Source: Rhodospirillaceae bacterium
GTDB lineage: Bacteria; Pseudomonadota; Alphaproteobacteria; UBA8366; GCA-2717185
Assembly (NCBI GenBank): GCA_028817685.1
Contig: JAPPPC010000364.1
Span: 1 to 30,444, forward strand
Reading direction: 5' to 3'
Length of the DNA stretch: 30,444 bases
Shown: positions 1 to 30,444 of the stretch, in pieces
How positions within the stretch are numbered: position 1 is the stretch's first letter
Layout: every line of letters begins with the position of its first letter
Translations under genes and position numbers: made by a program
The notes under the pieces: model-generated
What the model was told of the DNA's origin: nothing
Database searches by the model: none
What the model saw: the letters and a program-made list of their open reading frames with translations, nothing else

Positions 1-812
1 TTGCAGTATTGCGCCGCGCCCGCCAGTTTGACCGCAGCGTCGGTCAATTGCTCTCGCACCGCGTCAGCCAGGTTCGGCGCCGGCGCAATCTCGATGATCT
101 TCTGATGCCGCCGCTGGACGCTGCAATCGCGCTCTCCGAAATGGCAAACGCTGCCGCTGCCATCCCCGGCGATTTGCACCTCAATATGCCGCGCTCCGGG
201 CAAATACTGCTCGAGATAGACATCGCCGTTGCCAAAGGCCGCCTGGGCCTCGGTCTGGCAAATTTCGTAGGACGCCGCCAATTCTTCGATTGCCGTTACC
301 GGGCGCATGCCGCGACCGCCACCACCGGCCGCGGCCTTGATCATCACCGCACCTCCGTCACCGAGCGCCGCCATGAAGGCCTCGGCGTCGGCCAGCGAAG
401 TGGGGCTCTCGGTTCCAGCGAGAACCGGGACGCCTGTTTCCTGAGCGAGCGCGCGCGCCGCGCCCTTGTCACCGAAAAGGTCGAGAGTTTCCGGCGCCGG
501 CCCGATAAAGGTCAGGCCTGCTGCCGCGCAATCGCGGGCGAAACCGGCATTCTCCGAGAGGAACCCATAGCCGGGATGCACCGCATCGCAGCCGGCTTGC
601 TGCGCCGCGGCGACTATTGCCGCGCTATCGAGATAAGCGGGAACGCCCCTGCCCTGCAGCGGCACCGCATCATCGGCCATCTTCGTGTGAAGCGAGGATT
701 TGTCGTCCTCGGAATAGACTGCAACAGCGGTGAGACCCGCGTCGGCAGCGGCGCGGATGACACGAATGGCAATCTCGCCGCGATTGGCGACCAGCACGCG
801 TTCAAAACTCAT
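1..812 (-). CDS. Biotin carboxylase (ATP-grasp) domain protein, 3' end outside the window; resembles the N-terminus of single-chain multidomain acyl-CoA carboxylases
   Basis: Not in the ORF track because it runs off the edge. Translated by hand from ATG 812: MSFERVLVANRGEIAIRVIRAAADAG...HPGYGFLSENAGF...LFGDKGAAR...VMIKAAAGGGGRGMR, which contains the canonical biotin carboxylase motifs. Confidence 0.9.
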   Translation of the reverse strand, partial: MSFERVLVANRGEIAIRVIRAAADAGLTAVAVYSEDDKSSLHTKMADDAVPLQGRGVPAYLDSAAIVAAAQQAGCDAVHPGYGFLSENAGFARDCAAAGLTFIGPAPETLDLFGDKGAARALAQETGVPVLAGTESPTSLADAEAFMAALGDGGAVMIKAAAGGGGRGMRPVTAIEELAASYEICQTEAQAAFGNGDVYLEQYLPGARHIEVQIAGDGSGSVCHFGERDCSVQRRHQKIIEIAPAPNLADAVREQLTDAAVKLAGAAQYC

Positions 813-966
813 TGATAAGGATCCCGGTATTTGCGGACAGCGCCGCCGACTTTAGTCGGCGAGCCGCAACCCTGGCAAATAAACCGCTACCCTGGCGGCA
901 TCGGCGCCGGGATAGGCCACCGAGCCGCCTAAGATGCGCGCGGATTAACGCTGGCTGTGCGTATCC

Positions 967-2325
967 TTAGCTCTCGATTTCAGGCGCATCGGCCGTCGGT
1001 TCGACCCTTTCCGGCTTCCCAACCACGACGACCGTCAACTGTTTGGGATCCAGAATGCGGCGGGCGACTCGTTTCACATCCTCAAGGCTCACCGCATTGA
1101 TGAAATCGTCACGCCGGTCGATATAGTCGATCCCCAGGTCGTGATACTGCATGGCGACGAGCATACGGGCGATATTGCTGGTGCTGCTCAGCCGCAGGGG
1201 GAAGGACCCGTTCAGATACGTCTTCGCGTCAGCGACCTCTTCCGCACTGGGTCCGGTTTCCCGCATGCGGCCCCACTCCTCGCGAATGATGGCGATGGAT
1301 TGCGCCACTTGATCGTTGCGGGTTGCAACGCCGCCGGAAATGAGTGCCGCCCGCTGCATGGGGTTCAGATAACTGTACACGCTGTAGGCAAGGCCCCGTT
1401 TCTCACGGACCTCTGTATAGAGGCGTGAAGAAAACCCACCGCCGCCAAGAATGTAATTCATGACAAAGGCTGCGTAATAGTCCGGGCTGTTCCGCCGAAT
1501 TCCCTGCTGCCCGAAGACGACAACACTTTGCGGGATATCCATTTGAACGACGAAAGTTTCGCCCTCAGCAGCGGGTTTCGCATCATCCGGCGCTGCCTGC
1601 GGCGTCTTCGCCGGCAATTCGCCAAAAATGCGGTCCAGCATGGGGGCTAACTCGGCAGCCGATATATCGCCAACGGCGCCCACGATGAGATTGTCGCGGG
1701 CAAACCGGCTGGTCACGAAGCCCCGCAAATCATCTGCGGTAATATCGGCGATCGACCCCAAGGTCCCATCGACCGGCCGGCCGTAGGGGTGGTTGCCGAA
1801 GACTGCCCGGCGCCAGACCCGGCTGGCCACGATGTTCGGATCCGTCGATTTCCGCTTCAGGCCTGCGGTAATCTGGCGGCGCATCCGCTCGATCGCCTCT
1901 GCGTCGAAGCGCGGCTCGTTCAAGGCCAACCGCAACAGCGACACCGCTTCATCGCGGTTCCGGTTCAACGTTTTGAAGCTGCCGCGGAAGGTTTCCAGTC
2001 CCGCGCTGAAACTCATGCGGATTGAAAGCCGCTCCAACCGGTCTTGGAACGCCTGGCTATCCAAGTCACCTGCACCTTCGTCAAGCAGGCTCGACACCAT
2101 GCTGGCCAGCCCGGTCTTGCCTTTTGGGTCGCCTGCCGCACCGCCACGGAATGAAAACTCGATGGCCGTAATCGGGATGGAATTGTCGCGCACCAGCCAG
2201 GCTTCAATGCCGCCGGGACTGACAACTTTTTCGACCTTGACCGCGTGCGCCGGCGCAACGGAGACCAACAGAATCGTAAGGGTAGCCAGAGAACCGACAA
2301 CCCACGAATGGACGTGCTTCATCAT
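967..2325 (-). CDS. M16 (pitrilysin/insulinase) family peptidase, non-catalytic subunit, exported
   Basis: 452 aa. Signal peptide ending AHA; M16 motifs (GGGGFSSRLYTEVREKRGLAYSV); GLASMVSSLL where HXXEH would be. Confidence 0.9.
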   Translation of the reverse strand: MMKHVHSWVVGSLATLTILLVSVAPAHAVKVEKVVSPGGIEAWLVRDNSIPITAIEFSFRGGAAGDPKGKTGLASMVSSLLDEGAGDLDSQAFQDRLERLSIRMSFSAGLETFRGSFKTLNRNRDEAVSLLRLALNEPRFDAEAIERMRRQITAGLKRKSTDPNIVASRVWRRAVFGNHPYGRPVDGTLGSIADITADDLRGFVTSRFARDNLIVGAVGDISAAELAPMLDRIFGELPAKTPQAAPDDAKPAAEGETFVVQMDIPQSVVVFGQQGIRRNSPDYYAAFVMNYILGGGGFSSRLYTEVREKRGLAYSVYSYLNPMQRAALISGGVATRNDQVAQSIAIIREEWGRMRETGPSAEEVADAKTYLNGSFPLRLSSTSNIARMLVAMQYHDLGIDYIDRRDDFINAVSLEDVKRVARRILDPKQLTVVVVGKPERVEPTADAPEIES

Positions 2326-2340
2326 CGCGCAATTTCTCCG

Positions 2341-3684
2341 TTACGTCGTCGGCTTCGGCAACAGCAGCGACGTTACCGATTTACGGTCCTTAAAGACATG
2401 GGCGATCGCCCGGTTGACGGCGTCAACGGTCACCATACCGATCCGCTCGGGCCAGGATTCGATATCCTCCACCGTTTGACCGATCGCGAGCGCACCGCCG
2501 AGGACCCGTGCCGGGGTCCGGTACGAATCGCGGGCATAGATCGCTGAATCCTGCAACCGCTGCACCGCTTTTTTGACCTCTTCCTCGGTGACTCCCTTTT
2601 CGATCAGCAGATCGATCTCTTCATTCATCGCCTTGCCAGCCTCTTCCAAGTCGCCGCCCGGAGGCGGCGAGATGTAGAAACCGAAGGTACCGGGCCCCCG
2701 CAACCGACCGCTATACCATCCGCCGGCACTGACCGCGGCTTTACGTTCCACAACGAGCTTCCGGTACAATCGGCTGGTCGCACCGCCGGACAGGATTTCT
2801 CCCAGCACCTGCAAAGCGTCGGCATGCTCCGTCGCCCCATGCATTTGGCTAGGCGCGATGAAGCGCCGCGACCAGGACGGTTGCCGAACCCGTGAATGTT
2901 CCAATACGACGCGCAGATCGGCGTTCAGCGGTGGTTCGGCCCATTTCACGCGTTCCGGCAAAGGTTTGGCGGGGATGGGGCCGTAATATTTTTCCGCGAG
3001 CGGACGCACCTCGTCGACCGTTATATCGCCGGAGATCACCAGGATCGCATTGTTGGGTGCGTACCAGGCTTTGTAGAAATCGATCAAATCCTTGCGGGTG
3101 AGCACTTCAATTTCGTGCTGCCAGCCGATGATCGGTATCTGATAGGGGTGATTCTGGAACATCACGGCACGAATCTGTTCGCCCAACATCGACGACGGAT
3201 CCCGATCGACCCGGCTGCGCCGTTCCTCGATTACGACGGCGCGCTCCGGCTCGATGATGTCATCGGTGAGAACCAGGTTGGTCATCCGGTCGGCTTCGAT
3301 CTTCATCATCAGCGGCAGCCGGTCGACCGCGACGGATTGGAAGTAGCCGGTATAGTCCTGTGAGGTAAACGCATTCTCCCGCCCGCCATTCCGCGCCACG
3401 ATGGCGGAAAATTCACCGGGTTTCAGAGTTTTCGTTCCCTTGAACATCAGATGTTCAAGGTAATGCGCCAAACCGGACTTGCCGGCAGGCTCGTCCATCG
3501 CGCCGATTTTGTACCAGACCATATGTGTCACGACGGGAACGCGATGATTGGTGATAACGACCACCTGCATCCCGTTCTTCAGCGTGAAACTCTGCGGATT
3601 GAAAACGGCGGCCCCTGCCAGGGTCGGCATGCCGACTAACAGAACAAACAGGGCCAATACATAGGAAAACGCACGGCGCGACAT
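2341..3684 (-). CDS. M16 family zinc peptidase, catalytic subunit, exported
   Basis: Intact inverted zinc motif (GLAHYLEHLMFKG), NAFTSQDYTGY and a signal peptide. Start moved to ATG 3684, which follows a GAGGAG SD. Confidence 0.92.
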   Translation of the reverse strand: MSRRAFSYVLALFVLLVGMPTLAGAAVFNPQSFTLKNGMQVVVITNHRVPVVTHMVWYKIGAMDEPAGKSGLAHYLEHLMFKGTKTLKPGEFSAIVARNGGRENAFTSQDYTGYFQSVAVDRLPLMMKIEADRMTNLVLTDDIIEPERAVVIEERRSRVDRDPSSMLGEQIRAVMFQNHPYQIPIIGWQHEIEVLTRKDLIDFYKAWYAPNNAILVISGDITVDEVRPLAEKYYGPIPAKPLPERVKWAEPPLNADLRVVLEHSRVRQPSWSRRFIAPSQMHGATEHADALQVLGEILSGGATSRLYRKLVVERKAAVSAGGWYSGRLRGPGTFGFYISPPPGGDLEEAGKAMNEEIDLLIEKGVTEEEVKKAVQRLQDSAIYARDSYRTPARVLGGALAIGQTVEDIESWPERIGMVTVDAVNRAIAHVFKDRKSVTSLLLPKPTT

Positions 3685-3793
3685 GGGGCTCCTCACGCTT
3701 GCGACAAGGGATGCAGAAAAGATGGGGGGACCGCCCTCCATCCTCAAGGGGCCGTCAGTCACGGCGCACGGTATTTTGATCCACCAGCCCCGG

Positions 3794-4402
3794 CTAGAAC
3801 AGAAGGCCAGCTTCCTTGCGTTTGATGGTCGGCGTCACGCCAGTCGTGATCGGTTTTCCGAGAACCTTGTTTTCCCGGATGCGGCGCGATTCGCCTTTGG
3901 CATCCACGACGGTGTCTATGTTCACCGGCGGCTTCGGTTCCTTATCCCGCCAAAACAGCAGTGAATCGACAAAGCTTTCGTCGGATTCGTTAACCACGCC
4001 AACCGCTTCCCGGTTGACCACATCGCGAATATTCGGATCGACATCGATGGCGCCGGTCCGTTTCAACAGGGCGACTTCACTGCCTGAACGGGAGCCGATG
4101 CGGCGCCGTTGCTCAGCCCGGACATTACGCCGCGTGCGCTGCGGCTTGGCGGCGCTTTTCCCGATAACGCTCTGTTGCGCCTCGTCGCGCGGCGACACAG
4201 CCTGCGGCCGCACAGCGCCGGGGCGCGGCGGCCGGAGACCATATTCCGGCGGCAACGTCAGCGGCGCCCGCTTGACGACCGCGAATTCGTCCGGCGCCGA
4301 CTTCTCAAACCCCAGGATATTGCCGCTTCTGTCGCCGCATCCCGCCAATCCGGCAATTGCGGCGAATCCGACAACAAAAGATAAGACACTTCGAATCTTC
4401 AT
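3794..4402 (-). CDS. DUF3035 / BamF-like outer-membrane lipoprotein
   Basis: Lipobox LAGC and the motif APDEFAVVKRAPLTLPPEYGLRPPRPG; conserved position downstream of lspA; GAGGA SD before ATG 4402. Confidence 0.8.
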   Translation of the reverse strand: MKIRSVLSFVVGFAAIAGLAGCGDRSGNILGFEKSAPDEFAVVKRAPLTLPPEYGLRPPRPGAVRPQAVSPRDEAQQSVIGKSAAKPQRTRRNVRAEQRRRIGSRSGSEVALLKRTGAIDVDPNIRDVVNREAVGVVNESDESFVDSLLFWRDKEPKPPVNIDTVVDAKGESRRIRENKVLGKPITTGVTPTIKRKEAGLLF

Positions 4403-4442
4403 CAATCCTCGCGTGCTATCAACGTCGTGATACTGCACCATA

Positions 4443-4913
4443 TTACTTGGTTTGTTTTTGGCCGGCAAACAATCCCTCAGCGATTATGAATATCACGCCG
4501 ACGGTTATTGCCGAATCCGCAATATTGAAGGCAGGCCAGTGGTAACCGGCTACATGAAAGTCGAGAAAATCGATGACCGCTTTATGGGCCAGTCGGTCTA
4601 TCGCATTGCCAAGCGCGCCGCCGATGACCAACCCAAGCGAGACTGCCAAGAACCGGTTCTCAGCACGGCGCATCCAGAACCCCAGAAATACTGAGATCAG
4701 CGTCGCAAATGTAGCGAAAGCCGGTTGGACCCACCACGCGTCACTGGCGAACAGTCCGAAGCTCACACCGCGATTGCCAACCAGGACGAAATTGAAAAAG
4801 CCAGTGACCTCGATGATCCGCGGCGGGTTCATGACTTCCGTCAGGATCACCCATTTACTGAGTTGATCAATCGCGATGACAATCGCCGCACACCCCAATC
4901 CAAGCGGGAGCAA
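4443..4913 (-). CDS. lspA: Lipoprotein signal peptidase II
   Basis: DQLSK, NRGVSFG, GGALGNAIDR and FNIADSAI motifs; follows ileS. Probable TTG start at 4913 after GGAGA. Confidence 0.96.
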   Translation of the reverse strand: MLPLGLGCAAIVIAIDQLSKWVILTEVMNPPRIIEVTGFFNFVLVGNRGVSFGLFASDAWWVQPAFATFATLISVFLGFWMRRAENRFLAVSLGLVIGGALGNAIDRLAHKAVIDFLDFHVAGYHWPAFNIADSAITVGVIFIIAEGLFAGQKQTK

Positions 4914-4924
4914 GGCGTTTCTCC

Positions 4925-7813
4925 CTATTCGGCGGCCGTACGCATGGTACGAACCACATCGGCGCAACGGCCGCAGACACCGGGCAATGCAGGGTCGGCA
5001 CCCACGTCAGGAAGAACCCGCCAACAGCGCTCGCACTTCTCACCGGCCGCCGGGTTCACGACGACGCCGATTCCCGGCACCTCGGGCAAAGTAAAAGCGT
5101 CTTCGGGCGGCGCGCCTTCCACCAGGTTTACGCCCGACGTAATCGCAATTTCCGACGCATCGACGCCCTGATAGGCGGCGAGCGCTTCCGCCGTCATATA
5201 CACGGTCGGCGATGCCTGCAGGCTCGATCCGATCCGTTTCTCGGCGCGCTCAATCTCCAGCGCCCCGGTCATCACGCGCCGGACCTGACGTACGGTCTCC
5301 CACTTGGCCGCCAACTTTTCGTCGCGCCAGTTATCAGGTAGCTCGGGAAACTGCCGTAGATGCACGCTGTTGTCCGCCGCATCGCCGGTGCGCGCGAGCC
5401 AGGCTTCCTCCGCCGTGAAACAAAGAATCGGCGCGAACCAGGCGGTCAGACAGCTGAAGATCTCGTCCAGTACGGTCAATGTCGCGCGCCGGGTCGGATC
5501 ATCCTCTGCGTCGCAATACAGGCTGTCCTTGCGGATATCGAAATAGAATGCCGAAAGATCGACCGCGCAAAAATCGTGCAGTTCCCTGAAAATACGGTGG
5601 AAATCGTATTCCGACGCACAAGACCGTACCAGCCCGTCGAGCCCGTGCAGCCGGTGCAGAATCCAGCGTTCCAATTCCGGCATATCCTCGACCGCCACCC
5701 GTGCCGACGCATCGTAGGTCCGCAAGTTTCCAAGCAGCCAGCGCAGCGTATTGCGCAGACGCCGATAGGAATCGATCAGGCGCTTGATGATCTCCGGTCC
5801 GATCTTCAGGTCTTCCGAGTAATCGGAGGCGACCACCCAGAGGCGGAGCGTCTCCGCGCCGTACTGATCGGTAACTTCCTGCGGCACCACCACGTTGCCA
5901 AGCGACTTCGACATTTTGCGTCCGTCTTCGGCCATGACGAAGCCATGGGTCAGCACGCTTTCGAACGGCGCCCGGTCGCGCGTTCCGCAGGCTTCCAGCA
6001 AAGAGGAGTGAAACCAGCCGCGATGCTGGTCGGAGCCCTCTAGATAAAGCGAGGCCGGCCAATGCAAATCATTGCGGTTTTCCAGCACGAAACTGTGCGT
6101 CGAACCCGAATCGAACCAGACATCCAGGATGTCCGTGACTTGCTCATAGGCGTCCGGGTCCCGTCCATCGCCCAGGAACCGTGCCGGCGGACCGGCGAAC
6201 CAAGCGTCCGCGCCCTCCGCTTCGAAGGCGTCCACGATCCGTTGATTGACTTCCGCATCGACCAGGATCGCACCGGTCGCTTTTTCCACGAACACGGTGA
6301 TCGGCACGCCCCAGGCCCGCTGCCGCGAGATAACCCAGTCGGGCCGCTGCTCGATCATGCTGTAAAGCCGGTTGCGGCCGCTCGCCGGGTAGAATGCCGT
6401 CTCGTCGATCGCCTTCAGCGCCTTGCCGCGCAACCCTTCCGCACCCTTCTCGTCGCCCATGGAAATGAACCATTGCGGCGTATTGCGGAAGATCAGCGGC
6501 GCTTTCGAGCGCCAGGAATGCGGATATTGGTGATTTAGGCGGCCCCGCGCCATCAACGCACCGGCCTGGACCAGCATATCGATCACAGACTGGTTGGCAT
6601 CGCCTTCCTTGCCATTCTCGTCATAAATCCGTTTCCCGGACAGAAGGGGGACGTGATCGTAATATTCGCCTCGTTCGCCCACTGTGTGCGGCACTTCCGT
6701 CAGCCCGACATCGGTGAAGACAGCGCGGTTCTGCACGAACGTATTGTAGTCGTCCGCACCGTGACCGGGCGCGGTGTGCACGAACCCGGTACCGGCATCG
6801 TCGGTGACATAGTCGCCCGGCAACATGGGCACGTCGTAGTCCCAGAATCCCTCTCCGTCGGTAAAACCGCGGAACGGGTGCGCGCACCGAGCGATGGTGG
6901 CCGGATCGACATCGCCCTGGCGCGTCCAGGACTCGATCCGGGCCGCCTTCTGAACGCTTTCGGCCAGCATATCGGCGAGAATCAGCCTCTCGCCGGGTTT
7001 CGCCCAGTTGTCTTCCGGCGCTGCTGTGATCTCATAGACGCCGTATTTGATGCTGGATGAATAGACGATGGCTCTGTTTGCCGGGATCGTCCAAGGGGTC
7101 GTCGTCCAGATCAAAACGGCGGCACCGTTCAGCGCGTCCTCGGCCGTTTGGACGATCGGAAACTTCACCCAGATCGTCGGCGAGACGTGGTCTTCATATT
7201 CGACCTCTGCCTCGGCCAGGGCCGTGCGTTCGACGACGGACCACATGACCGGCTTGGAACCGCGATAGAGCTGCCCTGATTCAGCGAATTTTAGAAGTTC
7301 CGCGGCGATCTGTGCTTCGGCGTGATAGGCCATCGTCGTGTAGGGATCGTCCCAATCGCCGACGACGCCCATGCGCTTGAATTCCTCGCGCTGCACATCG
7401 ATCCAGTGATCGGCGAATTCGCGGCACTCCTGCCGAAATTCGACGATCGGCACTTCGTCCTTGTCGCGGCCTTCTTCGCGATATTTTTCCTCGATCTTCC
7501 ACTCGATCGGCAAGCCGTGACAATCCCAGCCCGGCACGTAGTGCGCGTCCTTGCCGCGCATCTGCTCAAACCGGTTGATGATGTCCTTTAGGATCTTGTT
7601 GAGTGCGTGGCCGATATGCAGATGGCCGTTCGCGTAGGGCGGGCCGTCATGCAGGATAAAGGGGTCGCGCCCCGCCGACTGCGCGCGCATCTGCCCCCAG
7701 AGGTCGATATCCGCCCAGCGCGCCAGCAATTCCGGCTCGCGTTTAGGCAAGCCGGCCTTCATCGGGAAATCCGTCTTCGGCAGGAAGACCGTATCCTTGT
7801 AATCCGCGCTCAT
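4925..7813 (-). CDS. ileS: Isoleucine--tRNA ligase (type 1)
   Basis: 962 aa; HDGPPYANGHLHIGH, GWDCHGLPIE, KMSKS and a C-terminal zinc motif CERC...CGRC. Confidence 0.99.
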   Translation of the reverse strand: MSADYKDTVFLPKTDFPMKAGLPKREPELLARWADIDLWGQMRAQSAGRDPFILHDGPPYANGHLHIGHALNKILKDIINRFEQMRGKDAHYVPGWDCHGLPIEWKIEEKYREEGRDKDEVPIVEFRQECREFADHWIDVQREEFKRMGVVGDWDDPYTTMAYHAEAQIAAELLKFAESGQLYRGSKPVMWSVVERTALAEAEVEYEDHVSPTIWVKFPIVQTAEDALNGAAVLIWTTTPWTIPANRAIVYSSSIKYGVYEITAAPEDNWAKPGERLILADMLAESVQKAARIESWTRQGDVDPATIARCAHPFRGFTDGEGFWDYDVPMLPGDYVTDDAGTGFVHTAPGHGADDYNTFVQNRAVFTDVGLTEVPHTVGERGEYYDHVPLLSGKRIYDENGKEGDANQSVIDMLVQAGALMARGRLNHQYPHSWRSKAPLIFRNTPQWFISMGDEKGAEGLRGKALKAIDETAFYPASGRNRLYSMIEQRPDWVISRQRAWGVPITVFVEKATGAILVDAEVNQRIVDAFEAEGADAWFAGPPARFLGDGRDPDAYEQVTDILDVWFDSGSTHSFVLENRNDLHWPASLYLEGSDQHRGWFHSSLLEACGTRDRAPFESVLTHGFVMAEDGRKMSKSLGNVVVPQEVTDQYGAETLRLWVVASDYSEDLKIGPEIIKRLIDSYRRLRNTLRWLLGNLRTYDASARVAVEDMPELERWILHRLHGLDGLVRSCASEYDFHRIFRELHDFCAVDLSAFYFDIRKDSLYCDAEDDPTRRATLTVLDEIFSCLTAWFAPILCFTAEEAWLARTGDAADNSVHLRQFPELPDNWRDEKLAAKWETVRQVRRVMTGALEIERAEKRIGSSLQASPTVYMTAEALAAYQGVDASEIAITSGVNLVEGAPPEDAFTLPEVPGIGVVVNPAAGEKCERCWRVLPDVGADPALPGVCGRCADVVRTMRTAAE

Positions 7814-7895
7814 TGCACGGGCTCCATTTCCGCCATAATCCTTGGTTTTCCGCCTATTGGCGGGCGCGCGATCCTATGCGTGGCCCGTTATGAGG

Positions 7896-8852
7896 TCAAG
7901 ACGCGCCAGCGGCGCGTACGGTGAGGACTCGACGGGCCGTCGCACCGTCTTCGTCGATCTGGGCCTTCAGCGCCTCCAGACCGTCGAATTTCCGTTCCGG
8001 CCGCAAATATTCGATCAGTGCAATCCGCAGATTCTGGCCGTAGAGATCGCCCTCGAAGTCGAAAAGATGCACCTCCAGCAGCAGGCTGTCACCGCCGATG
8101 GTCGGCCGGTTGCCGAAATTGGCGACACCATCGATCCAACGCAGATCACCGCCTTCCTCCAGCCCGGCCCGAATAGCGTACACGCCGCGCGCCGGCCGTA
8201 TGTAGTCCGCAATATCGATGTTGGCGGTTGGAAATCCGAGGGTGCGGCCGCGTTTGTCGCCATGTTCGACCGTACCTTCGATCTCGAAGGGCCGGCCCAG
8301 CATCGCGGCGGCATGACCCGGTTTCCCGGTTTCCAGTTGCTCGCGGATATGGCTGGAGGAATAAATCTCCGCGTCGGCGGACGCGACCGGGGCTACCGTC
8401 ATAACCGCATATCCGTTCTTTTCGCCCAGCGCTTCAAGCAACGCGGTATCACCGCTGCGCTGATGGCCGAACCGGAAATCCTGCCCGACGACAACCTGTT
8501 TGGCGGCGAGACCTCGGACAATCGCATGCTCGATGAACGCTTCACCGCCCAATTGCGAAAGCGCTTCATCGAAGGTCAGTGCGATCAGCGCATCGACCCC
8601 CAACGCTTCGATGTGGTGCGCCTTGTTCTGAAACGGCGTCAGTCGAAACGGCGCATCATGCGGCCGGAAAAAACTCCGTGGATGCGGTTCGAATGTCAAA
8701 ACAACCAAGGGGGCTTCCGCCTGACGCGCCAGATCGCCGCCGCAACCGATAACAGCCTGATGCCCGCGATGCACACCGTCGAAATTGCCCAGCACCACGA
8801 CGCCCGCGCGCACGCTTTCCGGAACTTTTTCAAGGTCCCTGATGATTTGCAT
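7896..8852 (-). CDS. ribF: Bifunctional riboflavin kinase / FAD synthetase
   Basis: GNFDGVHRGH, VVGQDFRFG, GRTLGFPTAN and LEVHLFDFEGDLYG motifs; ribF-ileS-lspA synteny. Confidence 0.98.
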   Translation of the reverse strand: MQIIRDLEKVPESVRAGVVVLGNFDGVHRGHQAVIGCGGDLARQAEAPLVVLTFEPHPRSFFRPHDAPFRLTPFQNKAHHIEALGVDALIALTFDEALSQLGGEAFIEHAIVRGLAAKQVVVGQDFRFGHQRSGDTALLEALGEKNGYAVMTVAPVASADAEIYSSSHIREQLETGKPGHAAAMLGRPFEIEGTVEHGDKRGRTLGFPTANIDIADYIRPARGVYAIRAGLEEGGDLRWIDGVANFGNRPTIGGDSLLLEVHLFDFEGDLYGQNLRIALIEYLRPERKFDGLEALKAQIDEDGATARRVLTVRAAGAS

Positions 8853-8944
8853 ATTCAATCCGCCTTTCGTCCCCCGGATGGCCCGAACCTATCGCGCCCG
8901 TGCGAAACTGTGTAGCGGAATTCCGTAGCGACGGATTCTGTGGC

Positions 8945-8960
8945 TGCTATAATCCGGCCA
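8945..8960 (+). promoter_or_regulatory. Extended -10 promoter (TGcTATAAT) placed for a leaderless zur transcript
   Basis: TG at 8945-8946 and TATAAT at 8948-8953, ending exactly 7 nt before the A of ATG 8960; no SD upstream. Confidence 0.7.
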
Positions 8961-9451
8961 TGCCACTGCCGCATGCGTTCAAAGCCGACTCCCATGACCA
9001 TCAGCTTTGCGTCGATGAAGCGATCGAGGTCGCGACCCGAATCTGCGCCGAGCGCGGCATGCGGTTCACAAAAATCCGCGAGCGCGTGCTGACCCTGGTC
9101 TGGAGCGGCCATCAACCGATCGGCGCCTATGCAATCCTGAAGGCTCTGCAGTCGGAATATCCGCGCGCGGCGCCACCAACCGTCTACCGCGCGCTCGACT
9201 TCCTGATCGAGATCGGTCTGATTCACCGGATCGAATCGATGAATGCCTTCGTCGGCTGCACGCATCCCGATGAGCGACATGCCGGCCAGTTTTTAATCTG
9301 TGAGAATTGCGGTGCCGCGGCCGAATTGGACGATCCGCAGATAAACGATGTGGTACAGCGCACCGCCGGCGCGCTTGGCTTCCTGGCGCAACGCCAGATG
9401 ATCGAAGTTACGGGATTGTGCCCGGATTGCCGGCCCGCTGCGACCGGATAG
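8960..9451 (+). CDS. zur: Zinc uptake regulator (Fur family)
   Basis: RFTKIRERVL, APPTVYRALDFL, HRIESMNAFVGC, two CxxC motifs (CENC, CPDC) and an N-terminal HDH. Confidence 0.88.
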   Translation: MPLPHAFKADSHDHQLCVDEAIEVATRICAERGMRFTKIRERVLTLVWSGHQPIGAYAILKALQSEYPRAAPPTVYRALDFLIEIGLIHRIESMNAFVGCTHPDERHAGQFLICENCGAAAELDDPQINDVVQRTAGALGFLAQRQMIEVTGLCPDCRPAATG

Positions 9452-9455
9452 AAGC

Positions 9456-10544
9456 ATGACCGAAGTCCAACTTCACGAATCCGGCGAACGGATACCGATT
9501 TCTGTACTCACCGGCTTCCTGGGCAGCGGCAAGACGACCTTGCTGTCGCGCCTGCTGCGCGACCCCGCGATGAGCGACACGGCCGTCGTTATCAACGAGT
9601 TCGGCGAAGTCGGTCTGGATCACATGCTGGTCGAGTCGTCGAGCGACGATGTGATCGTGATGGATAGCGGCTGTCTTTGTTGCACGATCCGCAGCGATTT
9701 GGTCGACACGCTGCGCAGCCTGTTCCGCCGCCGGGTGACCGGCGAGATCCCGGATTTTGCGCGGCTGGTCATCGAAACGACAGGCCTGGCCGATCCCGCC
9801 CCGATCCTGCACACCTTGATGACGGACCCGCTATTGGCGGCACGCTATAGGCTGGACGCCGTCATCACGACAGTGGACGGCGTCAACGCATTCAATCAGT
9901 TGGATACCCAATTTGAGCCGATCAAACAGGCCGCGGTCGCGGACCGGCTGCTCATAACCAAACGCGACCTGATCGATGAGGACAAAACGGCAGCGCTGAC
10001 CGAGAGGCTGCGCGCGATAAACCCCGCCGCGCCCATTCACCCGATCACGCAAGGCGCGGTCGACCCGGACACGCTATTCGGCGCCGGCCTGTACGACCCC
10101 GAAACCAAATCTCCGGATGTCGCCCGCTGGCTCAAGGAAGAGGCCTACGCGGCAGCGCATGACGACCAACATCACCATCACGGTAGCGACGCCCATGATG
10201 GTCATCACCTTCATGAAGACGTCAATCGCCATGATGACCGTATCCGGTCCTTTTGCCTGACGTCGGAGACGCGCATGCCCTGGGACGCGTTCGCGGACTG
10301 GATGGAAGCCCTGATCTCGACCCATGGCGAAGCCTTGCTGCGAATAAAAGGCATTCTTCACGTCACGGATACGGACAATCCGGTGGCGGTGCACGGCGTG
10401 CAGCATATCTTTCATCCGCCGGCGATGCTGGACGCTTGGCCCGACGAGGACCGGCGCAGCCGTATCGTGATGATTACCCGCGATCTCAATCGGGAGCCCG
10501 TCGAGCAAATGTTCCGTGCCTTCGTCGAAGCGAACCAAATGTGA
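9456..10544 (+). CDS. COG0523 / CobW-family G3E GTPase (putative zinc metallochaperone)
   Basis: TGFLGSGKTT, NEFGE, GCLCC (CxCC), ETTGLADP, a His-rich linker and a CobW_C-like C-terminus. Confidence 0.93.
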   Translation: MTEVQLHESGERIPISVLTGFLGSGKTTLLSRLLRDPAMSDTAVVINEFGEVGLDHMLVESSSDDVIVMDSGCLCCTIRSDLVDTLRSLFRRRVTGEIPDFARLVIETTGLADPAPILHTLMTDPLLAARYRLDAVITTVDGVNAFNQLDTQFEPIKQAAVADRLLITKRDLIDEDKTAALTERLRAINPAAPIHPITQGAVDPDTLFGAGLYDPETKSPDVARWLKEEAYAAAHDDQHHHHGSDAHDGHHLHEDVNRHDDRIRSFCLTSETRMPWDAFADWMEALISTHGEALLRIKGILHVTDTDNPVAVHGVQHIFHPPAMLDAWPDEDRRSRIVMITRDLNREPVEQMFRAFVEANQM

Positions 10545-11158
10545 GCGAGACTTCTGCCCCGCGTACCGTTGTTTTCGACCTCGGCGGCGTGCTGATCGAC
10601 TGGAATCCGCGCCACCTGTACCGCAAGATGTTCGACGATGAAGCCGAGATGGAACGGTTTCTTCGCGAAATTTGCAGCAATGCGTGGAACCTCCAGATGG
10701 ATCGCGGGATGCCATTCGAAGAGGGCGTCGCGACATTGTCGCAGAAACACCCCGATATGGCCCCTTACATCGAGGCTTTCTGGATTCGCTGGGAGGAGAT
10801 GATCGAGGGCGCGATAGACGGCACCGTGGAAATCCTGAAGCAGTTGTATGCGAGAGACGTTCCGCTATATGCGCTGAGCAACTGGTCCGCCCAGACCTGG
10901 CCCTTTGCCCGCGACCGGTTCACGTTCCTCGAACTGTTCAAAGGGCTGGTCATATCCGGCTTTGAGGGCACGATGAAACCGGAAGAAAAAATCTTCCGTA
11001 TTCTTCTGGAACGCCACGACATCGACCCGGCGACCGCCGTCTTCATCGACGACCGGGTGGAGAACGTTGCGGTCGCGGAACGGCTTGGAATTCGCGGCGT
11101 TCATTTTACCGGCCCGGCCGAACTTTCTGCCAACCTGTCGCGTATGGGTCTGCTCTGA
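10541..11158 (+). CDS. HAD-superfamily hydrolase/phosphatase
   Basis: VFDLGGVLIDW motif I, ALSN, KPE and FIDD motifs. The GTG start overlaps the upstream TGA (GTGA). Confidence 0.88.
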   Translation: MSETSAPRTVVFDLGGVLIDWNPRHLYRKMFDDEAEMERFLREICSNAWNLQMDRGMPFEEGVATLSQKHPDMAPYIEAFWIRWEEMIEGAIDGTVEILKQLYARDVPLYALSNWSAQTWPFARDRFTFLELFKGLVISGFEGTMKPEEKIFRILLERHDIDPATAVFIDDRVENVAVAERLGIRGVHFTGPAELSANLSRMGLL

Positions 11159-11188
11159 ACCGTTGCGTCAACCGCGGTTAACGGGAAG

Positions 11189-11217
11189 TTGACAGGGTTC
11201 CGGCAAGTGCGGATACT
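11189..11217 (+). promoter_or_regulatory. sigma70-type promoter of the argD-argF-hslO operon
   Basis: TTGACA (11189-11194), 17-nt spacer, GATACT (11212-11217); GGGAGG SD before ATG 11272. Confidence 0.7.
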
Positions 11218-11271
11218 CCGCGCCTTTCGCAACGGAAACGCCGATTACTGGCATATTTGGGAGGCTCTGCG

Positions 11272-12450
11272 ATGTCCGCAGTAATGTCGACATATGGTCG
11301 TTACGATTTGGAGTTCGAAAGAGGCGAAGGCCCCTATCTCTTCACGACCGACGGACGACGATTCCTCGATTTTGCGGCCGGCATTGCCGTCAATTCACTG
11401 GGCCATTCCCACCCGCATCTGGTGAAGACGTTGCAGGATCAGGCAGCCAAGCTGTGGCATGTCTCGAACCTCTACAATATTCCCGACCAAACCCGATTGG
11501 CCGACCGGCTGGCCGAAGCGACATTCGCCGATAAGGTGTTCTTCTGCAGCACCGGGCTGGAAGCGATGGAAGGCGCGATCAAACTGTGCCGCCGTTATCA
11601 CTTCGCCAATGGCGCACCGGAGCGCTGGCGCGTCGTGACGGTCGAAGGTGCATTCCATGGCCGTTCGTTGGCGACCATCGCCGCGGCGAAGAACGAGAAG
11701 CATCTGGAGGGCTTCGGCCCGCCGTCGGACGGTTTCGATCAAGTGCCCTTCAACAATCTGAACGAACTGCGCAACGCCATCGGGCCAGAAACCGCAGCGA
11801 TCGCGTTTGAACCCATTCAGGGCGAAGGCGGTATCCGCCCGGCGGACCTGGATTATCTGCGCAGCCTGCGGGAAATCGCCGACGAGTTCGGTGTGCTTCT
11901 GTTGTTCGACGAGGTGCAGTGCGGCTATGGCCGGACCGGCAAACTCTTCGCCCATGAATGGGCCGGTATTACGCCCGATGTCATGGCGATCGCGAAGGGT
12001 CTCGGCAGCGGCTTCCCGATCGGTGCCGTCATGGCAACCGAAGAGGCGGCGAAGGGCATGGTACCCGGGACCCATGGAAGCACCTTCGGTGGCAACCCGC
12101 TCGCCGTCTCCGTCGGCAACGCCGTGCTCGATGTGCTGCTCGAAGACGGTTTCCTGGATGGCGTCGAAAAGAAAGGCAAAATTTTGTGGGATCGCTTGAG
12201 CGAGGTCGTGAGCCGCTATCCGGAGGTCTATGAATCGGTTCGCGGTGCCGGTCTGATGGTCGGCATCAAGTGCGTCGTCCCGGCGGGCGACGTTGTCGTC
12301 GCATTCCAGAAAGAAGGGATGCTGACTGTCCCGGCCGGCGAGAATGTGGCGCGTCTGTTGCCCCCGTTGAACATCGAAGAGAGCCATATCGACGAAGCGA
12401 TCGAAATCGTTGACCGGGTCGGAAAAAACTGGGCCGCGGGCGATGGCTGA
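11272..12450 (+). CDS. argD: Acetylornithine aminotransferase
   Basis: [36 protein letters not shown] (PLP lysine) and [10 protein letters not shown]. Confidence 0.96.
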
Positions 12451-13348
12451 GCCGAAGCACTTCCTCGACATCGAGCCCTTCGATGAGGACACGCTGCGGG
12501 ACATGTTCGCCCTCAGCAGGGGGTTCAAGGACGGCACGGCCGCGAATATGCGGCCCCTGGAAGGAAAGTTCCTGGCACTGGTGTTCGAGAAGCCGTCGAC
12601 CCGCACACGGATCAGCTTCGATGTCGGCATGCGGCAGTTGGGTGGCGAAACGGTTCATCTGACCCACAGTGACGCGCAGCTTGGGCAAGGCGAAACGGTG
12701 GCCGATACGGCGCGCGTCCTTTCGCGCTTTGTTGATATTATCATGATGCGCACGACCTCACCCGATAAGCTGCACGAGATGGCGGAATACGCCTCGGTGC
12801 CGGTGATCAACGGCCTGACTGACGACACCCACCCGTGCCAGCTGATGGCGGATGTCATGACCTTTGAAGAGCACCGCGGACCGATCCGCGACCGCGTGGT
12901 CGCCTGGAGCGGTGACGGTAACAACATGGCACTGAGCTGGATCCAAGCCGCGGTTCGCTTCGATTTCGAGCTGCGTCTTGCTTGTCCGCCCGAATTGTCG
13001 CCGGATCCCGAGGCCCTTGCCTGGGCGAAAAAGCAGGGAGCGCGTGTCGAGCTGACGACGGACCCGCACGCGGCGGTCGAAGGGGCGGACTGCGTTGTCA
13101 CCGATACCTGGGTGTCGATGAACGATTCCAAAAGCGAATCCCGCCACAATCTGCTGCGCGCCTACCAGGTCGATGACAAGCTGATGGCGGAGGCGAAGTC
13201 GGACGCGATCTTCATGCACTGTTTGCCCGCCCATCGCGGCGAAGAGGTGACGGAGAGCGTGATCGACGGGCCGCAGTCGGTGGTCTGGGACGAGGCGGAA
13301 AACCGCCTGCATGCCCAGAAGGGCATCCTCGCCTGGTGTCTTTCGTGA
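12443..13348 (+). CDS. argF: Ornithine carbamoyltransferase
   Basis: [29 protein letters not shown] and HCLPAHRG motifs; overlaps the end of argD. Confidence 0.98.
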
Positions 13349-14247
13349 CAGAGGCGACGCTGCCCGAGGGCGCCGACGATTTCATACGGCCGTTCATGAT
13401 CGATGCGAATGGGCTGCACGGCCGGCTTGTCCGGCTCGGTCCGGCATTGGATACGCCCTTGTCCGCACACGACTACCCGCAAGCCGTGGCCGAACTTCTC
13501 GGCGAATCCTTGGCGTTGGTTTCAGGCCTGTCCGCAGGGTTGAAATTCGACGGGGTCTTCAGTCTTCAGGCGCGTGGCGACGGACCGGTTAAAATGCTGG
13601 TCGCCGATGTAACGACGGACGGCGCCATTCGCGGCTTCGCCGACGTGCGCGACCCAATCCCTGAAGATTCGGCCGATGCGCCCGTACCGCGGCTGATCGG
13701 CGCCGGCCGTCTCGCCTTTACGGTGGATCAAGGCCCGGATACCGAGCAACACCAGGGCATTGTCGACCTGCAAGGCGCCAGCCTGGCGGATTGCGTCCAC
13801 CATTACTTCCAGCAATCGAGCCAATACACCGCTGCGGTCAAGCTCGCCTGCCGCCACGATAGTAAGAATGGCTGGCGTGGCGGCGCACTGGTGTTGCAGC
13901 GCCTGCCGGAGGACGAAAAACCCTTCGAGCGGGAGCGGTTGGAAGAAGGATGGCGCAAGGCGTTGGCGATGATGGGAAGCTGTACGCCGGAAGAGCTCTG
14001 CGATATCGGTCTCGATGCGGACGCGCTGCTTTTTCGCCTGTTTCATGAGGACGGTGTGCGTGTCTTCCCGGAGCGGCCACTTCGGTTCTCCTGCAAATGT
14101 TCGCCCGCCCGCATGCAGGCAGCGGTCTCGATGTTGAGTCCGGAAGAGCGCGAAGAGATGACGATCGATGGAAAAATCATCGTCACCTGCCAATTTTGCA
14201 ATGCGGAGCAGAGTTTCGACCCGGCTGCCCTGTCGCCACCGACTTGA
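13345..14247 (+). CDS. hslO: Hsp33 redox-regulated chaperone
   Basis: [17 protein letters not shown] and the C-terminal zinc switch CKC...CQFC; GTGA overlap with the argF stop. Confidence 0.93.
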
Positions 14248-14311
14248 AGCGGCATTGCCGCCCCCGCATATTGCAGGGGCGCACTACAACTGAACTACAG
14301 AGGAATTGTTC

Positions 14312-14899
14312 ATGCGGCTCAACTCGTTCCGGACCGCTTGCGTCGTTGCATTGTTCACGTTGACCGCCTGCGTGACCGCCGGACCGCAGCCGTCTTATCC
14401 GGAGATCACATTCTCGCACCTGCCGCCCATTGAACTGAAGGTCGCGGAAATCGTTTACGAACCGCGATATCAACCGCCCATCGCCGCGCCGAACATCGGC
14501 CACGAATTTCCGACACCGCCCGCGAAAGCGGTGGAACGCTGGATTTCCGACCGGCTGAAGGCGGTCGGGACGGTCGGGCAGGCGAAGATCGTGATCCGGC
14601 GCGCGACCGGGACCGAAACCAAATTGAAGGTGACGAAAGGGCTAACCGGCGCCTTCACTACGGATCAGGCCTGGCGCTATGACGCGCATGTCGAAGTGGC
14701 GATCGAAGCCGTGGATCCCAATCGAAAGATCACCGCTCAGGCCAGCGCGGCAGCGCAGCAAAGCCGCACGATGCCGGAAGATGCCAGCCTCTCCGAGCGG
14801 GAAGATATCTGGTTTGCGTTGACCGAGACCGTCATGCGTAAATTCGACACGGCGTTTGAAGCCCAGATTCGCAAGGATCTCGCGAAACTCATAAAATGA
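14312..14899 (+). CDS. Putative lipoprotein of unknown function
   Basis: N-terminal signal with lipobox LTAC; GAGGA SD upstream; ATGA overlap at the 3' end with the long form of the bolA ORF. Confidence 0.7.
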   Translation: MRLNSFRTACVVALFTLTACVTAGPQPSYPEITFSHLPPIELKVAEIVYEPRYQPPIAAPNIGHEFPTPPAKAVERWISDRLKAVGTVGQAKIVIRRATGTETKLKVTKGLTGAFTTDQAWRYDAHVEVAIEAVDPNRKITAQASAAAQQSRTMPEDASLSEREDIWFALTETVMRKFDTAFEAQIRKDLAKLIK

Positions 14900-14931
14900 C
14901 GCCGAAGAATTCGGCGACAGGAGACAAGACC

Positions 14932-15252
14932 ATGACAGTGCAGGCCGATATCGAACAGAAGCTCGCGGAAACGCTTACGCCCGCCCATCTGGAAGTCATC
15001 AACGAAAGCCACATGCACAACGTGCCGCCCGGCTCGGAATCGCATTTCAAGGTCGTCATCGTGACGGACGCCTTCGACGGCATTTCGCGGGTTCGCCGCC
15101 ATCAACAGGTGAACGGGATCCTCGCCAAGGAGCTGAAGGAAGATATTCACGCGCTATCCATGCAAACCATGACACCCGACGAATGGACGGCCCGCGGCGG
15201 CCAGGTCATGGCGTCACCGGAATGCCTGGGCGGCAGCAAGCACGACAAATAG
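14932..15252 (+). CDS. bolA: BolA-family protein
   Basis: LEVINESHMHNVPPGSESHFKVVIV...RVRRHQQV...IHAL; AGGAGA SD before ATG 14932. Confidence 0.95.
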   Translation: MTVQADIEQKLAETLTPAHLEVINESHMHNVPPGSESHFKVVIVTDAFDGISRVRRHQQVNGILAKELKEDIHALSMQTMTPDEWTARGGQVMASPECLGGSKHDK

Positions 15253-15324
15253 ACATTTGCCGGTAACGGCAACACACGCATCGGCGCGCGCGGCGCGCCA
15301 TCATTTATTCAGGGAGGACTCAAC

Positions 15325-15957
15325 ATGACCATCGACTTGTACACCTGGGCCACGCCGAACGGCCGCAAAGCGTCCGTGATGCTCGAGGAGGTCGGCCTCC
15401 CCTATACGGAACATGCGATCAACATCAGCAAGGGCGACCAATTCGAGCCGGAGTTCCTGAAAATTTCACCGAACAACAGGATCCCCGCCATCGTCGACCC
15501 AGACGGACCGGACGGCAGCCCAATCTCGGTTTTCGAGACCGGCGCTATTCTGATCTATCTCGGTGAAAAGACAGGCAAGTTCATTCCGACCGATGCGCGC
15601 AAGCGGGTCGCCGCGATGGAATGGCTGATGTGGCAAATGGGCGGCTTCGGTCCGATGCTGGGACAGGCCCACCATTTTCTCGGCCTCGACACCGAGGTGC
15701 CTTATGGCAGCGAACGCTATGTCAAGGAATCGCACCGGCTTTACGGCGTGATGGACCGGCGTCTGGCGGACAATGAGTATCTTGCCGGGGACGAATACTC
15801 GATCGCCGACATCGCCTGCTATCCGTGGGCGCACCGCCATCCGCGGCACAAGGTCGATATTTCCCAGTTCGAGAATGTGCAGCGCTGGTATGACGCGGTC
15901 GGCGCGCGGCCAGCCGTACAAAAGGGCATGCCGACCCTCGGCGGCATCAATATGTAG
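15325..15957 (+). CDS. Glutathione S-transferase, Nu class (YfcG/YghU-like)
   Basis: N-terminal TPNG, NNRIPAIVD, FETGAILIYL and YSIADIA; GGGAGG SD. Confidence 0.88.
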   Translation: MTIDLYTWATPNGRKASVMLEEVGLPYTEHAINISKGDQFEPEFLKISPNNRIPAIVDPDGPDGSPISVFETGAILIYLGEKTGKFIPTDARKRVAAMEWLMWQMGGFGPMLGQAHHFLGLDTEVPYGSERYVKESHRLYGVMDRRLADNEYLAGDEYSIADIACYPWAHRHPRHKVDISQFENVQRWYDAVGARPAVQKGMPTLGGINM

Positions 15958-15972
15958 CCGGGGAGCGCCACA

Positions 15973-16755
15973 ATGCGTTACGCACGGTTCGAAAAGGACG
16001 GCACGATCGCCTGCGGCATTGTCGAGGGCGATACCATCAAGGTCATCACAGGCGAAATCCTCGACGGCGGGACACCGACCGGGGAAACCCATGCGCTGGA
16101 CAGCGTCCAACTGCTGCCACCGATCATTCCGGAAACCTTTTATGCCGCCGGCTTGAACTATGTCGCTCACATTAAGGAGCAAGCGGAGTCGCGGGGGGCG
16201 AAACCGAACATTCCGGAAAAACCGGATATCGGCTATCGCGCCAACAATGCGCTGATCGGCCATAACGAAACCATCGTCATTCCGAAAGACGCCACCGACT
16301 TGGTGGAATACGAAGCGGAGTTGGTGGTGGTGATCGGCAAACAGGCGAAGCACCTGTCGGAAGCGGACGCGCTGTCCTGCGTCTTCGGCTACACCATCGG
16401 CAACGATGTCAGCGAGCGGACCTGGCAACGGGGCGACCGCACCTTTTGGCGCGGCAAGAACGCCGACACGTTCAAGCCGATGGGCCCCTGGATCGAAACC
16501 GACCTCGACCTCGACAGTCTCGAGACAACGGTGCGACTGAATGGCGAAGAGACGATCCGGTTCGAGACCAACAACATGCTGTTCGGGGTCGAACGCTATA
16601 TCAGCGCCATGTCAAAGTATCTGACGCTCTATCCCGGCGACGTGATCTGGATGGGCACCGAGGGCAAGTCGCCGCAGATGAAGCATGGTGACGTGTGCGA
16701 GATCGATATCACGGGCATCGGCACCTTGCGCAACCCGGTCGTGCGTGAGAGCTAA
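15973..16755 (+). CDS. Fumarylacetoacetate (FAH) hydrolase family protein
   Basis: GLNYVAH, EYEAELVVVIGK, GYTIGNDVSER, GKNADTFKPMGPW and LYPGDVIWMGT. Confidence 0.9.
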   Translation: MRYARFEKDGTIACGIVEGDTIKVITGEILDGGTPTGETHALDSVQLLPPIIPETFYAAGLNYVAHIKEQAESRGAKPNIPEKPDIGYRANNALIGHNETIVIPKDATDLVEYEAELVVVIGKQAKHLSEADALSCVFGYTIGNDVSERTWQRGDRTFWRGKNADTFKPMGPWIETDLDLDSLETTVRLNGEETIRFETNNMLFGVERYISAMSKYLTLYPGDVIWMGTEGKSPQMKHGDVCEIDITGIGTLRNPVVRES

Positions 16756-17429
16756 CGCGGCGGCGTATCCAAGGTCGCGCGGGTAAAGGTTTCGATGTAA
16801 TCGAGCAGCCGGTCGGACGCCGCGCAGGCGCGATCCCGGTCCCCGTCGCCGATAGCCCGAGCGACTTCCGCGTGAAGCCGGGCGCAGAGGGGTAGGTCCG
16901 CCACCTCTTGATAGTGGATGAACCAGAACCGTCGCGACAGGGGCTGCATCAATTGCATCGCCTTGGCCGCAAATCCGTTGCGCGCCGCATCCACCGAGAG
17001 ATCGTTCAACTCCCGGTCCAGCCGCAGGAAGGATCGGTCGTCATCGGTTTCCGCGGCATGCGCCATTTCGCGGGCAATGCCTTGAAAACGCTCACGTTCA
17101 GCCTCGGTCGCTCGCTCCGCGGCATTTCCCGCGATAAGCCGCTCGACCTCCCGACGCACTTCCAGGAGCTGCAATTGCGCCCGGATATCGATCTCCGAAA
17201 TCAAGATTCCCCGGCGCGGCAGAACCACAACCAACCCCGCATGCGCCAGACGTTGCAGCGCTTCGCGGATCGGCGTACGGCCGATGCCGACATGCTCGCT
17301 CAATTGCGCTTCCGAGACGATGCTGCCGGGTTCGAGCCGCAGCATCACGATTTCCTCTTCGATCCGCTCATAGGCCAAATCGGTCAGCGAGGCATATCCT
17401 TCGGTATCGTTGGCGGAGGCGATCGCCAT
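16752..17429 (-). CDS. GntR-family transcriptional regulator (FCD domain)
   Basis: Winged HTH (SEAQLSEHVGIGRTPIREALQRL...PRRG) followed by an FCD-like domain; AAGGA SD before ATG 17429. Confidence 0.92.
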   Translation of the reverse strand: MAIASANDTEGYASLTDLAYERIEEEIVMLRLEPGSIVSEAQLSEHVGIGRTPIREALQRLAHAGLVVVLPRRGILISEIDIRAQLQLLEVRREVERLIAGNAAERATEAERERFQGIAREMAHAAETDDDRSFLRLDRELNDLSVDAARNGFAAKAMQLMQPLSRRFWFIHYQEVADLPLCARLHAEVARAIGDGDRDRACAASDRLLDYIETFTRATLDTPPR

Positions 17430-17439
17430 GGGTGAGTCC

Positions 17440-17468
17440 TTGTCGCTCTGATATATCAGCAATATAGT
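17440..17468 (+). promoter_or_regulatory. sigma70 promoter of the PhyH gene with a palindromic operator in the spacer
   Basis: TTGTCG (17440-17445), 17 nt, TATAGT (17463-17468). The perfect 12-bp palindrome CTGATATATCAG lies at 17448-17459, between the divergent gntR and phyH genes. Confidence 0.75.
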
Positions 17469-17535
17469 TCAGGGATTATCGCCGCGAAAGCGCCGACAGG
17501 TTAAACGCCGACGTCACGACCGAGGAATGACCATC

Positions 17536-18477
17536 ATGTATCCCGAACGCGTCCAGGACCATGCCCCGAGAATTCTGACCGAGACGCAACGGGACTTCTA
17601 CTTCGAGAACGGCTATGTGATGCTCGAGTCCGTGGTGCCGATGGAAACCATCGAGCGGCTTCGCGCACTGACCGACGCGATGGTGGATCGCAGCCGATCG
17701 GTCGTCACATCCGACGCGATCTTCGATCTCGAGCCTGCCCACAACGCCGACACCCCACGCTTGCGCCGCCTGTCGTCGCCCGTCGCACAGGATCCGCTTT
17801 ACTGGGAGTTCGCCTCTGAGTCGGTGATCGCCGACATCGCGGCCGATCTGGTCGGCCCGAACGTCAAATTCCATCACTCCAAGCTCAACTTCAAATGGGC
17901 CGAAGGGGGCGAGGAAGTGAAGTGGCACCAGGACATCCAGTCCTGGGCGCACACCAATTACAGCCCGCTGACCATCGGCACGTATTTGTACGATGTCGGC
18001 CCTGAGCAAGGGCCGCTGGGCGTCATTCCCGGCAGTCACAAAGGCCCCCTGTTCAGCCAGTACAACGACAAGGACCAATGGACCGGCGATATTACAGACC
18101 GGGATTTGGAGACGGTGGCGCTCGATACGGCGGAATATCTAATGGGACCGGCCGGATCGGTCACGGTGCACAATTGCTGCACCATCCACGGATCGAAACC
18201 GAATCTGTCGGATCGTGGCCGGCCGTTGCTGCTCAACGTCTACTCGGCAGCCGACGCCTTCACCTACATGCCCAACCCCTTAAATACCGAGTTCGCCGGC
18301 GCCATCGTGCGCGGCAACGCGGTCCGCGAAGCCTTCATCGACCCGCGTCCCTGCGTCATGTCGCCGGATTGGTCGAAAGGCTACACCTCGCTCTTCGCCT
18401 TGCAGCAAAAGGAACAATGGAGCGATGATCAGATGGACCGGGTCGAACGGCAGCACCGCGAGGCGGTCAGCGGCTGA
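17536..18477 (+). CDS. Phytanoyl-CoA dioxygenase (PhyH/EctD-like) Fe(II)/2-oxoglutarate dioxygenase
   Basis: FYFENGY, KLNFK, the WHQD iron motif, IPGSH, the distal HGS and R in RPLL. ATG 17536 preferred over 17527 on SD spacing. Confidence 0.88.
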   Translation: MYPERVQDHAPRILTETQRDFYFENGYVMLESVVPMETIERLRALTDAMVDRSRSVVTSDAIFDLEPAHNADTPRLRRLSSPVAQDPLYWEFASESVIADIAADLVGPNVKFHHSKLNFKWAEGGEEVKWHQDIQSWAHTNYSPLTIGTYLYDVGPEQGPLGVIPGSHKGPLFSQYNDKDQWTGDITDRDLETVALDTAEYLMGPAGSVTVHNCCTIHGSKPNLSDRGRPLLLNVYSAADAFTYMPNPLNTEFAGAIVRGNAVREAFIDPRPCVMSPDWSKGYTSLFALQQKEQWSDDQMDRVERQHREAVSG

Positions 18478-18507
18478 CCGCCCTCACTGCGGCGACTGCC
18501 AATCCGA

Positions 18508-18696
18508 TTAGCCGCAGCGCCGACAGCGAACCTTCGCGAAGATCTCGTCCCAGTCGCCATCGGTTGCCGCGTAATCCAGCAGGCAGCGCAAGGCCTTCGA
18601 CTCATCCGGCAGCTTGTAGCGTTCGGCAATCGTCTTCAGCATCTCATGTGCGTCCGGATGGACCTCGTAGCCCATCTTGACCTTTGCGCCCGCCAT
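18508..18696 (-). CDS. Small hypothetical protein (62 aa) with a C-terminal CxxC motif and a possible ribbon-helix-helix fold
   Basis: Strong GGAGG SD upstream of the ATG; starts 15 nt after the dctM stop on the same strand; ends in RCRRCG. Confidence 0.75.
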   Translation of the reverse strand: MAGAKVKMGYEVHPDAHEMLKTIAERYKLPDESKALRCLLDYAATDGDWDEIFAKVRCRRCG

Positions 18697-18711
18697 GTGA
18701 GCCGCCTCCCG

Positions 18712-20055
18712 CTAGAAGCCCCGGAACAGAATCGTCGGCAACCAGAGCGCCAGATTCGGTATCGACAGCACGAACGCCAGAACCACCATGTGCAACACGA
18801 TGAACGGTATGACGCCCTTGTACATGTGCATCAAGGTAATCTCCGGCGGGCTGATGCCGCGCAGGTAGAAGATGGCGGGTGCCATCGGCGGCGTCAGATA
18901 GCTGGTCTGGATCATGATCAGGAAGCAGATCGAGAACCACACCTTCACCGAACCCGGATCAAGATCGAAGAACGGGAACCCGACGATGATCGGCATCGCG
19001 ATCGGCACAACGATGAGCATCAGCGAGATCAGATCCAGCACGAACCCGGCGGCGAAGGCCAGCAACAGCAGGATCGCCATGGTTTCCCAGTTGGTCAGCT
19101 CGGCCGCCTGCATCAATTGCTGGACGCCGACCAACCCGCCCGCGGCGGTGAAGACGCCGGCGAACATCGTGCCGCCGATCAGGATCAGCAGGATCATTGC
19201 CGTGATGACGACGGTCTTGTACAGCGCTTCCTTCATGACCGCGATGGTCAGCGTGCGGTAGCACAGGCACATGATGACCGAGCCTACGGCGCCGCAGCCG
19301 GCGGCCTCTGTCGGGGTTGCCAATCCGGCCAAGATCGAGCCAAGCACCGTGGCGATCAGCAATCCCGGTGGGATCATGGCGGTCGCCGTCATGGTCAACT
19401 TGCGCATGAAGGGGGGATCGTTTTCGTCGGCACCGACACGCGGTCCGTCTTCCGGACGAATCGTACAACGGACGACGATATAGACGATGTAGCAGCCGGC
19501 CAGCATCAGGCCCGGCAGGATCATCCCGGCGAACAGATCGCCGATCGACACGTCGGCCACAGGGCCGAGAATGACGACCACGACCGACGGCGGGATAATG
19601 GTGCCAAGCGATCCGCCGGCGCAAATCGTGCCGGAAATCAATGCCTTGTTATAGGCGTAGCGCATCATTACGGGGATCGCGAGCAGACCGACAACGGTCT
19701 CCGTCGCACCGACGATACCGGTCGATGCCGCGAACACCACGCACAGCAGGACCGTCCCGACAGCAAGGCCGCCGGGTAATCGTCTGGTCCACATATGTAT
19801 CGCCTCGAATAATCGTTCCGCGACACCAGAACGCTCCAGCAGCGACCCCATGAAAATGAACAGCGGAACCGCGCCCAGAACATAGTTCGACGCAACATCG
19901 TCGACTTTGGCGAGGTACAGCGCGACGGCCGATTCATTGAACCGGATGACGCCCCAAATCAACGCGACACCCATCAAGGAAAACGCGACCGGAAAGCCCA
20001 TAAACAGGCAAAACAGCAGCGCCGGGAACATCCATAGTGCGAATTCGACACTCAT
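18712..20055 (-). CDS. dctM: TRAP transporter large permease
   Basis: 447 aa, highly hydrophobic; AVPLFIFMG, GGSLGTIIPPS, ATPTEAA and TSYLTPPMAPA motifs. Confidence 0.96.
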   Translation of the reverse strand: MSVEFALWMFPALLFCLFMGFPVAFSLMGVALIWGVIRFNESAVALYLAKVDDVASNYVLGAVPLFIFMGSLLERSGVAERLFEAIHMWTRRLPGGLAVGTVLLCVVFAASTGIVGATETVVGLLAIPVMMRYAYNKALISGTICAGGSLGTIIPPSVVVVILGPVADVSIGDLFAGMILPGLMLAGCYIVYIVVRCTIRPEDGPRVGADENDPPFMRKLTMTATAMIPPGLLIATVLGSILAGLATPTEAAGCGAVGSVIMCLCYRTLTIAVMKEALYKTVVITAMILLILIGGTMFAGVFTAAGGLVGVQQLMQAAELTNWETMAILLLLAFAAGFVLDLISLMLIVVPIAMPIIVGFPFFDLDPGSVKVWFSICFLIMIQTSYLTPPMAPAIFYLRGISPPEITLMHMYKGVIPFIVLHMVVLAFVLSIPNLALWLPTILFRGF

Positions 20056-20756
20056 TATTCGAAGCCTCCCGGCAGATCCGGTTCCGGCACGTCACGATCC
20101 ATCAGGACGAGGATGCACTTCAAGGTCTCAGCGACCACCTGAAGCGTGAACAGATAGAAACCAAAGGTAAACGTGAATTTGAACGGCCAGATCAACGGGT
20201 TCCAGGCGGATTCGCCGGAACGCTCATTCACCTTGTAGGCTTCGAGGAAATACTCGTAGAGCCCCCAAGTCGTCCAAATGATGATTGGCAACAGAAGAAC
20301 AATGTAGCCGACCAAATCGATCAGCGCTTTTTGCTTTTCCGAAACATTGTCATAGAAAAAGTCGACGCGGATGTGGCGACGCAGTTGCGTACAATAGGCA
20401 ATGGCCAGCATCAGGCTGGTACCCATCATCATATAGGACACCTCGAACGCCCAAGAGGTCGGCGCCCGAAATGCGTACCGCATGATGACTTCGTAGACGA
20501 TCAGGACCGCCAACACCGGAATGATGCTGGCACTTACGATACCGGCATATTTCGCCAACCTTTCGATTGGCCGGACGAAATTGAATACATCCCGCCCGAT
20601 CACCGCATGCACAACGCCCCAAAGGACATACAAGGCGGTCAGGTAAAATATCCCGACCAATACGCCAAGAAACCATCCGTGACCTTCGGGTTTACCCGAA
20701 AGAATCAACGAGTGCGTTTCCGACAATACGCTCAGTACTGCGTCCATCACCCACAT
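20055..20756 (-). CDS. dctQ: TRAP transporter small permease with an N-terminal extension
   Basis: YEVIMRYAFRAPTSWAFE and HIRVDFFY motifs; TAATG overlap with the dctM start. Exact start uncertain (20756 or 20747). Confidence 0.9.
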   Translation of the reverse strand: MWVMDAVLSVLSETHSLILSGKPEGHGWFLGVLVGIFYLTALYVLWGVVHAVIGRDVFNFVRPIERLAKYAGIVSASIIPVLAVLIVYEVIMRYAFRAPTSWAFEVSYMMMGTSLMLAIAYCTQLRRHIRVDFFYDNVSEKQKALIDLVGYIVLLLPIIIWTTWGLYEYFLEAYKVNERSGESAWNPLIWPFKFTFTFGFYLFTLQVVAETLKCILVLMDRDVPEPDLPGGFE

Positions 20757-20786
20757 CCAAACTTGGAAAATTGAAAAATCGAGGAA

Positions 20787-20813
20787 GGGGGAACGCGTGG
20801 TCCGCGTTCCCCC
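20787..20813 (-). terminator. 11-bp GC stem-loop between dctP and dctQ (terminator-like or mRNA-stabilising)
   Basis: GGGGGAACGCG-5-nt loop-CGCGTTCCCCC; on the minus strand it is followed by TTCCTCGATTTTTC, an imperfect U-tract. Confidence 0.7.
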
Positions 20814-20834
20814 GAAACAATCCTCAAAACCGGC

Positions 20835-21911
20835 TTACTTGATGATGTCGCCGATCGCCGTGCGCGTACCCGGTCCGGAACGCATTTTCGAATACACGGT
20901 CATGTCGTGCTGGAACTTACGCTGATGGTTCAACATCTTCTTGAACCATTCGTTGCCCGCAACCTGCTTGTCGGCCCACTCGTTACCGGCCTTCTGGGCG
21001 GCATCGATGAAGGACTGCTCCAGGCGAAGCATGGTGTTGCCGCCTTTTTCCATCCGCCGATAGGCGAACAGGTCGTTATAGGCGTGGTTGCGCCAGGCGC
21101 GGAACGTCCGCAGTTCGCCGGCGTATTTGATCAGCGTCTTGTCACGCTCGGAGACGGCGTCCCAGGCTTTCTTGTTGAATTCACATTCCTGCGTGGCGCC
21201 CGGCTGATGGACACCCGGGAAGATGATGTATTTGGCGATCTTGTGGAAACCAACCGGCTCGTTGACCGACGGCGAGCTCCACTCCGTGGCGTCGATAACG
21301 CCGCGTTCCAGCGCCGGATAGACTTCCGCGCCAGGCAAGATAACCGTGGTCGCACCGAGCGAACCGCCAACCTCGGCCCAGGCACCGGCCGTACGCTGCT
21401 TGATGCCTTTGTAATCCGCCAGGTTCGTCACTTTACGCTTCGAATGCAGGAAGATTTCCGCCGGGAAAATGCCGCACGGGATCGACATGACGCCGAATTT
21501 CTCCATGCGATACTGTTCCCACAGATCGACGCCACCGGCTTGATAGAGCCACAGGAAGAATTCCTCTTCCGTCAGACCGCCGACATAGCCGCCGAAGATG
21601 ACGGTGGTTTTGTCGATGCCCCAATCGTAACCCATCCAGTTATGGCCCGCTTGGGCGACACCGGATTTCACCGAGTCCGTGACCTTCAGCGCTTTACCAA
21701 GCGTACCCGCCGGGAAAACCGTGATATTCACGCGGCCTTCGGTCAATTCCTTGACCAGAGACGCGAACGACTTGGCATCTTCAAGAGGCTTACCGCCGCC
21801 CCAAGGCGTGGCCATGCTCCAGTTGGCTTGGGCGAGAGCCGATCCGGCCATCGCCATCATGCCTAACCCAGCGGCCGCGCCGACCGCCGTTTTAATGACA
21901 TTTTTTAACAT
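20835..21911 (-). CDS. dctP: TRAP solute-binding protein, DctP family (TakP-like)
   Basis: Signal peptide ending ALA; WSMATPW, KQRTAG (carboxylate-binding Arg position), EVYPALERGVIDATEW and GFHKIAKY; GGGAGG SD before ATG 21911. Confidence 0.93.
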   Translation of the reverse strand: MLKNVIKTAVGAAAGLGMMAMAGSALAQANWSMATPWGGGKPLEDAKSFASLVKELTEGRVNITVFPAGTLGKALKVTDSVKSGVAQAGHNWMGYDWGIDKTTVIFGGYVGGLTEEEFFLWLYQAGGVDLWEQYRMEKFGVMSIPCGIFPAEIFLHSKRKVTNLADYKGIKQRTAGAWAEVGGSLGATTVILPGAEVYPALERGVIDATEWSSPSVNEPVGFHKIAKYIIFPGVHQPGATQECEFNKKAWDAVSERDKTLIKYAGELRTFRAWRNHAYNDLFAYRRMEKGGNTMLRLEQSFIDAAQKAGNEWADKQVAGNEWFKKMLNHQRKFQHDMTVYSKMRSGPGTRTAIGDIIK

Positions 21912-22137
21912 TAGGTCCTCCCTGTTATGGACTAGTTTGAGACTAAAGGTGGATTCAGCTGCCTCCACCTCAATTAGGAAATCACTTGCAGGCCCACCTC
22001 AACCCCTGGCCGCGAGTGTTCACCATTGCTAATTGTTGGTCAACCTTTTCACGTCTCGACGCCGCGGCCTTTTACTGTCCCGTAAAATTGGCACCGCCAC
22101 GCGCGCAACACACACTCCCCATCGTTAAGTTGTCCGT

Positions 22138-22166
22138 ACAATACAAGTGACATATCAGTCCGACAA
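22138..22166 (-). promoter_or_regulatory. sigma70 promoter of the dctPQM operon with a second copy of the operator in the spacer
   Basis: Minus strand: TTGTCG (22166-22161), spacer GACTGATATGTCACTTG, TATTGT (22143-22138). Same layout as 17440-17468; the operator matches 10 of 12 positions. Confidence 0.7.
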
Positions 22167-22348
22167 GACGGTAACACGAAACCGTTTTTAACAGCCCGGG
22201 CACCGGCCTGTCCGCTGCCATCGCAAATTTGTTACGGCCCGGCGTGACAGTGTTTAAAGTCTGCCCACCGCGAACGATCCAAACCGTCAGGCCGTGAGCG
22301 GCTTGTACGGCATGCAGTCATGACGACGATCAACTCATAGGAGGCGAA

Positions 22349-23455
22349 ATGAACGATAAGGCGAAAACCGCCGGCGATATTCGGATGAAAGGCAGCGGCT
22401 ACTATTCGCTGGCCACCACCGGCGCGAAGATCGTCATCGATGGCGCCATGCCTCTGATCCGCGGCGCCCTGGACCGGATGGATATCCAAGATGACGGCAC
22501 CGTCTTCGCGATGGCCGATATGGGATGCGCCGACGGCGGCACTTCGATCAGCATGGTCGGTGAAGCCTTGCGCTATGTGCGCGAAAGGGCGCCGTCACGG
22601 CCCCTGACGATGACCTACACGGACTTGCCGCGAAACGATTTCAGTCAGGTCTTTCACAATGTCCACGGCCTGACCGACCTGCCGGGCTACGCGCCGGATA
22701 TCGACAATCTCTACGTCTTCGCGTCCGGCACCTCGTTCCATCAGCGCATCTTCCCCGACAATGCACTTAATTTTGGCTTCTCCGCGACCGCCTCACATTA
22801 CATCAGCGAACGCCCCGGCCCGATCACCAATCACGTCCATATGGTCGGCGCCGAGGGGGCGGAGCTGGCCGCTTATACGGAACAGGGCCGCGCCGACTGG
22901 GAGCGCATTCTCGGTTGCCGTGCAGCGGAGCTGGTGCCCGGCGGGGGATTGGTCTTGCTCAATTTCTGCCGCGACGAGAAAGGCCGCTATCTCGGCGGTA
23001 CCGAGGGCGTGAACATGTTCCACACCTTCGATCGTCTGTGGCGGGAGATGGCCGAGGACGGCGCGATCACCATGGCGGAATATGAAGCCACGGTCTTCCC
23101 GCAATATTACCGCGACATCGATGAATGCAGCGCACCGCTGACCGATCCCAGCAGCCCCGTGCACAAAGCCGGCCTTCGCCTGGATCACATCGAAACCAAG
23201 GTGATCGATTGTCCCTACCGGCTCGACTACGAGCAGCATGGCGATGCGACCAAATTCGCCCGGGACTATATCCCGACCCTGCGCTCCTGGAGCGAAAGCG
23301 TCTTCTTCGCCGGCTTGTCAGAAGACCGGCCGCTGGAAGAACGCGCCGACCTTATCGATCGCTATTTCGATTCCTACGAGACCTTCGTGCGCGAGAACCC
23401 GGCCGGCCAAGGCATGGACTATGTCCACACCTACATGGTCATGCACAAGGAGTAA
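22349..23455 (+). CDS. SAM-dependent methyltransferase, SABATH-like (Methyltransf_7) family
   Basis: MKGSGYYS, ADMGCADGGTS, TDLPRNDFSQVF, GTSFHQRIFP and SATASHYISERP occur in the same order as the plant SABATH motifs; AGGAGG SD. Confidence 0.85.
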   Translation: MNDKAKTAGDIRMKGSGYYSLATTGAKIVIDGAMPLIRGALDRMDIQDDGTVFAMADMGCADGGTSISMVGEALRYVRERAPSRPLTMTYTDLPRNDFSQVFHNVHGLTDLPGYAPDIDNLYVFASGTSFHQRIFPDNALNFGFSATASHYISERPGPITNHVHMVGAEGAELAAYTEQGRADWERILGCRAAELVPGGGLVLLNFCRDEKGRYLGGTEGVNMFHTFDRLWREMAEDGAITMAEYEATVFPQYYRDIDECSAPLTDPSSPVHKAGLRLDHIETKVIDCPYRLDYEQHGDATKFARDYIPTLRSWSESVFFAGLSEDRPLEERADLIDRYFDSYETFVRENPAGQGMDYVHTYMVMHKE

Positions 23456-23469
23456 CCGCGCGGCCCCGC

Positions 23470-24319
23470 TCAGCCCGCGGCGATCTTCTCCGCCACGCGC
23501 ACGGTGCGATACATCGTACGCAACACGGGTTTTTCGATCAGTTTGTTGTCGAGCACCACAAGACCGCTGTCGCCTTCCTCGAAGGCGGCGATAACCCGGC
23601 GTGCGTGGGCAACGGGGGCTGAAGATCGCGTTCAACGGTGCGATCTGCTTGGGATGGATAGACCCCTTGCCGGTGAAGCCGAGCTCCTCGGCAAGTTGCG
23701 CCTCGCGTTCCATCCCTTCCATATCGTCGAGATCGAGATAGGGCACATCGATCACGTCGAGGCCCGCGCCGGCGGCGGCATGAACGACACGCGATCGGGC
23801 GTAAAGCAACGTCTCCCACTTGTTCGCCGCGCGCAACTCCGCCGCCATATCAACGCCACCGAAGAACATCGCATCGATCCGGTCACTCGATTGGGCGATT
23901 TCGTAGGCGGCTTCAAGGCCCGCATTGGTCTCGATGATGACATGCAGTCGGGTCAGCATATCGTGCTCGGTCAGCAACTCGTCCAGTGCCTTCACCTCAT
24001 CCGGTGACACGACCTTTGGCAGCATCAGCGCGGGCGGCGCTGTCACGGCGGACACTGCCGCCTGCACGTCGGCCATTCCGTCGGTCGTGCGCAGGCAGTT
24101 GATGCGGACGATCCGTTCGACACCGTCTTTTGCCTGCGGCGTCTCGAACAGCTTCATCGTGCGCTCGCGCGCATCCTGCTTATGGTTCGGCGCGATCGCA
24201 TCCTCAAGATCGATACAGACAATATCCGCGCCCGTCGCCAACGCCTTTGGAAACATGTCCGGACTGACGCCGGGCATGAAAATAAAGCTGCGGCGCGGCT
24301 GAAACTCTTCGTTGTCCAT
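23470..24319 (-). pseudogene. HpcH/HpaI-CitE family CoA-ester lyase (citryl/malyl/citramalyl-CoA lyase-like), frameshifted near 23614
   Basis: RRSFIFMPG, CIDLEDAI, PKV, IIETNAG, FFGGVDM and GKGSIHPKQI run in frame to ...IFSP at 23615. The natural C-terminus VAHARRVIAAFEEGDSGLVVLDNKLIEKPVLRTMYRTVRVAEKIAAG* is in another frame (23613-23470). May be an assembly error. Confidence 0.85.
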
Positions 24320-24322
24320 GCT

Positions 24323-25522
24323 TTACAATCCGAGAACGGCTTTGGCGATGACGTTGCGTTGGATCTCGTTCGACCCGCCATAGATGGATGCGGCGCGCCG
24401 CAGCAGCCGCTCGCACATCAGTCCGACGCTGTGGTCCGGGCCGACCGGCGGCTCGTTCGCGTCGGGCCGCACCATGCTGGCATCGTAGGGCAGCGCGTAG
24501 AAACCCATCGCTTCGACGAGCAATTCGTTGAGCTCCTGTTCGATGGTCGTCCCGCTGATCTTGAGAGTCGAAGATTCCGGCCCCGGATTTCCGCCGCCGG
24601 CAAGCGCCGACATCATCCGCAGATTGGTGATCTCCAGCGCGGAAAGCGAGACCTCGACTTTCGAAATGCGCGACTTGAACCCATGATCGTCGAGCAACGA
24701 ACCGCCCTCGGCACGCTCGATCTCGGCGATCTGTTTCAGCTTCTTCACCTTCTGCTTCGACTTGCCGACCCCGGCGATCCCGGTCCGCTCGTGACCCAGC
24801 AGGAACTTGGCGTAGGTCCAGCCCTTGTTTTCTTCGCCAATGCGGTTCTCTACCGGCACCCGCACATCGTCGAAGAAAACTTCGTTCAAGTAATGACCGC
24901 CATCCATTGAGATAATCGGCTTCACCGTCAGACCCTTGGTCTTCATATCGATCAAGAGGAAGGTGATGCCTTCCTGCTTCTTGACGTCAGGGTCGGTCCG
25001 GGTGAGGCAGAAGATCAAATCCGCCTTATGCGCCTGCGAGGTCCAGATCTTCTGGCCGTTGACGACATACTCGTCACCATCCAGTACCGCGCGGGTTTGC
25101 AGCGAGGCCAGATCCGAGCCCGAGCCCGGCTCTGAATAGCCTTGGCACCACAACTCGTCGCCGGAAAGGATGTTCGGCAGATAGCGGTCTTTCTGCGCCT
25201 GGGTGCCGAAGGTGTAGATAACCGGCCCGACCATGGTGATCCCGAATCCGCTGATCCGCGGCGCATCATTGGCGCTGTATTCCTCTTCGAAGATGTGACG
25301 CTGGGTTACAGACCAACCGGTGCCGCCATACTCCACCGGCCAGGCCGGCGCGATCCAGCCACGCTTGTACAGCGCCTTGTGCCAGGCAACCATGTCGGAC
25401 TTGGAGACGTAAGACGGCGTCCGCCGCACGACCTCGCGCACCGTTTCCGGCAGATTTTCCTTGAAGAAAGCACGCACCTCCTCGCGGAACGCCAAATCTT
25501 CGTCGCTGAACAACATGTCCAT
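24323..25522 (-). CDS. Acyl-CoA dehydrogenase, PimC/FadE large-subunit-like
   Basis: WCQGYSEPGSGSDLASL, NGQKIWTS, NEVFFDDVRVP, LGHER and SIYGGSNEIQRNVIA; GAAGGAG SD. Confidence 0.92.
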   Translation of the reverse strand: MDMLFSDEDLAFREEVRAFFKENLPETVREVVRRTPSYVSKSDMVAWHKALYKRGWIAPAWPVEYGGTGWSVTQRHIFEEEYSANDAPRISGFGITMVGPVIYTFGTQAQKDRYLPNILSGDELWCQGYSEPGSGSDLASLQTRAVLDGDEYVVNGQKIWTSQAHKADLIFCLTRTDPDVKKQEGITFLLIDMKTKGLTVKPIISMDGGHYLNEVFFDDVRVPVENRIGEENKGWTYAKFLLGHERTGIAGVGKSKQKVKKLKQIAEIERAEGGSLLDDHGFKSRISKVEVSLSALEITNLRMMSALAGGGNPGPESSTLKISGTTIEQELNELLVEAMGFYALPYDASMVRPDANEPPVGPDHSVGLMCERLLRRAASIYGGSNEIQRNVIAKAVLGL

Positions 25523-25567
25523 GGGATCGTCTCCTTCGAACTCGGTCTAATCGTAAACTAGCAGCCG

Positions 25568-26521
25568 TTACTCGGCCGCATAGGCAAGAATCGGCTGACC
25601 AAGTAACGAGCTGGATTCCCGGCCGTCAACACCCACCGGCACGTCACCGACCAAGGTGACGCGATAAAGCTGGCGGTCCGCATCAATCTGAAAGATATCG
25701 GATGGCGCCAGATGGCAGGTCGAGCGGTTGTCCCAGAAGGCGATATCACCGGCCTTCCAGCGGAACCGCACCGTATAATCCTGGCGCACCGCGTGCTCCC
25801 ACAGCAACTCCAGCAGTTGCTCGCTCTCGCGCGGCGCCAGCCCGACGACCTCTTTCAAAAAGGACGGGCTGACATAAAGGGCCCGTTCACCGGTTTCCGG
25901 ATGCACACGGACGAGCGGATGTTCGCTCTCCTGTCCCCGGGTGCGCAGCATCTCCTTGTAATCTTCGGAGGATTCCGCCCCCTGCGGCGGCGCGAATTTG
26001 TGCACGCCGCGCAGCGTGTCGACGAAACCCCGCAGCGTGTCCGACAGACCGTTATAGGCCGCAACCAGATTGGTGAACTGGGTATCGCCGCCATAGGGTG
26101 GGATGTTCACACCGCGCAGGATCGACGCCGCCGGCGGGTTGATCGCCGCCGTGATGTCGGCGTGCCAGCCGGTCCAGGGTTTCTCCATCTTCGCGCCGGT
26201 CTTGTAGCGATTCGCCTTGCGGTGCTTGGCAATGGAGTAGATCTCCGGATAGTCCTCGACATTGCCAAAGACAGCGTGCCCAATCGTCAGTTCGCCGAAC
26301 TGTCTTGCGAAATCCAGGTGCTGATCGTGATCGAGATGCTGATCATGGAAGAAAATCACCTTCCATTTCAGCAGAGCGGCGCGAATCTCTTTCACCGCCT
26401 GGCTGGACAACGGTTTTGTCAGATCGACACCACCGATTTCCGCACCGATATGAATCGTGACCGGATTGATTTCGATTTCCTTTGGTGCATCGGCCAATTC
26501 AAATGCTGCCACGTTGCTCAT
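25568..26521 (-). CDS. TauD/TfdA-family Fe(II)/2-oxoglutarate dioxygenase (paralogue 2)
   Basis: IGAEIGGVDL, WHAD, GGDTQF, HPLVRVHPETG, WDNR..CH and LYR. The true start is ATG 26521 after AGGAGG; the ORF track over-extends it to 26800. Confidence 0.93.
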   Translation of the reverse strand: MSNVAAFELADAPKEIEINPVTIHIGAEIGGVDLTKPLSSQAVKEIRAALLKWKVIFFHDQHLDHDQHLDFARQFGELTIGHAVFGNVEDYPEIYSIAKHRKANRYKTGAKMEKPWTGWHADITAAINPPAASILRGVNIPPYGGDTQFTNLVAAYNGLSDTLRGFVDTLRGVHKFAPPQGAESSEDYKEMLRTRGQESEHPLVRVHPETGERALYVSPSFLKEVVGLAPRESEQLLELLWEHAVRQDYTVRFRWKAGDIAFWDNRSTCHLAPSDIFQIDADRQLYRVTLVGDVPVGVDGRESSSLLGQPILAYAAE

Positions 26522-26537
26522 ATCGTCTGTCCTCCTG

Positions 26538-27455
26538 CTATTCCGCCGCCCAGGCGGTAATCGGGTCGCCCTCGATCGCCTTTGAAGGCGTACCATCGAC
26601 CCCGACCGGCACGTCGCCAACCAAGGTGATACGGTAGAGCTGCCGCTCGCCTTCGACTTCAAATATATCGGTCGGCGCGTGATGGCATGCCGCCCGATTG
26701 TCCCAGACGGCGATATCGCCATCGCGCCAGCGGAAGCGCACCGTGTATTCCTGGCGTACGGCATGCTCCCACAAAAGTTCCATGAAATACTGGCTTTCAC
26801 GCGGCGTCATGCCGACAATTTCCTTCAGATAAGACGGGCTGACATAGAGCGCCCGCTCGCCGGTCTCCGGATGCACCCGGACGATTGGGTGTTCGCTGAC
26901 CAGTTTGCGGCGCTTGAAATAATCTTCATAGGCTTTCGTGCCGGGCTCCACCGCAGCCGCCGCCGTGTAATGAAGCCCGCGCAATGTATCGACGAAGGCG
27001 CGCAGTGTTTCGGACAATCCATCGTAGGCTGCCGCCAGATTGGTCCATTGCGTGTCGCCACCATAGGGCGGCAGTGTCACCCCGCGCAGGATCGATATGG
27101 CCGGCGGGTTGATCGCCGAAGTGATGTCGGCGTGCCAGCCCGTCCAGGGCGCGACCATCTTCGGAGCACCGAACTGGTTTGCCGCGCGCTTCTTGGCGAT
27201 CGAATAGATTTCCGGATAGCCGTCGATATGGCCGAACACCGCGTGACCGATGGTCGGCTCGCCCAGCTGTTTGGCGAAGGCGAGGTGGCTGTCGTGGTCG
27301 ATGTCCTGATCGTGGAAGAAAATCACCTTCCATTTCAGCAGCGCCGCACGGATTTCCTTGACGGTTTCCGACGCCAGCGGCTGGGATAGATCGACGCCAC
27401 CGATTTCCGCGCCGATATGAATGCTAAGCGGGTTAACGTCGATGCTCGACGCCAT
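26538..27455 (-). CDS. TauD/TfdA-family Fe(II)/2-oxoglutarate dioxygenase (paralogue 1)
   Basis: Same motif set (WHAD, GGDTQW, HPIVRVHPETG, WDNRAACH, LYR); AGGAG SD. Confidence 0.93.
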   Translation of the reverse strand: MASSIDVNPLSIHIGAEIGGVDLSQPLASETVKEIRAALLKWKVIFFHDQDIDHDSHLAFAKQLGEPTIGHAVFGHIDGYPEIYSIAKKRAANQFGAPKMVAPWTGWHADITSAINPPAISILRGVTLPPYGGDTQWTNLAAAYDGLSETLRAFVDTLRGLHYTAAAAVEPGTKAYEDYFKRRKLVSEHPIVRVHPETGERALYVSPSYLKEIVGMTPRESQYFMELLWEHAVRQEYTVRFRWRDGDIAVWDNRAACHHAPTDIFEVEGERQLYRITLVGDVPVGVDGTPSKAIEGDPITAWAAE

Positions 27456-27566
27456 GAGTCATACTCCTGAAACCTACTGAGACCATGAGAACCTTTAGCG
27501 CAATGCTAGTGCGAACCGCCGCCCTTCACAATCGTTGCGGCTAAAAAGTCGCAGCAAAGCAACAAA

Positions 27567-28940
27567 CTAGCCTTCGATCCATGCGTCCAGCGCGTCGTCA
27601 TCCTCGCCCGGCACATGCACCACCGTGAAGGTGAAGGGATCACCGCCCAGCGGCTTCGTCGCATCCAACCCCATCTTGTCGACCCGCCCATCCGTCCCCG
27701 ACGGGTCGAGACGAGACCCCTGTGCGCCGGCGACAACCATCAAATCTTCGGCTGCCTGAAACCGGGTCGCAACGGCCCATTCGACCGCATCCGGATCGAG
27801 AATATCAACATCCTCGTCGACAATGGTGACCTGCTTGATATCGGCGTGTCCGGCGAAGGCGCCCATCATGATATTTTTCGGCTCGCCATCCCATCGTTTG
27901 GCGATCTTGACGACCAGATGATAGCGGCAGACCCCGCCGCGCGAGAGATGGACATCTTTGACGCTCGGAAATGTCCGCTGCAGATGGGCGATGAGCGACG
28001 CCTCGCGCGGGATACCGCCGAGCAGCAGATGTTCCATCGCCGCCGGCACGATGGTGTGGAACAGGGCGTCCTCGCGCCGTGTAATCGCGTCGATCTCGAT
28101 GACCTGACGCTTGCCCGCCGGTCCATAATATTGCGGGAATTCGCCGAACGGCCCTTCCTCCTCGCGCACTTCCGGCAGCAATCGGCCTTCGATGACGATC
28201 TCCGCTTCGGCCGGCACGCGCACGTCGTTCGTCTTGCACTTGACGACCGGCAATGGCCCGCCATGAAGGGCGCCGGCCACTTCCAATTCGTCCCGGTCAA
28301 TCGGCAGGATCGCCTGCGAGGCGAGCAGCGTCAGCGGGTCGACGCCGACCGCGATAGCGACCGACAGCGGTTCGCCCGCTTCCTCTGCGGCATCGTAGAA
28401 CCGATGCAAATCGCGCGGCAGTATCAAGATACCGAGCCGGTCAGGCCCGTTGATCTGTATCCGGTTGATCGAGACGTTCTGCACGCCGGTCTTCGGATTG
28501 GCCGCGATCACCAGCCCCGCCGTGATATAGGCACCGGAATCATGTTCGTTATGCACCGGTATCGGCAGTTCATCTCGAATATCAAAACCGCTTTCGATGA
28601 CGACCTGCTGCACAGGCGCGGATTCAGAGGCGACTTCGGACCAGGGCAGCGGGTGCAGCACGGCATTGCGATAGCGGTCGAGCATGTCGCTTTCATCCAC
28701 CCCCATCGCTTCCGCGATCCACGGGCGAGACGCGACCAAACCCGAAATCACCGACAATTCATGACCGCCCGGCGCGGGAAACAATGTCGCCTTCTCGCCG
28801 TCCAGACGTTTGGCGATCGCCGCCAAGGTGAATTCCAGCGGTACATCCGGTTTGGTCCGAACCAACCGGCCGGTCTCGTCCAACCGGTCGAGCCAGGACC
28901 GCAAGGTCGTGAAGGGGGCATTCGGTCGCGCGGTGGTCAT
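27567..28940 (-). CDS. hmfF: UbiD-family prFMN-dependent decarboxylase, HmfF (2,5-furandicarboxylate decarboxylase)-like
   Basis: QNVSINR, EGPFGEFP, EHLLLGGIPRE, GGVCRYHL and VEWAVATRFQA match my recollection of HmfF proteins. The UbiD family call is secure; the HmfF subfamily call is less so. Confidence 0.72.
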   Translation of the reverse strand: MTTARPNAPFTTLRSWLDRLDETGRLVRTKPDVPLEFTLAAIAKRLDGEKATLFPAPGGHELSVISGLVASRPWIAEAMGVDESDMLDRYRNAVLHPLPWSEVASESAPVQQVVIESGFDIRDELPIPVHNEHDSGAYITAGLVIAANPKTGVQNVSINRIQINGPDRLGILILPRDLHRFYDAAEEAGEPLSVAIAVGVDPLTLLASQAILPIDRDELEVAGALHGGPLPVVKCKTNDVRVPAEAEIVIEGRLLPEVREEEGPFGEFPQYYGPAGKRQVIEIDAITRREDALFHTIVPAAMEHLLLGGIPREASLIAHLQRTFPSVKDVHLSRGGVCRYHLVVKIAKRWDGEPKNIMMGAFAGHADIKQVTIVDEDVDILDPDAVEWAVATRFQAAEDLMVVAGAQGSRLDPSGTDGRVDKMGLDATKPLGGDPFTFTVVHVPGEDDDALDAWIEG

Positions 28941-29722
28941 GCCTGATCCGCCTTTCTCGTCTCGATTTCCGCCGGCTCGTGCCAGGCGAGCGTCTCAGCG
29001 AATGCGGCCACCGAGCCGACGACGAACAAGGTCGGTGCCGACAGTTCGGCTTTTGCGATCTCGCCGGGCAATCTTGCCAAGGTCGCACTGATCACCTTCT
29101 GCGTCGGCAATGTACCATTCTGGATTGCAGCTGCCGGCGTATCCTCCGGCAAGCCCGCCTGGATCAGGTTGTTGCAGATCCGATCGATCTTCATTAGCCC
29201 CATATAGATGACCAGGGTCGTTTCCGGGTCGGCGAGCCGGTTCCAATCCAGATCCAGTTCGCCATTGTTCGCCATGTGGCCGGTGACGAAATGCACCCCC
29301 TTCGCAAGCCCGCGATGGGTGAGCGGGATACCGGCATAGGCCGCGCAGCCCATCGACGCGGTGATCCCCGGTACGATCTCGAATGGAATTCCATGCTGCG
29401 CCAGGTGCAATGCCTCTTCACTGCCGCGTCCGAATATGAAGGGGTCCCCGCCCTTCAGCCGCACCACGCGCCGGCCGCTGCGTGCCTGGGTCACCAAGAC
29501 GTCGTTGATCGTTTCCTGTGGCATGTAATGCTTGCGCGACGCCTTGCCCGCGAAAATCCGCTCCGCATCTACCGGCACCAAGGCGAGGACGCTTTCCGAA
29601 ACAAGCCGGTCATAGACCACGATCTCGGCCCCCTGCAGCACGCGCAAGGCCTGCACGGTCAGCAGATCCGGATCGCCTGGCCCCGCCCCGACGAGAAAGA
29701 CCCGTGGTTCGTTAGCGTTCAT
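28937..29722 (-). CDS. cobA: Uroporphyrinogen-III C-methyltransferase (SUMT, stand-alone CysG-A/CobA)
   Basis: VFLVGAGPGDPDLLT, VYDRLV, RLKGGDPFIFGRGSEE, VPGITA and TLVIYMG; no dehydrogenase/chelatase domain. Confidence 0.95.
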   Translation of the reverse strand: MNANEPRVFLVGAGPGDPDLLTVQALRVLQGAEIVVYDRLVSESVLALVPVDAERIFAGKASRKHYMPQETINDVLVTQARSGRRVVRLKGGDPFIFGRGSEEALHLAQHGIPFEIVPGITASMGCAAYAGIPLTHRGLAKGVHFVTGHMANNGELDLDWNRLADPETTLVIYMGLMKIDRICNNLIQAGLPEDTPAAAIQNGTLPTQKVISATLARLPGEIAKAELSAPTLFVVGSVAAFAETLAWHEPAEIETRKADQA

Positions 29723-29752
29723 TCTAAGAGAGTTCCCTCGAAAATCGCGGCG

Positions 29753-29781
29753 ATAGTACACGGGCTAATGCAGCGACCCAA
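29753..29781 (-). promoter_or_regulatory. Possible sigma70 promoter of cobA-hmfF
   Basis: Minus strand: TTGGGT (29781-29776), 17 nt, TACTAT (29758-29753). The -35 match is weak. Confidence 0.35.
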
Positions 29782-29819
29782 CAGGCGTTCGCGTGGAAAT
29801 GCATTGTGAAGTCGCGGTC

Positions 29820-29916
29820 TACCCCACCCTCCCCCAACAAGAGGGAGAGAAAATTTATGGCGAAAAATCTTCCTTTGTCCCTTCCCCCTCGAGGGGGGAA
29901 GGCTAGGATGGGGGTG
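29820..29916. repeat. Palindromic intergenic repeat with two inverted arms (REP/CIR/MITE-like)
   Basis: The right arm CCCTTCCCCCTCGAGGGGGGAAGGCTAGGATGGGGGTG contains a 9-bp hairpin (29880-29902). The left arm ACCCCACCCTCCCCCAACAAGAGGGAGAG is a degenerate inverted copy. An AT-rich spacer lies between them. Confidence 0.6.
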
Positions 29917-29959
29917 GAACCACCATTCATCCGAAAATCGAATGCAACAGGAGACCGCC

Positions 29960-30444
29960 ATGCCTTATCAACCCTTCGACCTGACCGGCAAGGTCGCGCT
30001 GATCACCGGCGGCAATGGCGGGATCGGGCTCGGCATGGCGGACGCCATCGCGCAGGCCGGCGGCAGCGTCTGTATCTGGGGCACCAATCCAGAGAAAAAC
30101 GCGGCGGCGCTGGCGCAGATCGAGGCGCATGGCGTCGAGGCCGCGGCGATGGTTTGCGACGTCTCGCAGGAAGAAGAAGTTGAGCGCTGTTTCGCGGAAA
30201 CATTGGAGCGGTTCGGCCGGGTCGATGGCTGCTTCGCCAATGCCGGCATCAGCGGCCGCGGCGCACTGACGCCCTTCGTCGAAATGACCAAGGACTCCTG
30301 GGACCGCATCATGGGGGTTAATCTGGACGGCGTTTTCTACACCTACCGCGCCGCCTGCCGGCACATGATCGAGCGCGGCGGCGGCGGCCGCCTGGCCGTG
30401 ACGGCGAGTCTCGCCGCCTTATCCGGCGCCGCCCGAAACGAGCA
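29960..30444 (+). CDS. Short-chain dehydrogenase/reductase, 3' end outside the window
   Basis: Translated by hand from ATG 29960 (AGGAGA SD): MPYQPFDLTGKVALITGGNGGIGLG...CDVS...FANAGI...VNLDGVF...TAS. Confidence 0.92.
   Translation, partial: MPYQPFDLTGKVALITGGNGGIGLGMADAIAQAGGSVCIWGTNPEKNAAALAQIEAHGVEAAAMVCDVSQEEEVERCFAETLERFGRVDGCFANAGISGRGALTPFVEMTKDSWDRIMGVNLDGVFYTYRAACRHMIERGGGGRLAVTASLAALSGAARNE

Follow-up and report, generated by a model that had tools for sequence, protein, structure and literature searches.

The E. coli regulator FadR recognizes a TGGT-N-ACCA-like consensus, and its effector domain does not contain the FCD metal site. Atu1419 of Agrobacterium fabrum, an FCD regulator of the VanR group (PDB 6Z74), binds 10-bp AT-rich palindromes, ATGTATACAT, at divergent catabolic promoters, its own among them, where they overlap the -10 element or lie between the -35 and -10 elements (PMC7797058). 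Here, we analyzed a locus in a 5.56-Mb MAG of an uncultured marine Rhodospirillaceae in which a GntR/FCD regulator gene neighbors genes for a PhyH-family dioxygenase, a TRAP importer, and a 62-aa protein (Table 1). The window is the whole 30,444-nucleotide stretch of DNA that was analyzed. We estimate a probability of roughly 0.8, on comparative sequence evidence, that two palindromes in this window are operators of the neighboring GntR/FCD regulator.

The palindromes reside in two 29-nt promoter-like units, each located in a divergent intergenic region, that lie approximately 4.7 kb apart and flank the regulator's own cluster. An earlier, sequence-only reading had described them as twin units, and this description holds: 21 of their 29 bases are identical, the -35 element, 17-nt spacer, palindrome offset, and position of the near-identical -10 element are all equal, and the common core CTGATATRTCAS lies between a TTGTCG -35 and a TATWGT -10 element in both. 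In a scan for the sigma-70 consensus, site 1 matches at 9 of 12 positions and is called as a promoter, and site 2 matches at 8 of 12 and is not called. As also noted in that reading, operator 1 lies 19-30 nt upstream of the divergent gntR gene, the ATG of which is at position 17429. Because it lies in a divergent intergenic region, site 1 probably serves a gntR-directed promoter as well, and a candidate promoter on the opposite strand would have its start inside operator 1. The -10 element of this candidate is followed by the palindrome, a layout shared with the promoter of a DUF6166 operon described below, and its TTTC-type -35 element recurs in orthologues. An AT-rich element, ARTATAYT, always adjoins the palindrome. 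Upstream of dctP, a second promoter-like element, P2, is invariant in six loci of the genus and is also found in G014, a related genome. An Rfam scan of positions 16000-23000 (E ≤ 1) returned no match, and a consensus fold of the 240-nt dctP leader over six genomes gave a covariation term of +0.2, which amounts to no covariation support and thus no grounds for proposing a riboswitch.

Table 1. Genes and promoter-like elements of the locus, with coordinates in the window.
Feature	Position	Strand	Remarks
gntR, GntR-family regulator with FCD effector domain	16752..17429	-	225 aa; Pfam GntR and FCD
Site 1, phyH promoter-like unit, putative operator in spacer	17440-17468	+	TTGTCG-CT-CTGATATATCAG-CAA-TATAGT
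Operator 1 (putative)	17448..17459	.	perfect palindrome CTGATATATCAG; weight-matrix score 22.8 bits, top match of the genome
Candidate gntR-directed promoter	17461..17489	-	TTTCGC-N17-TATATT, read from sequence
phyH, PhyH-family Fe(II)/2-oxoglutarate dioxygenase	17527..18477	+	start at 17527 or, more likely, 17536
62-aa protein, predicted ribbon-helix-helix, C-terminal CxxC	18508..18696	-	gene 15 nt after dctM
dctM, TRAP large permease	18712..20055	-	Pfam DctM, 223 bits
dctQ, TRAP small permease	20055..20756	-	Pfam DctQ, 83 bits
dctP, TRAP solute-binding protein, TakP/lactate-binding type	20835..21911	-	Pfam DctP, 110 bits
P2, second promoter-like element	22015..22043	-	TTGACC-N17-AACACT; about 100 nt upstream of dctP
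Site 2, dctP-directed promoter-like unit, putative operator in spacer	22166-22138	-	TTGTCG-GA-CTGATATGTCAC-TTG-TATTGT
Operator 2 (putative)	22147..22158	.	CTGATATGTCAC read on minus strand; 18.5 bits, rank 3 in the genome

The core CTGATATRTCAS occurs twice in the window, at the two sites, where shuffled sequences are expected to yield 0.20 matches and none of 100 shuffles equaled the count; in the whole 5.56-Mb assembly it likewise matches at sites 1 and 2 only. In contrast, the 12-nt weight matrix is unspecific at genome scale. It finds five matches of at least 18 bits in the real genome and four to eight in second-order Markov genomes, so the significance of the sites rests on their location and their conservation elsewhere rather than on the number of matches, and we dropped genome-wide matrix counts as evidence. 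Matches to the core with one mismatch elsewhere in the genome (32, versus 27 in the control) fall mostly within coding sequence and were likewise set aside.

Conservation of the sites was compared across related loci, in which the motif proved to be present. Operator 1 is identical in all seven related loci that have an intact gntR, and site 1 is identical in G001, G002, G003, G004, G006, and G014 despite divergence of the flanking intergenic DNA. Operator 1 is mutated in G007, whose gntR is a pseudogene. Site 2 persists in four of the five related loci compared, unchanged in G007, G002, and G004 and with one half-site change in G001, while in G006 its promoter hexamers are kept and the palindrome is lost. 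In G007, site 2 is intact although gntR is broken.

These comparisons bear on a rival explanation of the twin units, namely that they merely share a promoter architecture or derive from a duplicated promoter cassette, the palindrome being an AT-rich spacer without a dedicated repressor. The chance-level count of matrix matches and the sigma-70 hexamers matched by both units are what this explanation would predict. However, the palindrome is better conserved than either the hexamers or the flanks; in other families its position relative to the -10 element shifts to the downstream side, yet it retains its linkage to gntR; and in G007, whose gntR has become a pseudogene, it has decayed both at site 1 and at a further site on contig C838. 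We consider this explanation extremely improbable.

The N-terminal region of the regulator (residues 19-77) matches the GntR winged helix-turn-helix, PF00392, with 58.3 bits (cut-off 27), and residues 87-210 match the all-helical FCD domain, PF07729, with 70.7 bits (cut-off 24.3). The helix-turn-helix sequence GIGRTPIREALQRLA is invariant in 15 orthologues, as are D130, H172, and H186 in the region of a putative FCD metal site. Orthologues of 52-65% identity in Alpha- and Betaproteobacteria have the invariant recognition helix and adjoining TGATATATCA-like sites, and for distant orthologues (58-65% identical) TGATATATCA, TGATATATTA, or TAACATATCA is found at the promoter regions of genes for PhyH, a PanB-like enzyme, FA_hydroxylase, and DctP.

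A second candidate for the protein that reads the palindrome is encoded in the same cluster. The AF2 model of the 62-aa protein (pLDDT 85) has a strand-helix-helix arrangement, in which an extended N-terminus precedes helices at residues 14-26 and 32-45. Ribbon-helix-helix (RHH) chains lead its Foldseek matches, with TM-scores to target of 0.83-0.87 and an rmsd of 1-1.8 Å for the small RHH domains (3ft7, 8imh, and CopG), but with all E-values above 1. Its homodimer score is 0.61, compared to 0.00 for the best control; among solved structures, 20 of 30 homodimers and 1 of 23 monomers attain this mark. The predicted interface runs through the N-terminal strand. The predicted models thus show the strand-helix-helix fold and intertwined dimer of RHH proteins. 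Searches of Pfam and NCBIfam with the protein gave no match and reached no Pfam RHH threshold, only 3 of 50 homologues weakly touch RHH_3, and a profile search with the family against PDB sequences gave no meaningful match. K34, R37, R57, C58, and C61 are invariant. Judging from these models, the 62-aa protein is probably a second DNA-binding protein.

It could be, then, that this RHH protein, alone or together with GntR, binds the palindromes and autoregulates the dctPQM-small gene operon and phyH. Its predicted dimeric fold is suited to such a role, its gene adjoins phyH in every locus where it occurs with the cluster, both the small gene and site 2 are intact in G007 where gntR is broken, and the constant ARTATAYT flank could provide an extra half-site. 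The distribution of the palindrome argues otherwise. Among 401 sampled genomes, 13 have a GntR orthologue and lack any detectable small-protein homologue, and in 10 of these a palindrome match of at least 14 bits lies within 1.5 kb of gntR, against an expectation of about 0.02-0.04 per locus. Likewise, the palindrome is present in seven of eight distant loci in which the small gene is absent from the fetched flanks, whereas distant homologues of the small protein are found in unrelated contexts, with no common neighbor theme and no such recurring palindrome beside them. In these comparisons, the palindrome tracks GntR rather than the 62-aa protein, and we regard binding by the RHH protein as very unlikely.

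With GntR as the preferred reader of the palindrome, we infer a mechanism of repression rather than activation. A GntR dimer at operator 1 would occupy the phyH promoter between its -35 and -10 elements and would also cover the start of the divergent gntR promoter, a position from which it would repress both phyH and gntR itself. At operator 2, between the -35 and -10 elements of the distal dctP promoter, a dimer would repress dctPQM and the gene for the 62-aa protein. The repressor would come off the DNA once its FCD domain bound a small acid or a product of that acid, whereupon the TRAP system would import the acid and PhyH and a di-iron enzyme would oxidize it. Such a switch is ordinary, and textbook in its design; the pathway that it would control is undescribed.

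Transcript coverage counts against this model, as do the site 2 changes in G006 and G001 and the intact site 2 of G007. In metatranscriptomes, near-identical contigs cover dctP well and phyH is not well covered, a pattern consistent with transcription of dctP from a promoter of its own, P2, but not simple co-regulation. One RNA contig, spanning positions 21948-22117, covers the dctP leader and ends inside the transcript predicted from site 2, 14 nt short of its start. One might propose that GntR does bind both sites but that site 2 mainly controls the divergent SABATH methyltransferase gene (22349-23455), read from a plus-strand promoter in which TACAAT (22137-22142) precedes the palindrome, leaving dctP to P2. 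On the plus strand, site 2 does have its -10 element ahead of the palindrome, as do further promoters in the set, and P2 is strongly conserved and nearer to dctP than site 2 is. However, no plus-strand -35 element is evident at site 2, the RNA contigs that cover the leader do not cover the methyltransferase gene, and the distant clusters yielded no such gene. Moreover, in G002 the methyltransferase gene is displaced by 2.6 kb, behind another gene, while site 2 is still located 230 nt upstream of dctP. A literature search on bacterial SABATH enzymes returned nothing bearing on this locus. We consider a main role in controlling the methyltransferase gene quite unlikely, though site 2 could in principle affect that gene as well.

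Putative sites of the GntR regulator extend beyond the cluster. On contig C838, a third site, CAGATATATCAG, lies at +1, directly after TTTACA-N17-TAATAT, at an operon for DUF6166 and an FA_hydroxylase-type (membrane di-iron hydroxylase) enzyme, which GntR would also repress. This site is conserved in five members of the genus and, like site 1, has decayed in G007. The gene set of relatives adds a PanB-like enzyme with the site. By these comparisons the putative regulon is wider than first proposed, and its gene set turns up again in Alpha- and Betaproteobacteria from marine, soil, and freshwater habitats. An intergenic 20-bit match upstream of tctCBA (C173:3162), checkable only in a near-identical relative, is a candidate regulon site only. 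Thus, the proposal that GntR controls the importer, the small gene, and the hydroxylase draws support from comparative genomics, namely the conserved sites, the gntR linkage, and the invariant helix, but it has to be amended in that the gene set is wider, both sites are placed between divergent genes, dctP has the second promoter-like element P2, and the 62-aa protein is likely to bind DNA.

Pfam agrees with the gene calls made in the sequence-only reading for GntR with FCD, PhyH, DctM, DctQ, and DctP. PhyH matches PF05721 with 101 bits, and all of 13 orthologues preserve the residues of its HxD...H triad, H131, D133, and H212. Its nearest solved relative is EctD (E = 2e-16), but it scores only 54.3 bits against the NCBIfam equivalog TIGR02408, ectoine hydroxylase, which has a cut-off of 336.5, and is therefore not EctD. 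DctP, DctQ, and DctM are encoded by adjacent genes, as expected for a TRAP transporter. The nearest PDB chains to DctP are 5cm6, 2zzv (lactate), 2hzk, and 7ug8 (ketoacid-binding), with E-values of 1e-37 to 1e-40, and in sequence it resembles binders of 2-oxo and 2-hydroxy acids. From this type of DctP and the PanB-like enzyme of relatives, we infer a 2-oxo or 2-hydroxy monocarboxylate as the most likely substrate. The genes may constitute a module that imports and hydroxylates one carboxylate, as had been suggested. Literature searches on this combination of genes, which the earlier reading had not recognized as a described pathway, and on DUF6166 found no paper. A more specific scheme, which we offer as speculative and unlikely, is that the regulon specifies an oxidative pathway, so far undescribed, whose substrate would be a branched 2-oxo or 2-hydroxy acid: after import, the acid would be hydroxylated by PhyH and by the DUF6166-associated membrane di-iron enzyme, the PanB-like enzyme of relatives would remove or add a hydroxymethyl group via tetrahydrofolate, and the RHH-CxxC protein encoded beside phyH would act as a metal- or redox-sensing second regulator or as a partner of the hydroxylase. 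One operator motif ties PhyH, the TRAP importer, the DUF6166/di-iron pair, the PanB-like enzyme of relatives, and the RHH-CxxC protein into a putative co-regulated set. With it, the extent of the regulon can be traced in any genome, and it helps to pick the proteins, DctP and the FCD domain of GntR, whose ligand would name the pathway.

Several known systems resemble parts of this locus. E40, R51, T52, and R55 of GntR fall at the positions of the DNA-contact residues of Atu1419 (Glu, Arg, Thr, and Arg), but Atu1419 is only a distant sequence relative (30 bits), the half-site here is TGATA rather than the ATGTA of Atu1419, and the effector and pathway of Atu1419 (hydroxycinnamate degradation) are unrelated to this locus. 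By analogy with E. coli FadR and other FadR-subfamily regulators, which likewise join a winged helix-turn-helix to an all-helical effector domain, GntR may act as a dimer that occludes the promoter at a single palindrome. DctP, like TakP and the lactate- and 2-oxoacid-binding proteins (2hzk, 2zzv, 5cm6, and 7ug8), is a TRAP binding protein of about 360 aa, but its identity to TakP-type proteins is too low for transfer of the ligand. PhyH shares the fold and HxD...H triad of the Fe/2OG hydroxylase EctD (PDB 3emr and 4mhr), but here its context is catabolic and transport-linked. Finally, the 62-aa protein is predicted to share with CopG, MazE, and NikR the strand-helix-helix fold and a dimer interface along the N-terminal strand, and it differs from them in a unique, invariant C-terminal tail that ends in RCxxC.

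The sequence-only reading described two promoter units of one design, each holding the same palindrome, before phyH and dctP. We find both, with identical geometry and 21 of 29 bases in common, and the site 1 palindrome (17448-17459) does lie 19-30 nt from the gntR ATG (17429). With 9/12 matching positions, the promoter of site 1 is called in a consensus scan; that of site 2, at 8/12, is below calling level. The core CTGATATRTCAS occurs twice in the window, at the twin sites (0.20 expected; 0 of 100 shuffles attain this count), and the proposed genome scan likewise returns only these two in the 5.56-Mb, 906-contig MAG, which comes from an uncultured marine Rhodospirillaceae. A weight matrix trained solely on sites from other genomes places site 1 at the head of all matches in the genome (22.8 bits), with site 2 in third place at 18.5 bits. 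Since Markov-simulated genomes yield as many high-scoring matches as the real one, the match count carries no evidential weight, and the evidence for the sites is their position and conservation. On the minus strand at site 1, TTTCGC-N17-TATATT is followed by the palindrome; by analogy with the same layout in promoters of more distant families, this is plausibly an autoregulated gntR promoter.

Features of the locus, with gene families assigned by Pfam
Feature	Position	Strand	Remark
GntR+FCD regulator	16752-17429	-	Pfam
Site 1	17440-17468	+	TTGTCG-CT-CTGATATATCAG-CAA-TATAGT, read from sequence
PhyH	17527 or 17536 to 18477	+	Pfam
Small protein (62 aa)	18508-18696	-	C-terminal CxxC
DctM, DctQ, DctP	18712-21911	-	Pfam
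TTGACC-N17-AACACT	22043-22015	-	conserved, upstream of dctP
Site 2	22166-22138	-	TTGTCG-GA-CTGATATGTCAC-TTG-TATTGT, read from sequence
SABATH-type methyltransferase (Methyltransf_7)	22349-23455	+	Pfam; divergent from dctP
FAH-family hydrolase and GST			Pfam; downstream of gntR

Site 1 is identical at the orthologous loci of all relatives with an intact gntR, including one from another genus whose PhyH is 64% identical, and the intergenic DNA around it has diverged in these relatives. Site 2 is conserved in G007, G002 and G004, carries a single half-site change in G001, and in G006 has lost the palindrome with its hexamers retained. An extra gene separates the methyltransferase gene from dctP in G002, where site 2 remains beside dctP. 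In G007 (L056, 3200-3905 and 3880-4045), gntR is a truncated pseudogene with frameshifts, stops and an internal deletion; there the site 1 palindrome is altered to CTGGTATATCAG and the predicted operator before the DUF6166 gene has two changes, and neither site 2 nor the small gene is damaged.

The expected co-occurrence of gntR, phyH, the small gene and dctMQP holds within the genus, where loci long enough to show gene order keep GST-FAH-gntR-phyH-small-dctMQP-methyltransferase; it mostly fails for the small gene farther away, which is absent from the fetched flanks of 7 of 8 distant GntR loci. The methyltransferase gene is divergent from dctP genus-wide, and no SABATH-type methyltransferase was found in distant clusters having the same predicted operator. 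Wherever the small gene and phyH occur together they are convergent with adjacent stops (18477-18508 in the window); on its other side the small gene adjoins dctM, dctP, DUF6166 or an ABM monooxygenase gene, depending on the locus. One more PhyH paralogue (54-57% identical), flagged with one in-frame stop apiece in the genome search, lies between gntR and the FAH gene in G002, G004 and G006 (L057, L059, L060); the window and G001 are without it. The home genome has at least six PhyH paralogues, among them a tandem pair about 54% identical to the window PhyH (contig C273, L123, 5457-8456), directly followed by a PanB-family gene that is truncated where the contig stops.

Two products of the locus, GntR and the small protein, are candidate DNA binders, and the palindrome might belong to either. 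Pfam assigns the small protein no family. AF2 models it as a strand-helix-helix fold (pLDDT 85), and ribbon-helix-helix proteins (MazE, CopG, NikR, ORF56, PutA) top the Foldseek list and form its majority, all at E-values above 1. Modelling supports a homodimer through residues 3-17 and 35-44 (score 0.61 versus 0.00 for the best control; of the solved structures, 20 of 30 homodimers and 1 of 23 monomers attain that mark). Across 50 homologues there is no variation at K34, R37, R57, C58 or C61.

We told the two apart by their distribution across genomes. Distant GntR orthologues (58-65% identical), in Alpha- and Betaproteobacteria, keep company with PhyH, a PanB-like enzyme (80-87% identical to the copy at L088 of G226), an FA_hydroxylase-type membrane protein, DUF6166 and dctPQM, and their promoter regions carry TGATATATCA, TGATATATTA or TAACATATCA. 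Among 401 sampled genomes of the class, 17 have a GntR orthologue and 23 a small-protein homologue, only 4 having both; where GntR occurs with no small-protein homologue detected, 10 of 13 genomes have a match of at least 14 bits within 1.5 kb of gntR (chance expectation about 0.02-0.04 per locus). The GntR recognition helix is invariant in 15 orthologues. Remoter small-protein homologues sit in mutually unrelated contexts, and no palindrome of this type recurs beside them. From this distribution, the invariant helix and the lack of palindromes beside remote small-protein homologues, we infer that the palindrome is a predicted operator of GntR rather than of the small protein. The linkage and the helix support the proposal that GntR controls both sites.

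The predicted gene set extends beyond the window. On contig C838 of the home genome, TTTACA-N17-TAATAT runs straight into CAGATATATCAG, and 19 nt farther on comes a DUF6166 gene that an FA_hydroxylase-type gene overlaps; this arrangement is conserved in five genus members. The motif is doubled here (L122, 414-436): a copy that includes the -10, TTAATATATCAC, overlaps the tandem copy CAGATATATCAG. Their centres are 11 bp apart, a hint that binding may be cooperative or tetrameric. Remoter families have the palindrome immediately 3' of a -10, ahead of phyH, of the FA_hydroxylase gene and of a DUF6166-panB-dctPQM-gntR operon. A 20-bit intergenic match, CTGATATATTAC (C173, L125, 3162-3173), lies 100 nt upstream of tctCBA, following a PEP-mutase/ICL-family gene and a TauD gene. 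Another transporter of the set might thereby be tctCBA, the site staying a candidate because its comparison was limited to a near-identical relative.

The TTGACC-N17-AACACT element and the roughly 100 nt that follow (leader to 21911) hardly vary among six genus loci, and a further genus has both hexamers as well; conservation is lacking over the 100 nt that separate this block from site 2. The element is probably a second dctP promoter with a conserved leader. In metatranscriptomes, contigs near-identical to the window reach summed depths of 8.6-34 over the four bins of dctP in runs X1 and X2, and of 4.7-14 in X3; coverage is weak for dctQ and dctM and slight or nil for phyH and the methyltransferase gene. 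One marine RNA contig (21948-22117) extends upstream past the element and stops 14 nt before it would reach the transcription start that site 2 predicts. These contigs are compatible with two dctP promoters, weakly so because they are directionless, shallow and in many cases just 90-95% alike.

As for the substrate, DctP is nearest to lactate, pyruvate and 2-oxoacid binders, and the PanB-like partner in relatives passes PanB models, which points to 2-oxoacid chemistry. PhyH is remote from all characterised enzymes, with EctD at 2e-16, well under the equivalog cut-off. Our literature search turned up no publication that treats these genes together.

As a regulatory design this is ordinary. The predicted operators lie within the -35/-10 spacer or over +1, which argues for repression by occlusion: GntR would block the promoters until an effector bound its FCD domain and released it. 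The FCD regulator Atu1419 acts by occlusion and effector release at 10-bp AT-rich palindromes (PMC7797058). The positions of its reported DNA-contact residues coincide with E40, R51, T52 and R55 of the window GntR, and its palindromes occupy the same promoter positions as the operators predicted here.
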